Source of the DNA: an uncultured cyanobacterium
GTDB taxonomy: Bacteria > Cyanobacteriota > Cyanobacteriia > Cyanobacteriales > Cyanobacteriaceae
Reading direction: 5' to 3'
Assembly: GCA_963710605.1 (NCBI GenBank)
Contig: CAVQBA010000006.1
Span: 128,001-192,000 of the forward strand
Length of the DNA: 64,000 bases
Part shown: positions 1 through 64,000 of the stretch, in pieces
Layout: each line of letters opens with the position of its first letter
How positions within the stretch are numbered: the stretch's first letter is position 1
Notes under the pieces: generated by a model
What the model saw: the letters and a program-made list of their open reading frames with translations, nothing else
Databases searched by the model: none
What the model was told of the DNA's origin: nothing
Translations under genes and position numbers: made by a program

Positions 1-268
1 TCAACAAGTTAAACAGTTAAAGATGAAAGGGTTTATTCAATTAGCAGGGGGTACAAACGAATATACAGTATCGAAGTTACGTAGTTTGAATTTGCTCCCT
101 TCAACGGTATCTGGTGTGGCTTATGGTAGTCAAGGCAGAAAAATAATTGCGGAAACTCTAACTCAATTAGAATCTATTTGTGAGCATAATCAATTAGAAA
201 ATTATCCTGATTTACTTTGGCAGGCGGTAACACAAGCTAGACAATTGATTGCACCTTTAAAAGAATAG
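1..268 (+). CDS. ldpA: LdpA (light-dependent period Fe-S protein), C-terminal part; gene starts before the window
   Basis: QLAGGTNEYTVSKL...GVAYGS matches the LdpA C-terminal domain as I recognise it; stop at 266-268. Confidence 0.75.
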   Translation, partial: QQVKQLKMKGFIQLAGGTNEYTVSKLRSLNLLPSTVSGVAYGSQGRKIIAETLTQLESICEHNQLENYPDLLWQAVTQARQLIAPLKE

Positions 269-278
269 TGTCAACAAT

Positions 279-345
279 GTTGGGTTTCGCTTTTATTTAT
301 GTATCGTTATATCTCTTGATGCTTTTGTAGCTCAACCCAACCTAC
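279..345. repeat. REP-like dispersed repeat GTTGGGTTTCG...CTCAACCCAACCTAC
   Basis: Inverted arms GTTGGGTT/AACCCAAC; second copy at 20365-20432, half copy at 42889-42899. Confidence 0.75.
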
Positions 346-493
346 AATAAATGCGATCGTACTGCGACGCTAATACACACAATAGTGAAAATTTAATTAG
401 TAAAAACCTAATCATCAGTTATCATAGTTTCGTCTGGTATGATAACTCTATTTGCCGTGTATCGCTAGAAGAAGATACTCGATCGTTTATAGT

Positions 494-654
494 TATAGTT
501 ATTTAAAATAACAGTGAGACAATATTGAAGCTAAAATTAGAGTTTAATTTATTAAACGGTATCTGTTAGCCTTGTCAATTTATTGCAAGGCGAGTTTGGG
601 ATTCATATTTTTACTCTTATTTATACTGTCTCAAACTTAATTAAAATGACTATA
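494..654. mobile_element. MITE-like element with TATAGT...GAGACA / TGTCTC...GACTATA ends and internal TTAGCCTTG..CAAGGCG hairpin
   Basis: Imperfect terminal inverted repeats at 494-521 and 627-654; relatives at ~34338-34500, ~52152-52313 and hairpin only at ~19008-19035. Confidence 0.6.
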
Positions 655-726
655 TCATAGTGTTCGGACACGATCGATTCCAACAAAAATAATTATTCAT
701 TATTAATTATTAATTATTAATTACCA

Positions 727-1794
727 ATGGTGTTTACTGCTAAGTATCAAAAATATAGTTTAAAATTTAAACGTCCTAGTGGTACTTCTCGTGGCATAAT
801 GACCACTAAAGATACTTATTTTGTTTTCCTTAAAGATAGTAATAATCCTAACAAAATTGCGATCGGTGAATGTGGTTTATTAAAAGGATTAAGTCACGAC
901 GATCGACCTAACTATGAAACTAAACTACAACAAGTTTGTCAGCAAATCAAACAGATTAGATCACTAGAAGGAATCAATCGTTTGTGTTTGAGTTTGTTAG
1001 ATTACCCTTCGATTCGTTTTGGAGTAGAAATGGCGTTTCAAGATTTAGTAATGGGTAGCCAACGTATTTTTTACGATAATTATTTTACTCAAGGAAAACC
1101 AATCCCGATTAATGGTTTAATTTGGATGGGTGAAATTGAGTTTATGCGTCAGCAAATTATCAAGAAAATAGAAAGTGGTTTTAGTTGTTTAAAATTAAAA
1201 ATAGGGGCGATCGATTGGGAAACGGAGTTACAATTAATAGCAAGTATTCGTCAAGAATTTTCAGCCAATGACATTGAAATTAGAGTTGATGCTAATGGTG
1301 CTTTTTCTCCCTCCACTGCTTTAGAAAAGTTAGAGCTTTTAGCAAAGTACAATTTACATTCGATCGAACAACCGATTAAACAAAATCAATGGCAAGAGAT
1401 GGCTTTATTGTGCGATCGAACTCCTTTACCAATAGCCTTAGATGAAGAACTAATTGGCATCAACAATCCAGAAGAAAAAGATAAATTAGTAAACTTTATT
1501 TCACCGCAATACCTAATTTTTAAACCTAGTTTAATTGGTGGTTTTAAAGCTACTCAAGAATGGATAGATATAGCAAATGAAAAACAAATCCCTTGGTGGA
1601 TAACCTCAGCATTAGAAAGTAATATTGGATTAAATGCGATCGCTCAATTTACAGCTAATACCAACAATAAAATGCCACAAGGATTGGGTACGGGGCAGTT
1701 ATACACAAATAATATCGACTCTCCTTTAGAAGTAAAAGCAGGACATCTTTACTATCGCCCAAACCTAAAATGGAATTTATCTTCTTTACACTAG
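727..1794 (+). CDS. menC: o-succinylbenzoate synthase (enolase superfamily)
   Basis: KLKIG, RVDANG, IEQP, IALDEE, KPSLIGG, TSALES motifs. Confidence 0.85.
   Translation: MVFTAKYQKYSLKFKRPSGTSRGIMTTKDTYFVFLKDSNNPNKIAIGECGLLKGLSHDDRPNYETKLQQVCQQIKQIRSLEGINRLCLSLLDYPSIRFGVEMAFQDLVMGSQRIFYDNYFTQGKPIPINGLIWMGEIEFMRQQIIKKIESGFSCLKLKIGAIDWETELQLIASIRQEFSANDIEIRVDANGAFSPSTALEKLELLAKYNLHSIEQPIKQNQWQEMALLCDRTPLPIALDEELIGINNPEEKDKLVNFISPQYLIFKPSLIGGFKATQEWIDIANEKQIPWWITSALESNIGLNAIAQFTANTNNKMPQGLGTGQLYTNNIDSPLEVKAGHLYYRPNLKWNLSSLH
1215..1780 (+). repeat. Direct repeat copy 1 (menC 3' half)
   Basis: Nearly identical to 6213-6780, with scattered substitutions and a divergent last ~25 nt. Confidence 0.95.
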
Positions 1795-2097
1795 TGATGA
1801 TTAAGATTGATATAGATTAGTGATACATACCTAATTAATGTGACACATTTTTAAACAGAAATAGTTTATTTTCTGTCTGAATTTTGGGCATTCTAATAAC
1901 ATATCTCATTCTAGATAAATAGAAATATCAGATCGAGATAAAAAGCGATCTATGAAATCAGAAATTAACATGGTGTTAAAGAAAATATCACTAGTTAGTT
2001 ATCAAATGTAAGGAAACAACAAGTTATTTTGATGGTTTTATTTTTCTGGCAATGATTAGTATATGGATTACTAAAATTTTATAACTAGGATAAGTTC

Positions 2098-5000
2098 ATG
2101 ATAGAAAATACCAATAACAATGAGATTATTATCGAAATTTCAAAAAATCTTAAGAAAAAACAAATTGAGCTGATTAAAATAATGTCAGAAGATAAAATCA
2201 AAATAGATTCAAGTATTTCGATTTTATCTGAGTCTCCAAAAGAATTGATTAAAAATTCAACAAAAAATGTAAAAACTAGAATTATTAATTTACTTTACAA
2301 ACTGGAAAAACAAGAAATAGTCAAATCAGAAAATAATATATTTAGCTTAACTGAGTTAGGTCAAAATATTGCTGAATATTTAGAGAAAAATCAAATTCTG
2401 AATAAAGAAAAAAGAAGCTCTTCCCGTCAACTTCAAAAACAAGAAGTTCAAAAAAAAAGGAATGAATTTCTTGAACTATATAAACAAGGCTTGAGTTATC
2501 AAGATATAGGTAATAAACATCAAATTTCTAGAGAAAGAGTTAGACAAATCTTAATAGACAATCCTACTTTTCATGAATATAGAGAAGAACAAGAATTAGC
2601 TAAAATTCAAGCCCAAGAAGAAAAAGAAAAACAAGCTGAAGAAAATTTTTACGAACGAAGTATTGCTTTTCTTTATCCAGAAAAAGTCGATCTGCTCTGG
2701 GATTATGAAAAAAATGGAAATCTTCAACCTGATGAAGTTATCGCAGGAAGTGTAAGTCAATACATATGGCTCAAATGTCCTCTCGATCGATATTCTTGGA
2801 AAAAAAAACCTAACGATATTACAACTAGTTGGTCAAGATATGGAACAAGTGGTTGTCCCAAATGTGCTGGTAAAACAAAAAAAATACAACAAAGACCAAA
2901 ATTAAAAGATGCTTATCCTGATTTTGTCCAGCAATATTGGGATTATGAAAAGAATGATGAATTAAATATTTATCCAGAAAAAGTTAAAACTGGTAGTAAC
3001 AAAAAAGCATGGTTTAAATGTTCTGTTGATGGCAATGAATGGGAAAGGATAATTCATTCAATGGTGGCTCAAAATTGGTCAAAAGGTAATGGTGGTTGTA
3101 GTGTTTGTAATGGTACTCAGGATAGAAAAAAAAGTAAGTGGACAAGAGCTAATCCTGTGGCAGTAGATTTTTCTGAAGAAGTGGCTAAATATTGGCTTTA
3201 TGAAAAAAATAATGAATTAAAGCTCAATCCTAATAAATTAACAACTGGTTCTAAGAAAAAAGCATGGTTCAAGTGTCCTCTCGATCAACATGAATGGGAG
3301 GCATCTATTACAGCTATTGCTAAAACTTCTTGGAAAAAAGGTAATAGTGGTTGTCCTGCTTGTAGAGGATGGATTGCGGCTGAAACTACTTCCTTAATTG
3401 CTCTTTATCCCGAATACATACAACAATATTGGGATTATGAAAAAAATGATTGATTAGGTTTGTATCCAGATCGATTAACAAAAGGTACTAATAAAGAAGC
3501 ATGGTTTAAATGTTCTATAGATGATTACGAATGGAAAGCTCGAATTTATTCAATTATTAAAGGTTCATGGAGTGTCGGAAATAGTGGTTGTGTTAGATGT
3601 AGCAATCGTTGGACAATTGAAGCAATCCGTCAATTTGTAGCTAGTTTAAAAGAACATATTCCTAACTTAACACCAGCAGAACGTTATAGAATATTTGAAC
3701 AATCAGGTATTTTAAATACTCAAAATAAAGAAGGTCTTACAATTGTAAAAGATATTATTAAAGGTAAATTATCGGGAGCTAAATTAGGCGGATTTCTCAG
3801 AGGGGAAGAAACAAAAGAAGATAACTTAGAAAATAGTTTTGATAATAATCTAAATGCTGATGAAGAATTACAAACCGTTGATGATGATCCTTCTCATCTT
3901 TCCAAACATACTTTTCATAAAGATACTGAAAATGCGGAAGAAGAAACTATAGAAAATGAAGATTTACCAAAAATTCATGTACAAAAAAGCCTAGAATTTC
4001 TTAATAGTAAAGTAGTTGCATCTTCAGATCGAGAAGCAGTTGATTTCTTTATTGCTTCCCGAAAAAATCGCATTTGGGCAGAAGTTTTTGAAGATGAGTC
4101 CGCAGTCGAAGGTTTAGAAGAATTTACCGATGAAGGTTATGGCTATCAAGTAAGAGATCAATTTCTTGATGAATATTATCAAGCAAAAAATATGCAAACT
4201 CCTCAAGGTTGGGGTTTTAAAATCAATGGGAAAATAACACCTCCTAACTTAATGCAGAAAGTCTCTGCGGTGCGATTAAATAATGCCAAAAGAATGCTCA
4301 ATTTATCTTTAACTGGAACAGGTAAAACCATTGGTGGAATTTTAAGTAGTCGTATTATTGATGCTAATTTAACTATTATTATTTGTCCTTTTGATACTGT
4401 TAGTAATTGGCATAGTGAAATCAAAAAAGTTTTCCCCGATAGTAAAGTTACAACTAAAAATTTTAGTCCTTATTGGGAAACTATAAAAAATGGACATCAT
4501 TATATGATTTTTAACCATGAAATGTTCCAACAACCCAATACAGCAAGTCGTATTCGTCAACTATTAGAAAAATATCAAATTGATTTAATCATTGTTGATG
4601 AAATTCACAAATGTAAACAAAGAAGTCAAAATCCTTCTAAACGCCGTCAAATGATTATGGGATTAATCACCAATGCCAATGAAATTAATCCTAATCTTCA
4701 TGTTTTAGGGATGAGTGCCACACCAATTATTAATAATCTCAAAGAAGGCAAAAGTTTAGTTGAATTAGTCTCAGGAATAGAAAGAAGTGATTTAGGAGAA
4801 AAAGCCACAACTAATAATTGTATGAAGTTACATCAGGCTTTTGTAACTTTAGGCATTCGCTCAAGGGTAAAACCTAAAATTAAAATTGATAGAATCCAAA
4901 TTCCTATTGATATTTCACATTTAGTTGATGAAATTAGAGAGGAAGGAAAATCTGTTCTCAAAATGGAGCAAATTTTAACCCGTGCTAAAATACCGACTAT

Positions 5001-6171
5001 TTTAGAGCAAATACGACCTAAAACTATTATTTATACTCATTATGTAGAAAGTATAGTTTCTCAATTAAAAGAAGCAATTGAAACTGAAGGTTGGACAGTT
5101 GGCTTTCATTTAGGAGGCAATAAAAGCGGTTATGATGGTTTCGTTAATGGTTCAACGGATATTTTAATTGCTAGTAGTGCAATGGCTGTAGGGGTTGATG
5201 GTTTTCAGAAAGTTTGTAGTCGTTTAATTTTAAATATTCCACCTTGGACAAGTGCCGAATTAGAGCAATTAGAAGGGCGTTTAAATCGCCAAGGACAAAC
5301 ATCTAATATTTTAACAATTGTTATGCCTGTGACTTATGGTCACGATAAAGAAGAATATTGGAGCTGGGATGAAGGAAGATTGGCACGATTAGAGAATAAA
5401 CAAACTATAGCTGATGCGGCGGTTGATGGTATTATTCCTGAAGGGCAATTAAGAACTCAATCTCAAGCTTTTCGTGATTTGAGAAAATGGCTAGAAAGAC
5501 TTAAAACAGGAAAACAAAAATCAATTATCAGACCTAAAATATTTGTACCTTTACCTGAAGACAATCCGAGTGATGTTAAACGTCGTTATGCTCGTTATGG
5601 TGATTTTAGCAAGATGAATGCTCGTTGGAATACAAGTTATAGTCATACACTTTACCAACGTTTACAAGAAAATCCTGAAGAATGGATGCAATATCATACA
5701 CTTTACCAAGAAGCCAGAAAAACATGGAATCTTATTCCTTACAAAGAAACGATTAAATGGCTCGAACAACGTTCAGATTTAATAGTAGGAGACTTTGGTT
5801 GTGGAGAAGCTTTTATCGCTAAAGAATTAGCAGATAAACATACAATTCATAGCTTTGATTTCATTGCAATTAATGATTCTGTAACAGAATGTGATCTGAA
5901 AAATGTACCATTAGAGGATAATTGTCTGGATATAGCAATCTTTAATCTATCTTTAATGGGTTTAAATTACGAGCAATATATTATTGAAGCCTCCAGAACT
6001 TTAAAGTTAGATGGGCAACTTTGGATTTACGAAGCAATATCGAGAATCAAAGATATAAATAATTTTATTCAAAAAATTCAATTTTTTGGTTTTAGTATTA
6101 TCAAAAATATCGAAACTAACAAATTCATACATATTTGGGCAATTAAGTCAGAGTTTAAAAATTACAGTTAA
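2098..6171 (+). CDS. Multidomain protein: N-terminal HTH(s), 4 Zn-ribbon (DUF4379-like) repeats, SF2 helicase, C-terminal Rrp8-like SAM methyltransferase; interrupted by an in-frame TGA at 3451-3453
   Basis: ORFs 2098-3453 and 3460-6171 are in the same frame. Sigma70-r4-like LSYQDIGNKHQISRERVRQIL; WDYEKN...W.KC...GC..C repeats; TGTGKT, DEIH, MSAT, QLEGRLNRQG; DFGCGEA...HSFD...LSLMG. Confidence 0.8.
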
Positions 6172-6212
6172 AACAAACTTTTTCTTTTACTAAATAAATC
6201 ACGATCGTTAAT

Positions 6213-6783
6213 TTGGGAAATTGAGTTACAATTAATACCTAGTATCCGTCAAGAATTTTCAGCCAATGAAATTGAAATTAGAGTCGATGCTAATGGTGCT
6301 TTTTCTCCCTCCACTGCTTTAGAAAAGTTAGAGCTTTTAGCAAAGTACAATTTACATTCGATCGAACAACCGATTAAACAAAATCAATGGCAAGAGATGG
6401 CTTTATTGTGTAGTAAAACTCCTTTACCGATAGCATTAGACGAAGAACTAATCAGCATCAACAATCCAGAAGAAAAAGATAAATTAGTAAACTTTATTTC
6501 ACCGCAATACCTAATTTTTAAACCTAGTTTAATAGGTGGTTTTAAGGCTACTCAAGAATGGATAGATATAGCAAATCAAAAACAAATCCCTTGGTGGATA
6601 ACCTCAGCCTTAGAAAGTAATATAGGACTAAATGCGATCGCTCAATTTACAGCTAATACCAACAATAAAATGCCACAAGGATTGGGTACGGGGCAGTTAT
6701 ACACAAATAATATCGACTCTCCTTTAGAAGTAAAAGCAGGACATCTTTACTATCGTCAACAACTTCAGTGGGATTTATCTTAA
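6213..6783 (+). pseudogene. menC: Duplicated 3' half of menC (no 5' part); direct repeat copy 2
   Basis: ORF 6397-6783 is nearly identical to MenC residues ~225-350; DNA similarity extends upstream to ~6213. Confidence 0.9.
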
Positions 6784-6801
6784 TTATCGATCGATAATTA
6801 A

Positions 6802-7008
6802 GAATTTAATAATAATTCACAAAAAACTAGTAAAACAATGCAAATAGAATTAGAAAGATTTCGCTTAGAGTATCAAACTGCATTACAAAAATTTTCGGCA
6901 ATAGCAAATATTTGTGACAAACTGAATCAAACTTCGATCGGTTTATACGAAACTTCAAAATATCTAATAACTACAGCTAACGAGTTAAAAGATAGTAACG
7001 ATCGATAA
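6802..7008 (+). pseudogene. Probable ZorA C-terminal helical-tail remnant (EFNNNSQKTSKTMQIELERFRLEYQTALQKF...LKDSNDR)
   Basis: Open frame 6802-7008 (ATG at 6838), amphipathic helical composition, directly upstream of the zorB-like gene. Confidence 0.4.
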
Positions 7009-7052
7009 TAGTTGAAATTAAGCTAATTTTTATTTTATTTAAGGGAGACAAA

Positions 7053-7718
7053 ATGACAGGTTTTTTTGATTATGAAACTGAAGAAGAATTATTAGAAGAG
7101 GAAGATTCTGGTGTATGGCTTTCTGTAGGAGACTTAATGTCAGGATTGTTGATGTTTTTTGCTTTGTTATTTATTGCGGTATCCGCTCAACTGGTTGAAT
7201 ATGACAACATTATCAAAAAAATTCCCTTAGCTATTGTTGAAGCGACTAAAAATATTGAGGGAGTAAAAGATAGTATTAAACTTGAACCTAATGGCGATTT
7301 GAGCTTAGATGATAAAATTCTTTTTGATGAAGGGCAAGCTACTTTAAAACCTGAAGGAAAAAACTTTTTGACTAACTTTATTCCTGTATATACTGAAACT
7401 ATTTTTAGTGACGAAATGTTTGACCAGCAAGTATCAAGAATTATTATAGAAGGTCATACTAGCTCAAATGGTTCAGAAAAGCAAAATATGGAGTTAAGTT
7501 TTCAACGGGCATTAGCGGTGAGTGAATATATTAAAACGATCGATTTTCCTTATCAAAATCAATTAAAACAAAAATTGTTAGCCGCAGGCAGAGGAGAAAC
7601 TGATTCTAATCAAACTTTTGACGATTCTAAAGACAGAAAAGTGATGTTACGTTTTCAATTTAAAAGACAGGAGTTAACAAATGTATTCCCAAATCAAACC
7701 AATAATTTAAATCCGTAA
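7053..7718 (+). CDS. OmpA/MotB-family protein, ZorB-like
   Basis: TM segment WLSVGDLMSGLLMFFALLFI with conserved Asp; OmpA motifs IIIEGHT, NMELSFQRA, AAGRGE, DRKV; AAGGGAG RBS. Confidence 0.75.
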   Translation: MTGFFDYETEEELLEEEDSGVWLSVGDLMSGLLMFFALLFIAVSAQLVEYDNIIKKIPLAIVEATKNIEGVKDSIKLEPNGDLSLDDKILFDEGQATLKPEGKNFLTNFIPVYTETIFSDEMFDQQVSRIIIEGHTSSNGSEKQNMELSFQRALAVSEYIKTIDFPYQNQLKQKLLAAGRGETDSNQTFDDSKDRKVMLRFQFKRQELTNVFPNQTNNLNP

Positions 7719-7733
7719 AAGATTAAATTAACG

Positions 7734-7841
7734 ATGAATTTTTTTAAGTCAAAAATAAATTTACCTGATTTACCACCACCAAAATCGATCGAGTTATTAA
7801 AATTAACCCAAGGCATTAAAGGGTTACTCATCAATGACTAA
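7734..7841 (+). pseudogene. 35-aa stub (MNFFKSKINLPDLPPP...), possible ZorC/EH-signature N-terminal remnant
   Basis: ATG 15 nt after the zorB-like stop; frame ends inside a GACTAAAGTC..ACTAC repeat arm. Confidence 0.3.
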
Positions 7842-7869
7842 AGTCATTACTACCAACTTTAATTTAAAC

Positions 7870-7976
7870 TATAGCTTTTTTCATGTTTACGAGGTACAAC
7901 GGAAAATCGGAAGTCCCCTTTATAAGGGGGATTTAGGGGGCTTTCTTTATATTTCACAAGACTAATAATTGCTATA
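7870..7976. mobile_element. ~107-bp MITE-like element (TATAGC...GAGGTACA end; internal AAGTCCCCTT..AAGGGGGATTTAGGGGG)
   Basis: Colinear with the reverse complement of 34233-34341. Confidence 0.75.
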
Positions 7977-7993
7977 TTTAGCTATTACTTTAG

Positions 7994-9526
7994 TTATTCC
8001 GCAAAAGTTTCTACATTACCACTAGGAGAAAGAATCAATCTGATAGTAAGAGGAGACACTTGTGTAAAACCTGAAGTAATTATCTCACCAATCAACGGCA
8101 TTGGTGTTTGATCAATAAATATCGAGGCAATTTGTCCGACAGGTGTTATTCTACTTAAACTACCATCACCGTTTAATACAAGGCGATATTCGATGCTTTG
8201 TGTGAGATTCTCAGGCGGTTGCCATTTGCTTTGAAAATAGGTTTCAACTTCAGTAGAAACATTATTACTAATCTGCTTGGCTATCACTATCGGGCTGTTA
8301 TCTGTGCTTAATTGTTGTCTTAGTTTTACACTCGGCTTGATTTGTTGATTATTTGTGGTTGGTAAATTAGGTAAGTTATTACTAGAATCAAGGCTTGGTT
8401 TTGGATTTGCCGCTGATAAAACAGGTACGGTAGAAGGAGGATTAGTTTTAGTATTAAGTGGTTTTGATGGTGGTTGTTTATTCTCAATAACTTGATCTTG
8501 TTTGATTGTTGGAGGAGAATTAAAAGACGGTTTTATTGCCATAATCACCGATGGGTTAACTTTTTTATCGGTTGAATTTGACGGCAAATTGAATACTTTT
8601 TGTGAAGGAAAAGGTTTTGTTTTTGAGGATGAAGAAGTTGTTTTTGAGGATGGTGTGGGTAAAACACTAGTAATGCTCAAGTTATTTTGCTTTGATGAAT
8701 TGTTATCTTCATTAGGAATAACTAAATCAATTGACGATGGTGTAATATTTGGTGGTGGTAATAATGATTGTTGACGAATTGCTTGTGGCGAAATTTTAGC
8801 TAGATTTGTCTGAGCGGGTATTTTAGGTACAATTGTTTGAGGTATATTTTTAGCATCTAATGGTTGAGGTGGCACAACTGCTTGAACATTCGTGTCATAT
8901 TTGTCAGCAGGTAAATTTTCATCATCAGTTTCTTGGGCTATATCGCTAGCTAAATTTTGCTGATAACGCCACCATCCTAGCCCTCCTGCGGTTGTAATTA
9001 TCGCTATTAGAGCAATCCAAGCACTAGCCGATAACGATCGTTTTTTCTTTTTGATATTTACATTAGTCGCATCCCAATGATAAGTATCTAAAGCATTGAC
9101 AAAATCGACTAGTTGTGTATTATTTAAAACGACTTCGATCGTTTCTGGATGAGGTTCAAAAGATTGATAATAGAGAAGATGGCTATAAGCACTCAATCGG
9201 CTTAAATGAACAATTTTACCTTCTGCTGATAATGGTATTTCGCAAGCGAGTTTTTCTGGTTGCTCCCAAATAGATGTACAGTTAAGATATTCTTGTACAT
9301 ATTTAGTTAATGTTTTTCTAAGTGTTTCAAGCAAATCTCGATCGCCAATTACGGTAATTTTATCTTCTTGTGTTAACCGAGGATCATCAAAATGTAACTG
9401 GAAACTAAATAAAGGAGGAAAATGTTGCGATCGCCATCTACCCCAAAACGGTTGTGGATGATATATTTCTAATGTACAAGTAGGAGGGGTATAACGCCTA
9501 AAAGAATTAAATTTGTGAATTACCAT
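7994..9526 (-). CDS. DUF4335-family cyanobacterial membrane protein
   Basis: RRYTPPTCTLEI N-terminus, FDDPR, one TM segment, Pro/Ser-rich linker, WQPPENL..SIEYRL C-domain. Confidence 0.75.
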   Translation of the reverse strand: MVIHKFNSFRRYTPPTCTLEIYHPQPFWGRWRSQHFPPLFSFQLHFDDPRLTQEDKITVIGDRDLLETLRKTLTKYVQEYLNCTSIWEQPEKLACEIPLSAEGKIVHLSRLSAYSHLLYYQSFEPHPETIEVVLNNTQLVDFVNALDTYHWDATNVNIKKKKRSLSASAWIALIAIITTAGGLGWWRYQQNLASDIAQETDDENLPADKYDTNVQAVVPPQPLDAKNIPQTIVPKIPAQTNLAKISPQAIRQQSLLPPPNITPSSIDLVIPNEDNNSSKQNNLSITSVLPTPSSKTTSSSSKTKPFPSQKVFNLPSNSTDKKVNPSVIMAIKPSFNSPPTIKQDQVIENKQPPSKPLNTKTNPPSTVPVLSAANPKPSLDSSNNLPNLPTTNNQQIKPSVKLRQQLSTDNSPIVIAKQISNNVSTEVETYFQSKWQPPENLTQSIEYRLVLNGDGSLSRITPVGQIASIFIDQTPMPLIGEIITSGFTQVSPLTIRLILSPSGNVETFAE

Positions 9527-9738
9527 ACTCGCTATTTCTGGAAAATTATATACGATCGCTCTTTTTTAAGATAACAGATTAAGATCAAAAATAAGGAGCA
9601 AACAATTGAGCGATCGTCAAAATAATAACTATTAACTATTAACTATCCACTATTAATAAACTTGTGTTCTGTTTCCATTTTTGTTTACAATTTTTTAAAA
9701 TTAGTATATAAAACTTAACATAACTAAAGGAAGAAAAA

Positions 9739-10050
9739 ATGCCAACAATCACTTTTATCAACGATAAAAAAGAAAATCAAGATGTTGTAGCCGCTAATGG
9801 TGCTAATTTGAGAGAAAAAGCATTACAAAACTCCGTTGATATCTACAAATGGCGGGGTAAACTAACTAATTGTGGTGGTTTGGGGCAATGTGCTACTTGT
9901 GTGGTAGAAGTTTTAGAAGGGAGCGAAAATTTATCTCCTCGTACTGACTTTGAAAATCGCCGTTTACGCAAAAAACCTGATAATTATCGTTTAGCTTGTC
10001 AAACTTTAGTTAATGATGGTTCGATTACTGTCAAGACTAAACCTAAATAG
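9739..10050 (+). CDS. 2Fe-2S ferredoxin-like protein
   Basis: [10 protein letters not shown]...RLACQ. Confidence 0.9.
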
Positions 10051-10251
10051 TTAAGGCAGTTAACAGTTAAGAGTTAACAGTTGATAGTTCATTGTTTGAC
10101 TACTATACGATCGTTATTGATGAATTATTAATTGTCAATTATTAATCGTTAATTACAAACTGACAGTTGAGGTGTCCACAAAAATGATATTTTATTCTAA
10201 GTATCTATTTTTTTGTTGATACAATTTAGAAGCAAAATATAAAATAAATAA

Positions 10252-11289
10252 ATGGTAGAAACTATCCCTTCAACTGTCGAAATTACCGAGGCTTTGTCAA
10301 TTCCTGAAGATTTGGATTTTGAGTTACCTAATCCTGAAGATGAGCAATTAGGAGAAGACGAGTTTTTATATCAAATTGATCATGTTTGGAAAGTATGCGA
10401 CAGGTTTGATTTACAAACAGATATTTGGCGAGGTAGAATACTTAGAGCGGTTAGAGATCGAGAAAAACTCGGTGGTGAAGGTAGAGGTACAGGTTTTTTA
10501 AATTGGTTAAAAAATAGAGAAATAACTAAAAGTCAAGCCTATGCTTTAATTCAAGTAGCCAATAGTGCTGATACTTTACTCGCAGAGGGTAATTTAGAGC
10601 CAGAAGCGATTAATAACTTCAGTAAACGGGCTTTTGTCGAAACCGCTAAAGCAGAGCCAGAAATTCAAAAAATTGTTAGTGAAGCCGCTCAAAATGGCGA
10701 TCGTATTACCCGCCGAGAAGTTAAACAATTAACTGACGAATACACGGCGATGAATTCGGATTTTTTACCTGATAATATCAAAGAAAAAGCAGTTGATGGT
10801 ACATTACCTCCTCGTCATCTAGCACCTTTAGTTAAGGAGTTAGAAAAGTTACCAGAAGAGCAAATTGAAGAAATAAAAAAAGAAGTAGAACAAAATCCTG
10901 ATATCGATACAGTCAAGGAAATGACTTCTACTGCTAAAAGCTTAGCTAAATACCTCGATTCTGCCGCTCAAGTAGAAACACTCAGAGAATCAAGTGTCGA
11001 TGTCAAACTAGCTTTAGATGAGGCGTTAAGATTAGATTGCTTGAGTATTACCGCTGATTTGGTTAAACAAGCCACTAACCTTGAGCATAGTGTCGCAAAG
11101 TTATATACTCAGTGGAAAAGAATGGGTGGTATAGCCGATTGTCTTTATGTAGAAACAGGGGCTACCACTCCTAATTTACGATCGCTTTTGAGTTGTTTAG
11201 AAAAATTGACCAGTGAAGTTGTTGAAGTACGTTTAGATGATGGCGGCGAAAAAATGGTACGTCTAAGAATTGTCAGTGATGAGGTGTAA
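10252..11289 (+). CDS. Conserved cyanobacterial hypothetical protein
   Basis: 345-aa ORF, acidic and helical; FDLQTDIWRGRILRAVRD motif. Confidence 0.7.
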   Translation: MVETIPSTVEITEALSIPEDLDFELPNPEDEQLGEDEFLYQIDHVWKVCDRFDLQTDIWRGRILRAVRDREKLGGEGRGTGFLNWLKNREITKSQAYALIQVANSADTLLAEGNLEPEAINNFSKRAFVETAKAEPEIQKIVSEAAQNGDRITRREVKQLTDEYTAMNSDFLPDNIKEKAVDGTLPPRHLAPLVKELEKLPEEQIEEIKKEVEQNPDIDTVKEMTSTAKSLAKYLDSAAQVETLRESSVDVKLALDEALRLDCLSITADLVKQATNLEHSVAKLYTQWKRMGGIADCLYVETGATTPNLRSLLSCLEKLTSEVVEVRLDDGGEKMVRLRIVSDEV

Positions 11290-11480
11290 AAAGCTCAAGA
11301 AGTTTGCTTCAAACCTGTGTCCTAAAAAATATTGATTGTGATTCTGTTTTTACCCTTTGTAAGCCCCTTATATTTATCTAAAAAAAGGAACAAACATTTA
11401 GTTTTGTGGTCATTATTATTACCAAAAGCTATCTATTGAATTATCTTTTGTCGAAAAAAACTTACTCACAAATCAGTCGG

Positions 11481-12086
11481 ATGAAAAAAAAGAACAAGAT
11501 TTGGAGAACTTTAGCCGTAGCTGTGATTAGTTTACCATTACAACTATTAATTACTCCTAAATCGATCGCTCAACGACAATTACCCCCAAATGTAGTGATT
11601 CAACTAATGTATGAAGGAATAGCTAATCTTCACGGTAATCGTGCTATTCCTCGTGTTTATAAACCAATTCGACCAGGAACAATCACACGATGCGGTAGAA
11701 TGATACCGGGTAATGCCGCTTATTGTAAATTAGACCACTCAATTTATATTAGTACTGATATGGTAAGAAGAGCTTACCGATACGGTGATGCGGCTTTAGC
11801 TTATATTGTCGGACATGAATATGCTCATGCGATGCAAAATGTTTATGGCTTTAATAACAGTAAGAGTGCTTTATCTGAACTACAAGCTGATTGCTTAGCT
11901 GGTTTTTATATGGCGGCAATACCTAATATAGTTTTCGATCGACGAGATATGCAAGAGATTCGTTCATTTGCTTACGATTTAGGTGATGAAAATGTTTGGT
12001 CAGAAGATCATCATGGTACACCCAGTCAAAGATTAAAAGCTGTTACTCTTGGTTTGACAAGCAAAAATATATCTGCTTGTTTTTAA
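11481..12086 (+). CDS. Secreted neutral zinc metallopeptidase (YpfJ-like)
   Basis: Signal-peptide-like N-terminus from ATG 11481; NAAYC, HEYAH, ELQADCLAG, HGTP.QR. Confidence 0.8.
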   Translation: MKKKNKIWRTLAVAVISLPLQLLITPKSIAQRQLPPNVVIQLMYEGIANLHGNRAIPRVYKPIRPGTITRCGRMIPGNAAYCKLDHSIYISTDMVRRAYRYGDAALAYIVGHEYAHAMQNVYGFNNSKSALSELQADCLAGFYMAAIPNIVFDRRDMQEIRSFAYDLGDENVWSEDHHGTPSQRLKAVTLGLTSKNISACF

Positions 12087-12114
12087 GTTTCTAATTTGAA
12101 AATAATGACTAAAC

Positions 12115-12161
12115 AAAAAAAGAGAGTCAGTTAAGACTCTCCTCTTTCGTTCTTTTTTTTT
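12115..12161. terminator. Bidirectional intrinsic terminator
   Basis: A-tract, GAGAGTC/GACTCTC stem, T-rich tail; lies between the convergent peptidase gene and tRNA-Glu. Confidence 0.6.
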
Positions 12162-12163
12162 AA

Positions 12164-12236
12164 TACCCCCAAGGGAATTCGAATCCCTGTCGCCTCCGTG
12201 AAAGGGAGGTGTCCTAGGCCTCTAGACGATGGGGGC
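12164..12236 (-). tRNA. trnE: tRNA-Glu (UUC)
   Basis: Reverse complement GCCCCCATCGTCTAGAGGCCTAGGACACCTCCCTTTCACGGAGGCGACAGGGATTCGAATTCCCTTGGGGGTA folds as a cloverleaf. Confidence 0.97.
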
Positions 12237-12289
12237 TTAGGTATTTATGCTTACTGAGTTTTGTTTAACTTTTGTTAGGCACATTTATT

Positions 12290-12318
12290 AATATAACGAA
12301 CATTTTTTGAGTTGTCAA
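12290..12318 (-). promoter_or_regulatory. Sigma70-type promoter for tRNA-Glu
   Basis: TTGACA-17 nt-TATATT on the minus strand. Confidence 0.65.
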
Positions 12319-12488
12319 CAAAAATAACTTTTTTTCTGATTTATGCCCAAAATTACTGACCAAAAAAGAGGATTTGGAGTCCACATACCATAAAAATAGA
12401 TTGAACTTAAGGTATGGATGGTTTAACCATTCTCAACAATATCAACTTCCACTTTGAATACTTTTGTTGACTGACAAACATATTTTGT

Positions 12489-12701
12489 TTAATATGCTAA
12501 TGTCTCTAAGGTAGATCTTAAATATTGCTTAACTTGTTCTTCTACAGTTGTCTCAAGTTGATTTTCTTTTTGCCAACTTTTAAAGCCTGAGCTTTGAGAA
12601 ATAGCTTGTTGTAGGTTTTGCCAAATTTCTCGATCGTGCAACGCCGAGCTTTCAGCTCTATCACCGTTGGCTATGTTCGTCGAAGGAGTAGGTACAATCA
12701 T
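12489..12701 (-). CDS. Small conserved cyanobacterial hypothetical protein
   Basis: W.NL..AI..SSGF..W and YLRSTLETLAY C-terminus. Confidence 0.7.
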   Translation of the reverse strand: MIVPTPSTNIANGDRAESSALHDREIWQNLQQAISQSSGFKSWQKENQLETTVEEQVKQYLRSTLETLAY

Positions 12702-12956
12702 AGGTATTTGTGAATAATTTATTTATGTTAACTAGAATAACCTAATTCTAACTTTTATGATTGTGTTCTCAAATACACATTTTTGAAAATATCGATCGTA
12801 TATCAATATATTGACTTAAATCGATCGTGATTTTGCTCTTGATATATTATTGATTAAATACCTTAAAATACAAATGTATTAAAAAGTTTGACGAGATCAA
12901 TTTTTCATTATTTACTTTTAGGTTCAAACTGTTAGTTAGGTAGATAATATATTCAG

Positions 12957-13039
12957 CGGCAATATTTATCTTCAATATTGCATAAATTCTAGTTTGCGTC
13001 GGGAAGAATAATTAAGGTTAATTCAAAAATTGAAGATTA
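12957..13039 (+). promoter_or_regulatory. Shared leader of the LRV-repeat genes, copy 1
   Basis: 46-bp core 12970-13015 is identical to 17568-17613; degenerate copy at 13559-13620. Confidence 0.8.
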
Positions 13040-13480
13040 ATGAGTGATATCGAACAACAAAGAAAGGAAGCCCAAGACGAAACAACTCCACCAAAACAAT
13101 TACAAGAGTTATCGGTGTCACCTGATTCTCTAACTCGTCAATATGTAGCTCAAAATCCCAATACACCGACACAAACTCTTCTAAATTCAAGCGATGAATT
13201 TCCTCAACAAGTCTTAAATAACGATGTTATTCCTTTACTTTTAATTGAAACTCCTCAGCTTTTTTCTTGTCCATTTCGTTTCGATTTGGTACACGTAATT
13301 CGTGTTACCAGTCGGTTGATGAAATGTTTAGGATGGACAGTCGAAGACGGAAAACTGTATTTAATGCAAACCTATGGCCAAAAATCTCGAAATTTACTTT
13401 CTGATGAGCAGTTATTAGAATTTATGAGGATGCTTCAAAATCTCAAAGATAGTCAACAAAATAATAATACCTGTTCGTAG
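13040..13480 (+). CDS. LRV/HEAT N-cap fused to a small helical domain (LGWT.E.G..YL..TYG.KSR.LLSDE.L.EF)
   Basis: First ~75 aa homologous to the N-termini at 15373 and 17637; unrelated C-terminus. Confidence 0.7.
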   Translation: MSDIEQQRKEAQDETTPPKQLQELSVSPDSLTRQYVAQNPNTPTQTLLNSSDEFPQQVLNNDVIPLLLIETPQLFSCPFRFDLVHVIRVTSRLMKCLGWTVEDGKLYLMQTYGQKSRNLLSDEQLLEFMRMLQNLKDSQQNNNTCS

Positions 13481-13508
13481 TAACTCCTTAGTCATTGTCT
13501 TCGTTAAA

Positions 13509-13540
13509 AAAGAAAGCCTAAAGGCTTAACTACAAACTTT
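13509..13540 (+). repeat. 32-bp direct repeat, identical to 19075-19106
   Basis: AAAGAAAGCCTAAAGGCTTAACTACAAACTTT at both sites. Confidence 0.9.
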
Positions 13541-13620
13541 CTTGTAAAAGTTTAGATGTTGCATAAAATATTATTTAGCTCAGGAAGAATAATTAAAGTT
13601 AATAAAAAAATAGAAGATTA

Positions 13621-15351
13621 ATGAACGATATCGAACAGGTAAAAAAACTAATTACACAGCCAAAACTAAGTCTTTTTTCTGAACAATTACGAGAAATTGC
13701 TCAAAACCCTAATACTTCTGCTGAGATATTTACTCTATTAGTTGAAGAATTTAATAAAACAAATAGTTTATTTTATCAAGAAATTACGAAGTCGATCGCT
13801 CTCAATCCTAATATACCTAGCGAACTTCTTGAAAAACTACTGATGTATCATTCCGTTGAGGTATTGAATAACCCGACTATTTTGAGGAGATTAAAAGAGC
13901 AACCCAATTTACTTTATTTGCTCGAAACAAATTATTCTAGGGTTAAAACTCTAATTGAATATAATTATGATGTACCTAACTGGTTTCTAGAAAGATTAAC
14001 TAATTTAAAAAACTTTACCGTTAAAAAAGAATTCGATCGAGAAATTACTACTATAGCCCAACAAATATTAGAGGCAAAAAACGAAAGTACACCACCAGCA
14101 AAATTGGTAGAATTAGGTGAAAAATCAACTTTTAGTATTCGTCGATTTGTTGCTCTCAATCCTAACACACTTGTCGATACTTTGATTGAAGTAGCTTATG
14201 CTTTTCCTAAAGAAGTATTAAATAATCCTGTTTTTGATTTATTAATTTTAGAGGATGCAGATTTCATTAAAAGAATACCGCCCGAGACTTTTATCGAATT
14301 ACTTTGTCAAGAAGAAATGACATCTAGTTTTCTTGCTTTAGCGATTGAACATCCTGAAGATAGAGTAAAATCTCATATAGCAATAGATCCTGCAACATCA
14401 CCTAAAACATTACAAAGATTATTAGAAAACATCTTAGCAGGAAAAGGTTCGCTTTCATTATCTAGGTCAATTGCTAATAATCCGAATATATCCACTGAAA
14501 CATTACAATTGTTAACCGATCGAAGTAAAGATGTAACTTTGGCTAAACATACAATTTATTGTTCTAAGATTAAAATTCCTACTGAAACGATCGAACAATT
14601 GATTGAAAATGGGGATGAAAAATTACTTGAAGCGATCGCACTTAATCCTAATACTCCAACACATATAATAGAAAATTTATGTTCTTCTTATATAAATAAA
14701 AGCTATACAAATAAAAATTACAAAATTATTTATGCAATTTCTCAAAACCCGAAGACAAATAGTCAAATTTTAGAATCGATAACTAATAAATATATTTCAG
14801 ATAATAACCCGCATTTAGTTAGAGATTTATTACTGAATATTGCTAGTCATGATAATGCTTCTTCACAAACTCTTGAAAGGTTAGCAGATTATCCCGATGA
14901 GTGGGCAACTGAAGCTGTTGCGGTAAATTCTAATGTTTCTGAAAAAACGATCGAGAAAATACTAATAAAAGTTGTTAATTCATTATTTGCTCAAAAATCT
15001 CAAGAAGAAAAACTAGCTTTATTGGTTTTAGCATTTGATGAATTGCAAAAAGCAAAAAATACTCAAACATCTATCTCTTTATTGGAACAATATACTAAAC
15101 ATCGCTGGCGTGCAATTCGTTTGGCAGTTGCTAAAAATCCGAGTACGCCTGATTCTATACTTCAACAACTGGCTAACGATGGATATCCTAAGGTTGCTGA
15201 ATGGGTTGCCAAACATCCGAATTGTTCTAGCTACACTTTAGACATTCTCAATCAATACCCTGCAACTTACATACACCAGATAGCCTTAAAACATCCTAAC
15301 ATCTCAAGACTAACCAAACAAAGATCTTACAGTGGAAAATCATATACATAA
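13621..15351 (+). CDS. Leucine-rich-repeat-variant (LRV/HEAT-like) protein
   Basis: Repeated IA.NPNT/S....L..L units; internal second N-cap (QQILEAKNESTPP). Confidence 0.8.
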   Translation: MNDIEQVKKLITQPKLSLFSEQLREIAQNPNTSAEIFTLLVEEFNKTNSLFYQEITKSIALNPNIPSELLEKLLMYHSVEVLNNPTILRRLKEQPNLLYLLETNYSRVKTLIEYNYDVPNWFLERLTNLKNFTVKKEFDREITTIAQQILEAKNESTPPAKLVELGEKSTFSIRRFVALNPNTLVDTLIEVAYAFPKEVLNNPVFDLLILEDADFIKRIPPETFIELLCQEEMTSSFLALAIEHPEDRVKSHIAIDPATSPKTLQRLLENILAGKGSLSLSRSIANNPNISTETLQLLTDRSKDVTLAKHTIYCSKIKIPTETIEQLIENGDEKLLEAIALNPNTPTHIIENLCSSYINKSYTNKNYKIIYAISQNPKTNSQILESITNKYISDNNPHLVRDLLLNIASHDNASSQTLERLADYPDEWATEAVAVNSNVSEKTIEKILIKVVNSLFAQKSQEEKLALLVLAFDELQKAKNTQTSISLLEQYTKHRWRAIRLAVAKNPSTPDSILQQLANDGYPKVAEWVAKHPNCSSYTLDILNQYPATYIHQIALKHPNISRLTKQRSYSGKSYT

Positions 15352-15372
15352 ATCAAATTAGACATAAAAGTA

Positions 15373-17409
15373 ATGAATATCGAACAACAAATAAAAGAAG
15401 CTCAAGACGAAACAACGCCACCAGAAAGATTACGAGAGTTAGCAGTTTCCTCTAATTATCTTGTTCTTGAAAGTATAGTCAAAAATCCTAATATACCACC
15501 TGACGTTATACAAAATTTGGCTGGGCAGTTTCCTCAACAAGTTTTTGAGAATCCTGCTTTAGAATTATTATTATTAGAAACTCCCGATTTACTTTTTAAA
15601 ATAAACTCTTACTCTCTCCAAACAATAGCCCAAACAACTACTTGTGTTAAAACTCTAGCGATATTAGCTAGAAATGAAGATGACAGAGTTCGTGGGTATG
15701 TAGCACGAAACCCAAAGATAACGATCGAAATTTTAGAAAAATTGGCTCTCGATACAGGTACGAATATCAGACAAGCAGTAGCAATAAACCCTCGTACTTC
15801 GGTTAAATTATTACAACAATTAGCTTTCGATGCAGATTTTCATGTCAGAGAAGCTGTAGCACAAAACCCTCATATTTCAATTGAATTATTACAACAACTA
15901 GCTCTCGATTCTAGCGGTTGGGTAAAAGGTTATGTTGTCAGCAATCCTAAAATTCCAATTGAATTATTACAACAACTAGCTTTTGATACTAATGCCGATG
16001 TCAGACAAGTAGTAGTATATAACCCCAAGGCAACACCCAAAATTTTAGAAAAATTGGCTCTTGATACAGATGCGGGTGTCAGACAAAGAGTCGCACAAAA
16101 TCCTCAGACAACAACTGAAATCTTAGAAAAATTAGCTCTTGATTGGAATTATAAAGTCAGACAAATAGTTGCACGAAACCCTCAGATAACGCCTGAAATA
16201 TCCAAAAAATTGGCTCTCGATGGGAATCATAAAGTAAGAAAAGCAATAGCACGAAATCCTTATATTTCAATTAAAATCTTACAACAAATAGCTCTTAAAC
16301 CTTTGCAAGACTCAACAATACCAGTAAAAGTAGCGATTAATTTTCAGACCTCAACTGATATATTAGAACTACTAGCTAGGTATTACAGTCAACGTGTAAG
16401 ACAAATGGTAGCAAGAAATCTTAAGACACCAATAAAAACCTTACAACAACTAGCTCTCGATTCGGATTGTGTAATAAGAAAAGAGGTGGCTTTCAATCCT
16501 CATACTCCAAGTAAAACCTTAATAAAATTGGCTCGTGATTCTGAGGCGAAAATTAGAGAAATCATTGCTCTGAATCCTAATACTTCAACTGAAATCTTAA
16601 AAAAATTGGCTCGTGATTCTGAGAAACAAATAAGGGAAATCGTCGCACTTAATTCTAATATCACGATCGATATTTTACAACAATTAGCTCGTGATTCTGA
16701 ACATACAGTCAAAGTTGCTGTAGCGTTACATTCAAAAACAACGATCGATACTTTACAACAATTAGCAGATGATTTGCATTATAGAGTAAGAGTAGCGGTG
16801 GCTAGAAATTCTAATACCACAACCCAAATATTGGAACAATTAGCAGATGATTATCACGAGCGAGTAAGAATGGCTGTTGTTAAAAATTCTAATACAGCGA
16901 TCGAAATATTAGAAAAATTAGCTAATGATTCTGATAGTGGAGTAAGAATTGCTATTACCCGAAATCTTAATAAGCCGATAGCTTTCGATTCTGATTATGA
17001 GGTAAAATATACACTTACAAAAAATACTTTGACCACAAGTCAAATGTTACAACAAGCGGCTAAACATAGTAGCTATGAAGTGAGGATTGAAATTGCTAAA
17101 AATCCAAACGTCACGCTAAAAATATTAAAACAACTAATCTCAGAACAATTAGCTGAAGATCGTTATGGTAAAGTTAAAACGCAAGTGGCACAACATCCGC
17201 TCACAACAGTAGAAATGTTAGAAACATTAGCAAATGATTATCATAGCGGAGTAAGAAAAGCTGTCGCCAGAAATCCTAACACACCGATCGAAATATTACA
17301 AGCATTATCTGGGGATGAAATTGCTTATGTAAGTAAACACGCTGAAGCTAATTTCTTTCGATTAATTATGATTAAGAAAAATGTTTGTTCGTCTAATACT
17401 ATAAGTTGA
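15373..17409 (+). CDS. LRV/HEAT-like repeat protein with many regular 26-aa repeats
   Basis: (D....VR..VA.NP.T..E.L..LA)n. Confidence 0.85.
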   Translation: MNIEQQIKEAQDETTPPERLRELAVSSNYLVLESIVKNPNIPPDVIQNLAGQFPQQVFENPALELLLLETPDLLFKINSYSLQTIAQTTTCVKTLAILARNEDDRVRGYVARNPKITIEILEKLALDTGTNIRQAVAINPRTSVKLLQQLAFDADFHVREAVAQNPHISIELLQQLALDSSGWVKGYVVSNPKIPIELLQQLAFDTNADVRQVVVYNPKATPKILEKLALDTDAGVRQRVAQNPQTTTEILEKLALDWNYKVRQIVARNPQITPEISKKLALDGNHKVRKAIARNPYISIKILQQIALKPLQDSTIPVKVAINFQTSTDILELLARYYSQRVRQMVARNLKTPIKTLQQLALDSDCVIRKEVAFNPHTPSKTLIKLARDSEAKIREIIALNPNTSTEILKKLARDSEKQIREIVALNSNITIDILQQLARDSEHTVKVAVALHSKTTIDTLQQLADDLHYRVRVAVARNSNTTTQILEQLADDYHERVRMAVVKNSNTAIEILEKLANDSDSGVRIAITRNLNKPIAFDSDYEVKYTLTKNTLTTSQMLQQAAKHSSYEVRIEIAKNPNVTLKILKQLISEQLAEDRYGKVKTQVAQHPLTTVEMLETLANDYHSGVRKAVARNPNTPIEILQALSGDEIAYVSKHAEANFFRLIMIKKNVCSSNTIS

Positions 17410-17636
17410 AGCTACTTTTGATTGATTTTATTTTATGTCGGTTTTGTCATTAAAAATAAGGCATAAATATTTATAACTATAGTCGATCGATCGTATGACT
17501 TAACTTTTAAATTGTAAGTTAGACTGACTCGATCGATCACAATTAAAAAATTTGTCGGCAACATCTACTTCAATATTGCATAAATTCTAGTTTGCGTCGG
17601 GAAGAATAATTAAAGTCGATCGAAAACTGAAAATTA

Positions 17637-18947
17637 ATGATAAATATCGAACAACAAAGAAACGAAGCACAAAATGAAAGCATATCACCACAAAGATTAC
17701 GAGAGTTAGCAGTCTCAGAAGACTTTCTTACCCTTGAACATATAGTTAAAAATCCTAATGTACCACCTGATGTATTACAAAATTTAGCCGGACAATTTTC
17801 CGAACAGACTTTTAAGAATCCTGCGATCGATTTATTGTTACTAGCAAACCCTGATTTACTCTCTGGAATTAGCTCTGACTCTCTTGAAACAATCGCTCAA
17901 ACAACGGCTTCAACTAATATTCTGGCTGTATTAGCAAGAAATCAGCATTGGAGAGTTCGTTGGGGAGTAGCAAAAAATCCAGAGACGACAATAGAAATCT
18001 TAAAACAATTAGCTCAAGATTTTAATCCTTATTCAAGACAAGAAGTAGCAAAAAATCCAAAAATTGATGAAGAAATAATTACAAAAATTCTTTTTTACAA
18101 ACATTCTATTGAAGAACTTAACGCTACTCATACGAAAGGAAAACGACCTATTACACTAACTATAGATGATAAAGAATATCTAATTGAACCATGTGCCAGT
18201 TTACATCTAGATGATAATCCTCTGGGTAATGTTGCTAGTAATCCTAATTTATCTTTAGATATTATTGAGCAGTTAGTGTCAAACATACTTAAAATATTAG
18301 AATGGGCATGGGGTATAAATTTTGTTACAGGTATTGTTTCAAATCCAAATATTCGTGTTTCTACATTAAGATGGTTATCAGGAGAAGAATATTTAAAAAT
18401 TCACAATGATGCTGTATTTGAATATCATATAAATAGTCTTGCATCTTATAAAGCTAACTGCGATCCTTTTCTGAAAAAAAAATCATATCAAGAAATTGTT
18501 AGTTATCTAAAAAAAGATTGGAGCGTACAAGAAGGTGCTAGTAATTCTGCGATGAGATTAATTGGTCAATTATACTGGGCAATTGTACAAAATCCAACCA
18601 CTCCCGAAGATTTAAAATCTGATTTATTACTTAAATTAACCAGCGATAAGATAATCGTTTCAGAAGTTCGTTATCACATTGCTAAATCTTTGGATGTACC
18701 AGTAGAAATCCTTAGAAGATTAGCAAAAGTCGATCCTCATCCTCATAAAGCATTGGCGGAAAATCCTCATACTCCTAGTGATGTTTTAGGACAACTAGCA
18801 AATCATAAAGATAGTGATATGCGTAAAAAAGTGGTACAACATCCTAGTACCTTACCTGAAACCTTAGAAAAATTGTCTGAAGACGAAGATGAACAAGTTA
18901 GTAAAGCGGCAAAAGCTAATATTTCCAGATTAAAACTTGCAAACTAG
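17637..18947 (+). CDS. LRV/HEAT-like repeat protein with a non-repeat central insert
   Basis: First ~130 aa closely similar to the 15373 ORF; divergent middle; terminal repeats. Confidence 0.8.
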   Translation: MINIEQQRNEAQNESISPQRLRELAVSEDFLTLEHIVKNPNVPPDVLQNLAGQFSEQTFKNPAIDLLLLANPDLLSGISSDSLETIAQTTASTNILAVLARNQHWRVRWGVAKNPETTIEILKQLAQDFNPYSRQEVAKNPKIDEEIITKILFYKHSIEELNATHTKGKRPITLTIDDKEYLIEPCASLHLDDNPLGNVASNPNLSLDIIEQLVSNILKILEWAWGINFVTGIVSNPNIRVSTLRWLSGEEYLKIHNDAVFEYHINSLASYKANCDPFLKKKSYQEIVSYLKKDWSVQEGASNSAMRLIGQLYWAIVQNPTTPEDLKSDLLLKLTSDKIIVSEVRYHIAKSLDVPVEILRRLAKVDPHPHKALAENPHTPSDVLGQLANHKDSDMRKKVVQHPSTLPETLEKLSEDEDEQVSKAAKANISRLKLAN

Positions 18948-19114
18948 TTTAATCCCTACAATTGCATGATCAGTGATTTTGAAGTTCATGTCAATGAACG
19001 GATTCTATTAGCCTTGCAATGATAATTCAAGGCGGAATATAAGAATAACAGAATTAATTACGTTAACACCAAATAAAGAAAGCCTAAAGGCTTAACTACA
19101 AACTTTTTTTAACC

Positions 19115-20117
19115 ATGACACCGACACAACTTAAAAAATATCTTAATAAACTCGTTAGCCAAAACATCAAAATTAGTACCATGATTTGGGGTGCACCCGG
19201 TATTGGTAAATCTAGCATCGTATCTCAAATCACCGAGCAACACGATATTGATTTTGTCGATGTTCGTCTTTCTCAACTCGCCCCTACAGATTTACGTGGT
19301 TTACCTGTCGCTGAAGATGGTATTTCTAAATGGTTTCCTCCTGAATTTTTGCCTAGAGAAGGTAAAGGTATCCTTTTTATGGATGAATTAAATATGGCAC
19401 CTCCAGCTTTACAAGGGGTTGCTCAACAACTTAATTTTAGACAGATGTGTTGGTAGTTATAAAGTCCCCGAAAACTGGTTTGTCTGGGCGGCGGGAAATC
19501 GCAAAGAAGATAGGGCGGCGGTATTCGAGATGCCTGCACCTTTAGCTAATCGTTTTTTACATCTTAAGGTAGAGGCTGATTTTGAGAGTTTTAAAATTTA
19601 TGCTTTAGAAAAACAAATACACGAACAAGTAATTGCTTTTTTATCATTTCGATCGACATTATTACACAAACTCGACCCCCAACAACCTGCATGGTGTTCA
19701 CCTCGCTCTTGGGTGATGGCAAGTCAACTTCATTATGTCGGTTTACCGATCGCTTCTGCGGTAGGAGAAGGTGCGCAAGCTGAATTTAATGCTTTTGTCA
19801 CTCTTTACGAAACTCTACCTAATTTAAGCCCTATTTTAGAAGGAAAAGGAAGCTCTATTAAATTTCCGAGTGAGCCATCAGTAAGATATGCTACCACCAC
19901 TGGTTTGACAGTTAGAGCTGAAAATGCAAATCAAGCCTATAATGCCTTTAATTGGCTTAGCGAAAAAGCGACTGCTGAATGGGTACAGTTGTTTGCAGTG
20001 GATATGTTCCGTCAAATGCGTAATAAGGGGCAAATGGGAGCATTAGCGAAGTTAGTTAAGCAAGATAGTCAATTACAAAAGTTCTTGAAAGATTTCCAAG
20101 AGTTAATTGGATTTTAA
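19115..20117 (+). CDS. MoxR/AAA_5-type ATPase with a single frameshift near 19430-19436 (assembly error or pseudogene)
   Basis: GAPGIGKS Walker A, DVRLSQ, FMDE Walker B; QQL|ILDR continues in the next frame; AAGNR, PLANRF. Confidence 0.85.
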
Positions 20118-20171
20118 ATTAATTGATAATTGACAATTGTACCAAATCTAAAAAATATTACGATAGATTTA

Positions 20172-20217
20172 TCCCCCCAACCCCCATCCCCCTCTATCCC
20201 CCTTCGCAAGGGGGAGG
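20172..20217. repeat. CCCCC-rich cyanobacterial dispersed hairpin repeat (relative at 20445-20475)
   Basis: CCCCTT.GC.AAGGGG hairpin preceded by C-runs. Confidence 0.55.
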
Positions 20218-20504
20218 ATGCAAGGATGCTTCGCTTTTATTTTTTGGGGCTTATAAGCTATAAGTGTAGTTTTAATTATTGAAAATCGTCTTAGAGATAA
20301 AAAATTAACTAGTAAAGGTAAAGGTGTGTTTATACTTTTATCGTTCATCTTTCATTTTTGTTTAGTTGGGTTTCGTCTTTTTGGTATATAGCGATTTGTA
20401 TTTCAATATTGTCATAACTCAACCCAACCTACTGATTACTTTATCTTCCCCCAGAGTTGGGGGATTGAGGGGGCAGAGGTTTGAATTTGGTATTAATTAC
20501 GAAT

Positions 20505-21407
20505 TCACAAAGCATCAATTTTAGCTAAAAATTCTTGAGTGAGTTGATAAAATGCTTTTGAGCCATTTGATTTAGGTGTAGTTAAAACAACGGGCATAAA
20601 TAAATCAACGGCTTTAGCAACATTAACATCCATGGGAATATCTGAGCTAAACATTTGATCGATCGAAAAATCTTGTTTAATTCTACGTTTAACTTGATCA
20701 TAATATTTATCATAACGACCAAATAAACCTGCTTCTGAGAGAATAAAAACAATCCCTAACAATTGTAAATTTAATGGTTTGTCTTCTTGATGACTTTTTT
20801 TAAGTTTTTTGACTCTTCTTTCTAAAAGCTGAATACCTACCAAAGAAAGAGGTTCGGGGCGAGCGGGTAAAAGATAAAAATCACTAGCGGCGATCGCACT
20901 ACGAGTTAATAGATTATAACCGGGCGCACAATCCATGATTACAAAATCATAATAATCAACAACAGGTTGTAAAATATCGTAAATTAAAAATCGTTCAAAA
21001 TTATTCCAAACAGATTCAAAATTTTCGGTTTTCTCCTCATCAACTGCTTTTTGATGTAGCATCTCGGAGACTAAGTATTCATCATATAATTCAATATCGC
21101 CGGGTAATAGTTCTAAATTACTCAAGCCACAAATAGAAGGAGTAATCAAATCTCCGATATTTAATTTAGCATAAGGATTAGGTTTGATGGCTAAATCTAG
21201 TAGATAACTTAAAGTCTTGCGTTTTTTACGTAACTTTCCAAACTCGTGAGGCGGTAGCAAACTTAAAGTGGCACTAATTTGAGCATCTAAATCTAGTACT
21301 AATACTTTTTTGCCAAAATTTTTCGCTAAAGAAGTGGCTAAATTAACAGTGAGGGTGGTTTTGCCCACTCCTCCTTTCATATTAACTGTACTGATAATAT
21401 ATCCCAT
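20505..21407 (-). CDS. ParA/Soj family ATPase
   Basis: NMKGGVGKTT, DLDAQ, DCAP; likely start at ATG 21407. Confidence 0.9.
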   Translation of the reverse strand: MGYIISTVNMKGGVGKTTLTVNLATSLAKNFGKKVLVLDLDAQISATLSLLPPHEFGKLRKKRKTLSYLLDLAIKPNPYAKLNIGDLITPSICGLSNLELLPGDIELYDEYLVSEMLHQKAVDEEKTENFESVWNNFERFLIYDILQPVVDYYDFVIMDCAPGYNLLTRSAIAASDFYLLPARPEPLSLVGIQLLERRVKKLKKSHQEDKPLNLQLLGIVFILSEAGLFGRYDKYYDQVKRRIKQDFSIDQMFSSDIPMDVNVAKAVDLFMPVVLTTPKSNGSKAFYQLTQEFLAKIDAL

Positions 21408-21738
21408 AATCTGATAAATCTTGATATGATAGCAATGAATAATAAGCAAGTTCCTAATCAAGTTTATAACTGTATGTCGCACTCGCTAAAACCTAATTGT
21501 AAAATTGTGTCGATGATGACGCTTTTATCGATCGATTACTATTAGAATATGTTGGTCTTTTAAAGACAAATACTGACCAATAAATGCGATCGTAATATTA
21601 CTTAAAAAACTAATTATAATAGTTAGTTATTATTACCTAACTTTAGATAAAAACGGATCGAACTAAAGTAAATAACGGGTATATTAAAAAATAAGGTAAA
21701 TACTTGGCTGATTGCATGAATAACTAATATTGTATTGA

Positions 21739-22485
21739 TTGAAAGAAGAAAACTTGATGACAAACTCTAACTTTGCCCCTGATAATTTTGAGCCTCAACT
21801 GGTAATTCCTGAAGAAGGATTATCCGAAAAATCTAACATCAATTCTCGTCCGATAGTCAGTTTCCAGACTTATTTCACAGGAATAATGGAAATGTATGCT
21901 GATGAGAAAACTGTTTGTGAATATTTAAATGAGCATCAAGGCTGGTTTATTCGTTGTGCTAAACCGATGAAAGCTATCCCCTATGGCGAAAATGGCTATA
22001 CTTTAATCGTTGGTAATTATGGTGCTTTAGGTTATTACGTTGAACCACAAATGAGCGTCATTATTGAGCCTCCTCACTCTAAACGTTATGCAATGTATTC
22101 GGTTAATAATCCTCAGATAGAACATCCGGGTTATGAAGTTAATTATCGCTCAGATTTAGAGATAGAGTCAATACCTGTATCTTTAGCCGCTAAAGGAATT
22201 GAAAAAGTTTTTCGTAAACACACACAAGCCAAGTTACCCGAACAAATCACTAAAATCAATTGGCAGTTAAATTTAAAAGTTAAAGTACAATTTCCGGCAT
22301 TTATTTACCGTTTACCAATGTCAATGATTGAATCGACGGGAAATCGTTTACTTACCCAAATTGTTAAACAAGTTTCACCTAGTCTAAGTCATAAAGTCCA
22401 AAAAGACTTTCATTCTCGGATGAATTTACCTATTCCACCTGCAAGTTCAAGAACTTGTTTAGCCACAAAAGCGAAATTGAGTTAA
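21739..22485 (+). CDS. DUF1997-family protein
   Basis: YL..HQGWF.RCA.PMK and L.QIV.QVS..L...VQ.DFH motifs. Confidence 0.75.
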   Translation: MKEENLMTNSNFAPDNFEPQLVIPEEGLSEKSNINSRPIVSFQTYFTGIMEMYADEKTVCEYLNEHQGWFIRCAKPMKAIPYGENGYTLIVGNYGALGYYVEPQMSVIIEPPHSKRYAMYSVNNPQIEHPGYEVNYRSDLEIESIPVSLAAKGIEKVFRKHTQAKLPEQITKINWQLNLKVKVQFPAFIYRLPMSMIESTGNRLLTQIVKQVSPSLSHKVQKDFHSRMNLPIPPASSRTCLATKAKLS

Positions 22486-22524
22486 AATCAGATTACGTTA
22501 TTTTAATGGGTTACCTCATCACTG

Positions 22525-23400
22525 ATGAAAGTATCTAATGGCAATTGGTGGCAAAAAATCACCCAAGCAACCGAAAAAGCGATCGCATCTCATGCACTAC
22601 ATTCGATCGCTACTACTACTCATATCATCGAACAGAATGGGATACCTTTTGTTATTAGAATAATTGATAATTTAATTAGAAAAGAAAAACAACAAAAAAA
22701 GAATAAAAAAGATCCTAATTTTAATCCTTTTTTACCTTTTGAAACTAATCTTTTTATTGGCGAAATTAGTACAACTCATGTAGCAATTTTAAATAAATTT
22801 AATGTAGTTAATAATCATTTATTAATTATTACTCGTGATTTTGAAGCTCAAGAAAATATACTTAATTATGATGATTTTTTTGCTTTATGGTCAATTTTAG
22901 TCGAAGTTGATGGTTTTGCTTTTTATAACGCAGGAGCTATCGCTGGTGCATCTCAAGCCCATAAACATCTACAACTTATTCCTTATGCTTCTGGAAAAAT
23001 CGAGACAGTACCGATTGAAGAACTAATTTTAAAACATAGTAAGAAAGAAGAAATAATTAGTTTATCAGAATTACCATTTATTCATAAAATAGCCTTTTTT
23101 CCTGATTTGGATAATAAATCAATCGATGAATTGGCTAAGATAACTTTAGATTATTACCATCAATTGTTAACAGAATTAAACATTAAAATAGAAGAGCAAA
23201 AACCATCATTACAATATAACTTTTTAATGACTAAAAAATGGATGATGATTGTACCTCGTAGCCAAGACAAATTTGATAAAATATCGGTTAATTCTTTAGG
23301 TTTTTGTGGTGCATTACTGGCTAAAAATCAAAAAGGTTTGGATAAAATAAAACAACATCAACCTTTAGAAATTCTCAAGCAAGTAGGTTTTAAAAAGTAA
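22525..23400 (+). CDS. ATP adenylyltransferase / Ap4A phosphorylase II family
   Basis: NPFLP, LNKFNVV..HLL, FYNAG..AGASQ.HKHLQ, VNSLGF.G. Confidence 0.85.
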   Translation: MKVSNGNWWQKITQATEKAIASHALHSIATTTHIIEQNGIPFVIRIIDNLIRKEKQQKKNKKDPNFNPFLPFETNLFIGEISTTHVAILNKFNVVNNHLLIITRDFEAQENILNYDDFFALWSILVEVDGFAFYNAGAIAGASQAHKHLQLIPYASGKIETVPIEELILKHSKKEEIISLSELPFIHKIAFFPDLDNKSIDELAKITLDYYHQLLTELNIKIEEQKPSLQYNFLMTKKWMMIVPRSQDKFDKISVNSLGFCGALLAKNQKGLDKIKQHQPLEILKQVGFKK

Positions 23401-23584
23401 GAAAACAACCTGTAAGCTATAAATAAAATATTTTTTATATCCATTGTGTTTTTGATTTACAAAACTTCATTTATGTTGAATATAATTATTTTTAAATAAT
23501 GATTAAGTAAACAATTGTTAACTTAACTTAAATACTGAATAAATTGTAGAATAATCATAAGTATAAATTTAGGTAAATAATGAA

Positions 23585-24130
23585 ATGAATAAATTCAATT
23601 TTAAATGTCTGGCGTTTATATTTTTTTTCTTAAATGGAGTAGTTTTAATTAATTCTGAAGTTAAAGCCGCTACAATAGCGTATACATTTAGTTATGGAGA
23701 ATCTGAATATACTCCTAATTTTTTTAATTGGTTTAGTATATTAGATGATGATTATAAATCATTAACATCTAATGGAACTGAATTTTTAGATGCACACGAA
23801 ACATATATAATAAATACAATATATATAGATGATATAAATGATAGCGGTTTCAGTGAGATACATTATTATGATGATAGTCCCAATCTTAAAGTAGCATTTT
23901 TAAATGGCGAATTATTAGGATTAGATGGTGGTTATGCTAATATTAGTTTTTTTCCTGGTACGACTGATATAAGTCAAGCATATGCTATATATGACGTTCC
24001 TATTAAAGTTCAATACGAGTTAAGCCCCCCTGGTGCAGCCCTTCCAATACCAGAGCCATTAACTATATTCGGTTCTCTAACTGCTTTAGGCTTGGGATCA
24101 TTAATGAAATATAAAAAAAGTAACTCCTGA
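23585..24130 (+). CDS. PEP-CTERM sorting-domain protein
   Basis: Signal peptide (VKA-AT); C-terminal IPEPLTIFGSLTALGLGSLMKYKK. Confidence 0.85.
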   Translation: MNKFNFKCLAFIFFFLNGVVLINSEVKAATIAYTFSYGESEYTPNFFNWFSILDDDYKSLTSNGTEFLDAHETYIINTIYIDDINDSGFSEIHYYDDSPNLKVAFLNGELLGLDGGYANISFFPGTTDISQAYAIYDVPIKVQYELSPPGAALPIPEPLTIFGSLTALGLGSLMKYKKSNS

Positions 24131-24138
24131 TCTTAACT

Positions 24139-24251
24139 TATAGTCATTTGTATTTCATCTGTTTAGGTCATAGTTATGGAGGCTTTATTTATTTCTTTCT
24201 TTTGTAATACTGAATTAAATTATCAAGTGTTTTTAATTTGGAATGACTATA
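24139..24251. mobile_element. MITE-like element with TATAGTCATT/AATGACTATA ends
   Basis: Perfect 10-bp terminal inverted repeat with the same TATAG terminus as other local elements. Confidence 0.45.
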
Positions 24252-24375
24252 ATATTTTTTGAAGTTTTGTAGTAAGTCTTTTAAAACTTATTCGCTACTA
24301 ATTGCTAAAGTCATGACTACAAACTTAAAATGATGTAGTCTTAAATAAAAATATTATCATTTACATTACTAATCA

Positions 24376-24927
24376 ATGACATTTATCATCGTAGATTTAG
24401 AAGCAACTTGTTGTAATGGAGGCTCGATTCCTAGAAACGAAATGGAGATAATTGAAATCGGTGCAGTTGCTTTAGAAAATAGAACTTATAATATTATTTC
24501 TGAATTTGATACACTGGTTAAACCTGTTAGAAATCCAAAGTTAACCCAATTTTGTACTAAACTTACTTCTATCTCTCAAACAATGGTAGATAACTGCGAA
24601 ACTTTTTCTCAAGCCCTTGACAAATTTAAAGATTGGCTCTCAAATTTTGATAAACCAGAATTTTGTAGTTGGGGTAACTACGATAAAAATCAATTAATCA
24701 GAGATTGTCAGTATCATAAGCTCGATTATCCTTTCAATTCATATCACATTAACATCAAAAAACGATTTGCTCAAAAAAATGGCTTAGCTAAACCTGTCTC
24801 ATTAGGAAAAGCCATTCGGATGGTTAATCTTGAATTTGTTGGCACACCTCATCGAGGAATTGAAGACGCTAAAAATATGGCAAGACTCAGTGATTATATT
24901 TTTGGGAAAAAAAGATTACACTCTTAA
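24376..24927 (+). CDS. DEDDh 3'-5' exonuclease (ERI-1/KapD-like)
   Basis: VDLEATC, EIIEIGAV, SWG.YD, HRG.EDA.N. Confidence 0.9.
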   Translation: MTFIIVDLEATCCNGGSIPRNEMEIIEIGAVALENRTYNIISEFDTLVKPVRNPKLTQFCTKLTSISQTMVDNCETFSQALDKFKDWLSNFDKPEFCSWGNYDKNQLIRDCQYHKLDYPFNSYHINIKKRFAQKNGLAKPVSLGKAIRMVNLEFVGTPHRGIEDAKNMARLSDYIFGKKRLHS

Positions 24928-25037
24928 AATAATCCTTATTAGTTGAGATTCCACAATAACCCAGAGGATGTTTTCGATTCGAAAATCATTTCTCCACTAG
25001 TTTCGATCGTTTTTTGATAATTATATTTCGCTCTTTG

Positions 25038-25144
25038 GATTGCGAACATCTTGTTCGCTGGTGTACAAACATCTATTTTTTTTTAGATTGCGAACATCTT
25101 GTTCGCTAAATTTATTCCTATCTTGTTTGCTGGAGTACGAACAT
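25038..25144. repeat. REP-like palindromes GATTGCGAACATCTTGTTCGCT x2 plus degenerate arms
   Basis: Identical 22-mers at 25038-25059 and 25086-25107 with a GCGAACA/TGTTCGC stem. Confidence 0.8.
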
Positions 25145-25304
25145 AATAATCTAGAGAGTGAGACGCTTTCACTACATATACATATATATATATATATACA
25201 CACAAATCGATCGTATATAGTTTTTGGTAAAGAAAACAACACCCTTCTTCTATTATGAAGATAAGTTAAGCTAAAAATAGACAAAACGAGATTTAATATA
25301 AGTA

Positions 25305-27383
25305 ATGACTACAACAGCAACAAACCCTCTTTTGATAGGTGAAGGATTACCACCATTTGAACAAATAAAACCTGAACATATCGTTCCGGGAATCGAACAA
25401 TTATTGATCGAATTAGAAGCAGAATTAACCCAAATTGAAGAAGATTTTCAACCGACATGGTCTGGTTTGATTGTACCCTTAAATAATATCGAAGAAAGAC
25501 TACGTTGGAGTTGGGGTATCATTGGGCATTTGATGGGAGTGAAAAATAGTGATGAATTACGTCAAGCTTACGAAACAGTACAATCACAATTAGTTCAATT
25601 TTCCAATAGATTTAGTCAAAGCAAACCTCTTTATCAAGGTTTTGTCGCCATCAAAAATAGCGATGAATGGAATAATTTTGAACCAGCCCAAAAAAGAATT
25701 ATCACCTCAGCGATTAAAGATGCCCAATTATCAGGAGTCGCTTTAGAAGGAGAAAACAAAGAACGTTTTAACGAAATACAATTAGAATTAGCTGGATTAT
25801 CAACACAATTTTCTAATCATGTTTTAGATGCTACCAAAGCATTTAAACTCAAACTAACTAACAAAGAAGAAGTAGCAGGATTACCCGCAAGTTTACTTAG
25901 TTTAGCCGCTCAAACTGCTAGAAGTGAAGGAGAAGAAGAAGCGACAACCGAAAATGGCCCATGGGTGATTACTTTAGATTATCCGAGTTATGTACCTTTT
26001 CTTAAGTTTAGTAGCCGTAGAGATTTAAGAGAAAAAGTCTATCGTGCATTTATTACTCGTGCGACGGCAGGAGAATTAGATAACAATCCTTTAATTAGCA
26101 AAATTCTAACTCTCAAACAAGAAAAAGCCGAAATATTAGGGTATCAAAATTACGCCGAAATTAGCTTAACTCGCAAAATGGCGGATAGTGTAGAAGCAGT
26201 AGAAAAACTCTTAGAAGAATTAAGAGTAGTTAGTTATGATGCCGCTCAAAACGAATTAGAAGAATTAAAAGAATTTGCTACCCAAGAAGAAGATTTACAA
26301 CCTTGGGATGTAAGTTACTGGGCAGAAAAACAAAGAGAAAGCAAGTTTAATTTTACTCAAGAAGAGTTACGCCCTTATTTTTCCTTAGATAAAGTATTAG
26401 ATGGTTTGTTTGGCTTGGCTAAACGAATTTTTGGTGTCAGTATTGTTTCTGCTGATGGTGAAGCACCTATATGGCATGAAGATGTTAAATATTTTCAGGT
26501 TAGTAATGAAACTGATGAAGTGATTGCTCATTTTTATTTAGATGCTTATTCTCGCCCTGCTGAAAAAAGAGGTGGTGCGTGGATGGATGATTGTTTAGGT
26601 AGAGCGAAATTTCAAATTGATGGTAAAGCTGTGACTCGTTTACCTGTGGCTTATCTAACTTGTAATCAATCTCCGCCGATAGATGGAAAACCTAGTTTGA
26701 TGACTTTTGGTGAAGTGGAGACTCTTTTTCATGAGTTTGGGCATGGTTTACAACATATGCTGACTGTCATCGATTATGCGGGTGCGGCAGGTATTAATAA
26801 TGTTGAATGGGATGCGGTGGAGTTACCTAGTCAGTTTATGGAAAACTGGTGTTTAGAAAAAAATACTCTGTTTGGCATGGCTAAGCATTACGAAACGGGC
26901 GAAACTTTACCTAATCATTATTATGAAAAATTGGTGGCTTCTAAAAATTACATGAGTGGTTCTGGTATGCTAAGACAGTTACACTTTGCGATGTTAGATT
27001 TAGAGTTACATTCTCGTTATCAAGCAAATAATGGCGAAACTCATCATGATGTACGCGATCGTATTGCTAAGTTGACAACTGTTATGACACCTTTACCAGA
27101 AGATCAATTTTTATGTGCTTTTGGGCATATTTTCGCTGGTGGTTATGCGGCAGGTTACTACAGCTACAAATGGGCAGAAGTACTCAGTGCCGACGCTTTT
27201 TCTGCTTTTGAAGAGGCAGGTTTAGAAGATGAAGAGGCTGTTGCTACTGTGGGTAAACGTTTTCGTGATACTGTTTTAGGTTTAGGTGGTAGTTTATCTC
27301 CTATGGAAGTATTCAAACAATTCCGTGGAAGAGAGCCAAAAACTGAGCCTTTACTAAGACATAGTGGCTTATTAGTTAGTTAA
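25305..27383 (+). CDS. prlC: Oligopeptidase A (M3 family)
   Basis: KRGGAWMD, HEFGH, VELPSQFMENW, YYSYKWAEVL, FRGREP. Confidence 0.95.
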   Translation: MTTTATNPLLIGEGLPPFEQIKPEHIVPGIEQLLIELEAELTQIEEDFQPTWSGLIVPLNNIEERLRWSWGIIGHLMGVKNSDELRQAYETVQSQLVQFSNRFSQSKPLYQGFVAIKNSDEWNNFEPAQKRIITSAIKDAQLSGVALEGENKERFNEIQLELAGLSTQFSNHVLDATKAFKLKLTNKEEVAGLPASLLSLAAQTARSEGEEEATTENGPWVITLDYPSYVPFLKFSSRRDLREKVYRAFITRATAGELDNNPLISKILTLKQEKAEILGYQNYAEISLTRKMADSVEAVEKLLEELRVVSYDAAQNELEELKEFATQEEDLQPWDVSYWAEKQRESKFNFTQEELRPYFSLDKVLDGLFGLAKRIFGVSIVSADGEAPIWHEDVKYFQVSNETDEVIAHFYLDAYSRPAEKRGGAWMDDCLGRAKFQIDGKAVTRLPVAYLTCNQSPPIDGKPSLMTFGEVETLFHEFGHGLQHMLTVIDYAGAAGINNVEWDAVELPSQFMENWCLEKNTLFGMAKHYETGETLPNHYYEKLVASKNYMSGSGMLRQLHFAMLDLELHSRYQANNGETHHDVRDRIAKLTTVMTPLPEDQFLCAFGHIFAGGYAAGYYSYKWAEVLSADAFSAFEEAGLEDEEAVATVGKRFRDTVLGLGGSLSPMEVFKQFRGREPKTEPLLRHSGLLVS

Positions 27384-27384
27384 A

Positions 27385-27478
27385 AGTTAAGAGTTAAGAG
27401 TTAAGAGTTGAGAGTTACTTAGAATAATTGACAATTGATAATTACTGTTCATTGTTCATTGTTCATTGTTCATTGTTC
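27385..27478. repeat. STRR heptamer tandem repeats (AGTTAAG)n and (TGTTCAT)n
   Basis: Seen directly; similar arrays at 30835, 44089-44127, 63559. Confidence 0.85.
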
Positions 27479-27489
27479 GCTCTTAATGC

Positions 27490-29334
27490 TTAGGCGATTG
27501 TTTTTTGTTCGTGACGATCGAAAAAACGGTAAACTGATTGACTACTAAGGGGCTTGGAGAAAAAATATCCTTGCCCAAAATCACAGCCTAAATAACGAAG
27601 TCGATCGAATTGTGCTTGATTTTCAATTCCTTCGGCGACTATTTTCATATTAAGATTTTTACCTAATGTCATTATAGTTTCAATAATGTTAGCACTGTCG
27701 GCTTTTTTCATAATTGTTTTGACAAAAGAGCGATCGATTTTTAGCTGATTCACAGGAAAACGATGTAGATAACTTAAAGAAGAATAACCTGTGCCAAAAT
27801 CATCAATACTTAAACCTATATTACGCTCCCTAATTTGACACAGAATGTTATTAGCTAATTCTTGGTTATCCATAATTGCTGTTTCGGTGATTTCTAGATT
27901 TAGCCACTGACTATCAATTTTAGTTTCCGCTAAAATTTGATCTATTTGTTGAATCAAATCAGATTTGGCGAATTGTTTAACCGAGAGATTAACATTCATC
28001 GTCAAATTACCCGGTATTAGATTTTGTTGTTGCCAAACTTGTAGCTGACGGCAAGCTTCCTTTAATACCCACATTCCCAAAGGTACAATTAATCCGGTTT
28101 CTTCCGCCAAATTAATAAAATTCATGGGTGAAAGTAAACCTTTAGTGGGATGATTCCAGCGTACTAAAGCTTCAAATCCTTTAATACGATTATTTGTGAA
28201 AGAAAATATTGGTTGATAATGAAGTACAAATTCTTCTTTTTCTAAAGCTTGTCTTAAATCAGTTTCTAATTGTAATTTCTGTTGTGCTAACTGGTGCATC
28301 TCGGATTTGAAAACTCGATAACAAGCTTTTCCTGATTCTTTTGCCCGATACATAGCCATATCCGCATCTCTGACAATTGTTTCAGCAGATTGATAATGTT
28401 TGGTATCAACTAAAACCCCAACACTACCACCTAAAAATATTTCTCTTTCCTTAATCCGAAAAGGTTTTTTTAATTTATTAATTAATTGTTGAGCTATCTT
28501 GGTGGTATAGTTAACCGTTGGTAAATCTTCTAAAAGTACCATAAACTCGTCTCCTCCTAAACGAGCTAAGATGTCTGTTGGACGTAAGCAAGATTGTAAT
28601 CTACGGGCAACTTGTTGTAACACCTGATCACCAGCTAGATGCCCTAAAGAATCATTGACTAATTTAAAACGATCGCAATCTAAAAAAAGTACAGAATAAG
28701 TATAATGAGCTTCATGCTGACTACGTTCGATCGAATTTTGTAATAAATTTAATAATAATACTCGGTTAGGTAAATTAGTAAGTGTGTCGTAAAAAGCCAT
28801 TTGTATCAGCTTTTTTTGCGTAAGTTTGTGTTGCTGAATTTCTTCTTGTAAGTTAGTAGTGCTTTGTTTTACTCTTGTTTCTAATTCTTCATTAAGGCAT
28901 TTGATTTGATTTTGAGCAGATTGTAGTTTTAATTGATTTTCTACCCGCATCAAAACTTCTTCAAACTTAAATGGTTTACTAATATAATCAACTCCTCCTA
29001 CTTCAAATGCTTTTTGTTTATCTTTAGTATTTTCTAATGCACTCAAAAAAATAATCGGAATTTGAGCAGTTACTGGTGTCTGTTTTAGTTTCTGACACAG
29101 TTGATAACCATTCATTTTCGGCATCATCACATCAAGTAAAATTAATTGCGGCGGTTTAATTTCTATTTGAGCTAATGCTTCTTTGCCACTACAAGCTGAT
29201 CTAACATTATACCCTCGTTTTGTGAGCAATTTAGATAATAAAATGATATTAGTCTGAAAATCATCAATAATTAGAATATCACTTTGAATTTTTATTTCAT
29301 CTCTAACCGAATTAGTTTTATTATTGATATTCAT
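27490..29334 (-). CDS. REC-GGDEF-EAL response-regulated diguanylate cyclase/phosphodiesterase
   Basis: IIDD..LLDVMMP receiver; RLGGDEF; FEALVRW, IDDFGTGYSSL. Confidence 0.95.
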   Translation of the reverse strand: MNINNKTNSVRDEIKIQSDILIIDDFQTNIILLSKLLTKRGYNVRSACSGKEALAQIEIKPPQLILLDVMMPKMNGYQLCQKLKQTPVTAQIPIIFLSALENTKDKQKAFEVGGVDYISKPFKFEEVLMRVENQLKLQSAQNQIKCLNEELETRVKQSTTNLQEEIQQHKLTQKKLIQMAFYDTLTNLPNRVLLLNLLQNSIERSQHEAHYTYSVLFLDCDRFKLVNDSLGHLAGDQVLQQVARRLQSCLRPTDILARLGGDEFMVLLEDLPTVNYTTKIAQQLINKLKKPFRIKEREIFLGGSVGVLVDTKHYQSAETIVRDADMAMYRAKESGKACYRVFKSEMHQLAQQKLQLETDLRQALEKEEFVLHYQPIFSFTNNRIKGFEALVRWNHPTKGLLSPMNFINLAEETGLIVPLGMWVLKEACRQLQVWQQQNLIPGNLTMNVNLSVKQFAKSDLIQQIDQILAETKIDSQWLNLEITETAIMDNQELANNILCQIRERNIGLSIDDFGTGYSSLSYLHRFPVNQLKIDRSFVKTIMKKADSANIIETIMTLGKNLNMKIVAEGIENQAQFDRLRYLGCDFGQGYFFSKPLSSQSVYRFFDRHEQKTIA

Positions 29335-29764
29335 AATTGGTGATAACCTCTTCTTATTAAGATATAAATTAAGTTTAGATATTTATATAATTTGTCTTGC
29401 TCAACAAGCTTTATTAGTTCAAAAAAACAAATATATCCAGTAATTTTATTCAAAAAATGCAATTATTTAGATTAATGTTTCATAATAATTATTATCACAA
29501 GCAATAGTGAATATCTTGTGTAGAAATAGTAATTTATCAAGTATGTTGGTAATTAATCGATCGAATAAGTGAATACTATCTTAATGATCTATAAAATCTA
29601 TTATTGCAGATGCTAAAGACAATGATTAACATTTAAAATAGAAGTAATTATGGATGATCACCAATATTAATCCACTTTGGTGAGAGTTTTAAATTAAACA
29701 AAATATAACTCTAATACCGAAAACTTTTTGTTGTCGTCTTAATTTTATTAATAATACATTGATT

Positions 29765-30328
29765 ATGAACAAAACCGTAACAGTTGAAAAAGAAAAATTA
29801 GCTCAACCTCCTCTCAATTTACATTTTTTAGGAGATAAAGTATTACGTCAAAATACCAAACGAATTGCTAAAATCGACCAAGACGTTAGAGATTTAGCCA
29901 AACATATGCTTCAAACTATGTACTCCGAAAACGGTATTGGTTTAGCCGCACCTCAAGTAGGGATACATAAAAAAATGTTAGTGGTTGATTGTCAGCCAGA
30001 TAATCCTGCTACTCCACCGATGATTTTAATTAATCCTGAAATTACTAAGTTTGGTAAAGATTTTTGTGTAGCCGAGGAAGGTTGCCTTAGTATTCCTCAA
30101 GTGTTTTTAGAAGTTATTCGCCCTCGCACTATCGAAGTGACTTTTAAAGATGAATCGGGTAAGAAGAATAAAATTAAAGCCGCAGGTTTACTTTCTCGTG
30201 TCATTCAACACGAAATGGATCATCTTGATGGTGTATTATTTGTCGATCGAGTTAAAAATAATTTAGCATTAACTGAACAATTACAAAAAAAAGGTTTTTC
30301 TCTTAGTGCAGTACAATCAATCGTTTAA
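29765..30328 (+). CDS. def: Peptide deformylase
   Basis: GIGLAAPQVG, EGCLS, HEMDH. Confidence 0.95.
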   Translation: MNKTVTVEKEKLAQPPLNLHFLGDKVLRQNTKRIAKIDQDVRDLAKHMLQTMYSENGIGLAAPQVGIHKKMLVVDCQPDNPATPPMILINPEITKFGKDFCVAEEGCLSIPQVFLEVIRPRTIEVTFKDESGKKNKIKAAGLLSRVIQHEMDHLDGVLFVDRVKNNLALTEQLQKKGFSLSAVQSIV

Positions 30329-30479
30329 TCAATTGTAATAATTAATAACGACAAAATAAAATGATTAGTGGTTAAACTTAAAGACACAACCATATTTTGT
30401 GGTAATATTCTATATCTTCTGATGATTGCTATAATTTGATTGTCAATTCATAATTAAAAAATATTTATTCAAAAAAACT

Positions 30480-30824
30480 ATGACAGGAAAAAAAGGATTT
30501 GGTTTAGGTTTAGGCAAAATGAAAGAATTAGCTGAAGCCTTCAAAAAAGCTCAACAGATACAAGATGATGCTAAAATACTCCAACAAGAGTTGGAATCAA
30601 TGCAAATTCAAGGGCAAAGTGAAGATGGCTTAGTTGTAGTTACCATGAGTGGTAATCAAGAGCCCTTAAATGTAGAAATAGCTGAAGAAGCCCTAACCAG
30701 AGGTGCTAGTGAAGTCTCTGCATTAGTTACTGTCGCTATTAAAGATGCTTATGATAAATCAACTACAATTATGCGTGAGAAAATGGAATCTTTAACCGGT
30801 AATTTGAATTTACCCGGAATGTAG
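30480..30824 (+). CDS. ybaB: YbaB/EbfC nucleoid-associated protein
   Basis: AQQIQ...LQQEL, GLV.V.MSGNQEP. Confidence 0.9.
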
Positions 30825-31099
30825 ATTTAATAGTTGAGAATTGAGAATTGAGAATTATTATTTTTGTTCTCAGTTTTTCTTGTTTTATTGATTCATTACG
30901 GAGAGTATATACAGTATTTTCTTCGATTAGGTAACTAATAATTGTTTGATAATAACTATTGTCTAGTGTTTATAAATATAGTAATATTTTATTTTTTACT
31001 TGTTTATCGGATGCTAGATTTTAGTTTGTGTACTTAATTATTATTAATTATTAATAAAAAAAATTTAATTATACTTCTTTGGTGAAGTTAAAAAAAATT

Positions 31100-31576
31100 A
31101 TGGGTAAAATAAAGTTATTATTTGTTTGTTTGGGTAATATTTGTCGATCGCCTTCGGCGGAAAATTTGATGCGACATTTGATCGAAAAAGAGGGTTTAAG
31201 TGAGCAATTTGAGTTAGATTCTGCTGGCACTTGTAACTATCATATAGGTTCAATACCAGATAGTAGAATGAGAGTGGCGGCTAAGAAAAGAGGTATAGAA
31301 TTAAAAGGTAAAGCCAGACAAATTGAAGAAATAGATTTGGAATATTACGATCTGATTTTGGCAATGGATAAGTCTAATTATCAAGATATTTTAGCACTCG
31401 ATCGTCAAGGTAAATATCACCATAAAATCAAATTAATGTGCGATTTTGCTACCGAATATACCGATTCAGAAGTACCCGACCCTTATTATGGAGGAGAATT
31501 GGGTTTCGATTACGTAATTGACTTATTACTCGATTCGTGTCAAGGATTAGTTGAATATTGCCAAACAGAATTTTAA
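31100..31576 (+). CDS. Low-molecular-weight protein-tyrosine phosphatase
   Basis: CLGNICRS, DSAGT, VPDPYYG. Confidence 0.93.
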   Translation: MGKIKLLFVCLGNICRSPSAENLMRHLIEKEGLSEQFELDSAGTCNYHIGSIPDSRMRVAAKKRGIELKGKARQIEEIDLEYYDLILAMDKSNYQDILALDRQGKYHHKIKLMCDFATEYTDSEVPDPYYGGELGFDYVIDLLLDSCQGLVEYCQTEF

Positions 31577-31842
31577 TCAAGCTAAATAGATAGTTGAGAG
31601 TGAAGAGTTAACTAGTTATAGATAAAAGATGAAGGATGAGAAATGAATTATACAAACTTTATAGCAAGCAAACACTTTATCTGCAAATGATAGTAGTAAT
31701 AACTTAATTCATTAAAATGCTTAAGTATTTGATGAGGATTACCAACAATAGATAATATCAACGAAAATCAACCTATCTTTTTACGATTATCGATAATTAA
31801 ACGAATTTCAAATTAATAGTTACCTCAATCACTCCACTACAT

Positions 31843-32067
31843 TTATTTTGAATTACTCCATTGTCCGTGAATATTAACACTGTAAGGGATTAAGTAACTC
31901 AGTAAACCCGAAATCCATCTTTGCTGGTTCATTTTGCCCGTCATTAAAGCGTTTCCATGATTAATCATCAATAGTATCGTACCTACAAACAAAGCTACTT
32001 TAATTGCTGATTGACTGTATTTAGGGTTAACTAGATTTTGTAGATAATCAGTTATATTATAAATCAT
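31843..32067 (-). CDS. nrtS: NrtS-family small nitrate/nitrite transporter
   Basis: A.KVALFVGTIL..INHG.AL...RW.S..L.Y..PY.VNIHGQ pattern. Confidence 0.7.
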   Translation of the reverse strand: MIYNITDYLQNLVNPKYSQSAIKVALFVGTILLMINHGNALMTGKMNQQRWISGLLSYLIPYSVNIHGQWSNSK

Positions 32068-32503
32068 GACCAAAAATATTCGTTCTGTAAAAAAAATACA
32101 GTTGTTAATAATTGTAACAATATTTAATTTTACCTTATTTGGGTGTGGTGATAATAAAATCGGTAGTTGTAAATTAATTCAAGAAGTAACCACGGAATTA
32201 AACCAAACTGTTGTACTCTATTTAGATAGTGAAGATACGATCGAAATTCAACAAGTTGCCGATAAGTTTAAACAAGCAGAAGAACAAATATTATCAGCAA
32301 ATATTAAAGACGAAAATTTAGCTAATTTAAGTGACCAATTAGCTAATATATATAATCAATATAGTATAGTTACTAGTAATTATATTGTGGCTTATCAACA
32401 ACGCAATCGAGAAAAAGTTATACAATATAAAGAGCAAATTAATCAGTTATCTCTTAAGCAAAACAATATTATTCAACAAATAAATAACTATTGTCTTAAT
32501 TAA
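32066..32503 (+). CDS. Putative lipoprotein
   Basis: Basic N-terminus, hydrophobic stretch, LFGC lipobox. Confidence 0.65.
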   Translation: MTKNIRSVKKIQLLIIVTIFNFTLFGCGDNKIGSCKLIQEVTTELNQTVVLYLDSEDTIEIQQVADKFKQAEEQILSANIKDENLANLSDQLANIYNQYSIVTSNYIVAYQQRNREKVIQYKEQINQLSLKQNNIIQQINNYCLN

Positions 32504-32590
32504 AAATGAAGGATGAAAGATGAAAAAAAGAGAAATAAAAAATATTGTTGTTAATTATTAACTATCAACTATCACTATTCATTACTAAAT

Positions 32591-34099
32591 ATGTTACCAA
32601 TAGATGTAAAAAAAAGACTAGAATTTGCCGATCGTTTTTGGTCAGATTTTAGAAATAAAAAACCCAATATAAACAAAGTTATTACAACTAGTGAAGAAAC
32701 GATCGATAACCATGATTTTGATGTAGTGATTTGTGGTGGCACTTTAGGTATCTTTTTAGCTACAACTTTACAACAACAAGGTTATCAAGTAGCCGTAATC
32801 GAGAAAGGTATATTGCAAGGAAGAGAACAAGAATGGAATATATCTCGTCATGAATTAAATAATTTATTAGAATTAGAATTACTAACGCAAAGTGAATTAG
32901 AAGATATTATTTATACTGAATATAATCCCGCTAGAATTAGTTTTCATCAAGGTTACGAATTGTGGGTAAAAGATATTTTAAATATTGGTGTTAGCCCTAA
33001 ATTATTAATAGCTAAAATTAAAGAAAAATTTATTCGCTGGGGTGGAAAAGTCCTCGAAAAAACCGCCTTTGAATCAGCAATTGTATCCGATACAGGTGTA
33101 ATAGTTAAAACAGATCAAAATCAATTAAAAACTAAATTACTCATTGATAGTATGGGTAACTTTTCACCGATCGTTAAACAAGTAAGAAACGGCACAAAAC
33201 CTGAAGGAGTTTGTTTAGTTGTTGGTAGTTGTGGTGATGGTTTTACTAATAACAATACAGGTGATTTAATCGCCTCGATTACGCCGATTCAAAATCAATG
33301 TCAATATTTTTGGGAAGCATTTCCTGCTAAAGATGGGCGGACAACTTATTTGTTTACTTATGTTGATGCACACCCAGATAGAATTAGTTTGACAGAATTG
33401 ATGAATGAATATCTGCGATTGTTACCTGAATATCAACAGATAGAATTAGGCGAAATAGACTTTAAACGTTTTTTGTTTAGTTTTTTTCCTGCCTATCGTC
33501 AAAGCCCATTAAAAATGCCTTGGCAAAGAATGCTAGCCATCGGTGATAGTAGCGGTTTGCAATCTCCCGTTAGTTTTGGTGGTTTTGGATCGATGATGCG
33601 TCATTTACCCCGATTGAAAGTTGCGATCGATCAAGCTTTAAAAGAAGACTGTTTAACAACGGCTGAGCTAGGTTTAATTCAACCATACCAACCTAATATA
33701 TCGGTGACATGGTTATTCCAAAAAACGATGAGTGTGAATATTGATGCCCAACCACAACCTAACCAAATTAACGATTTGATGAGTGGAGTTTTTAAAGTGA
33801 TGGATAGATTAGGCGATAATGTTTTGACACCATTTTTACAAGATGTGGTTACTTTTCCGGGGTTAGCGAAAACTTTACCTTTAGTTAATCCGTTGTTGGT
33901 ATTGCCTTTGTTACCTCAAGTGGGTGTACCTGTTTTAGCTGATTGGTTAAAGCATTTTGCTACTTTAGGTGTTTATAGCGGTTTGTATCCTTTAGGTAAA
34001 TCTTTACAATCAACTATTATGCAGAAATTGACACCTCAACAACAATATTATTACGATCGTTATCTACAAATGTGGCAATATGGTTCAGGGAATAAATAG
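32591..34099 (+). CDS. cruP: CruA/CruP-family FAD-dependent carotenoid cyclase, CruP-sized
   Basis: ICGGTLG, GREQEWNISR, QYFWEAFP, QSPVSFGGFG. Confidence 0.75.
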   Translation: MLPIDVKKRLEFADRFWSDFRNKKPNINKVITTSEETIDNHDFDVVICGGTLGIFLATTLQQQGYQVAVIEKGILQGREQEWNISRHELNNLLELELLTQSELEDIIYTEYNPARISFHQGYELWVKDILNIGVSPKLLIAKIKEKFIRWGGKVLEKTAFESAIVSDTGVIVKTDQNQLKTKLLIDSMGNFSPIVKQVRNGTKPEGVCLVVGSCGDGFTNNNTGDLIASITPIQNQCQYFWEAFPAKDGRTTYLFTYVDAHPDRISLTELMNEYLRLLPEYQQIELGEIDFKRFLFSFFPAYRQSPLKMPWQRMLAIGDSSGLQSPVSFGGFGSMMRHLPRLKVAIDQALKEDCLTTAELGLIQPYQPNISVTWLFQKTMSVNIDAQPQPNQINDLMSGVFKVMDRLGDNVLTPFLQDVVTFPGLAKTLPLVNPLLVLPLLPQVGVPVLADWLKHFATLGVYSGLYPLGKSLQSTIMQKLTPQQQYYYDRYLQMWQYGSGNK

Positions 34100-34232
34100 T
34101 TAATCAAACAAAGTTGATTCGATCAGCAAAATTTTCTCATTTTTATGAGAAAAAATTATATTTGCCCTAACCTGATTTATTGCTCTCAAACAGAAGTATT
34201 TGATGATTTATTTTAAATATTACTGACTGTTA

Positions 34233-34500
34233 TATAGCGTTTCCCATCATTATGAAGTACACTTACGATTCCCCCTAAATCCCCCTTACAAAAGGGGGAC
34301 TTACCATTTTTTTGTACCTCGTAAATATGGGAAAGGCTATAATCGTTTCAAATAATAATAAGATAATTTATGGTTAAGAATCTTAGTTTAATTTATTAAA
34401 CGGATAAGTGTTAGCCTTAAATGGCAATTTAAGGCGGGTTTTATCCTCAAATTTGACCGATCATTATTGATATCTCAGTTTAAATATTACTGACTGTTAT
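34233..34500. mobile_element. Two abutting MITE-like elements (34233-34341 and ~34338-34500)
   Basis: First has TATAGC..TTCCCAT / ATGGGAA.GGCTATA ends; second has the TTAGCCTT..AAGGCG hairpin; 22-bp direct repeat at 34212-34233 and 34479-34500. Confidence 0.65.
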
Positions 34501-34676
34501 CAATCAACTACTGTACTTACCTTTGCCCTTTGCACGAGTGCCCTTTGCCCTTTGTTGACAAATTGTCAATCGTTTCTTGATTATACTCTCTACCAAATTA
34601 TTTAAACTAGTCATCTTATCTAATTAGCGATCATTTGTTTGTTACACAATTAGCGATTATCCAACAGCTTAATTAA

Positions 34677-34773
34677 TCCCCCTCCTTTGAAAGGAGGGGT
34701 TAGGGGTGGTTATTTCCCTATTTAAATAGGGTTAGGGGTGGTTATTTCCCCATTTAAAGAGGGGTTAGGGGTG
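34677..34773. repeat. Three tandem G-rich units (GGGGTTAGGGG(G)TGGTTATTTCCC...)
   Basis: Seen directly, period ~32-33 bp. Confidence 0.7.
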
Positions 34774-34774
34774 T

Positions 34775-36703
34775 TTATTTACCTACACCAACCGAAGTTT
34801 CTTCTTCTTGTTTAGCAAACCAAGAATTTAAGATTTGTTCGGCGATTTGAGGAGGAGTTAAACCTAAATCATAATAAGACTCATCAGGTTTAGCATGATC
34901 GACTAATTTGTCAGGAATACCAATACGTTTGAACTGAGGAGTCAAGATCGTTGTCGAATAAAGCTTCAGCGACGGCTGAGCCAAATCCACCCATAATGCA
35001 ACCTTCTTCTAAAGTCACAACTTTACCAATTTTTTCAGCTAAAGGTAAAATCAAGTCAGTATCTAAAGGTTTGACAAAACGAGCATTAACTACAGTTGCT
35101 TCTATTCCATGCTCACTTAGTATTTCCGCCGCTTGCATCGAAACATTAACCATTGTGCCATAACCTAAAAGTAATAAATCATCACCTTGGCGTAAAATTT
35201 CACCTTTACCAATTTCGATTTCTTCCCAACCTTCCTCGGCTAAGACAACACCAATACCACTACCACGAGGATAACGCATAGCGATCGCACTTTCAGTATG
35301 ATTAATACCTGTTACCACCATTCTTTGTAGCTCAGCTTCGTCTTTAGGTGCCATCACTACTAAGTTAGGAATACAACGCAGGTAAGCAATATCATATACC
35401 CCTTGGTGAGTTGGGCCATCTGGCCGACAATACCTGCTCTATCTAAACAGAAAAATACAGGTAATTTTTGAATACAAACATCATGAATAATTTGGTCAAA
35501 AGCCCGTTGCAAGAAAGTAGAATAAATAGTCGCAACTGGACGCATACCTTCACAAGCTAAACCTGCGGCAAGAGTAATTGCGTGTTGCTCGGCAATACCA
35601 ACATCGATATATTGCTTAGGTAATTTTTGTTGTAATTTAACTAAACCTGTACCTGTACCCATCGCCGCTGTAATTGCAATAATTTTGGGGTTATTTTCAG
35701 CCAACTTCGTTAAAGTATGAGTAAAAACTTTAGAATAACTAGGTGGTTTTGGTTTACTTGAAGGAATTGGTTTACCTGTAATTAAATTGAAGGGATTTTG
35801 AGCATGATAACCAACTTGATCTTTTTCAGCGACGGCATAACCTTTACCTTTAACTGTCGCTACATGGACGAATACTGGTCCTTTTACTTTATGAGCTTTT
35901 TTAAAAGTCTCAATTAACTCAGCTAAATTATGCCCATCAATCGGACCAAAATAAGTAAAACCTAATTCTTCAATTACAGCACCGACTTTAGGCATCGCTA
36001 CTCTTTTCATTGCTTCTTTGAGGTTGATCATTTCAGGAGAAAGATTTTTACCATCACCAAACAATGGAAAATGTTTGAATTGCTCTTCGAGGTTATCAGT
36101 GATAAATTGAACAGGATCTGATAAACGAACTTTATTCAAATAACGAGAAATTGCTCCCACATTAGGAGAAATAGACATATCGTTATCATTAAGCACTACC
36201 ATCAAATTAGTATTGGGTAAATGTCCTGCGTGGTTAATTGCTTCTAATGCCATTCCACCTGTTAAGGCACCATCACCGATAATGGAAACTACTTTGAAGT
36301 TTTCGCCTTTACTATCTCTAGCTAAAGCCATACCTAACCCAGCAGAAATACTTGTAGAGGCGTGTCCTGCTCCGAAATGATCAAATTTGCTCTCACTACG
36401 TTTTAGATACCCCGCAACACCTTTTTTTTGTCTTAAGGTATGGAAATCATTGTATCTACCCGTTAGCATTTTATGAGGATAAGCTTGATGCCCTACGTCC
36501 CAAATTACTTTATCGTGGTCTAAGTCTAAAGTTTGATATAATCCGATGGTTAATTCTACTACTCCTAATCCCGGCCCTAGATGTCCTCCTGTGGCTGCGA
36601 TCGTTTCTAGGTGTTTTTCTCTGATTTGTTTGGCAACATCTTCTAACTGCCTAACAGAGAGTCCGTGTAATTGATTGGGATGAGTAATTTCACTTATCTG
36701 CAT
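34775..36703 (-). CDS. dxs: 1-deoxy-D-xylulose-5-phosphate synthase, with two apparent frameshifts (~35420, ~34945)
   Basis: [43 protein letters not shown] broken by a 1-nt loss; remainder in ORFs 34911-35357 and 34775-34990. Confidence 0.93.
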
Positions 36704-37032
36704 ATGTTATCTTCCCTTTAATATATATATACTAAATGTTTATCTATTGTATTAAGACTACTTTTCTTTATTGTGTCTCAATTTTCTTTTTTTTACTATC
36801 GATAATTTATTTAGTTAACCACAGATTGTAATGTTCTTATGTAAAGTATTATCGCAAATATTAATTAAATAGCCGAACATTCGCCGATAAATTTCATTTA
36901 AATTTATTAGTTTATTTTTATGAACGATTGTTATTAGCCTTGTTAATTTATACTTTGAGTTTATACAAGTGAAGGTTTTAAAACCCTGATGACAATCAAC
37001 TTGTTTTAAGGCAAATTTTGACAATGGGAATT

Positions 37033-38091
37033 TTAATTGCTGAATGAGGCAATCTGATTACGGATTAACTCTAGTTGCTGAGCTAGTTTACCGCTACTTA
37101 ATAACTCTTTTGTTACGGTCAAACCTTCTTCTATACTAGAAACGACACCACACCGCCACAAATAAAAACCACCATTCAAAATACTAATTTGAGTTAGGGG
37201 TGTATTTTCTCCGGCAATTGTTTGTTGTAGTTGTTGGAAATAAGTAGATCGATCGTCTAAAATTGGATCATCCCCATCTAAATCATATTCACGAGCATTA
37301 ATTTTCAAATACTTTGATTCATCAGATTCTTCTGAATGATCGATACTGATAATATTAGTTTGAGATAATTTTAAATCACCACTTCCTTCTAATCCTTTAA
37401 TCAAAGTATATTTTTCTTGCCCATTAAGTTTTAATGCACCTTTAATCATCTTTTCGGTGGGAGGATGAACAAAACCCGCTATCACATGAGTTTTACCTTG
37501 ATAAGGATGCCAGATTAATTCTAAAGTAGCTAAAGGTGGACGTTTACCAATTTGATCTCTATATGCCACCATATTATGAGCTAAAGGAAAATGATTCGGC
37601 AGATAAAGAAAACCAAAATTAGTAGCTTTTAATAATTGATTAACTTGATTCAAAGAAAGACTAGTCACATCTACACCTAAACTTGCCCAAATATCAGCTA
37701 AAGGTAAACCATATTTAGTCGGCATTGTGATTCCGCCGTGCATCACTACAGGTAGATTCATCGTGCTTAAAACCAAAGCCGTAATTGGTGAAATAGGTGT
37801 AGTACGTGTTCTACCATCATAAGGGATACCTAAAACCACCAGCTCAGAAGAATTATCTAAAGGTGCTAATACATCACCTAAATTGTTGTAGCTACTCAAC
37901 ATTCCGCCTAATTCTTCAGCAGTAGGGCGTTTGATTCGATGAGCAATCAAAAAAGCACCTATTTGAGCTGGAGTAGCAACTTCGGTGAACATCATTTCTA
38001 AAGCGTTACTGGCTTCGGTAAATGTAAGGTCTTTGTGGGTGTGTGTACCACTACCTACTTTTTTTAAAAGTTCTCTGAATTCGTTACTCAT
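37033..38091 (-). CDS. Anthranilate phosphoribosyltransferase-like protein (TrpD2/YbiB-like)
   Basis: QIGAFLIAHRIKR, PYDGR, GKRPPLAT, GFVHPPTE, KGLEGS. Confidence 0.8.
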   Translation of the reverse strand: MSNEFRELLKKVGSGTHTHKDLTFTEASNALEMMFTEVATPAQIGAFLIAHRIKRPTAEELGGMLSSYNNLGDVLAPLDNSSELVVLGIPYDGRTRTTPISPITALVLSTMNLPVVMHGGITMPTKYGLPLADIWASLGVDVTSLSLNQVNQLLKATNFGFLYLPNHFPLAHNMVAYRDQIGKRPPLATLELIWHPYQGKTHVIAGFVHPPTEKMIKGALKLNGQEKYTLIKGLEGSGDLKLSQTNIISIDHSEESDESKYLKINAREYDLDGDDPILDDRSTYFQQLQQTIAGENTPLTQISILNGGFYLWRCGVVSSIEEGLTVTKELLSSGKLAQQLELIRNQIASFSN

Positions 38092-38433
38092 AGATTTAGA
38101 TTAAGATTGATTTAGATCAAGAAAAAAGACATCTTTTAACGAATTGTTAAACATAAATTATAATAATTTATCCATTTTTTTTCATTATTTAATCTCAATA
38201 GGTATCAGATAATTAACGATCGACAAATGATAGTTAAAAACAAGTAGGTACGTTAGAACTTAAATGAAATAGATAAAAAAATCCCACGCTTAACTAAAAA
38301 CGTGGGTATAAAAGCGATCGATAATTGATCAATAGGAATTATATTCTCTTTCTTTTTTTCACCTCTAAATTGAGATAGAGGTTGATTATCAATTATTGGC
38401 AATAAGACCGAATCTGACTTATTTTTGATAATT

Positions 38434-38757
38434 TTAAAGATACTTTTCTAATGTATTAGATAAAGTAGTTTTAGGTACTGCACCTACTACAGTATCTGTT
38501 TTTTGACCATCTTTAAAAATCATCAAAGTTGGAATGCTACGGATACCGTACTGACTAGCAATTTGAGGATTTTCGTCGGTATTTAACTTAACGACTTTAA
38601 CCTTACCTTCGTATTGTTGAGCAATTTCTTCTACCACAGGTGCAACCATCCGACAAGGACCACACCAAGGAGCCCAAAAGTCAACTAATACAGGGACATT
38701 ACTCTCTAAGACAGTTTCTTTAAAATCTGCTTCTTTTACTTCTGTCACATCTGACAT
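38434..38757 (-). CDS. trxA: Thioredoxin (m-type)
   Basis: [10 protein letters not shown]. Confidence 0.95.
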
Positions 38758-38896
38758 TATATTTATTCTTCCTTAACTAGATTTAGTAGTATTTAAAATA
38801 CTATCAAATTTTAGAATAGCAAATATTACGGTTCTCACCATCAATTATTTTCAGAAGTTTACATTCTGACTAAAACAAGTTGACAATAGACGAAAT

Positions 38897-38965
38897 TAGA
38901 AATCCGCCCTTACGAATAAGAGCGGTTTATGGTGTGAGGAGTGAACGGAAAAAAAATTCTTCCGC
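38897..38965 (-). ncRNA. yfr1: Yfr1 cyanobacterial small RNA
   Basis: Minus strand: 5' stem GCGGAAG/TTTCCGT, unpaired ACTCCTCACAC motif, 3' stem CCGCTCTTA-TTCG-TAAGGGCGG; TAGAAT -10 at 38973-38978; upstream of trxA as is typical. Confidence 0.88.
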
Positions 38966-39110
38966 CTTCTCTATTCTAAAACAATTCTGAGGATTATTAT
39001 CATCATCAGTTTAAATAATCCTTTCTTAATCTAAAAATAAACCTATTTTTTCACCAACTAATTTTAACAAATGTTAAATTTTTATGAATTTTCTCATTTT
39101 CGACAGTAAA

Positions 39111-39302
39111 CTAACCAAGATGGGATAAATAAGTCAAACAATCACGAACTAAAAAGTAAACGACCATCATCGCCGCGGCGGCTAACGCAACTAGTGTACC
39201 AGCTAGTATCAAGGAAAATTCTCGATGGTCAAAGGCTTTCTGCATCAAGTGCAAAGACCAAGCAACTAAAGCGACATCTAATATGAGAATAGGTATTAAC
39301 AT
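39111..39302 (-). CDS. Small two-TM membrane protein
   Basis: 63 aa, two hydrophobic segments. Confidence 0.65.
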   Translation of the reverse strand: MLIPILILDVALVAWSLHLMQKAFDHREFSLILAGTLVALAAAAMMVVYFLVRDCLTYLSHLG

Positions 39303-39373
39303 TTCTTAAAATATAAGTTCTATTCTATTTTAAACTAATTTTTTTAAGATATGAAGTTTTGTAAAGGCTAAAC

Positions 39374-40141
39374 CTATTTTCGGACTTTAACATCATGAAA
39401 TGTTAAGAATTGCTTAATTTCACTGACAGTTAATTCTCCATAGTGTAGTAGTGAAGCGAGTAAGGCGGCCTCGGCTTTACCTTCTGTCAGAGCGTCGTAT
39501 ATATGTTGACAGTTACCCGCACCACCAGAAGCAATCACGGGTATTTCAACTTGAGAGGCGATCGTTTTAGTTAGGCTTAAGTCATAGCCATTTTTAGTGC
39601 CATCAGCATCCATACTAGTAATAAGTAATTCACCTGCACCTCTATTAGTTACTTCTTTTGCCCATTCAATCGCATCAATGCCTGTATTTTCTCTGCCACC
39701 ACGAACATATACATCCCAACCAGGGTTAGTGGGATCATTTCTTTTTCTCGCATCGATCGCTACTACTATACATTGAACCCCAAAACGATCGCTAGCGGCG
39801 TTAATAAAATCAGGATTTTTAACCGCAGTAGAGTTGATACTGACTTTATCTGCCCCCGCCCGTAATAAATTTTTGACGTTATCTAAAGTTTTGATTCCAC
39901 CACCTACAGTTAGAGGAATAAATACTTGTTCTGCGGTACGGTAAACTACATCAATAATAGTGTCCCTAGCTTCATGAGTGGCGGTAATATCCAGAAAAAC
40001 TAACTCATCAGCACCCGCATCATTATAAACTTTAGCTAATTCTACAGGATCGCCTGCATCTTTTAAATCGACAAAATTGACTCCTTTTACAACTCTACCG
40101 TTATTAACATCCAAACAAGGTAAAATTCTTTTCGCTAACAT
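39374..40141 (-). CDS. hisF: Imidazole glycerol phosphate synthase cyclase subunit
   Basis: [32 protein letters not shown]. Confidence 0.97.
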
Positions 40142-40293
40142 CTATATTGACCAGTAATTACACGCCATTATTTAGGATAACAGTTTTGTTACCATTGCGA
40201 TCGATCGATCGTTACGTCATATTTTATCCTCAATTAATAAGGTGTAATCGCCCCTAATCTTCTTGCTTTTGCTTTCTTGCTTTAGAAAAGGGG

Positions 40294-40483
40294 CAGGGCT
40301 GTTTCATTCTTAAAAAGAAGAAAATAGCTAGAAGCAAAAAATAAATAGCTAGAAGCTATTACTACATACTCGATCGAGAGATTTAGTAAAATTGTATTTT
40401 TACTATTAGAAAAAAACTGCGATCCATTTACTGCTATTTCTGGCGTTGTAGAAATTACAAATTTTAAGAATGAAACAGCCCTG
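40294..40483. mobile_element. 190-bp non-autonomous IS derivative (MITE) with 22-bp perfect TIR CAGGGCTGTTTCATTCTTAAAA, ISAs1-like ends
   Basis: TIRs at 40294-40315 and 40462-40483; no transposase; no obvious TSD. Confidence 0.75.
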
Positions 40484-40631
40484 CATAGGGACGGGGGGGA
40501 TACTCCATTGATAGGCGTTATTAATTTTGGTGGTAGTGATGGCACGCTACTTTTAAAATTACCTTTGCACGAGTGCCCTTTTCACGAGTGCCCTTTGTTG
40601 ACTTTTAATTAAAACAATTCAAAGAAAATCA

Positions 40632-41471
40632 TCAACAATTAGAAGTCTTACCGAATCGTTTGACAAATTTGTCTTCTACTTTAGTCATTAAATCAAAAGG
40701 AAAACCAGCTTTTTTATAAAGGTGGGAAGGGATATTTTTCTTGATTTCTTCATGAAGCATTGGTAGTTCGCTCCAATGACGGCCATATTGAAGATGATGA
40801 GCGGTATGGTATCCCAAATTACAAGTAAAAAAGTTATACCAACGATCGGTAATATTATAAGTTGCTTGGTAATGATCTTCTTCATCTAATCCAGCATGAT
40901 GATCATAAGTTACATACACCGTCATAAATAACAAGAAAATCATTGGTACCACAAAAATAATTAAAGTGTTTAGCCAATTAATCCAAGAGAATATAGCCAG
41001 TGTGAATAATGTGAGCAAGATATTTTCAATTAGTTTTCGACGAGATTTAGGATGAGCTTGACCAACTTGTAAAGCTACAGGGTAAGCCTGAATTGAAACT
41101 TTGAAAGTATATTCAAGACGAGGTATTAGCTTTCGGCTACTACTCATCCAAGCCGATTCATCTTTAGATTGATCTAGATAATTAACATGATGACCAAGAT
41201 TATGATGCAAAACCCAAAGTTCTCCCACAATTCCGGTTTGTAAACCCATAATTAATTCAATAATCCGATTTGCCCAAGGACGATTGAAAAACTTGTAATG
41301 TTGGTGGTGATGATTCCAACTACAAATCCATCCTTTGATGTTAAGGCTAATAATAATCCAAATAAGAGGAGTTAAAACCGAAGAACTAGACAAAAAAAAA
41401 GCTAAATCAAGAGCGAATACGGATAAAATGACAGCGATTAGGTAGTAATCAATTTTTTTTCTAACAAGCAT
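40632..41471 (-). CDS. Membrane fatty-acid desaturase/hydroxylase-family protein
   Basis: His boxes HHHQH, HHNLGHH, HH, HTAHH; TM segments. Confidence 0.8.
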   Translation of the reverse strand: MLVRKKIDYYLIAVILSVFALDLAFFLSSSSVLTPLIWIIISLNIKGWICSWNHHHQHYKFFNRPWANRIIELIMGLQTGIVGELWVLHHNLGHHVNYLDQSKDESAWMSSSRKLIPRLEYTFKVSIQAYPVALQVGQAHPKSRRKLIENILLTLFTLAIFSWINWLNTLIIFVVPMIFLLFMTVYVTYDHHAGLDEEDHYQATYNITDRWYNFFTCNLGYHTAHHLQYGRHWSELPMLHEEIKKNIPSHLYKKAGFPFDLMTKVEDKFVKRFGKTSNC

Positions 41472-41757
41472 TTTTTATATTAAGAGACAAATTGTAACCA
41501 AAACCATTATAAAACCATCAAAAGACAAAATCAAAGCTTACATTAAGAACACAGATAATATAAGAGCATCAGAAAACACAAATTATCACCGCAAATAGCC
41601 ATAATTAAAGAACTTAATCTTATTATTATAAGATGGGCAAATTACTATAGCTTAGGGTACGATCGTCGATCGTGTAGTCCATTGATAAGTCTCGAAAAGT
41701 CTAATATGTAAACGATACATAATTATCTTCATTCTCAATTACTAATTACTAATTATT

Positions 41758-42861
41758 ATGCTTAGCGGTTACACATTACCTGTCTTTGCCACGGCTTCGG
41801 CTGTAGCGGGTTTACAATATTTACAAAACAAGTTTGACGATTCAAAACAAGTTTCGATCGATTTAATTAATCCTGAGAAGATAGTCTCGATCGAAATCGA
41901 ACAAATAGCCAAAATTAGCGCATCCGAAGTATTAGCTATTACAAAATCAGATCCCGGTGATAACTTAGATTTAACTCGTGATACACCAATTTGGGCGATC
42001 GTTAAATTAACACCATCATCTGAAAAGAAAGTCATTTTTAAAGGAGGAGAAGGAGTAGGGCAGATAGTAAATAAGAATCATCAATCGGCAATTTATAGTT
42101 ATGCCCAAAATTTATTACAAACAAATTTACTAGCTAATCTTGAAAGTAATAGTTTAGTTGAAGTGACGATTATTTTACCCGAAGGAAAAAAACTAGCTCT
42201 TAAAACATCTAATTCAGCTTTTGGTGTTGTCGAAGGTTTATCCTTGTTAGGTACAAGTGGTATTGCTCAACCTTTAACCAGTAAAGAGCAATTAGATATT
42301 TATCAACAAGAATTACTCGAAAAAGCCGAGCAACACGATACTTTAATTTTTTGTATCGGCGAAAATGGTTTAGATTTAGCCCCAAAATTAGGTTTTAATC
42401 CTGAGCAATTAATTAAGACAGCTAATTGGTTAGGCTCGATGCTAGTCTCGGCTACCCAAACACCAGTTAAATCAATTATTTTACTTGGTTATCATGGTAA
42501 ATTAATTAAACTAGCTGGTAATATTTTTCATACTCATCATAAATTAGCTGATGCGAGGTTAGAAATTTTGACGGGTATAGGGGCTTATTTGGGTTTACCT
42601 CATCATCTTTGTTCGCAGATATTTGAAGCCTCTACAACAGAAAGTGCGTTGAAAATACTCAGAAATTTTGACGAGCAAAATGGTAGTTGTTGGCAAGAAC
42701 AAATTTATCAATTTATCGCTAATCGTATTGAGCAAAATTCAGTTGAGTATATCAATAAGAATGTTGATTCTTCAATTAAAGTTGGTGCTATTTTATTCGA
42801 TCGTGATCGACAAGTGATTAGTCGGGGTGAACAAGCTCAGAAATTGATGGGTAATTTTTGA
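41758..42861 (+). CDS. cbiD: Cobalt-precorrin-5B C1-methyltransferase
   Basis: SGYTLPVFA, SDPGDNLDLTR, GLSLLGTSG, GYHGKLIKLA. Confidence 0.93.
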   Translation: MLSGYTLPVFATASAVAGLQYLQNKFDDSKQVSIDLINPEKIVSIEIEQIAKISASEVLAITKSDPGDNLDLTRDTPIWAIVKLTPSSEKKVIFKGGEGVGQIVNKNHQSAIYSYAQNLLQTNLLANLESNSLVEVTIILPEGKKLALKTSNSAFGVVEGLSLLGTSGIAQPLTSKEQLDIYQQELLEKAEQHDTLIFCIGENGLDLAPKLGFNPEQLIKTANWLGSMLVSATQTPVKSIILLGYHGKLIKLAGNIFHTHHKLADARLEILTGIGAYLGLPHHLCSQIFEASTTESALKILRNFDEQNGSCWQEQIYQFIANRIEQNSVEYINKNVDSSIKVGAILFDRDRQVISRGEQAQKLMGNF

Positions 42862-42991
42862 GAGGGCGATTACTTGTTGGTATTGGCTGTTGGGTTTCGC
42901 TTTTTTTTAAGTATTGTTTAGCTCTCAAATTTTTTGAGGCTTAACCGCTTTTTATGATCGTACCTCATCCTAGTTGTTTCCTCCTTTTGAA

Positions 42992-44077
42992 TTAGTTGTT
43001 TTCGGCAGAATCGATCGTTAATAACGAAGGTGATTCAAGTTGTTTTGGTTTTAGATACAAATTTTCAATCACTACCCCCACACCAGCTACCCAAGGAGGA
43101 ACAATTAACGCCCCCAGAATACCTAAAACTTGAACTCCACCTAATACTGCTAAAAGTTGATACAAAGGTGGTACTTTCACGCTAGAACCGACTAATAAAG
43201 GATCTAGTACATAAGTTTCTAGATTTTGAATAATTAAAAACAGAAGTAGTACCCAACCAAAGGTAAATCCACCTTGAGCAATAGCGACAATCAATGCCGG
43301 TACTAAACCTAAAACAGGACCAAAAAAAGGAATTAAATTAGTAATACCAGCAATTACCCCTAAACCAAGAGCAAATTCACTAATACCAATCACCCTTAAA
43401 CCAATACTGACAGTTATTCCTAAAATAAAGGAAACGAGTAATCTACCCTGAATATATTTGCCCATACGATCGCTTACAGGACCAAATTGAGCTTGAATAC
43501 GAAGATCCCACGGTGCAGGAAATAAACTAGCAAAATCTCGAATCAGTGTATGCGAGCCAGATAACATATACCCTGAAAAAATAATTGAAAGTAAACCATT
43601 AAAAAGCCCTGTGGCAATTAGTCTAGTTAAATCTAAAGAGCTTAAAATAATTCTTTGACTATAACGTGCTGTCCATGCTACCAAGACTTGTAAATCTAAC
43701 CATTTCTCCACTAAATCTAATACCTGAGGCTCGGTGATACCTACACGAAGAATTAAGGATTGAGTCAGACTATTAAGAATATCTAAATATAAAGGGAATT
43801 TTTGTAATAATTTTTGAATTTGGGTAATGACAGTTGGTCCAATTAATAATCCTGTCACAGTAGCGATCGAAATAATTGACAGATAAGTTAATATTACCCC
43901 CAGCCAACGTGGTAGATTGAGTTTTTTCTCTCCATAATCAACTATAGGAGCTAATGTAGCCGCTAACACTGCCGAAATCATTAAAACAACGATTAATGCT
44001 CTAATTTTCCACAACAAAATCACTAAAAAAAAAGTGACGGTTACTAAAGCAATATTTCTTAAAGATTTAGACATCAA
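42992..44077 (-). CDS. AI-2E family transporter
   Basis: Multi-TM; YIQGR, NLIPFFGP, QNLE.Y.L.P. Confidence 0.88.
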   Translation of the reverse strand: MMSKSLRNIALVTVTFFLVILLWKIRALIVVLMISAVLAATLAPIVDYGEKKLNLPRWLGVILTYLSIISIATVTGLLIGPTVITQIQKLLQKFPLYLDILNSLTQSLILRVGITEPQVLDLVEKWLDLQVLVAWTARYSQRIILSSLDLTRLIATGLFNGLLSIIFSGYMLSGSHTLIRDFASLFPAPWDLRIQAQFGPVSDRMGKYIQGRLLVSFILGITVSIGLRVIGISEFALGLGVIAGITNLIPFFGPVLGLVPALIVAIAQGGFTFGWVLLLFLIIQNLETYVLDPLLVGSSVKVPPLYQLLAVLGGVQVLGILGALIVPPWVAGVGVVIENLYLKPKQLESPSLLTIDSAENN

Positions 44078-44290
44078 TCTCCTGAGCTAATGAATAATGA
44101 ATAATGAATAATGAATAATGAATAATGGAAGATTATCATTAAACTTTTGAATGTGGTGGTTATGTAAATAATGTGACAGACAAAGATAAAGAATGAACAC
44201 CTTTACAGATAAAAATCCCACAGTGAGACATTTTAACAGTCAATTACTAATAAATATATTTAATTAATATTCGTTCTTTATTTTTAACTA

Positions 44291-45004
44291 TTAACTATTA
44301 ACTTTTTCGACTGATTCTTGTATTTCCAGCGAATTTTTCTGTGAAAAGCCCCAAGTAAAAAAGCCAATAATCAAAATAATCATTAACCATTCAGGAGGAG
44401 CAAATTGTGGATAACCAACTTTAATCAGTAAACGTAAACCAACTAATGCTACGGTAATAAATCCTGCGTCTTGTAAATGAGTATATTCTTCAATCCAACG
44501 AATGAACAACTGAGCCAAAAATCGTAAGGTAATCACACCAATTGTACCTCCTGCAATAACTAACCAAACTTCATCAGCGACTGCGATTGCGGTAGTAACA
44601 CTATCAAGAGAAAATGCTAAGTCGGTAAAACCAATAATGGGTATAGTTTGCCATAGACTTGTAAAATTTAATTGTGAGCCATCGGTATTATCTTCATCTT
44701 CCGAATTAGTAAAATAACGATACGAAAGCCAAATTAAATACAATCCTCCAATCAATTCAAACTGCCAATATTTAATTACCCAAGTGGCAGTTACAATTAA
44801 AGTCATTCTCAAGACATAAGCAATTAGTAAGCCAATATTTAACGCTAAGGCTTGTTGCTTTTCGTCTTCTAAACCTTGAGCAATAGATGCTAAGGCGATC
44901 GCATTATCAGCTGATAATACGGCTTCTAATGCGACTAAAATTATTAAGATAAAAAATGTATCAAGTCCTAATTCTATCGAAGGATGTAAAATTTGCTCTA
45001 GCAT
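44291..45004 (-). CDS. TerC-family membrane protein
   Basis: LEAVLSADNA, DLAFSLDSV. Confidence 0.92.
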   Translation of the reverse strand: MLEQILHPSIELGLDTFFILIILVALEAVLSADNAIALASIAQGLEDEKQQALALNIGLLIAYVLRMTLIVTATWVIKYWQFELIGGLYLIWLSYRYFTNSEDEDNTDGSQLNFTSLWQTIPIIGFTDLAFSLDSVTTAIAVADEVWLVIAGGTIGVITLRFLAQLFIRWIEEYTHLQDAGFITVALVGLRLLIKVGYPQFAPPEWLMIILIIGFFTWGFSQKNSLEIQESVEKVNS

Positions 45005-45236
45005 TGGCGATCGTTACCTTTAAAATTAATGTTAATGTAAGTTTGGTGAATTATTATGTAAATAAAAAATATCTTTATTTTGCTTTTGAGTAATGATGAA
45101 AACTATTAAAACTATTTAGGTGACAAAATATTTTGTGCGATATGATCTAATCAAGATCGTGAAAAAGATTGATTAATCTCTCAATTATCTTTTTTACTCT
45201 ACTTCTATTCTATTATTACTTAACCTGTTCCGTAAA

Positions 45237-45641
45237 ATGCTGATTCTCGGATTTGATCCTGGTCGAGATAAATGTGGTTTAGCTATCACCAAAAATAAAG
45301 TTGAAATTCTTTATCATCAAGTAATCGAAAGTAAAGATGCGATCGAGATTATCAATAATTTGATTAATCAATATCATCCTGAGAAAATAGTAATGGGTAA
45401 TCAGACTACTTCCAAGCAATGGCAAGAAAAGTTAACCCAAAATCTTAACACTTCAATCAAAATTGAATTAATCAACGAAAAAAATAGTACTGTTGAAGCA
45501 AAACAACGTTACTGGCAAATGTATCCAGCTAAAGGATTAAAGAAATTAATTCCCTTAGAAATGAGAATTCCACCACGCCCTGTAGATGATATTGTGGCAA
45601 TTTTGTTGATTGAACGTTATTACAACCAAATCAAGGATTAA
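45237..45641 (+). CDS. YqgF/RuvX-like RNase H-fold nuclease
   Basis: LGFDPGRDKCG, MGNQT, E..ST.EA, VDD.VA.LL.ERY. Confidence 0.8.
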   Translation: MLILGFDPGRDKCGLAITKNKVEILYHQVIESKDAIEIINNLINQYHPEKIVMGNQTTSKQWQEKLTQNLNTSIKIELINEKNSTVEAKQRYWQMYPAKGLKKLIPLEMRIPPRPVDDIVAILLIERYYNQIKD

Positions 45642-45722
45642 GTTTTCTTAAGATACACTTGTTGTAACAGTAAAAAAAAGCCAACATATGATTATTTATG
45701 TCACCCGTTTAAAATCAATCAT

Positions 45723-46691
45723 ATGTCAAATCAAAATAACGAATATATTATCTATATTCACGGAGTTTCTCAAGAAAATAATCTTCCTCATACCGAAACT
45801 TACAATCAACTTCATCAGGGTATTCAAGCAGTTTCCTCAAAAGATTTTCCTCATCGACAGACTTGGCAGGAGGCGAATCGGTGCGATGTCGAATGGGGTT
45901 GGGATCATTCTTCTATCGAAAATAATAGTAATGGCGATCGATTTTTAGCTGATGCTCAAGATCAATTTGGTGATGACATTCTACAAACCGTTAAGGATAC
46001 CAGTGATTTTACAATTCGCCCTGCTCGTCTGCTAAATCCTGAGTTACGAGATTTAATGATCAAAGGATTTTCAGATATGTTTTATTATTGTTCGTATGAT
46101 GGCAAAAATAGCGTTAGAGCAACAGTTGCTTCGCAAATCATCAAATCGATTAAACAACCATTAGCTAATAACGAGCCTATCTCTCTAACCCTAATGGGGC
46201 ATAGTGCTGGTTCGATCGTCGCATTTGATTTACTTTTCTACCTGTTTGCTCCTGATGATGTTTTAAACAAACATGAGTTTATTGAAAAAAAGAATAACAC
46301 AGAAATAATCGAAGATTTTAAGCATTTACGCACTTTAGCTCAAGCACAAAAACTACGTATTCGTCGATTAATTACCTTTGGCTCACCTATTTCTATGTTA
46401 GCTTTTCGTAGTAATGCTGTGGTTAAAATTCTCGCTGAAGGAGAAAAACTTAATCCTGACGATTATGGTTTGAACCAAAACCCAGAAATATTTGGTGAGG
46501 CTTTAGCTCAACCTCGTTGGCTTAATTTTTGGGATAAAGACGACATCATTTCTTGGCCAGTTCAACCTTTGATGCAAAATTCACCAACAATAAAAGATAT
46601 TTACCCATATGTTAGTAATAATATTGCTAAAGCTCACAATGAATATTGGGATAACGAAAAAGTTCATCAACAAATAGCTCAATATTGGTAA
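45723..46691 (+). CDS. Alpha/beta-hydrolase-fold hypothetical protein
   Basis: IHG, GHSAG nucleophile elbow, TFGSP, W.NFWD.DD, terminal H..YW. Confidence 0.7.
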   Translation: MSNQNNEYIIYIHGVSQENNLPHTETYNQLHQGIQAVSSKDFPHRQTWQEANRCDVEWGWDHSSIENNSNGDRFLADAQDQFGDDILQTVKDTSDFTIRPARLLNPELRDLMIKGFSDMFYYCSYDGKNSVRATVASQIIKSIKQPLANNEPISLTLMGHSAGSIVAFDLLFYLFAPDDVLNKHEFIEKKNNTEIIEDFKHLRTLAQAQKLRIRRLITFGSPISMLAFRSNAVVKILAEGEKLNPDDYGLNQNPEIFGEALAQPRWLNFWDKDDIISWPVQPLMQNSPTIKDIYPYVSNNIAKAHNEYWDNEKVHQQIAQYW

Positions 46692-46935
46692 GTTATATTA
46701 CTAACTGATGTCACGCAAAAATTATTTGAGGTATGAGGAGTTAGGGGCTTGCCGCATTCCTTGCACCGCTTCTATCCGTAATTAGCAATTATAAAAGAGG
46801 TCTATTAAGTCTATTGCAAATTTCAACTTCTAAATAGCGAACTGCGAATTCTAATCTATTTATTATTTTGTAATCCAAAAATTTGCTTTATAATGAACAA
46901 TCGACAAGATAACTATTAATTTTAAATTAATTCTG

Positions 46936-47109
46936 ATGAGCCAAGCAATTATTGTTGATAAAATTAGATCGATCGCCGACAAGAGAAAAGCATTAGTAGA
47001 ACTACTAGAAAGACCAGATATAGGTAGTTTACGTCTTGATGTTAACCAAGCACTAGAAGAATTAGACGAATTAATTGAAGAATTAAACAAAACTTTTCCT
47101 CAAATCTAG
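46936..47109 (+). CDS. 57-aa protein missing from the ORF track (MSQAIIVDKIRSIADKRKALVELLERPDIGSLRLDVNQALEELDELIEELNKTFPQI)
   Basis: ATG 46936 to TAG 47109, normal codon usage, followed by a terminator-like hairpin. Confidence 0.7.
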   Translation: MSQAIIVDKIRSIADKRKALVELLERPDIGSLRLDVNQALEELDELIEELNKTFPQI

Positions 47110-47115
47110 ACCTTA

Positions 47116-47152
47116 AAAAAAAAGCCCATACTTAAAAAAATAGATGGGCTTC
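47116..47152. terminator. Hairpin AAGCCCAT/ATGGGCTT with A-tract
   Basis: Lies between convergent genes. Confidence 0.5.
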
Positions 47153-47210
47153 AATTATTTAATTATCAATAAAGTACGATCGTATTTTATCTGTGTGACA
47201 ATCAAAAAAA

Positions 47211-47846
47211 TTATTTATTTGGTTGAGGAGTCATACGTAAATAAGGCTTGACTTCATTAACACCTTTAGGAAATTGTTTTTTAGCATCTTCAGTCGAAAT
47301 AGAAGGCACAACTACACAATCACTGCCATCTTGCCAATTAGCAGGAGTAGCAACTTGATGATAATCAGTTAATTGTAACGAATCAATAACTCTTAAAATT
47401 TCATCAAAATTACGTCCAGTACTTGCAGGATAAGTAATAGTTAAACGTAATTTTTTGTTAGGGTCAATAATAAAAACACTTCTAACAGTCAAATTGTTCA
47501 AAGATTTAGGATGAACCATCCCATATAAATCAGCTACCTTACGATCTTCATCCGCAATAATGGGATAGTTGACGTTAGTGTTTTGAGTTTCGTTAATATC
47601 GTTAATCCAACCTTTGTGAGATTCTACACCATCCACACTTAAAGCTAATACTTTTACATTACGTTTTTCAAACTCAGGTTTCAAACTTGCCACAGTACCT
47701 AACTCAGTTGTGCAAACAGGAGTATAATCAGCAGGGTGAGAAAAAAGTACAACCCAACTGTCACCAGCCCATTTATGAAAAGAAATTTCTCCCTCACTGG
47801 TTGCTTGAGTAAAATCTGGTACTACGTCTCCTAATTGTAATGTCAT
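47211..47846 (-). CDS. 1-Cys peroxiredoxin
   Basis: FSHPADYTPVCTTE, YPASTGRNF. Confidence 0.93.
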   Translation of the reverse strand: MTLQLGDVVPDFTQATSEGEISFHKWAGDSWVVLFSHPADYTPVCTTELGTVASLKPEFEKRNVKVLALSVDGVESHKGWINDINETQNTNVNYPIIADEDRKVADLYGMVHPKSLNNLTVRSVFIIDPNKKLRLTITYPASTGRNFDEILRVIDSLQLTDYHQVATPANWQDGSDCVVVPSISTEDAKKQFPKGVNEVKPYLRMTPQPNK

Positions 47847-48313
47847 AATCTAATTTTTAGTCTTGAAAGAAAATATAGAGGTCAATCTTTATCTTGTCAT
47901 ATTAAAGGTTTGATTGTTGCATCAGCTACATTTATTGTTTTTTATCTTTACAAATCTTTACTTGATTATGTAACGAAAAACGCAGATTGACTGATAAAAT
48001 CAATAATTAATAGATACTCTAAGCACTAGCACTTAAGAGTAACCCAGACTCTTTAAAATAGTCGTTGAATACACATTTGGTTTGTCTGTACATTTTTGTT
48101 TTTTCATGAGTTATTTTTCTCATGTCTCAAATGAGTTACAGTGTGCGTACATCGTACTCAAAAATATAGTTATGTAACTATTGTTTAAATTTCAGACCAA
48201 AAAATAACTAGCGTAGATGTTTATCTATCTGCAATAGTCTCATAAAATTAATATATATCAAGATAAAGATTACATTATCACCATCAATTTTAAATCTCGG
48301 AGGTTCTACTTTA

Positions 48314-48742
48314 ATGAAATTTTGGCGTTCTCTTTTCACCTTTATGGGTGTAGTTTTATTTTCATCTTCTTTATTTTTCTCTCAACCAGCTCAAGCAGTT
48401 AACTTCACTTCTATTACTCAGGCTAGTTCTAGTATGATAGCCGTAGTTAATGAACGTCGTAATGTAGCTGATGACTTGCTAAACACTGATTTTGGACAAA
48501 AAATTGATGTTAATAACAGTGATATTCGCAATTTTCGTGAATTAAGAGGTTTTTATCCTGGATTAGCCAGTTTGATTATTCAAAATGCTCCTTATGATGA
48601 TGTTGATGGAGTATTGTCTATTCCTGGTTTGAGCGAATCACAAATTAGTAGATTACAAGCTAATATGGATAAATTTACTGCTAATCCTCCTTCGATCGTT
48701 TTTAATGAAGGAGACGAGCGTTATAATCCTGGTGTTTATTAA
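48314..48742 (+). CDS. psbU: Photosystem II 12-kDa extrinsic protein
   Basis: Signal peptide; KIDVNN.DIR.FR..RGFYP.LA, NAPY, EGDERYNPGVY; GGAGG RBS. Confidence 0.93.
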   Translation: MKFWRSLFTFMGVVLFSSSLFFSQPAQAVNFTSITQASSSMIAVVNERRNVADDLLNTDFGQKIDVNNSDIRNFRELRGFYPGLASLIIQNAPYDDVDGVLSIPGLSESQISRLQANMDKFTANPPSIVFNEGDERYNPGVY

Positions 48743-48795
48743 ATCAAAATTTGAATAAGTCACTTTAGATTAAGTACTTAATTATAATAATTTTG

Positions 48796-48829
48796 AAGGA
48801 GTAACTAGTATTGCCGTTACTCCTTTTTT
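48796..48829 (+). terminator. psbU intrinsic terminator
   Basis: AAGGAGTAAC...GTTACTCCTT followed by a T-run. Confidence 0.75.
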
Positions 48830-49037
48830 GTTGTCATTTAAGCTAAATCAACTTGATAGTAACAATATCTGTGAAACGATCGACTTTCAATACAGTATTT
48901 GTACTTCAATTAAACTGAATAATCATCAAACTCGACTCTAACCGTGTCCAAACAACCAATAATTGTGATCAAATAAGACAAAATAAAGTAGTCTAGCAAT
49001 TATAATTAATTTTAATTCCTAGTCATGAACTTATAAA

Positions 49038-50471
49038 ATGAGAAGACCTCTATTTTGTATTTGGCAAAAAGATATAATTGAGCAAAATCAACAAAAAAGA
49101 CAATTAGCCTTAGAAAAATTAGAATTAACATCAAATAAAGTAATTCCTATTTTTGACGAAGCAACTCAAACTGTTGCCGACGTTTTAAATTGTCCAATTG
49201 CTATGTTAGGAATAGTTTCAGTTACTCAAACAGAATATATTTTAAAGTCAGCTTATGGGCTTTCTAATTTAGGTTTGATGAACGAATTAGCTCGTACCAG
49301 AAAAGTTTCTACTCCACAATCCTTCGCAACAAACGTAATTGATAGTTGTAGTTGTTTACTAATTGACAACACCTTAAATGATAGTTTTTTTTCTCAAACT
49401 GATTTTTCTTTAATTTATGGTATCACAGCTTATATTGGTGTTCCTCTAATTACGGCTGATGGAGTTTGTATTGGTTGTTTAGAAGTGATGGATACTCAAT
49501 CACGTGAATTTAGCCCGATAGAAATTAATTATCTAACTGTTACCGCTCGTTGGTGTCTTGCTGAGTATGAAAGAAATAAACTGGTAACGACAATTGCGAC
49601 TACTAATTTAATCACTAATCAGCAATCTGTGGTCAATGATTTAAATTCAGCGGAGTTACTGCCGACTCAGAATGAAGTTGTCTCACCATCATTACCACTT
49701 CAACAAGATAGTCATAGTGATTATGATCAAGAATCATATCTGAAAAAACTGATTTTTTTATTGTTAAATAAATTAATTGGTAAACTGTCTATACCTTTGA
49801 CTTCTGTGATTGGAATGTCGAGTGTTTTAAAACGAGAAATTTACGGTAATTTAAACCCTAAACAATCAGAGTATATTGAAATTATTTATAATAGTGGGCA
49901 AGAAGTTACTAATCTAATTGATGAAATTACTCAAATTACTAATATTGAAAATGAGCTAAAGCTTGTATATGCACCAGTAGATTTAGAAAATTTAGGTAAG
50001 CAAGTAATTGCTAGCTTAGAGTCAATGGCTGACACTCAAAAGCAAAAAATGCGTTTATCTATTCAGCCGGGAAAAAAAGTATGGCGACTCGATCGAGAAA
50101 AAGTTAAAAAGACTATTTATTATCTTTTAATTAGCGTCATCCAAAGTTCTCGCACAGGGGGAGAAATTCAAATTCATATTTCTCAAAAAGGTGAGCAACT
50201 TAATATTAGTTGTCATGTTGATCATTCTTGGTTAGGAGATGGTATTTCTTTAGAAAAAGTTAACTGGTATCGAGAAATTTTGCAATATGATGAATATAAT
50301 CATTTATCGATCGAAAATAGTGTTAATCTAATCAAACACAACAATCTTGATTATGATTTAATTTGCTTATTATTTACTGCTTATTTAGCTCATATTCAAA
50401 ACGGTAATGTCAAATTACTAGGCTCGATCGAATCTGGACATCGTTTTATTCTCTCCATACCTGTTCCTTAA
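49038..50471 (+). CDS. GAF-domain histidine-kinase-like protein lacking the phosphoacceptor His
   Basis: GAF (AYIGVPL...IGCL.V.D); H-box reads IGKLSIPLTSVIG; degenerate HATPase. Confidence 0.75.
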   Translation: MRRPLFCIWQKDIIEQNQQKRQLALEKLELTSNKVIPIFDEATQTVADVLNCPIAMLGIVSVTQTEYILKSAYGLSNLGLMNELARTRKVSTPQSFATNVIDSCSCLLIDNTLNDSFFSQTDFSLIYGITAYIGVPLITADGVCIGCLEVMDTQSREFSPIEINYLTVTARWCLAEYERNKLVTTIATTNLITNQQSVVNDLNSAELLPTQNEVVSPSLPLQQDSHSDYDQESYLKKLIFLLLNKLIGKLSIPLTSVIGMSSVLKREIYGNLNPKQSEYIEIIYNSGQEVTNLIDEITQITNIENELKLVYAPVDLENLGKQVIASLESMADTQKQKMRLSIQPGKKVWRLDREKVKKTIYYLLISVIQSSRTGGEIQIHISQKGEQLNISCHVDHSWLGDGISLEKVNWYREILQYDEYNHLSIENSVNLIKHNNLDYDLICLLFTAYLAHIQNGNVKLLGSIESGHRFILSIPVP

Positions 50472-50472
50472 A

Positions 50473-50976
50473 CTAATGAGTAAATTGTTTAATTATATTT
50501 TCGTGCTGAGGATATAATTTAATCAAACTTTCTTGTTCAGCGATCGAAAAATCATCAAAATCAAAACCGGGAGCAACAGTACAACCAATCAAACTATAAG
50601 ATTTTGGTTGGCTCACACCACAAGCAAACCAAGTTTGTTGAGGGATAACTAACTGTAAAATTTGGTTTTGATCAGGCATATTTCCTAATTTATAATAAGA
50701 ATATTTTCCTTGTTCACTAATTAAATGAACATCTAAAGCAGAGCCACTATAAAAATGAAATATTTCATCACTTTTAAGTTTATGAAAACGAGAAAAATCT
50801 TCGTCTATTAATAAATAATAAATAGCTGTACTAGCATTTCTTGAACTATCATATTTATTTAAAGAGCCATCTTGATTTACTATATCTAAACTTCGATAAG
50901 TTTCTCGATAATATCCACCCTCTGGATGTTCTTGTAAATCTAGTTTTTTGACCCAATCTTTACCTGTTAAATTCAT
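50473..50976 (-). CDS. Cupin_5 (DUF985) protein
   Basis: HPEGGYYRETYRS, TAIYYLL, SDEIFHFY, GCTVAPGFDF. Confidence 0.88.
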   Translation of the reverse strand: MNLTGKDWVKKLDLQEHPEGGYYRETYRSLDIVNQDGSLNKYDSSRNASTAIYYLLIDEDFSRFHKLKSDEIFHFYSGSALDVHLISEQGKYSYYKLGNMPDQNQILQLVIPQQTWFACGVSQPKSYSLIGCTVAPGFDFDDFSIAEQESLIKLYPQHENIIKQFTH

Positions 50977-51161
50977 TTTCTTTTCTACTAAATATGATAA
51001 TTTGTGCAAAAATACCGAAGTGATATTGGTAGTATAGCTAATCACTGACAGTTAATAGTATAGATTATCAATTATCGTGACTGTGGACATTCTCTGTGCC
51101 TCTGTCGCATTACTAGCGGGCTTCTGTCCGCAATTATCAATTATCAATTATTAATTATTGT

Positions 51162-52136
51162 ATGCCTATTTATTTGTATTGGGGTGATGACAATTTTGTT
51201 ATTAATCAACAAGTCAGTAACCTAAAAAAAGAAAACTTAGATAGTAACTGGCTACAATTCAATTTCCAAAAATTTTCTGGAGATAAAGCTGAGTATATTG
51301 AAGAGGCTTTAATCGAAGTAATGACTGCTCCTTTTGGTAGTGGCAATCGATTAGTATTAATAGAAAATACAACCATATTTACTCAATGTAGTGAAGACTT
51401 GTTGATACAGTTACAAAAAACTTTACCACAAATTCCTGCGACAACTCATTTATTGTTTATTAGTAATAAAAAACCGAATAATAGATTAAAAAGTAGTAAA
51501 TTATTAACTAGTCAACAAGCCGAAATAAAAGAGTTTAGTTTAACCCCTCCTTGGCAAACTGATATTTTAGTGAAAAAAGTAGCTAATTCATGTCAAGAAA
51601 AAGGAATTAAAATTAACACTGAAGCGATCGAAGTCTTAGCTAATTGTGTCGGAAACGATAGTCTTTTATTATGGCAAGAAATAGAAAAATTAGCAATTTA
51701 TCAAGGAGAAAAAAGTCAACCTTTAGATAGCGAAATAATTAAAGAATTAGTTAATTCTAGTAACCAAAATAGTTTGCAATTAGCTAAAGAAATTTTAAAT
51801 AATAATGTTGCTAATGCTTTACAAATAGCTACAGATTTAATTAATATGAATGAGCCTGCATTGAGGATAGTTGCAACCTTAGTCGGGCAATTTAGAACAT
51901 GGACAATCGTTAAAAATATGATCGAAATAGGAGAAAAAGACGAGCAAAAAATAGCTAAAATAGCTGATATTTATAATCCTAAAAGAATTTATTTTCTCAA
52001 AAAAGAAGTCAATCGCAAAACAGTAAAGCAATTAAATAAAAGCTTACCAATCTTGCTAGAATTAGAATCTAGTTTAAAATTAGGAGCTGAACCTTTAACT
52101 ACTTTAAAAACTAAAATAATCGAATTGTGTCAGTAA
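51162..52136 (+). CDS. holA: DNA polymerase III delta subunit
   Basis: MPIYLYWGDD, TAPFG...RLV, PPWQ, E.EKL, EPALRIVATL. Confidence 0.9.
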   Translation: MPIYLYWGDDNFVINQQVSNLKKENLDSNWLQFNFQKFSGDKAEYIEEALIEVMTAPFGSGNRLVLIENTTIFTQCSEDLLIQLQKTLPQIPATTHLLFISNKKPNNRLKSSKLLTSQQAEIKEFSLTPPWQTDILVKKVANSCQEKGIKINTEAIEVLANCVGNDSLLLWQEIEKLAIYQGEKSQPLDSEIIKELVNSSNQNSLQLAKEILNNNVANALQIATDLINMNEPALRIVATLVGQFRTWTIVKNMIEIGEKDEQKIAKIADIYNPKRIYFLKKEVNRKTVKQLNKSLPILLELESSLKLGAEPLTTLKTKIIELCQ

Positions 52137-52364
52137 TAAAAATAGTAATAGTAGTGGTATTTTCACCGTAGTTTGAGACATTATTAATTAAAATAACTAT
52201 TAACTATTATGCCCACCCTGAAATAAATTTCAAGGCTAATCGATTACGTTCAATAAATTGAACTCAAATTTAAAAGTGCGAAAATTGTCTCATCGTTATT
52301 TTAAACGACTATAAATTATTATTCATGCTTCATTCCTCATTACTCATCTTTCCTTTATTACTCC

Positions 52365-53441
52365 TTACTCATTCTTCATGGGTTTTTCCGAGGCAAAATA
52401 ATTTAATTGAGTAGGATAAGCAAACTCTATATTATGCTGAGTAAACGCATTTTTAATCGCTAAATTAACTTTATGTTTAGCTTGACGATATTTTTTTAAC
52501 TCATTACTATGTACATAAAAAATAACTTCAAAATCCAGACTAAAATCACCGTAACTAGAAAAATAAGCAATATCAAGAGTTATAATATTTATGTCTTTTA
52601 AAGCATACTTAATAATCTCAGGAATTTCTTCTAACAACTCATGTGGAGTTTGATAAATAACTCCGATTGTTAAAATTACCTGCCTTCTTTGCATACGCTT
52701 AAAATTACGTAATCTAGAGTTAGTTAAATCCGTATTTGCTAGAATAATTTGCTCTCCTGTTAAGGCTTTTATCCTTGTAGTTTTAATCCCAATATGTTCT
52801 ACATAACCGACAAAATCATCAACCGAAACTAAATCATATATTTCAAAAGGACAATCGAATAAAATAGCAAAATAACTAAACAAGTCTTGTAGAATACCTT
52901 GAGAAGCTAAAGCAATTGCCACACCACCAATACCTAAACCTGCTACTATCGCCCCGACATCCAAACCTAAATTACTTAATATAAATATAGTAGCTAAAGT
53001 CCAAATCATAACTCTTAAAGCAGGGAATAGAGCATTGATTTTACTTTCAATATTTTGATCAGATAACTGATATTTTGTGCTATAAAAAGAAATACTAATC
53101 CGAGAAATATCAACCAATAATTGAGCCACATAAAAAGTAGTCGCCAAAATCAAAATCGTTTTAGTCGTTGTTAAAACTGTCGGGTGTAAATTGATTTCTT
53201 TGACTGTCAGATAAAATAAACCAAAGTAACTAATCGGCAAAAAATATTGATTTAAAAGCTCAATAAAAGTAGTTGTAAGAATATGCTCATTGTGATCACT
53301 AATTTTTCTTAGCTGGCGAAAGATAAATTTTTTGATGAAGTCAAGAAAAAAATAACCGAAAACCAAAATAAATGAAGAGATAATTATATCTTTAACAAGG
53401 CTAGGTAAATTGGTAATTAAATCAATGACAGGTTGCCACAT
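52365..53441 (-). CDS. MscS-family mechanosensitive channel
   Basis: GLGIGGVAIALA.Q..L.D.F, IGIKTTR, NFKRM, IEFAYPT. Confidence 0.92.
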   Translation of the reverse strand: MWQPVIDLITNLPSLVKDIIISSFILVFGYFFLDFIKKFIFRQLRKISDHNEHILTTTFIELLNQYFLPISYFGLFYLTVKEINLHPTVLTTTKTILILATTFYVAQLLVDISRISISFYSTKYQLSDQNIESKINALFPALRVMIWTLATIFILSNLGLDVGAIVAGLGIGGVAIALASQGILQDLFSYFAILFDCPFEIYDLVSVDDFVGYVEHIGIKTTRIKALTGEQIILANTDLTNSRLRNFKRMQRRQVILTIGVIYQTPHELLEEIPEIIKYALKDINIITLDIAYFSSYGDFSLDFEVIFYVHSNELKKYRQAKHKVNLAIKNAFTQHNIEFAYPTQLNYFASEKPMKNE

Positions 53442-53718
53442 AAGTATAAATGCAAGATTGATAAGACGTTTTGAATAATGAGAGTGCTTTGTTTATGTTT
53501 TACTCTTAATATTCCTTCACCTAGTTTAGAGTAATTACTCTTGTTTTATCGCCAATAAAAAAACTCATTCGATCGTATAATGACTTTGATAATGATTGTT
53601 CTCAGTATAGTCTTTGTGTGACTACAAAACTTAGTTTGATAAAAATATTGTCTAATTCTCAATTATCTCAATTATTAGAGTAAAGTAATGACTAACTTTG
53701 GATATCATTTGGTAATTT

Positions 53719-56172
53719 TTACTGAATTGAATATAATTTATTCTTTATGTTTAATATTTCCAATATTGTGTCATCGATGATTATTTCTTCAATAACAGGG
53801 GCGGAGTTATTAACTAAAACGGTGACGGTAGCTTGATTAGAAAGATTACCATCGTTATCTTCTACAGTATAGGTAAATCGATCGAGTCCTACAAACTCGC
53901 TATTAGGTTGATAGTCAACTATGCCTTGTGAATTAACTGTGATAACGCCGTTACTAGGTTGGCTCGTTATTTGTAAGCTATTAGGTATTAATGTACCATC
54001 ACGATCGCTATCATTGGCTAAGACATCGATGGCGATATTTTCTCCTTGGTTTATGGAGATTAAATCGTTGAGGGCTAATGGGGCAGTAACGGACTGATTG
54101 TCGATTTTTACGTTATCGAGATAAATTGTCGAATCTGCGTCACCAAAGCCTAATAAATCAAAATAGAGAGTAACTTCAGTACCCGATGGTATGTCAGAAA
54201 TATCAACAGTAACAGTTTCATTAATTGTCAATTGTCCATTGTCCATTGTCAATTGCTCACCGCTGGATGTGCCACCAATTCTAACTCGATCGTCGAAGTA
54301 GGCTGTGCCGTCGTTTTGCAGGTTGAAGAAGCTATCGGTATTTGATAAAGTATTACCGAGAATTGGTTGGTTGGTGTTGGCATCAAGAAGAGCTACTTCA
54401 AAGGCATCTGGTGGTAGAATCGTGTTGTTGGTATCGCCATTACCTAGTTGGGCGTTAAAGCTAAATTGTAAGGTTTGACTATTTTCAGGGACGATAAAGC
54501 TTTGGGTGAAGTTACTTAAATAGGAAGAGTCTTCGGTGAGAATTGCTCGATCGTTTTTGACGGTAGCGGCACCTCGGTTATTCCAGCCATAATCAGGGTT
54601 TGTATTGTTACTAATAGCAAAGTCACCGTTAAGGATTTCTGCCATCAATCCACTAGAGGTTAGTGGTGCGGTGAGGGAGATTCCCACCTCTTCTTCGGAA
54701 GGAGAAAGGCTATTGCTGAGGTTGAAATCTAGAGAAGAATCCCCCCTAGCCCCCCTTTGTAAGGGGGGAACAAGATCGTGGTCGTGGTTGTCCGTTTGAG
54801 GTATTAGGGTATGATAAGTGTCGGTTTTTGTATTTTGAATTGCGTTGAGTATTAAGACGTTGATATCAGAAGGAAGTTTACGGATACTAGGGGCGAGATG
54901 GGTATTTAATAAGTCATGGGGGTGAGCTCGTTTGTCTAAATGTGAACCATCTACTGAGAGCAAGGCAGTAAAGTTATCGCCGATAAAGGTACGTTTACCA
55001 TTTTTATAACGAACATTTTTATCAAATTCTGAATAACCACCCATGAAGCCATAAAGGTGTGCGGCTTCGTGGAGGATAGTGGTAAGGAGATCGTATTTAC
55101 CATATGCTGGGGAGTCGGGAGTGGCTTGAAATGCCCAATCTGTATTATTGATACTGTATTCTTCGTTGGCGAAGGGTGTTTGGTCGATAAACCAGCCGGC
55201 ACCGTTAGCATCATGATCGATTTTAATAATACCAGCGTTAGGTTTACCTTGAGAGTCGAAACCTGTTATGGTAGCTTCTGCTAGTTGTCCAGAAGGTAAG
55301 TCTTTTATTTCATAAGTGATGTCTATATCTGTTTGGGGTATAAGGGTTGACCAGATGTGGTTTACGCTATTATTTAGTTGGTTAAGCGTTTGGAGATTTG
55401 AATTATGGATATTACTGCCGAAGAATTGGTCAGAAGATATGAGGCTGGGGAACGTGATTTTCGAGGTATTATTTTGCAGTACACCAGTTTGAATGGAGTT
55501 CAATTTGAAGAGGTTGATTTCCGAGGAGCGATTTTTAATAATATCTCGTTTGGCACCATTAAATTCGTTCCAACTAAGTTTATTAATTGTAATCTCTCCT
55601 GTACTGAGTGGTGGTTTTGTGGTTTGCCCCCACTGTTTGGATGTAATTTGCAATACTCTATCATAGAATCTTGTTATTTTGGAGATACTTTTGTTGATTG
55701 CGATTGGAGAAATAGTCAAATTAGTTGTCCCACCTTTGATGACGTTATTTTCGATAGGTGTAACTTGACTGGGCAAAGAGAAGCCAAAGGAACTGGTCAT
55801 TTTCTTTCTGGTGAAGTGATTGGACTCCAAAACTTTGGAATTGGTCTTAAAAACACTTTCGATAGAAATGGTGTTTTTCACTCTGGTATCTTTTGTCGAT
55901 GGCCTCGTAGAAGTCTTCTGCAATATCCGATTAGATAATAAATTAGCAGAATTATTAGAAGGTGAAGGTATTGTTATGATATTTAAATTTGTGAGATTAA
56001 ATATTTGATTAAAGTCAAAACGAGGTAAGTTGATTTGATTGTTTGGACTATTTAGAATATTTTGTAATTCTGATAATCCTATCAACCATACATGAGGATC
56101 TCTCCATTCGCTGAAGTTATCAATAGCGATAGAGCTCGCTTGTAGGGTGCGTTCTCTTAAACCGTTACATAT
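53719..56172 (-). pseudogene. 5'-truncated fragment of a giant extracellular protein: unknown tail, low-complexity linker, HExxH zinc-peptidase-like domain, beta-sandwich, Ig/cadherin-like domain
   Basis: Frame is open from 56172 with no proper start; DLPSGQLAEA, DANGAGWFID.TP, LLTTILHEAAH, IDVLANDSD..G...FTYTV.D; ends abruptly after one Ig domain. Confidence 0.7.
55405..55938 (+). CDS. Pentapeptide-repeat-family protein nested antisense inside the giant-protein frame
   Basis: N-terminal MDITAEELVRRYEAGERDFRG motif typical of cyanobacterial pentapeptide proteins; 5-residue periodic F/L pattern; GGAG at 55392-55395; no TTA/CTA/TCA codons. Confidence 0.8.
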   Translation: MDITAEELVRRYEAGERDFRGIILQYTSLNGVQFEEVDFRGAIFNNISFGTIKFVPTKFINCNLSCTEWWFCGLPPLFGCNLQYSIIESCYFGDTFVDCDWRNSQISCPTFDDVIFDRCNLTGQREAKGTGHFLSGEVIGLQNFGIGLKNTFDRNGVFHSGIFCRWPRRSLLQYPIR

Positions 56173-56204
56173 TTAAGACGATCCCATATAGCAAAGAACG
56201 CACC
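56142..56204. repeat. REP-like element GTAGGGTGCGTTCT...AGAACGCACC at the truncation point
   Basis: 10-bp inverted repeat at 56146-56155 / 56195-56204. Confidence 0.7.
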
Positions 56205-56211
56205 ACCCTTG

Positions 56212-56452
56212 TTTATTCACTAAAACGGTGACAGTAGCTTGATTAAAAAGATTACCATCGTTATCTTCGCTATGTATAGGTAAATCGATCGATTCCTACA
56301 AACTGATTATTAGGTTGATACTCAACTATGCCTTGTGAATTAACTGTGATAACGGCGTTATTAGGTTGACTAGTTATTTGCAAGCTATTAGGTATTAATG
56401 TACTATCACGATCGCTATCGTTAGCTAAGACATCGATGGCGATATTTTCTCC
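56212..56452 (-). pseudogene. Degenerate duplicate of the Ig/cadherin-like domain at ~53810-54047
   Basis: High DNA similarity to the other copy; stop plus 1-nt insertion at YT*-EDNDGNL. Confidence 0.85.
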
Positions 56453-56481
56453 TCGATCGATCGTCGTCATTTGTAAATCCC

Positions 56482-57816
56482 TTAAACACCATAAGGAAGC
56501 CCCTCACTATTAGATAAAGGAGGAGTCACACCATCTGGCACACCTAACTCATAGGTACGTCCTACTACATTAGTTTCAACTAATTGTAAACCTGCGGCAA
56601 CATCAATTAAAGGCTCAATATCATCGATCGGTTTACTTTTGAGATCGCTAGGATTATCATTTACAGTCTTAATAATCTGTTGAATATCAAAGATAAAAGT
56701 ACTAGCCGCAAAAGGATAAGTAGCATAGAGATAGCGATCGTTTCCAGAGACAGTTAAGCTAGTAGCGATCGCCCCTGGTACCGGTCTGGTGGCGGCAACT
56801 AGTTCAGGATTACTACCTAATGGATTTTTGATAATACCAATATTACTACCAGCAAACTCATCACTGATACTTGGAATGGTACTACCTAAATTGCGACCAT
56901 TACGCCCAACCACAAACCCATATTCAGTTCCAGTTATCTCATCATAAACAATCGTGACATCAACAGCCTCATTAACATCAAAGTAATCGTTAGTGCTACC
57001 AAGATTTAAGCCAGCATAATTAACCTTCATGGTAAAAGCATTAGAATCGTTGTTGGTAATAGTTAAAACACCATAACCTTGAGATTCATTTGCTCTGTTT
57101 GTAAATGCCATTTTCGAGTCACTAGGAGTATCAGAAATAGCTTTGACACCACTACCAACCTTGATAATACCGATTTGTTCGTGCCAACGGAAAAGATTAT
57201 TGAAACTGCTTATCGGTTGCTCATCGGGATTAATATTGATTGCCACAATATAACCATCACCCAAACTCCGATAACTACCTAAAGTAACAAAAAGACGATC
57301 GCCTTGATTGTTAATAGCAATATCTTGAATGTTGACATCATCAGTAGGAACATTCAGATTAATATTAGCAATATGTTGATTGTAAGTATCCGAATTAGCA
57401 TCAATATCAACTACATAGATCAGATTTTGATCACGATCGCTAATATAAGCATATCGATCGTTTTTACTAATGGTAATCGATCGAGGTACAGAACCCGCAG
57501 GTAAAGGAATCGGGTCAATTTGACTAGTATTAAGATTACCATCTAACTGCTTGAATGCCAGTAAATCAACCACCGCTACACTAGAAGAAGTTTCTAAAGG
57601 TACGTATAAACGAGAAGCCTTATTTGTAGGGGCAGAGAAGCGAGGAGTATCTTGAACAGCAGATGTACCTACGCCAATACTAGCTAAGAGAAGATTACCC
57701 ACACCATCAGTTTCAATAACTGTCTTTGGATTACTTGAGTTAATAATATTAACACGATCGGCAAAAGGTATAGTTGCGATCGCAAAATCAAATCCTAATT
57801 CTTCAAGGAAAGTTAG
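56482..57816 (-). pseudogene. Internal fragment of a giant protein, YncE/YVTN-like beta-propeller region
   Basis: Frame is open from 57816 without an ATG start; RLYV, RYAYISD, RLFVT, RYLYAT blades. Confidence 0.6.
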
Positions 57817-57939
57817 TCAAGGCTTTTAATGATAAAAAAGTAATCTTAAAAGAAGCTAGAGATAGTTATATTCAAATATTTTTTTTATAGTGCTAAACTA
57901 ACTATTGATACTGTCTGTAATCAAGAAGCACATAAAAAA

Positions 57940-58010
57940 TGGGTCGCCTGAGACTCGAACTCAGGCCGATTGGTTAAAAGCCGAGTGCTCTACCACTGAG
58001 CTAGCGACCC
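57940..58010 (-). tRNA. trnK: tRNA-Lys (UUU); anticodon-stem mismatch and short variable loop
   Basis: GGGTCGCTAGCTCAGTGGTAGAGCACTCGGCTTTTAACCAATCGGCCTGAGTTCGAGTCTCAGGCGACCCA. Confidence 0.88.
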
Positions 58011-58045
58011 TTTTGTTGTTGATGTTATTTTCAGCAACAGTAACC

Positions 58046-58074
58046 ATTATAGCTACTATTTTTTGAGATTGCAA
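58046..58074 (-). promoter_or_regulatory. Sigma70-type promoter for tRNA-Lys
   Basis: TTGCAA-17 nt-TATAAT on the minus strand. Confidence 0.65.
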
Positions 58075-58120
58075 GGGGTCAAGCCAAAAAATTTTCAAAA
58101 ACTTTTAAGCCTGATTTTCC

Positions 58121-59557
58121 CTAAGATTTACTCTCGGATTTTGCACTAATATCTAACAGTACTTCAGGCATCACATTCGGTGTCATCATTGCCCCTGGTG
58201 TATTCTGCTCATATATTTCACCCATAGGTAAAGTCTCTTGTCTAACTTGTTCTTGTGGGTCACCTTCAGGTAATAATTTAAGTAGTGGTAAAGGAAGTAA
58301 AGTTGATAAATTCGTAATCAAAAGTAATAACCACATATGCTCAAAATTGGTTTCGGTTACACCCAGCCATTTAGTCAGTAATGCACCTAATTCGTGAGAT
58401 AACAAACCACCCAAATTCCAAATTGACATTAATAAAGCAAAAAAACTAGCTTCAATACCTTCTGGGCATAAACGGGCGGATAAAACCAAAACGGGCATAA
58501 AAGCAATTTGCCCCATGACAGTTAAAACTAGACTATCACCTAAACTAAACCAGTGGTCATCGATACCAATGGCACGATTAGCATGAGTAACTAACAATAA
58601 ACTAGTCATACCCAATACTGAAGAAAGTACCACACACCAACCCAGAATAGTCCGAAAAGAAATTTGTTTTAACCACTGTTGGTAAGACCAAATACCAATT
58701 AGAGACGCTAAGCTGGTAATAAGACGTACTCTACCTAAAAATTCAGGGGTAAAACCTAATTCATTAGTAGAAAAGAAGAAAAAAGCAGAATCGGCACTAG
58801 GTGTACTTTGCCAGAGAAAAACAAACATCACAGGAGCAAAAATAGATGGTTGTCTAAGGGTTTGCCATAATTGCTTAACTTGTTCAGGAAAAGGTTTTAT
58901 TTTGGTTTCTTTGGTGACAGGTTGCTCAATTATTAATCCTGCTACAGTAATTACTAAAATAGGAAAACTAGCAACGATGAGAAATACTTGATTATTACTA
59001 AAATGTTCTAATAATAAACCACTAAAGTAGGCGGTAATTAAACCACCTAAAGCTGAGGTTGCCCATGTGACAGACTGTAATGAGCCAGATTTGGCTAATG
59101 ATTCTGATTTTGCTCTTTCTACTACTACAGAATCAACAATTACATCGCTCATCGCTACTGATAAAGATGTACCGAGGATTGCGATAACTGCACTCCACAA
59201 ACTATCAACAAATAGGGCTAAACTCAACCAAGAAATTGAGCCGAGAATACCTGCAAGGATAAGATAACTACGACGACGATAATTAAATAATGGTTTACCA
59301 TCGCTTAAAAAACCAATCACGGGTTTGGTTATCCAAGGAATAGAGGCGACTCCCATCAAGGCGGCTACTTGAGCAGGAGAAAGCATTAAATCATCTTTGA
59401 GGAAGAAACTAACGGCGAGTCTAGCTAATCCTAAAATACCTTGAACAAAATATACGGTTAAGATGGCAAATAATTCTGCTGTAAGCTTGTTACCAAATAA
59501 TAGTTTCTCTTCTATATATTGGATAACTTGATTTTTAAAATCTGTATTGACAAACAT
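58121..59557 (-). CDS. Folate/biopterin (BT1/FBT) MFS transporter
   Basis: VYFVQG.LGLARLA.SFFLKD, PW..KP..G..SD, LCPEGIEA. Confidence 0.9.
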   Translation of the reverse strand: MFVNTDFKNQVIQYIEEKLLFGNKLTAELFAILTVYFVQGILGLARLAVSFFLKDDLMLSPAQVAALMGVASIPWITKPVIGFLSDGKPLFNYRRRSYLILAGILGSISWLSLALFVDSLWSAVIAILGTSLSVAMSDVIVDSVVVERAKSESLAKSGSLQSVTWATSALGGLITAYFSGLLLEHFSNNQVFLIVASFPILVITVAGLIIEQPVTKETKIKPFPEQVKQLWQTLRQPSIFAPVMFVFLWQSTPSADSAFFFFSTNELGFTPEFLGRVRLITSLASLIGIWSYQQWLKQISFRTILGWCVVLSSVLGMTSLLLVTHANRAIGIDDHWFSLGDSLVLTVMGQIAFMPVLVLSARLCPEGIEASFFALLMSIWNLGGLLSHELGALLTKWLGVTETNFEHMWLLLLITNLSTLLPLPLLKLLPEGDPQEQVRQETLPMGEIYEQNTPGAMMTPNVMPEVLLDISAKSESKS

Positions 59558-59859
59558 TAAGTATTTTGATGTTAGTTTACTTAATATATCTTAATACATT
59601 AGTCTCGATCGACAAGTAAGATCACAAACAGATAACTGTATTTAAACTAAATAATAGGTCGCACAGTTAATACTTTTTAGTTTTGTTCAAATCAATATTG
59701 CTTGAATTAATATTTTCTGAGGTTACATTCGATAAATTGACATCAGTAAAAGACTTGAATATTACAAATAAATAGAGCTAAAAAATTTTCATTTAGTCAA
59801 TACGTTAATTCTTAATTACTATATAATGCTGTTGAATATGATCAAGATAATTAAAAATA

Positions 59860-60300
59860 ATGACCTTAAGTGAACAAATCAAAAACAAAGAAGTGAGTTC
59901 AAATATCGCCGTAGATTGTGTTGCATTGATGGAAGAGCAAGTTAGTGCTAAAAAAGGGATTAAAGGAGTAACATTTAAGACACTTTATAAAGGAATTAAA
60001 ACCATAAGTCCAGACTACACCACCAATGCAATAAAAGGGCTTTTACCTTCTATTTCTCAAGCGATCGATCCTCTTTGGAGTGAAGGAATCGAGCAAGGTA
60101 ATCCTGTTGATTATTTATCAAAGAATCAATCTTTAACTGCGGATACAATTTTAACAGTAACAGACAATAGAATCAAGAATTCTAGTAATAAAATTGTCAA
60201 GGCTAGTTATAATAAGGTGCGTAATTCTTTAAAAAGTGAAATTGAAGAAGTAGTACCACAATTAGCAGTTATCCTCGATCGAAATATTGCTTCTACATAA
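59860..60300 (+). CDS. Hypothetical protein (DUF6918-like)
   Basis: EQV.AKKG.KG...K..Y, L.VTD.RI, Y.K.R. Confidence 0.55.
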   Translation: MTLSEQIKNKEVSSNIAVDCVALMEEQVSAKKGIKGVTFKTLYKGIKTISPDYTTNAIKGLLPSISQAIDPLWSEGIEQGNPVDYLSKNQSLTADTILTVTDNRIKNSSNKIVKASYNKVRNSLKSEIEEVVPQLAVILDRNIAST

Positions 60301-60411
60301 AAAAACCATAATCACACAATTGATAATAATCTCAATTAATCGGCATAAAACTTAAGAATTAGAAATAAATTTTGATGCTTTATGTTTGGGTTAAGTTATA
60401 AAATACAGAAC

Positions 60412-61629
60412 ATGAAATCAGTCAAAGAAGTAGAACAAATAATTATTGATTTAGTTCAACCCCTTACAGAACATGAATTTGTACCTTTAAATAAAGCAAC
60501 TAATCGTGTTTTAGCCCAAAATATATCTTCAAAGCTCGATTTTCCTTATTGGGATAACTCAGCTATGGATGGTTATGCAGTGAGATATGTCGATGTCAAA
60601 AACGCATCGGCAACTAATCCTGTTTGTCTAAATATTGTTGAAGAAATTCCTGCTGGTTATTGCCCAAAAAAATCAATTAATAGTGGTGAAAGTGCCAGAA
60701 TTTTTACAGGTGGTATTCTGCCAACGGGTGCGGATACGGTGATTATGCAAGAAAATACTCAGCGACAAAATGATCAAGTCTCTATTTTTTCTGCTTCACA
60801 TCAAAATAATTTTGTGCGTCGTCAAGGTTCATTTTATCAAGCCCAAGACTGTTTACTCTCAGCTAGAATCAAAATAAATCCGCCTGAAATGGCTATTTTA
60901 GCTACTGCTCAATGTTTAAATGTACCTGTAATACGATCGCCTATTATTGCTATTTTATCTACAGGAGATGAATTAATTGCTCCCGATGAGCCTTTACATC
61001 GAGGTAAAATAATTGATTCTAACCAATATTTACTCACCAGTTTTTTAGAACAAAATAATGTAACTGTCTTACCTTTAGGTATTATCAGCGATAATTTTGA
61101 GGTTTTAAAACAAACGGTAAAAAATGCTTTACAACAAGCTGATTGGGTAATTTCGACAGGAGGAGTTTCGGTAGGGGAATATGATTATGTCGATCGAGTT
61201 TTAACTGAGTTAGGAGCCCAAATTGTAGTTAATAGTGTCAACATCAAACCCGGTAAACCTCTAACAGTAGCCCGTTTTCCTGAAAATAAACTGTATTTTG
61301 GGATTCCGGGTAATCCTGTTTCAACGATGGTTACTTGTTGGCGTTTTTTACAAACTGCTATTAGTAAATTATCAGGAGACAAAAACTATACATTACCTAG
61401 TATAGTAATAGGCAAAACTAAAATTAATTTAACATCTACAGGTACTAAAGAAACTTATATTTGGGGTCGTGCTACTTTAGTTAAAGGATATTACCAATTT
61501 TCGATCGCTAAGGGGGCATCTAGTTCGGGTAACTTGATTAATTTACAGGGAGTTAATGCTTTGGCTATTATTCGGGTAGGGACAAATTTGATTGAGACAA
61601 ACAACGATGTAGAAATTATGTTGATTTAA
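60412..61629 (+). CDS. moeA: Molybdopterin molybdotransferase
   Basis: NSAMDGYA, RIFTG, STGDEL, TGGVSVG, KPGKP, PGNPVS. Confidence 0.95.
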   Translation: MKSVKEVEQIIIDLVQPLTEHEFVPLNKATNRVLAQNISSKLDFPYWDNSAMDGYAVRYVDVKNASATNPVCLNIVEEIPAGYCPKKSINSGESARIFTGGILPTGADTVIMQENTQRQNDQVSIFSASHQNNFVRRQGSFYQAQDCLLSARIKINPPEMAILATAQCLNVPVIRSPIIAILSTGDELIAPDEPLHRGKIIDSNQYLLTSFLEQNNVTVLPLGIISDNFEVLKQTVKNALQQADWVISTGGVSVGEYDYVDRVLTELGAQIVVNSVNIKPGKPLTVARFPENKLYFGIPGNPVSTMVTCWRFLQTAISKLSGDKNYTLPSIVIGKTKINLTSTGTKETYIWGRATLVKGYYQFSIAKGASSSGNLINLQGVNALAIIRVGTNLIETNNDVEIMLI

Positions 61630-61679
61630 ACAATGTATCATTTGTTTTCCATTGTTTACAAACAGCCGTGAATTAAAAT

Positions 61680-62723
61680 ATGATGAATCAACTTTATAAC
61701 GCTTTTACTTTATTCACCAGTTTACTAGTAGAAGCAATGCCTTTTTTATTAATTGGGGTATTGTTATCTAGTGGTTTAATTTTATTTTTAGAGGATAATG
61801 TTTTAATTCAAAAAATGCCGAAAAATCCGATACTGGGTTCTATTGTCGGGAGTATTTTTGGTTTTTGCTTTCCTGTGTGCGAGTGTGGCAATATTCCTGT
61901 AGCACGTAGTTTTTTATTACAAGGTTTACCGACTTCGGTGGCGGTTTCTTTTTTACTAGCCGCACCAACAATTAATCCTGTAGTATTATGGTCAACTTAT
62001 ATCGCTTTTCGTGGACAACCAGAGGTTTTTTGGTTAAGAATTATTTTTTCTTTAACGATCGCTATTTCTATTGGTTGTATCTTTAGTTTTCAAACTGATG
62101 CTCGTCCTTTACTTAAACCAATTTTAGCTAAGCGTTTGACTACATTGATGAATCAGCAACAGAAAGCTGAATTAGCGTCAACACAAAATAAACTAGAATC
62201 AGATTACAATTTACTTCAATCAGGGAGTTTTATCTTATCAGACAAAGGTCAAACCCTTAAAATGGATGAGCAATTATTAAAGTCTTCTTCATCTGTAAAA
62301 AATTCTCGTGCGATTTGGCAACAGAGAATAAATTTATTTTTAACCAACGTTCATAATGAATTAAGAGAATTAGGTGCTGTTTTGATTTTAGGTAGTGCGA
62401 TCGCTTCTTTGATACAAGTTTTTGTACCCAGAGAAGTGATTCTTAGTTTGGGGCAAAGTAATGTGACTTCAATCATTGCGATGATGATTTTAGCGGCTGT
62501 TGTTTCTATTTGTTCAACAGTAGATTCGTTTTTTGTATTATCTTTTGCTTCTACTTTCACTACTTCTTCTTTAGTCGCATTTTTAGTTTTTGGTCCTATG
62601 ATAGATATCAAAGCTATTGGGTTAATGTTATCTATTTTTAAACCTCGAATGATTATTTATTTAATGTTGATTGCGGCTCAACTGACTTTTCTTTTAACTC
62701 TTTCTTATAGTTACTTCTTCTAA
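61680..62723 (+). CDS. DUF318/ArsP-type permease (YcgR-like)
   Basis: EAMPFL, PVCECG, AAPTINP, SICSTVD, GPMIDIK. Confidence 0.9.
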   Translation: MMNQLYNAFTLFTSLLVEAMPFLLIGVLLSSGLILFLEDNVLIQKMPKNPILGSIVGSIFGFCFPVCECGNIPVARSFLLQGLPTSVAVSFLLAAPTINPVVLWSTYIAFRGQPEVFWLRIIFSLTIAISIGCIFSFQTDARPLLKPILAKRLTTLMNQQQKAELASTQNKLESDYNLLQSGSFILSDKGQTLKMDEQLLKSSSSVKNSRAIWQQRINLFLTNVHNELRELGAVLILGSAIASLIQVFVPREVILSLGQSNVTSIIAMMILAAVVSICSTVDSFFVLSFASTFTTSSLVAFLVFGPMIDIKAIGLMLSIFKPRMIIYLMLIAAQLTFLLTLSYSYFF

Positions 62724-62749
62724 CCATCATCTTTACTTAATTAAGACTA

Positions 62750-63550
62750 ATGACTAAAGTAATTTCCCGAAAAAAATGGTTTGATGTTCTCGATTTTATA
62801 TCTATGTTTTTATGGTTTTTATTATTATTTAAATACTGGATCACAGGACAGTTAAATCTTTTAATTCATCCTAATTATTTTTTATTAGTCCTTGTGACTA
62901 GTCTGGTTTTACTTTTATTAGCAGTTGGTAAATTATTTTTAATTATTAGTAATTATCGTCCTCAATCTCAATGGTCAACTAGTAATATTAGTGGTCAACA
63001 AACTAGTTTATTTCCACCAGGATGGGGTAGTATTTTGTTAATTACGGTAGCCATTTTAGGTTTAGTTATTCAACCTCGTGTTTTAAATTCTGAAGCGGCT
63101 TTACAAAGAGGAATTAATGATTCTTTACCGCCGACTACTTTACAAGCTCAATCTTTTTTAAATTCAACTTCTCCTGAGCAACGATCGTTAATTGAATGGG
63201 TACGAACTTTAAATGTTTATCCTGAACCTGATAACTATACGAATCAACCGGCAAATTTGATCGGTTTTGTGGTTTATTTAGAGCAATTACCTGATAATTA
63301 TATTTATTTATCACGTTTTGTTTTGACTTGTTGTGCCGTTGATGCTTATCCTGTCGGAATCGTAGTTCATTTACCCCAGCCTCGTAGTCAATATGCGATC
63401 GATAGTTGGTTAGAAGTTAAAGGAATGATGCAAACAGAAACTTTACCACCATTAGATCCTAAAAGCATCAGTGAAAATCAACGTCAATTAGTTCTCAAAG
63501 CAACAGAAATTACCACTATTCCTACCCCTAGAAATCCTTATAGCTACTGA
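62750..63550 (+). CDS. TIGR03943-family permease partner (YcgQ-like)
   Basis: LLIHP.Y, RFVLTCCAVDA, P.NPY.Y; directly follows the permease. Confidence 0.85.
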   Translation: MTKVISRKKWFDVLDFISMFLWFLLLFKYWITGQLNLLIHPNYFLLVLVTSLVLLLLAVGKLFLIISNYRPQSQWSTSNISGQQTSLFPPGWGSILLITVAILGLVIQPRVLNSEAALQRGINDSLPPTTLQAQSFLNSTSPEQRSLIEWVRTLNVYPEPDNYTNQPANLIGFVVYLEQLPDNYIYLSRFVLTCCAVDAYPVGIVVHLPQPRSQYAIDSWLEVKGMMQTETLPPLDPKSISENQRQLVLKATEITTIPTPRNPYSY

Positions 63551-63663
63551 TAATAATTGAGAATGGAGAATGGAGAATTGAGAATGAAGATAGCTAAAAA
63601 GAAAAGGTGAGCATTGCCCACCTTACAATTAATAAACTTGAGTTGATAATCTAAATCTAATCG

Positions 63664-64000
63664 TTAAGCTTCATGTTTTTTGAAAGCCAAAGTGACGTTA
63701 TGTCCGCCAAAACCAAAAGAATTAGATAAAGCAACATTAATCTCTACCTCACGACTTTGATTGGCTACGTAATCCAAATCACATTCAGGGTCAGGATTAG
63801 CAAGATTAATCGTTGGTGGTACTTGATCATTTGCTATCGCCATAATTGTTGCTACTGCTTCAATACCACCACTACCACCTAACAAATGACCTGTCATTGA
63901 TTTGGTTGAACTAATTGCAATAGCGTTAGCTCGCTCTTCTCCTAAAGCGGTTTTAATTGCCTTGGTTTCGGTTTTATCATTAGCAGGTGTACTAGTACCA
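63664..64000 (-). CDS. fabF: 3-oxoacyl-ACP synthase II, C-terminal part (gene continues beyond the window)
   Basis: [34 protein letters not shown]. Confidence 0.92.

Follow-up and report, generated by a model that had tools for sequence, protein, structure and literature searches.

A widespread bacterial protein family joining zinc ribbons, a Snf2-type motor and an RRP8-type methyltransferase: a candidate DNA-tracking enzyme of genome conflict

A gene at 2098..6171 in a 64,000-nucleotide stretch of DNA from an uncultured cyanobacterium (the window; all features given below are on its plus strand) was found to encode a member of a widespread yet unstudied protein family, in which zinc ribbons, a chromatin-remodeller-type motor and an RRP8-type methyltransferase are fused. 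We propose that this family consists of single-chain, ATP-driven, DNA-tracking methyltransferases acting in a genome-conflict system similar to restriction-modification, and give this reading a probability of about 0.5. No paper on the motor-RRP8 methyltransferase family was found in the literature.

Reading frame and state of the gene

The gene forms one frame of 1357 codons, which ends with the natural stop TAA at 6169-6171. An earlier note, made from the letters of the stretch alone, had described such a single frame, and its only in-frame stop is the TGA at 3451..3453 (codon 452). Translation with table 11 splits the frame into two ORFs, ORF1 at 2098..3453 (451 aa) and ORF2 at 3460..6171 (903 aa). 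Intact homologues comprise 1,340-1,355 aa and were found in numerous cyanobacteria, in Acidobacteria and on plasmids; they are 62-66% identical, a degree of conservation that extends across phyla.

The enzyme in this genome is probably inactive or split. The TGA interrupts the fourth zinc ribbon, where it falls in a variable alignment column, and decay is also seen in other copies, of which one is broken into three pieces (L040) and another into six (L057). A dead or split gene without present function is opposed by the sequence downstream of the TGA, in which all residues invariant in a 15-sequence alignment are kept. Since these residues persist, the stop may have arisen only very recently, may be tolerated or may reflect a base-call error. 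The family also includes natural forms of ~880 aa that lack the N-terminal module, which suggests that the 903-aa part could work if translated. Loss of function would concern the copy in the window and not the family as a whole; it is compatible with any functional reading of the family and does not exclude one.

Domain composition

The C-terminal domain (5590..6147) is an RRP8-type class I SAM methyltransferase. The Pfam profile Methyltransf_8 (PF05148; cut-off 27 bits) was matched with 151.4 bits (E 4.4e-44) and the human RRP8 structure 2ZFU with E 1.1e-31 (ORF2 residues 722-892 versus chain residues 16-185). The characteristic motifs are DFGCGEA (motif I, residue 1232; 5791-5811), HSFD (residue 1251) and LSLMG (residue 1284); DFGCGEA is invariant in 15 sequences. 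The likeness to Rrp8/nucleomethylin proposed in the earlier note is thus confirmed by the profile and by sequence similarity to the solved structure, and an identity as small-molecule methylase was rejected. The note had also separated the domain from N6A, N4C and C5 DNA methyltransferases. In agreement with this, a motif scan of the protein detected neither [DNS]PP[YFWH] nor a PC dipeptide. Nuclease or other effector domains were not found by Pfam, by fold search or by the domain scan of relatives.

In eukaryotes RRP8/nucleomethylin is nucleolar and chromatin-associated. The C-terminal ~190 residues of the window protein align with it (RRP8, 2ZFU) across the whole catalytic domain including motif I. 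In contrast to Rrp8, a stand-alone nucleolar rRNA m1A methyltransferase, the domain here forms the C-terminus of a bacterial protein of 1,357 aa that also has a predicted DNA motor and DNA-binding modules. RRP8 makes m1A645 in yeast 25S rRNA, the motif I glycine is required for SAM binding by yeast Rrp8, and rRNA, not DNA, is the substrate of the only relatives of the domain characterised so far (PMC3553958).

The region at 4195..5517 forms a Snf2-type ATPase core according to a structural model (pLDDT 88.6). It contains motif I (GTGKT, residue 740; 4315-4329), motif II (DEIH, residue 834; 4597-4608), motif III (SAT, residue 873; 4714-4722) and motif VI (QLEGRLNRQGQ, residue 1057; 5266-5298). 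The ATPase and SAM motifs are all invariant among 15 aligned sequences. Pfam reported ResIII (40.4 bits), DEAD (34.9 bits), the SNF2-related profile SNF2-rel_dom (PF00176; 31.6 bits, above the cut-off of 24.9) and Helicase_C (23.2 bits). In a Foldseek search of the PDB with the model, all 50 listed matches were Snf2-family proteins (E 2.5e-18 to 2.8e-15), among them Ino80, BRG1, Chd1, CSB, ISWI, Mot1, SsoRad54 and RapA. Ino80 was the best of those listed (2.5e-18, TM 0.67), and the better superpositions reached TM 0.6-0.68. Because the listed matches are only Snf2-type dsDNA translocases, the modelled ATPase is predicted to be a DNA motor of this type, and an RNA helicase identity was rejected. 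Of the SF2 helicase described before, the motifs stood but the label helicase did not, and the supposed nucleic-acid sensing is replaced by DNA tracking or remodelling.

The motor is preceded by two conserved all-helical linker domains (3592..4302) with a disordered acidic stretch between them (~3814-3966). The AlphaFold2 model of the linker had a pLDDT of 72.5, with model residues 79-129 below 50, and a PDB search with it gave no match at E<=0.001.

The N-terminal part comprises a Sigma-70 region-4-type helix-turn-helix (HTH) and a zinc-ribbon array. The HTH (2464..2553, residues 123-152; Pfam PF04545, Sigma70_r4) is marginal in the window copy, its 24.0 bits falling just short of the cut-off (24.1); homologues are clearly above it with 35 bits, and its assignment in the earlier note can be kept. 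DUF4379 (PF14311) was matched in three stretches of ORF1 (113.6 bits) and once in ORF2 (27.7 bits), and thus four treble-clef zinc ribbons are present at 2680..3606 as direct repeats, singly at ~2680-2871, 2914-3114, 3169-3369 and 3406-3606. The motif W.YEKN occurs at residues 201, 281, 366 and 445 and C..C at residues 253, 334, 419 and 498, so the array consists of repeated PF14311 units with their Cys pairs kept. Both the four ribbons and the order of the domains had been recognized correctly from the letters. On Vsr-type homing endonucleases, tandem DUF4379/DUF723 units are described as the modules that bind DNA (PMC12350094), and a giant-virus restriction endonuclease also bears units of this type (PMC5513546). 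In both kinds of enzyme such modules confer DNA specificity.

The composition bears on the question whether the protein acts on RNA, as an m1A-forming methyltransferase of rRNA, tRNA or nascent transcripts whose Snf2 module would act on RNA polymerase like RapA. We consider this very unlikely. Snf2 motors track dsDNA, and a ribosome-biogenesis factor would not be expected to be patchily distributed and mobile or to have the restriction-type partners described below. Furthermore, the N-terminal HTH, DUF4379, HHH and INT_rpt modules of the family are of kinds reported to bind DNA (PMC12350094). The RNA reading is favoured by the methyltransferase domain, which is closest to the enzyme making m1A645 (PMC3553958), and by weak RapA matches (NCBIfam 1.3e-6; Foldseek 8spg 2.7e-15).

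Family size and distribution

The motor-methyltransferase core defines a larger family. A profile search yielded 8,316 matches with E<=1e-3, and 1,107 cluster representatives remain when E<=1e-30 is required. Among the 150 best matches, the majority cover the linker as well as motor and methyltransferase, whereas roughly one in four aligns to part of the profile only and is probably a truncated entry. Methyltransf_8 was detected in all 34 relatives scanned for domains. Their N-termini vary, with DUF4379 in 11, Sigma70_r4 in 4, DUF723 in 3, INT_rpt in 2 and HHH_6 in one.

The 43 loci collected are from cyanobacteria, Acidobacteria, Ca. Blackallbacteria, Methylococcaceae, Thiomargarita and Desulfuromonadales. 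The distribution is patchy: of 401 genomes sampled from the cyanobacterial phylum, 12 carry the gene, that of the window included. Plasmid copies were found in Crinalium, Rhodococcus and Leptolyngbya Cla-17, and three plasmid records contain a full-length match; the copy on Rhodococcus pSID adjoins FtsK/SpoIIIE and SSB genes. Among 50,697 phage records no match was detected, and IMG/VR yielded one locus only.

Origin of the gene in the window

The gene sits inside a 4,998-bp insert bounded by 592-bp direct repeats of the menC 3' part. The left copy (1215..1806) corresponds to the 3' portion of menC, which is intact here (727-1794), plus 12 further nucleotides; the right copy (6213..6803) is a displaced menC 3' fragment. 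By blastn 553 of 592 positions are identical (93%) and the distance from start to start is 4,998 bp; the right repeat contains the ORF 6397-6783, whose product shares 94% identity with menC residues 225-352. The repeat homology ends at 1806/6803. A spacer (1807..2055) follows and then a leader (TTAGTATATGG..., 2056..2097), which aligns with partial similarity to the conserved ~36-nt leader TAGTACATAGGCACCTCTAATTG. In one cyanobacterial subclade the alignments place the left boundary of the shared unit at this conserved leader. No promoter-like site could be recognized between 1780 and 2120.

The sequence CGATCG occurs once in the gene and six times in menC, just as counted in the earlier note. 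Bins of 4,074 bp in the window contain 8.65 on average, and the one with the gene has the lowest count of 120 bins. In 30 related genomes the DNA of the gene had no match except one 39-nt stretch. Repeats, missing matches and CGATCG depletion support that the gene is foreign in this genome. This part of the recent acquisition suggested before holds. The GC3 of the gene (0.168) equals that of the host; hence either the donor resembled the host in its low GC content, or the gene has been resident for some time. It arrived within the 4,998-bp insert, probably through recombination via the carried menC fragment.

Mobility and integron cassettes

Between copies in distant cyanobacteria, DNA identity reaches 86-90% but is confined to the gene, ~36 nt before it and <100 nt after it. 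These alignments document movement between distant bacteria as a single-gene unit. In two copies (L027 and L041) an attC-like hairpin follows the stop, with fold z values of -3.56 and -2.57, respectively. The attC-like site family, an alignment of 14 sites chosen by eye from pattern matches, has 17 pairs, nine of them with compensatory changes; the raw attC pattern was not enriched over the reversed control. Directly upstream of the L041 copy, and in divergent orientation to it, lies an N-terminal fragment of an integron integrase, and the gene is the first unit beside this intI remnant. In the window, no hairpin is seen in 6160-6230, which is no more stably folded than its shuffled versions (z +1.64). 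An integron integrase was not detected in the window's own genome (84.9% complete), in which the best TIGR02249 match, at 38.5 bits, stayed below the cut-off of 265. Judged from these features, some cyanobacteria carry the gene as an integron cassette; elsewhere it is plasmid-borne or inserted at the 3' ends of housekeeping genes.

In the window and in 4 of the 31 loci with sufficient flank, a second copy of the upstream gene's 3' end lies on the far side of the insert. Such duplications, and a transferred unit that is essentially the gene alone, might be expected of a selfish gene whose protein itself catalyses the movement. We regard this as extremely improbable: searches detected no domain of nuclease, recombinase or transposase type, and the integron route is documented for two copies. 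Moreover, other small cassettes (HNH, Uma2) at the same carB site share the bounding remnants, and thus the insertion machinery is not gene-specific. The repeated 3'-end remnants at insertion sites merit attention in their own right.

Gene neighbourhoods

Downstream of the insert, the window contains ZorB of type I Zorya (7053..7718; PADLOC ZorB1 3.1e-69, 231 bits; Pfam OmpA) and a short ZorA remnant of 76 nt (6820..6895), identified by an 82% DNA match inside the ZorA ORF of a relative (G004). ZorA-ZorB-ZorC are carried by a relative at the matching place. Of the type I set (ZorA, ZorB, ZorC, ZorD), ZorB is the sole intact gene remaining at the locus. The Zorya-like remnant, from which an anti-phage function of the adjoining gene had been suggested, is therefore real and represents a decayed type I system.

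The gene itself was not classified by PADLOC and could not be assigned to a known defence system; PADLOC and NCBIfam gave partial helicase-core matches only. The best PADLOC match was DrmD with 35.3 bits, limited to residues 568-647, and the DrmD scores of 35-40 bits compare with an NCBIfam cut-off of 610. Across 18 loci of close homologues no conserved partner or neighbour was found, and 11 of 148 neighbours matched PADLOC at E<=1e-10, several of them generic (UvrD, kinase, GlgB). The close homologues are mostly solitary and chromosomal, adjoin housekeeping genes and have no transfer apparatus nearby. Among the distant relatives, restriction-type nucleases or methylases are adjacent in 7 of 38 loci. 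Tight operons are formed with an N6_N4 methylase and an Mrr_cat nuclease (L091), with a PD-(D/E)xK nuclease (L092) and with an MmeI-like type IIL enzyme (L113-L115), of which L113 also adjoins McrBC. L120 neighbours a DpnII endonuclease and L124 an HNH nuclease. With the integron cassettes, these restriction-type neighbours and the Zorya remnant beside the gene in the window, the genomic context leans towards genome conflict, and an anti-phage role of the family appears plausible.

Comparison with known systems

Single-chain Type ISP restriction enzymes combine motor and methylase in defence. The nuclease domain and the N6-adenine methylase motif (D/N)PP(Y/F) of Type III and Type ISP enzymes were not found in the window protein, in which neither a nuclease family nor [DNS]PP[YFWH] was detected. 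In DISARM, motor and methylase (DrmD Snf2 helicase and DrmMI) also occur in a defence setting, and DrmD is the top PADLOC/NCBIfam match. However, this match covers ~80 residues of the C-terminal helicase lobe, and there are no DrmA, DrmB or DrmC partners and no nuclease domain. HmaA, an anti-T4 protein from a defence-gene insertion hotspot, likewise bears a Snf2 motor with a C-terminal effector, described as a PD-(D/E)xK nickase (PMC11232893) in contrast to the methyltransferase found here.

Fungal DNMT5 also joins a Snf2 ATPase to a methyltransferase, but of cytosine-5 type. Its SNF2 ATPase step was reported to be essential for DNA methylation (bioRxiv 10.1101/2020.01.05.895227), and ATP hydrolysis and methylation are coupled in a single chain (also bioRxiv 10.1101/2021.10.01.462825). 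Methyltransferase class, domain order, role and kingdom differ from the window protein, and homology is proposed for the Snf2 core only.

SWI2/SNF2-methylase dyads, with DarB as archetype, are likewise composed of a Snf2-type motor and a methyltransferase in one polypeptide. They are described as frequent in phages, plasmids and conjugative elements, with counter-restriction as proposed function (PMC5512222). By analogy, the present family could methylate incoming or resident mobile DNA as a self mark against host restriction, and thus be anti-defence. The plasmid copies in Crinalium, Rhodococcus and Leptolyngbya Cla-17, that of pSID beside FtsK/SpoIIIE and SSB, would fit this role. We nevertheless hold it to be unlikely: the present family, without a match in the 50,697 phage records and with one IMG/VR locus, is mostly a solitary chromosomal cassette beside housekeeping genes. 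In addition, the dyad's methylase is of N6-adenine type, unlike the RRP8-type domain without DPPY/NPPY.

Many defence systems are reported to reside in integron cassettes (bioRxiv 10.1101/2024.07.02.601686, 10.1101/2024.07.02.601719), and the L041 and L027 copies share their organization of short leader, one ORF and attC-like hairpin. With ~4.2 kb, the gene is an unusually large integron-type cassette in cyanobacteria; the window copy differs by having no attC, its genome by showing no intI above the cut-off. In 10.1101/2024.07.02.601686 no cassette combining helicase and methylase is mentioned, neither helicase nor SNF2 occurring as a term.

Proposed mechanism and significance

According to the DNA-tracking reading, HTH and the four DUF4379 ribbons would dock the enzyme on DNA. 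The Snf2-type motor would then translocate along the duplex or distort it and in this way open a base to the C-terminal RRP8-type methyltransferase. By homology, methylation would be expected at N1 of adenine, an atom of the Watson-Crick face. In its biology, the gene would be an accessory, horizontally mobile single-gene unit in the conflict between host and invading DNA. A more far-reaching form, which we think quite unlikely, is a new class of ATP-dependent DNA methyltransferases with Snf2-aided formation of m1A in duplex DNA, serving as replication-blocking immune effector or as new self mark; eukaryotic RRP8/nucleomethylin would be its descendant.

Fusions of motor and methylase recur in restriction-modification, phage counter-restriction and eukaryotic epigenetic maintenance. 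The family described here swaps the usual DNA methylase for an RRP8-type domain otherwise known from eukaryotic rRNA modification. As the family is large and conserved and no paper on it was found, an intact homologue is a cheap and well-defined target for biochemistry. If DNA is methylated, this would be a new chemistry in bacterial genome conflict and may hint at a prokaryotic origin of nucleomethylin.

Domain composition and reading frame

The large gene (2098-6171, forward strand) is one frame of 1,357 codons with a single interruption, a TGA at 3451-3453. With translation table 11 it is read as two ORFs of 451 and 903 aa in the same frame; menC, ZorB and other adjacent ORFs are uninterrupted under this table. 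Pfam searches identified four DUF4379 treble-clef zinc ribbons (113.6 bits over three stretches and 27.7 bits for the fourth, which is split by the stop codon), ResIII, DEAD, SNF2-related and Helicase_C domains and a C-terminal Methyltransf_8 domain (151.4 bits). A sigma-70 region-4-type HTH was marginal (24.0 bits, cut-off 24.1) and is clear in relatives. All motifs named in the earlier note are present. Its assignment of the C-terminal domain to the RRP8 type, and not to N6A, N4C or C5 DNA methyltransferases, was borne out as well: apart from the Methyltransf_8 match, the domain matched the structure of human RRP8 (PDB 2ZFU) with an E-value of 1.1e-31, and a motif scan of the protein found neither (D/N/S)PP(Y/F/W/H) nor a PC dipeptide.

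The helicase of the earlier note stands as an SF2-type ATPase according to Pfam. The ATPase core was modelled from 34 sequences (pLDDT 88.6), and by this model it is predicted to be a DNA-tracking motor and not an RNA helicase, because all of the 50 Foldseek matches listed were Snf2-family dsDNA translocases (E 2.5e-18 to 2.8e-15). Ino80, BRG1/PBAF, Chd1, SMARCAD1, CSB, ISWI, Mot1, SsoRad54 and RapA were among these matches, with a TM of about 0.6-0.68 in the better superpositions. For the linker of 241 residues between ribbons and ATPase, a model from a 17-sequence alignment (pLDDT 72.5) predicts two all-helical modules with a disordered acidic stretch between them. Foldseek detected no PDB fold match of this model at E<=0.001, hence no cryptic nuclease turned up, and a search of the ESM Atlas with the linker region gave no usable match. 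Regarding the ribbons, tandem DUF4379/DUF723-like units are reported to serve Vsr-type homing endonucleases of phage group II introns as modular DNA-binding domains (PMC12350094), and a giant-virus restriction endonuclease is reported to carry four DUF4379 units (PMC5513546).

The TGA lies at a variable column of a 15-sequence alignment. Since every invariant residue downstream of it is kept, the nonsense change appears to be very recent, a base-call error or tolerated. The copy in the window is probably inactive or split. A promoter scan detected no site upstream of the gene (3.1 expected) and one around the stop codon (1.6 expected).

Protein family

In a word-indexed search the 903-aa part matched 302 proteins. 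Each of the best 120 showed 70-73% identity with 99-100% query coverage; most have 1,330-1,360 aa and some about 1,500 aa, and they originate from Leptolyngbya, Microcoleus, Phormidium (plasmid), Nodosilinea, Trichocoleus and Acidobacteria MAGs. The full-length alignment of 15 sequences gave 62-66% identity to the read-through of the window's gene, and about 480 columns were invariant, including all ATPase and SAM motifs.

A family profile of linker, motor and methyltransferase, run on 1.84 billion cluster representatives, resulted in 8,316 matches with E<=1e-3, of which 1,107 reached E<=1e-30. Of the best 150, most cover profile positions of about 48-896; roughly a quarter are only partial and are probably truncated entries. 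Their lengths range from 311 to 1,802 aa, those spanning the profile having about 880-1,800 aa. Methyltransf_8 was found in all 34 family members that were scanned, and a nuclease family in none of these 34. Their N-termini carried DUF4379 (11 proteins, 1-7 copies), Sigma70_r4 (4), DUF723 (3), INT_rpt (2) or HHH_6 (1), and nothing recognisable in the others. As the methyltransferase is constant and the N-termini are varied, the conserved unit is linker, Snf2 motor and RRP8-type methyltransferase with interchangeable DNA-binding heads.

Relatives in two cyanobacterial genomes of 1.7-1.9 Mb (G248 and G422) lie in open frames of 1,285-1,614 aa and match only the linker and Snf2 part, over profile positions 50-697 and 134-688. 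The motor is found with a different C-terminal domain, too. Relatives of the methyltransferase domain alone comprised 136 short proteins, many on contigs <5 kb and probably fragments; a few on long contigs are named 'RRP8 family class I SAM-dependent methyltransferase'. Among the 120 of these 136 that were listed there was no eukaryotic source name, most entries being nameless. In public records the family is named only 'zinc-ribbon domain-containing protein' or 'DEAD/DEAH box helicase family protein'. No published work on a zinc-ribbon/Snf2/RRP8-type fusion was found; supplementary cassette lists of integron papers could hold the family.

Distribution and mobility

With one genome scanned per species, 43 loci were found, which span many cyanobacterial orders, Pyrinomonadales/Blastocatellia, Ca. 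Blackallbacteria, Methylococcaceae, Thiomargarita and Desulfuromonadales. At E<=1e-50 a match was present in 12 of 401 sampled genomes of the cyanobacterial phylum, the window's own included, and in none of the six other sampled members of its family. Except for one 39-nt stretch, no DNA match inside 2098-6171 was detected in 30 related genomes, and the own genome holds one copy. The gene is a single long ORF at 23 of the 25 loci examined; it is broken into three pieces in L040 and six in L057.

Three pairs of copies share high DNA identity: L040 and the Microcystis copy L041 (90.3%), L024 and the Leptolyngbya plasmid copy L027 (88.1%), and the copies of a Synechocystis MAG and Pseudanabaena (86.8%). 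The homology extends from about 36-84 nt before the ATG to 0-97 nt after the stop. Because it is limited to the gene and short flanks in distant cyanobacteria, the large gene moves as a single-gene unit. Full-length relatives were found in three plasmid records; the gene was also found on one IMG/VR contig and in none of 50,697 phage records. At two loci, L039 (4552-8985) and L123 (615-2808), the large gene is directly preceded by a DUF6262 gene and by tyrosine recombinase genes, two in L039 and one in L123. This arrangement suggests carriage on a multi-recombinase element.

Insertion at the 3' end of menC

In the window, direct repeats of 592 bp bracket a unit of 4,998 bp holding the large gene. 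The left repeat (1215-1806) is the 3' part of the intact menC; the right one (6213-6803) is a menC fragment that has been displaced and shares 94% identity in protein sequence. The repeats are 93% identical, and CGATCG adjoins both junctions of the insert. The simplest account would be that menC on the chromosome recombined, by one crossover, with a circle carrying a related menC fragment and the large gene. Later gene conversion between the copies is suggested, since their differences cluster at both ends with long identical blocks in the middle. Set against menC of the same genus, the left copy matches at 16 sites, the right copy at 12 and neither at 11, which does not single out the native copy. 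The earlier note had seen a sign of recent acquisition in the rarity of CGATCG. The depletion itself was confirmed (one in the large gene, with an average of 8.65 for bins of equal length across the window; its bin is the lowest of 120), but the GC3 of 0.168 matches the host genes.

Similar repeats, in which the housekeeping gene upstream has its 3' end copied just past the insert, were found at 4 of the 31 loci whose flanks are long enough to compare, all in Pyrinomonadaceae MAGs: carB in L033, L036 and L044, and urocanase in L032 (74-198 nt, 84-95% identical). Within 9100-19560 of L033, four carB-3' remnants lie between small cassettes (the large gene, HNH with a 133-aa ORF, Uma2, and a 239-aa ORF), and in one remnant the final codons of a second large gene, otherwise lost, are preserved. 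These loci look like serial insertion at the 3' end of one gene, with inserts lacking an integrase. An integron array at the carB of L033 was considered and rejected: the repeats between the cassettes are copies of the carB 3' end and not attC sites, and the intact intI of this genome sits on a different contig.

Further repeats and gene rows were observed in the window. An element of about 160 nt upstream of menC (480-655 and 683-728) occurs at no fewer than 8 places in the own genome with 81-87% identity; pieces of 30-60 nt recur across the genomes of many relatives, in some cases as tandem copies. The element resembles a dispersed family of small repeats. Three consecutive genes of LRV/HEAT-repeat proteins (576, 678 and 436 aa) are located at 13621-18947.

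Relation to integrons

In L027 and L041 the stop codon is followed by an imperfect hairpin of about 85 nt, built as GCTAAC-spacer-stem...stem-spacer-GTTAGC, with folding z-scores of -3.56 and -2.57, respectively. Raw counts of the attC-like pattern CTAACAA-N50-80-GTTAG in five genomes were not above a reversed-pattern control. From 50 matches in two cyanobacterial genomes, 14 non-identical sites were hand-picked by shared internal features; five of them are on the same strand of one contig within 24 kb. When aligned, the 14 share a terminal helix of invariant CTAAC/GTTAG and an inner helix in which some bases are unpaired; 9 of 17 predicted pairs have compensatory changes. We take this to be the anatomy of attC sites. 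Contig C8 of the Leptolyngbya genome G031 has five or more attC-like sites on the same strand in a 24-kb stretch (about 2,666,000-2,690,100); integron-integrase scores in this genome stayed below the cut-off, making this a candidate attC cluster without integrase.

Directly upstream of the gene in L041, on the opposite strand, a 98-aa ORF matches integron-integrase models only (TIGR02249, 72 bits, or 109 bits for a longer frame; residues 14-105 of 315). In L041 the large gene is the first unit next to a decayed intI. L021, L022 and L015 of the same subclade have kept the CTAAC box about 20 nt past the stop and lost the rest of the hairpin; at this place CTAAG is found in L040 and TTAAT in L024. 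An attC remnant in the 3' flank of the window was discarded: a TAAAAC...GTTAAT pair is visible by eye, but its fold is no better than that of shuffled sequences. An integron route is thus documented among the relatives and not for the window's copy, whose genome (84.9% complete) gave no integron integrase above the cut-off.

Genomic context and defence

As claimed in the earlier note, the large gene adjoins a Zorya-like remnant, a decayed type I system at 6820-7718. ZorB is intact (3.1e-69), ZorA is reduced to a 76-nt remnant and a short ORF, and neither ZorC nor ZorD was found at this locus; a relative carries ZorA-ZorB-ZorC. In two relatives no menC occurs within 12 kb upstream of Zorya. Hence, the adjacency of menC and Zorya is specific to the window's genome and was not taken as ancestral.

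The gene had been proposed as a defence factor, with association of its homologues with defence genes as a corollary. PADLOC and NCBIfam gave only partial helicase-lobe matches for the large gene (DrmD with 35-40 bits, also BrxHII and RapA). Among 148 neighbours at 18 loci of close homologues there was no conserved partner gene, and only 11 had a PADLOC match at E<=1e-10; the specific ones were PbeC, a type I REase fragment, a PtuB-like HNH, PDC-S17/S03 and a 2TM effector. These neighbours are mostly housekeeping genes (FtsW, phycobilisome proteins, carB, urocanase, DUF1501), with scattered transposases, tyrosine recombinases, PIN/MazF, HNH and Uma2 genes.

For the wider family, a profile of the minimal forms of about 880 aa retrieved 71 metagenome loci, 38 of which have a near-complete gene and were analysed with the two nearest ORFs per side (98 proteins scanned). 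Restriction-type nucleases or methylases are neighbours at 7 of the 38. In L091 an N6_N4 DNA methylase and an Mrr_cat nuclease form a tight three-gene row with the large-gene relative, and in L092 a PD-(D/E)xK nuclease adjoins it. An MmeI-like type IIL enzyme is encoded immediately upstream in L113, L114 and L115, with McrBC further out in L113; DpnII endonuclease and HNH nuclease genes are near the relatives in L120 and L124, respectively. Tyrosine recombinases occur at 5 of the loci. On marine contigs (L124-L131, L140) a minimal form of about 878 aa has several paralogous INT_rpt proteins on both sides (a cluster of 23 across loci), together with a conserved 103-aa ORF; tyrosine recombinases are found near it in L124 and L128. 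The INT_rpt proteins may be separate, exchangeable DNA-binding subunits. Taken together, the contexts point to a restriction-modification-like genome conflict, in which the enzyme may stand on either side.

Proposed function

We propose that the zinc-ribbon/HTH head would bind DNA, the Snf2 motor would track or distort the duplex, and the RRP8-type domain would then methylate an exposed base. By analogy to Rrp8 (PMC3553958) the methylated atom might be N1 of adenine. DNA would be the substrate, and the biological outcome may lie in genome conflict. Coupling of a Snf2-type motor with methylation, as proposed here, resembles the SWI2/SNF2-adenine-methylase dyad described for polyvalent proteins of phages and plasmids with the archetype DarB (PMC5512222), and fungal Dnmt5, for which the SNF2 ATPase step is reported to be essential for methylation (bioRxiv 10.1101/2020.01.05.895227). 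The family is best filed under a motor-methylase theme that is already known, but with an unexpected class of methyltransferase and cassette-like mobility.

Follow-up and report, generated by a model that had tools for sequence, protein, structure and literature searches.

In Anabaena-type cyanobacteria, the sugar-non-specific nuclease NucA is paired with an inhibitor, NuiA. The locus described here and its relatives resemble this pair in that the catalytic His column of the Endonuclease_NS family is the same in the relatives, where the nuclease-coding part is followed directly by a small gene of opposite orientation. Unlike nuiA, however, this small and putative inhibitor gene encodes a pentapeptide-repeat protein (PRP) and not a member of the NuiA family (PF07924). 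The nuclease, moreover, is one domain of a giant protein, and the host frame runs through the entire gene that occupies the inhibitor position.

Polymorphic toxin/immunity systems of the CDI and Rhs kinds share other features with these loci, namely giant surface proteins with RHS and Ig-like repeats and with nuclease and peptidase domains, a tightly linked and diversifying small gene, and orphan cassettes that retain the small gene beside a fragment of the large one (the genome studied here has 22 junction copies). The differences are that the nuclease, of one family at 13 of 14 loci, is a conserved internal domain and does not form a variable C-terminal tip, and that the candidate immunity gene lies antisense within the ORF instead of downstream on the same strand. 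In the searched text of a survey of polymorphic toxins, the term 'pentapeptide' occurs 0 times (Zhang et al., 2012; PMC3482391).

Bacterial genes that lie antisense within another gene have been reviewed (PMC7457138), and two long ones have been reported from Pseudomonas aeruginosa (PMC8850804). The P. aeruginosa genes are like the present one in that an ORF of ~530 nt lies wholly antisense in a coding frame with comparative signs of selection. They are unlike it in that the embedded ORF is novel and the host gene old. In the present case the family of the embedded gene is old and its fold known, the embedded gene carries the amino-acid constraint with the host frame as its passenger, and the arrangement is kept across many genera. 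Our literature searches found no description of a PRP gene antisense inside another gene or of a PRP acting as a nuclease inhibitor; Table S6 of PMC8557916, on opposite-strand genes of Nostoc 7120, may be relevant here.

The protein encoded by the small gene resembles the PRPs Qnr, MfpA, AlbG, McbG and HetL in its predicted right-handed beta-helix, in its best structural matches, which include HetL, Qnr, MfpA and AlbG, and in the acidity of its family. PRPs are acidic proteins of DNA-like shape; Qnr, MfpA, AlbG and McbG serve in DNA mimicry or self-protection, and HetL is also listed with them. Unlike Qnr, MfpA and HetL, the protein studied here does not reach the curated NCBIfam cut-offs and its proposed target would be a nuclease, not gyrase; unlike these PRPs, its subfamily is rich in conserved Cys and Trp.

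Results

Two codon-aligned open frames

The features of the locus, which lies in a 64,000-nt stretch of DNA from an uncultured cyanobacterium (the window), are given in Table 1. The PRP gene (P0001), as read from the sequence, has 177 codons and a stop (ATG at 55405, TAA at 55936-55938), and the SD (GGAG), ATG and stop named in a preliminary description of the locus are all present. In an alignment read by eye, a GGAG or GAGG stands at the PRP 5′ site in only 6 of 16 paralogous copies. Of the codons open in the − strand frame, 78 precede the overlap, 178 span it and 561 follow it, in agreement with the 78, 178 and ~560 given earlier; the frame had also been called giant, but in the window it has only 817 codons, and the giant frames belong to relatives. 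Because its first ATG, GTG or TTG is the TTG at 56085, with no ATG ahead of the overlap, the translation start of the host protein is uncertain. A protein collection contains the host product as a 788-aa protein (P0003), while P0001 itself is absent among the PRP matches there. A metagenome protein with 78% identity (P0004) has the same layout.

Table 1. Features of the locus, with positions in the window
Feature	Position	Strand	Basis or detail
PRP gene P0001, nested antisense	55405..55938	+	ORF, PF00805, AF2, Foldseek
GGAG, 9 nt 5′ of the PRP ATG	55392..55395	+	Sequence
Host open frame P0002	53719..56172	−	817 codons stop-to-stop; 788 aa from TTG 56085
Host-protein linker, residues 50-227 of P0002, read antisense to the PRP gene	55405..55938	−	Translation
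Junction block: − frame coding sequence (..NSNLQTLNQLNNSVNHIWSTLIPQTD..) also holding the PRP 5′ region	55300..55404		Genome recurrence
Metzincin-like HExxH domain (HEAAH 55057-55071)	54835..55404	−	Alignment A1, AF2, Foldseek
Big_9/cadherin-like Ig domain, host C-terminus	53818..54084	−	Pfam PF17963, E 1.1e-18, residues 668-756
Conserved block upstream of the host frame	56086..56260		Seven genome matches, all at family loci
Big_9 fragment ending a separate broken upstream gene	56270..56503	−	Ends a gene other than the host gene
Lactonase-like propeller of the broken upstream gene	56482-57816	−	Same gene as the preceding fragment

The + and − frames are codon-aligned throughout the overlap. 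P0001 has zero TTA, CTA or TCA codons, its 13 Leu codons being TTG (6), CTT (3), CTC (2) and CTG (2) and its 10 Ser codons AGT (4), TCT (4), TCG (1) and TCC (1). The codon-usage reference was a set of 1,261 long ORFs from this genome (33% G+C), in which TTA and CTA make up 58.5% and 9.1% of the Leu codons and TCA 18.3% of the Ser codons. Because this usage is so rich in the three codons, the chance of a stop-free antisense frame over P0001 is about 5.8e-8; the preliminary figure of ~1e-4 was right as to the improbability and too mild as to its size.

The − frame, for its part, contains 12 Leu and 25 Ser codons within the overlap, with zero CTA or TCA, and its sole TTA there is the complement of the + stop codon. 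Upstream of the overlap, TTA or CTA is used for 8/10 Leu and TCA for 2/8 Ser, and downstream for 26/57 and 8/46, respectively. The codon-aligned + frame meets 45 stops across the − ORF, none of them between 55399 and 55936. When 22 rows were pooled, the host frame had TTA or CTA at 0/126 Leu and TCA at 0/561 Ser inside the overlap, and at 431/1,176 and 145/871 outside it.

A general avoidance of these codons by PRP genes is ruled out by 32 other PRP genes of the genome, which use TTA or CTA for 715/1,111 Leu and TCA for 80/551 Ser. The corresponding counts in the 18 junction-linked PRP genes of the same genome are 6/319 and 0/231, and the codon-usage test that had been proposed thus sets the family apart from ordinary PRP genes. 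Twelve of these 18 PRP genes are still without an antisense stop though most lack a host gene, for which a recent origin or some other constraint is needed.

The embedded gene and its host protein

P0001 belongs to the PRP family, as it matches Pfam PF00805 over residues 18-48 with 35.1 bits (cut-off 20.2); it falls slightly below the cut-offs of PF13599 (36.4 of 38) and PF13576 (26.2 of 27). Its AF2 model (pLDDT 74.9 overall, >85 for residues 1-110 and low in confidence for residues 129-177) has short strands every five to ten residues. Foldseek with this model gave 37 matches at E<=1e-3, including HetL (3du1), Rfr (2g0y), Np275/276, Qnr, MfpA and AlbG, with solved PRP structures matched at E 6e-5 to 1e-3. 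The predicted fold is a right-handed quadrilateral beta-helix. P0001 scored below the cut-offs of the HetL equivalog model NF047416 (34.2 bits of 260, with only the N-terminal 65 residues aligned) and of the NCBIfam models for QnrB (NF000420, 12.7 of 460) and MfpA (NF000349, 15.8 of 360), and PF07924, the NuiA family, was unmatched in the Pfam search. Ten relatives of P0001 with 45-59% identity have invariant Cys and Trp in common, and the PRPs of the family keep the non-repeat capping parts of true PRPs, an N-terminal EELLRRYxAGERDF helix and a C-terminal TIMPDGS motif. P0001 is only mildly acidic (net charge −3, pI 5.4); the medians for 27 family PRPs, computed without a control of unrelated PRPs, are a net charge of −10 and a pI of 4.5.

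Over the PRP antisense, the host protein is S/T/N/I/K-rich and stop-free, the composition being the one noted before, and the relatives show five-residue xSQIGx-type repeats there. The domain that follows contains the HExxH zinc motif of zincins, with H112, E113 and H116 invariant in 15 sequences (alignment A1), and the window's copy, the first row of A1, keeps every column that is invariant in the alignment. The AF2 model of this domain has a pLDDT >80 over residues ~11-190. Its best Foldseek match is leishmanolysin (1lml, E 4.4e-4), followed by MMPs, karilysin and snapalysin at E 0.02-1 and a target-normalised TM of about 0.5. No Pfam family matched the domain in a Pfam search, and a PDB sequence search with its profile reached only E 0.2.

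The window's copy is a short form in which the PRP, metzincin-like and Big_9 parts are intact and the nuclease part is lost. A search for a nuclease remnant in the window gave noise only, apart from the post-nuclease linker of L042, the locus whose PRP is the closest relative of P0001, which aligned at 56124-55837. The conserved block at 56086-56260 has a second match at the 3′ end of the host ORF of the window, through its final 48 bases. The Big_9 fragment beyond this block ends a separate broken gene, which shows that the window's host frame does not form the end of a giant one.

The junction block

The junction block is present at 22 places in the genome with 73-89% DNA identity. Its identity by − frame codon position is 0.85/0.91/0.67, and since the third position is the least identical, the block is conserved as coding sequence. 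TTGACC (55347-55352) and TATTAT (55368-55373), 15 nt apart, form a promoter candidate only, which is absent from the output of a promoter scan; the scan of 55000-56400 gave 5 promoter-like sites vs 4.8 expected. A terminator scan of the same interval gave 0 terminators, and an Rfam search of 53500-57000 returned nothing at E<=0.1. Orphan copies stand in arrays with truncated pieces of the large gene, and the genome is full of fragments of the family, many of them cut by a repeat.

Recurrence in other cyanobacteria

The preliminary description had proposed that homologues of the DLPSGQLAEA..HEAAH region be collected and the opposite strand translated. In other cyanobacterial genomes, the whole antisense PRP ORF is present at the same place at 26 of 31 homologous loci with usable context (21/23 distinct loci outside the genome studied here plus 5/8 further loci with context). 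In the sample from which these loci come, 17 of the 201 genomes and 11 of the 97 genera have the metzincin-like domain. The nest lies just upstream of this conserved HExxH domain, often within giant ORFs of 3,800-10,600 codons, and an ORF scan confirmed giant open frames of 9,337 and 3,811 codons. The distance from the PRP start to the N-terminal edge of the domain never exceeds a few codons, and relatives of the domain without the junction motif are also without the nest. The junction is present in 22 of the 201 genomes, and comparison of the two genome lists shows 12 of them to be without a match to the metzincin-like domain.

The full-length relatives, giant proteins that are secreted or lie at the surface, contain CARDB, He_PIG, Big_9 and RHS parts, and in them Endonuclease_NS is followed by the linker with its antisense PRP, then by the metzincin-like domain and then by Ig-like domains. 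Two cultured strains have a full-length gene, Stanieria cyanosphaera PCC 7437 (plasmid NC_019765.1, CDS STA7437_RS23205) and Gloeothece verrucosa PCC 7822 (plasmid NC_014534.1, CDS CYAN7822_RS30540), and their gene tables list the giant CDS only and no nested PRP. Both frames are open far beyond chance and conserved among relatives.

The constrained frame

Simple counts in alignments built in the PRP frame, which somewhat favours that frame, gave differences at + codon positions 1/2/3 of 0.084/0.090/0.228 for the closest pair and 0.363/0.268/0.565 for the window vs L042, and dN/dS-like ratios of 0.20-0.35 for the PRP frame and 0.5-1.4 for the host frame. These counts show purifying amino-acid selection on the PRP frame, with the host frame mainly kept stop-free. 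The earlier proposal that both strands were under selection, to be examined through dN/dS in both frames, stands in that each strand bears a signature and the PRP ratios are low; as the host ratios indicate, however, the − frame is constrained mainly for openness and not for its amino acids.

Orphan PRP copies are intact while the host frame gathers 1-16 stops, and the PRP ORF is likewise intact despite a broken host frame at L044, L101 and L103-L105. The existence of orphan PRPs with a decayed − frame contradicts the claim that the two genes cannot be separated. The view that the − frame is the better conserved one was suggested by matches within the genome at E 4e-48 for the − protein and 4.5e-10 for the PRP. 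It was rejected because the codon-position and dN/dS-like counts favour the PRP frame, and the high scores of the − protein are due to the junction block and to low-complexity composition. We consider it very probable that both frames are maintained by selection in the full-length genes and that the PRP is functional.

The nuclease link

Directly before the nest, where a variable domain had been expected, PF01223 (Endonuclease_NS, DNA/RNA non-specific endonuclease) is conserved at 13 of the 14 nest loci with enough upstream frame; it is missing from the window and present in 0 of 4 relatives of the domain without a nest. The catalytic His column is kept in 12/12 nuclease segments. The sole PF01223 gene of the genome lies elsewhere. 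In the same genome, nucA is followed by a convergent nuiA, with a tail-to-tail overlap of 4 nt. Since short forms without the nuclease (the window, its paralogues, L031, L053 and L066) keep the PRP and the metzincin-like domain, the constant neighbour of the PRP is the metzincin junction and not the nuclease. Mantel tests over 12 loci, based on crude local-alignment identities, revealed no correlation among the PRP, nuclease and metzincin distance matrices (r 0.10, 0.006 and 0.005, with p 0.26 for the first). Mean identity is about 56% for the metzincin-like domain and about 40% for the PRPs. A complex prediction for residues 1-200 of the metzincin-like domain with the PRP gave a score of 0.01, which speaks neither for nor against a contact.

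Discussion

We lean slightly towards a reading in which both strands of this segment would be translated and the PRP would inhibit a nuclease. The + strand would encode a PRP, whose amino-acid sequence is under purifying selection, and an exoprotein gene on the − strand would read through its antisense as a Ser/Thr/Gln/Ile-rich linker ahead of the metzincin-like HExxH domain; the PRP gene never uses TTA, CTA or TCA, which leaves the − frame free to read through. The producer cell may make the PRP to inhibit the non-specific nuclease domain, the PRP gene being placed directly behind the nuclease on the other strand, like nuiA behind nucA, and a former convergent gene pair may have fused once the host frame extended across. 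Taken by itself, inhibition of the nuclease domain by the PRP is a tentative proposal, built on the analogy with NucA/NuiA and on the acidic nature and DNA-like shape of PRPs, to which we give a little less than even weight. The toxin/immunity module put forward in the preliminary description, sharpened to nuclease and inhibitor, is plausible.

For the window alone, both frames may instead be relics of a truncated nuclease-bearing gene, the − frame being open through recent descent and only the PRP, or neither product, still being used. This is somewhat unlikely, although the window lacks both the nuclease and an ATG for the host frame, the gene upstream is broken, family fragments abound in the genome, many of them cut by a repeat, and orphans elsewhere show a stepwise decay of the host frame. 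A frame of 817 stop-free codons would be short-lived in a genome in which TTA is 58.5% of Leu codons, the window's copy keeps all A1-invariant columns of the domain, and a metagenome protein with 78% identity has the same layout.

At the level of the whole family, the arrangement could be a frozen accident: the PRP would have a cellular role of its own, and the exoprotein gene would have grown over it, PRP antisense being easy to keep open, acquiring a harmless Ser/Thr-rich linker and no functional coupling. The linkage would then persist only because the PRP promoter sits in host coding sequence. Yet the arrangement is kept at 26/31 loci in many genera, always at the same junction, the nest tracks the nuclease domain (13/14 vs 0/4), and under a frozen accident some lineages would have relocated the PRP gene outside the host. 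We therefore regard it as rather unlikely, while recognizing that the host frame in the overlap is free of visible amino-acid constraint, that orphan PRPs survive in genomes without a match to the metzincin-like domain, and that the module distances are uncorrelated.

The partner of the PRP might also be the metzincin-like domain, the PRP holding the protease inactive or guiding its folding or export until secretion, as protein inhibitors are known to do for secreted metalloproteases. The position of the PRP start, always a few codons from the N-terminal boundary of the domain, the retention of PRP and domain without the nuclease in the window and other short forms, and the lack of a nest in domain relatives without the junction motif are consistent with such a partnership. 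It is nevertheless unlikely: a PRP promoter at the domain boundary would by itself impose the adjacency, to our knowledge no PRP is a protease inhibitor, and the domain is well conserved whereas the PRPs are less so.

Improbable to a further degree is dual coding by necessity, in which the PRP would be the immunity protein, the linker encoded by the complementary strand would be a docking or release site cut by the adjacent metzincin, and the orphan PRP and junction copies would be both swap-in cassettes and stored immunities against neighbours' variants; inhibitor and docking segment would then vary together because they share the same DNA. That the + ORF is no gene, but through the symmetry of the code a mirror image of five-residue repeats needed by the host protein, can be dismissed as very improbable: both strands do look repetitive, A(N/D)LxG repeats giving xSQIG, likewise of five residues, when read antisense, and matches within the genome do score higher with the − protein as query than with the PRP, but the third-position excess and low dN/dS-like ratios fall in the PRP frame, the capping parts are kept, PRP ORFs remain intact where host frames are broken, the predicted fold matches solved PRPs, and TCA is absent from 561/561 host-frame Ser codons in the overlap.

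Whether long antisense overlaps in bacteria encode two functional proteins is disputed, and the candidates known to us are young, lineage-restricted ORFs inside old genes. The present case differs from them: the embedded family is old and has solved structures, the amino-acid constraint rests on the embedded PRP, at the cost of three codons forgone by the host frame, and the arrangement spans many cyanobacterial genera, in ORFs of up to about 10,600 codons. As a candidate for bacterial DNA coding for protein on both strands it is unusually clear, and it offers a clean natural system for the sharing of DNA by two frames, with built-in controls in the orphan copies and the unrelated PRP genes of the same genome. 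It also has a consequence for annotation, since the nested PRP gene is missed in the two named strains, where the giant CDS alone is recorded. If the inhibitor reading is true, these loci would link a nuclease weapon to its immunity gene in a novel way and give pentapeptide-repeat proteins a function new to them.

Results

The + strand ORF and a codon-aligned − strand frame are both open in the window; the − frame runs for 817 codons, of which 178 span the overlap, 78 precede it and 561 follow. The + ORF, a pentapeptide-repeat protein (PRP) gene, encodes Leu 13 times without TTA or CTA and Ser 10 times without TCA. Across 1,261 long ORFs of the same genome (33% G+C), 67.6% of Leu is encoded by TTA or CTA and 18.3% of Ser by TCA, which puts the chance of this absence at about 6e-8. 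Within the overlap, the − (host) frame contains 12 Leu and 25 Ser codons, its sole offending codon being a TTA that is the complement of the + stop; outside, TTA, CTA and TCA are used freely. The nested arrangement with its codon avoidance, as given in the preliminary description, was thus borne out, more strongly than it had estimated.

Coordinates and order of the features discussed
Location	Strand	Feature	Remark
Window, 55405-55938	+	PRP gene (product P0001)	ATG 55405, TAA 55936-55938; 177 codons
Window, 55392-55395	+	GGAG	5′ of the ATG
Window, 56172-53719	−	Host frame (predicted protein P0002)	TTG 56085, first usual start codon
Window, 56124-55837	−	Start of host frame	Aligns with post-nuclease linker of L042; 35% identity, E 3e-9
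Window, 56086-56260		Block confined to family loci	Seven matches in own genome
Window, 53807-53854		3′ end of host ORF	Repeated by last 48 bases of that block
Window, 51117-52136	+	DNA polymerase III delta subunit	Neighbour
Window, 52365-53492	−	MscS-type channel	Neighbour
Window, 58121-59590	−	BT1-family transporter	Neighbour
Window, 59851-60300	+	DUF6918	Neighbour
P0002, part 1, residues 50-227	−	Ser/Thr/Asn/Ile/Lys-rich stretch	Antisense of PRP gene
P0002, part 2	−	Conserved domain, invariant HExxH	Predicted model resembles leishmanolysin (E 4.4e-4), MMP/karilysin/snapalysin group
P0002, part 3	−	Beta-rich part	Modelled with less confidence
P0002, part 4	−	Big_9	Domain match
9,337-codon host protein, order 1		CARDB, He_PIG, Big_9, RHS parts	
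Same, order 2, residues ~8,347-8,615		Endonuclease_NS	
Same, order 3, residues ~8,645-8,795		Nest	
Same, order 4		HExxH domain	
Same, order 5		Cadherin-like and PKD domains	
L114 (G000:C5:274686-278291), ORF 1390-2151	+	NucA-like Endonuclease_NS gene	253 aa, lipoprotein-like signal
L114, ORF 2148-2504	−	NuiA inhibitor gene, convergent	118 aa, PF07924, E 4.6e-29

A 160-nt block (105 nt before the ATG plus the first PRP codons) occurs at 22 places in this genome. Nearly all of these places have a PRP gene beginning at the same ATG, and its antisense frame is free of stops throughout or over the greater part. In 18 PRP genes linked to the junction, the host-coding block beside the PRP start, TTA/CTA account for 6 of 319 Leu codons and TCA for 0 of 231 Ser codons, with 0-1 antisense stops per gene, whereas the 32 other PRP genes have 715 of 1,111, 80 of 551 and mostly 12-72 stops. 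Avoidance is therefore a property of the nested subfamily, and as a general trait of PRP genes it is ruled out. The usual PRP end motifs (N-terminal xxLxxxYxxGxRxF helix, C-terminal MPDG) also occur in several of the 32. Twelve of the 18 have no antisense stop, although in most cases there is no host gene; gene conversion, cassette use or a recent origin may account for this. Many family copies are curtailed by what looks like a small mobile repeat, translating as ..GFAFILCIECILIFSRLNPTY.. or ..VGFRFYFMYRI.. (e.g., G000:C6:258396-259800, C6:565700-566700, C2:30008).

A database search gave 86 relatives of the HExxH domain in many cyanobacteria; their predicted N-termini are five-residue xSQIGx repeats, matching the antisense reading of A(N/D)LxG repeats. 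The domain is present in 17 of 201 genomes (11 of 97 genera) sampled from the same order, often within open frames 3,811 to 10,641 codons long, and in 10 of 301 genomes of a phylum sample, all from that order. When the codon-aligned antisense frame directly upstream of the domain was translated locus by locus, a whole PRP-like ORF was found at 21 of 23 distinct loci outside the own genome, running from M..EELLRRYAAGERDF to ..TIMPDGS.. (~120-216 codons; stop-rich beyond); L043 and L055, among the 21, showed no ATG at the usual place. Ten further loci gave a nest in five, none in three and missing context in two. The recurrence that the preliminary description had proposed to look for upstream of homologues thus holds in 26 of 31 loci with context, and it is at the five nest-free loci (L039, L040, L067, L069, L070) that the domain has diverged furthest. 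In one complete genome, an ORF scan confirmed two host ORFs, 9,337 and 3,811 codons long, with a PRP ORF nested in each. Two named culture strains likewise have the nest within giant CDSs, which are the only features listed there by their gene tables (the PLSDB table is incomplete). In the host frame of 22 pooled rows (one place counted twice as L050 and L054, one own-genome row, L033 and L038 left out), TTA/CTA are absent from all 126 Leu codons and TCA from all 561 Ser codons inside the overlap; outside, they make up 431 of 1,176 and 145 of 871.

Tandem PRP ORFs occur at L073 (G339:C27), L068, L050/L054, L100 and L103; at L073 two PRPs are fused as one antisense ORF and the host frame is open for 342 codons. 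The region G140:C3:800001-870000 (L058-L061) looks rearranged by insertion elements: duplicated IS-like ORFs flank the giant host genes (3,811 and 9,337 codons), and open frames of 813 and 884 codons lie between them. The divergent relative L040 (G191:C49) follows YD/RHS-like repeats (identified by eye) in an open frame of 13,403 codons, with neither nuclease nor nested PRP.

In each of the 40 closest PRP pairs listed, differences were commonest at PRP codon position 3, which is host codon position 1. At PRP positions 1/2/3 they amounted to 0.084/0.090/0.228 for the closest pair (82% PRP and 71% host-frame identity) and 0.363/0.268/0.565 for the window and L042, the closest relative of P0001 (49% and 35%). 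Nei-Gojobori-type ratios were 0.5-1.4 in the host frame for five pairs and 0.20-0.35 in the PRP frame for four of them, dS being saturated for the window and L042; these alignments and those for the position counts were built in, and somewhat biased towards, the PRP frame. Just outside the overlap, the junction (55300-55404 in the window) is ordinary host coding sequence in behaviour, with identities of 0.85/0.91/0.67 at host codon positions 1/2/3. Its profile matched 22 of 201 genomes, 12 of them without an HExxH-domain match (genome lists compared by eye); in these orphans the PRP ORF is usually intact and the host frame has 0 to 16 stops. The position-3 excess, the low PRP-frame ratios and the orphans argue that the PRP is selected as a protein, and that the host frame is selected for openness only while part of a working host gene.

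Fourteen nest loci have sufficient host frame upstream, and in 13 of them the nuclease family PF01223 directly precedes the nest; one more, L048, has a C-terminal piece of it. The four nest-free domain relatives lack it over 350-540 upstream codons. All 12 nuclease segments retain the catalytic His column. An acidic character was seen in the family PRPs, the set covered here (n = 27; median net charge −10, pI 4.5). The sole stand-alone NucA-like gene of the own genome overlaps a nuiA gene tail-to-tail by 4 nt.

With 35.1 bits, P0001 exceeds the cut-off of the Pfam pentapeptide model (20.2); it lies far below the cut-off of every curated NCBIfam PRP equivalog. Modelled with ten relatives (45-59% identity), it is a predicted beta-helix (pLDDT >85 for residues 1-110) with 37 structural matches at E<=1e-3, including the solved PRPs HetL, Rfr, Np275/276, Qnr, MfpA and AlbG. 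Invariant Cys and Trp residues are common to these relatives. In the subfamily (alignment A2), C62, C66, W70, C72, C90 and C99 are invariant and a ..NTFDxxGVFHSGI.. tail is conserved, which is unusual among PRPs and hints at metal binding or disulfides.

The copy in the window lacks the nuclease, of which no remnant was found there, and the gene upstream of its host frame is separate and broken, with a Big_9 fragment and a lactonase-like propeller; this copy is therefore a short form, like L031, L053 and L066. The 3′ end shared by the block at 56086-56260 and the host ORF suggests that genes with similar ends once stood in tandem. The neighbouring genes are of ordinary kinds.

Discussion

Two-strand coding is well supported, and in full-length genes both frames are very probably maintained by selection, with a functional PRP. 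Its most likely function, which we propose tentatively, is that of a producer-side inhibitor: the PRP would be made in the producer cell to inhibit the Endonuclease_NS domain of the host protein. This is suggested by the domain order, the nest-nuclease association and the parallel with nucA/nuiA, in which nuiA has the same position and orientation relative to nucA as the nested PRP to the nuclease part; further reasons are the orphan arrays, typical of immunity genes, and the resemblance in shape between PRPs and DNA, which is established for Qnr and MfpA.

A rival is that PRP and host gene share a locus without functional coupling, with which the orphans would agree and the nest-nuclease association less so. 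Alternatively, the partner may be the metzincin-like HExxH domain, which adjoins the nest on its other side and stays beside the PRP in short forms that lack the nuclease. For the window copy only, relic status is possible, given its short form, although the 817 open codons speak against it. A mirror-image non-gene is disfavoured, the PRP ORF being usually intact where the host frame is broken.

Inhibition of the nuclease by the PRP would liken the module in its working to nuclease/inhibitor or toxin/immunity pairs, but the protein family, strand and position of the small gene set it apart from them. It can be classed with embedded antisense overlapping genes; unlike those described, the embedded gene here is the old, constrained one. 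In the main texts, covered in passages, our literature search found no description of a PRP gene antisense within a host gene. Convergent transcription and an RNA duplex between the two messages could couple their expression.
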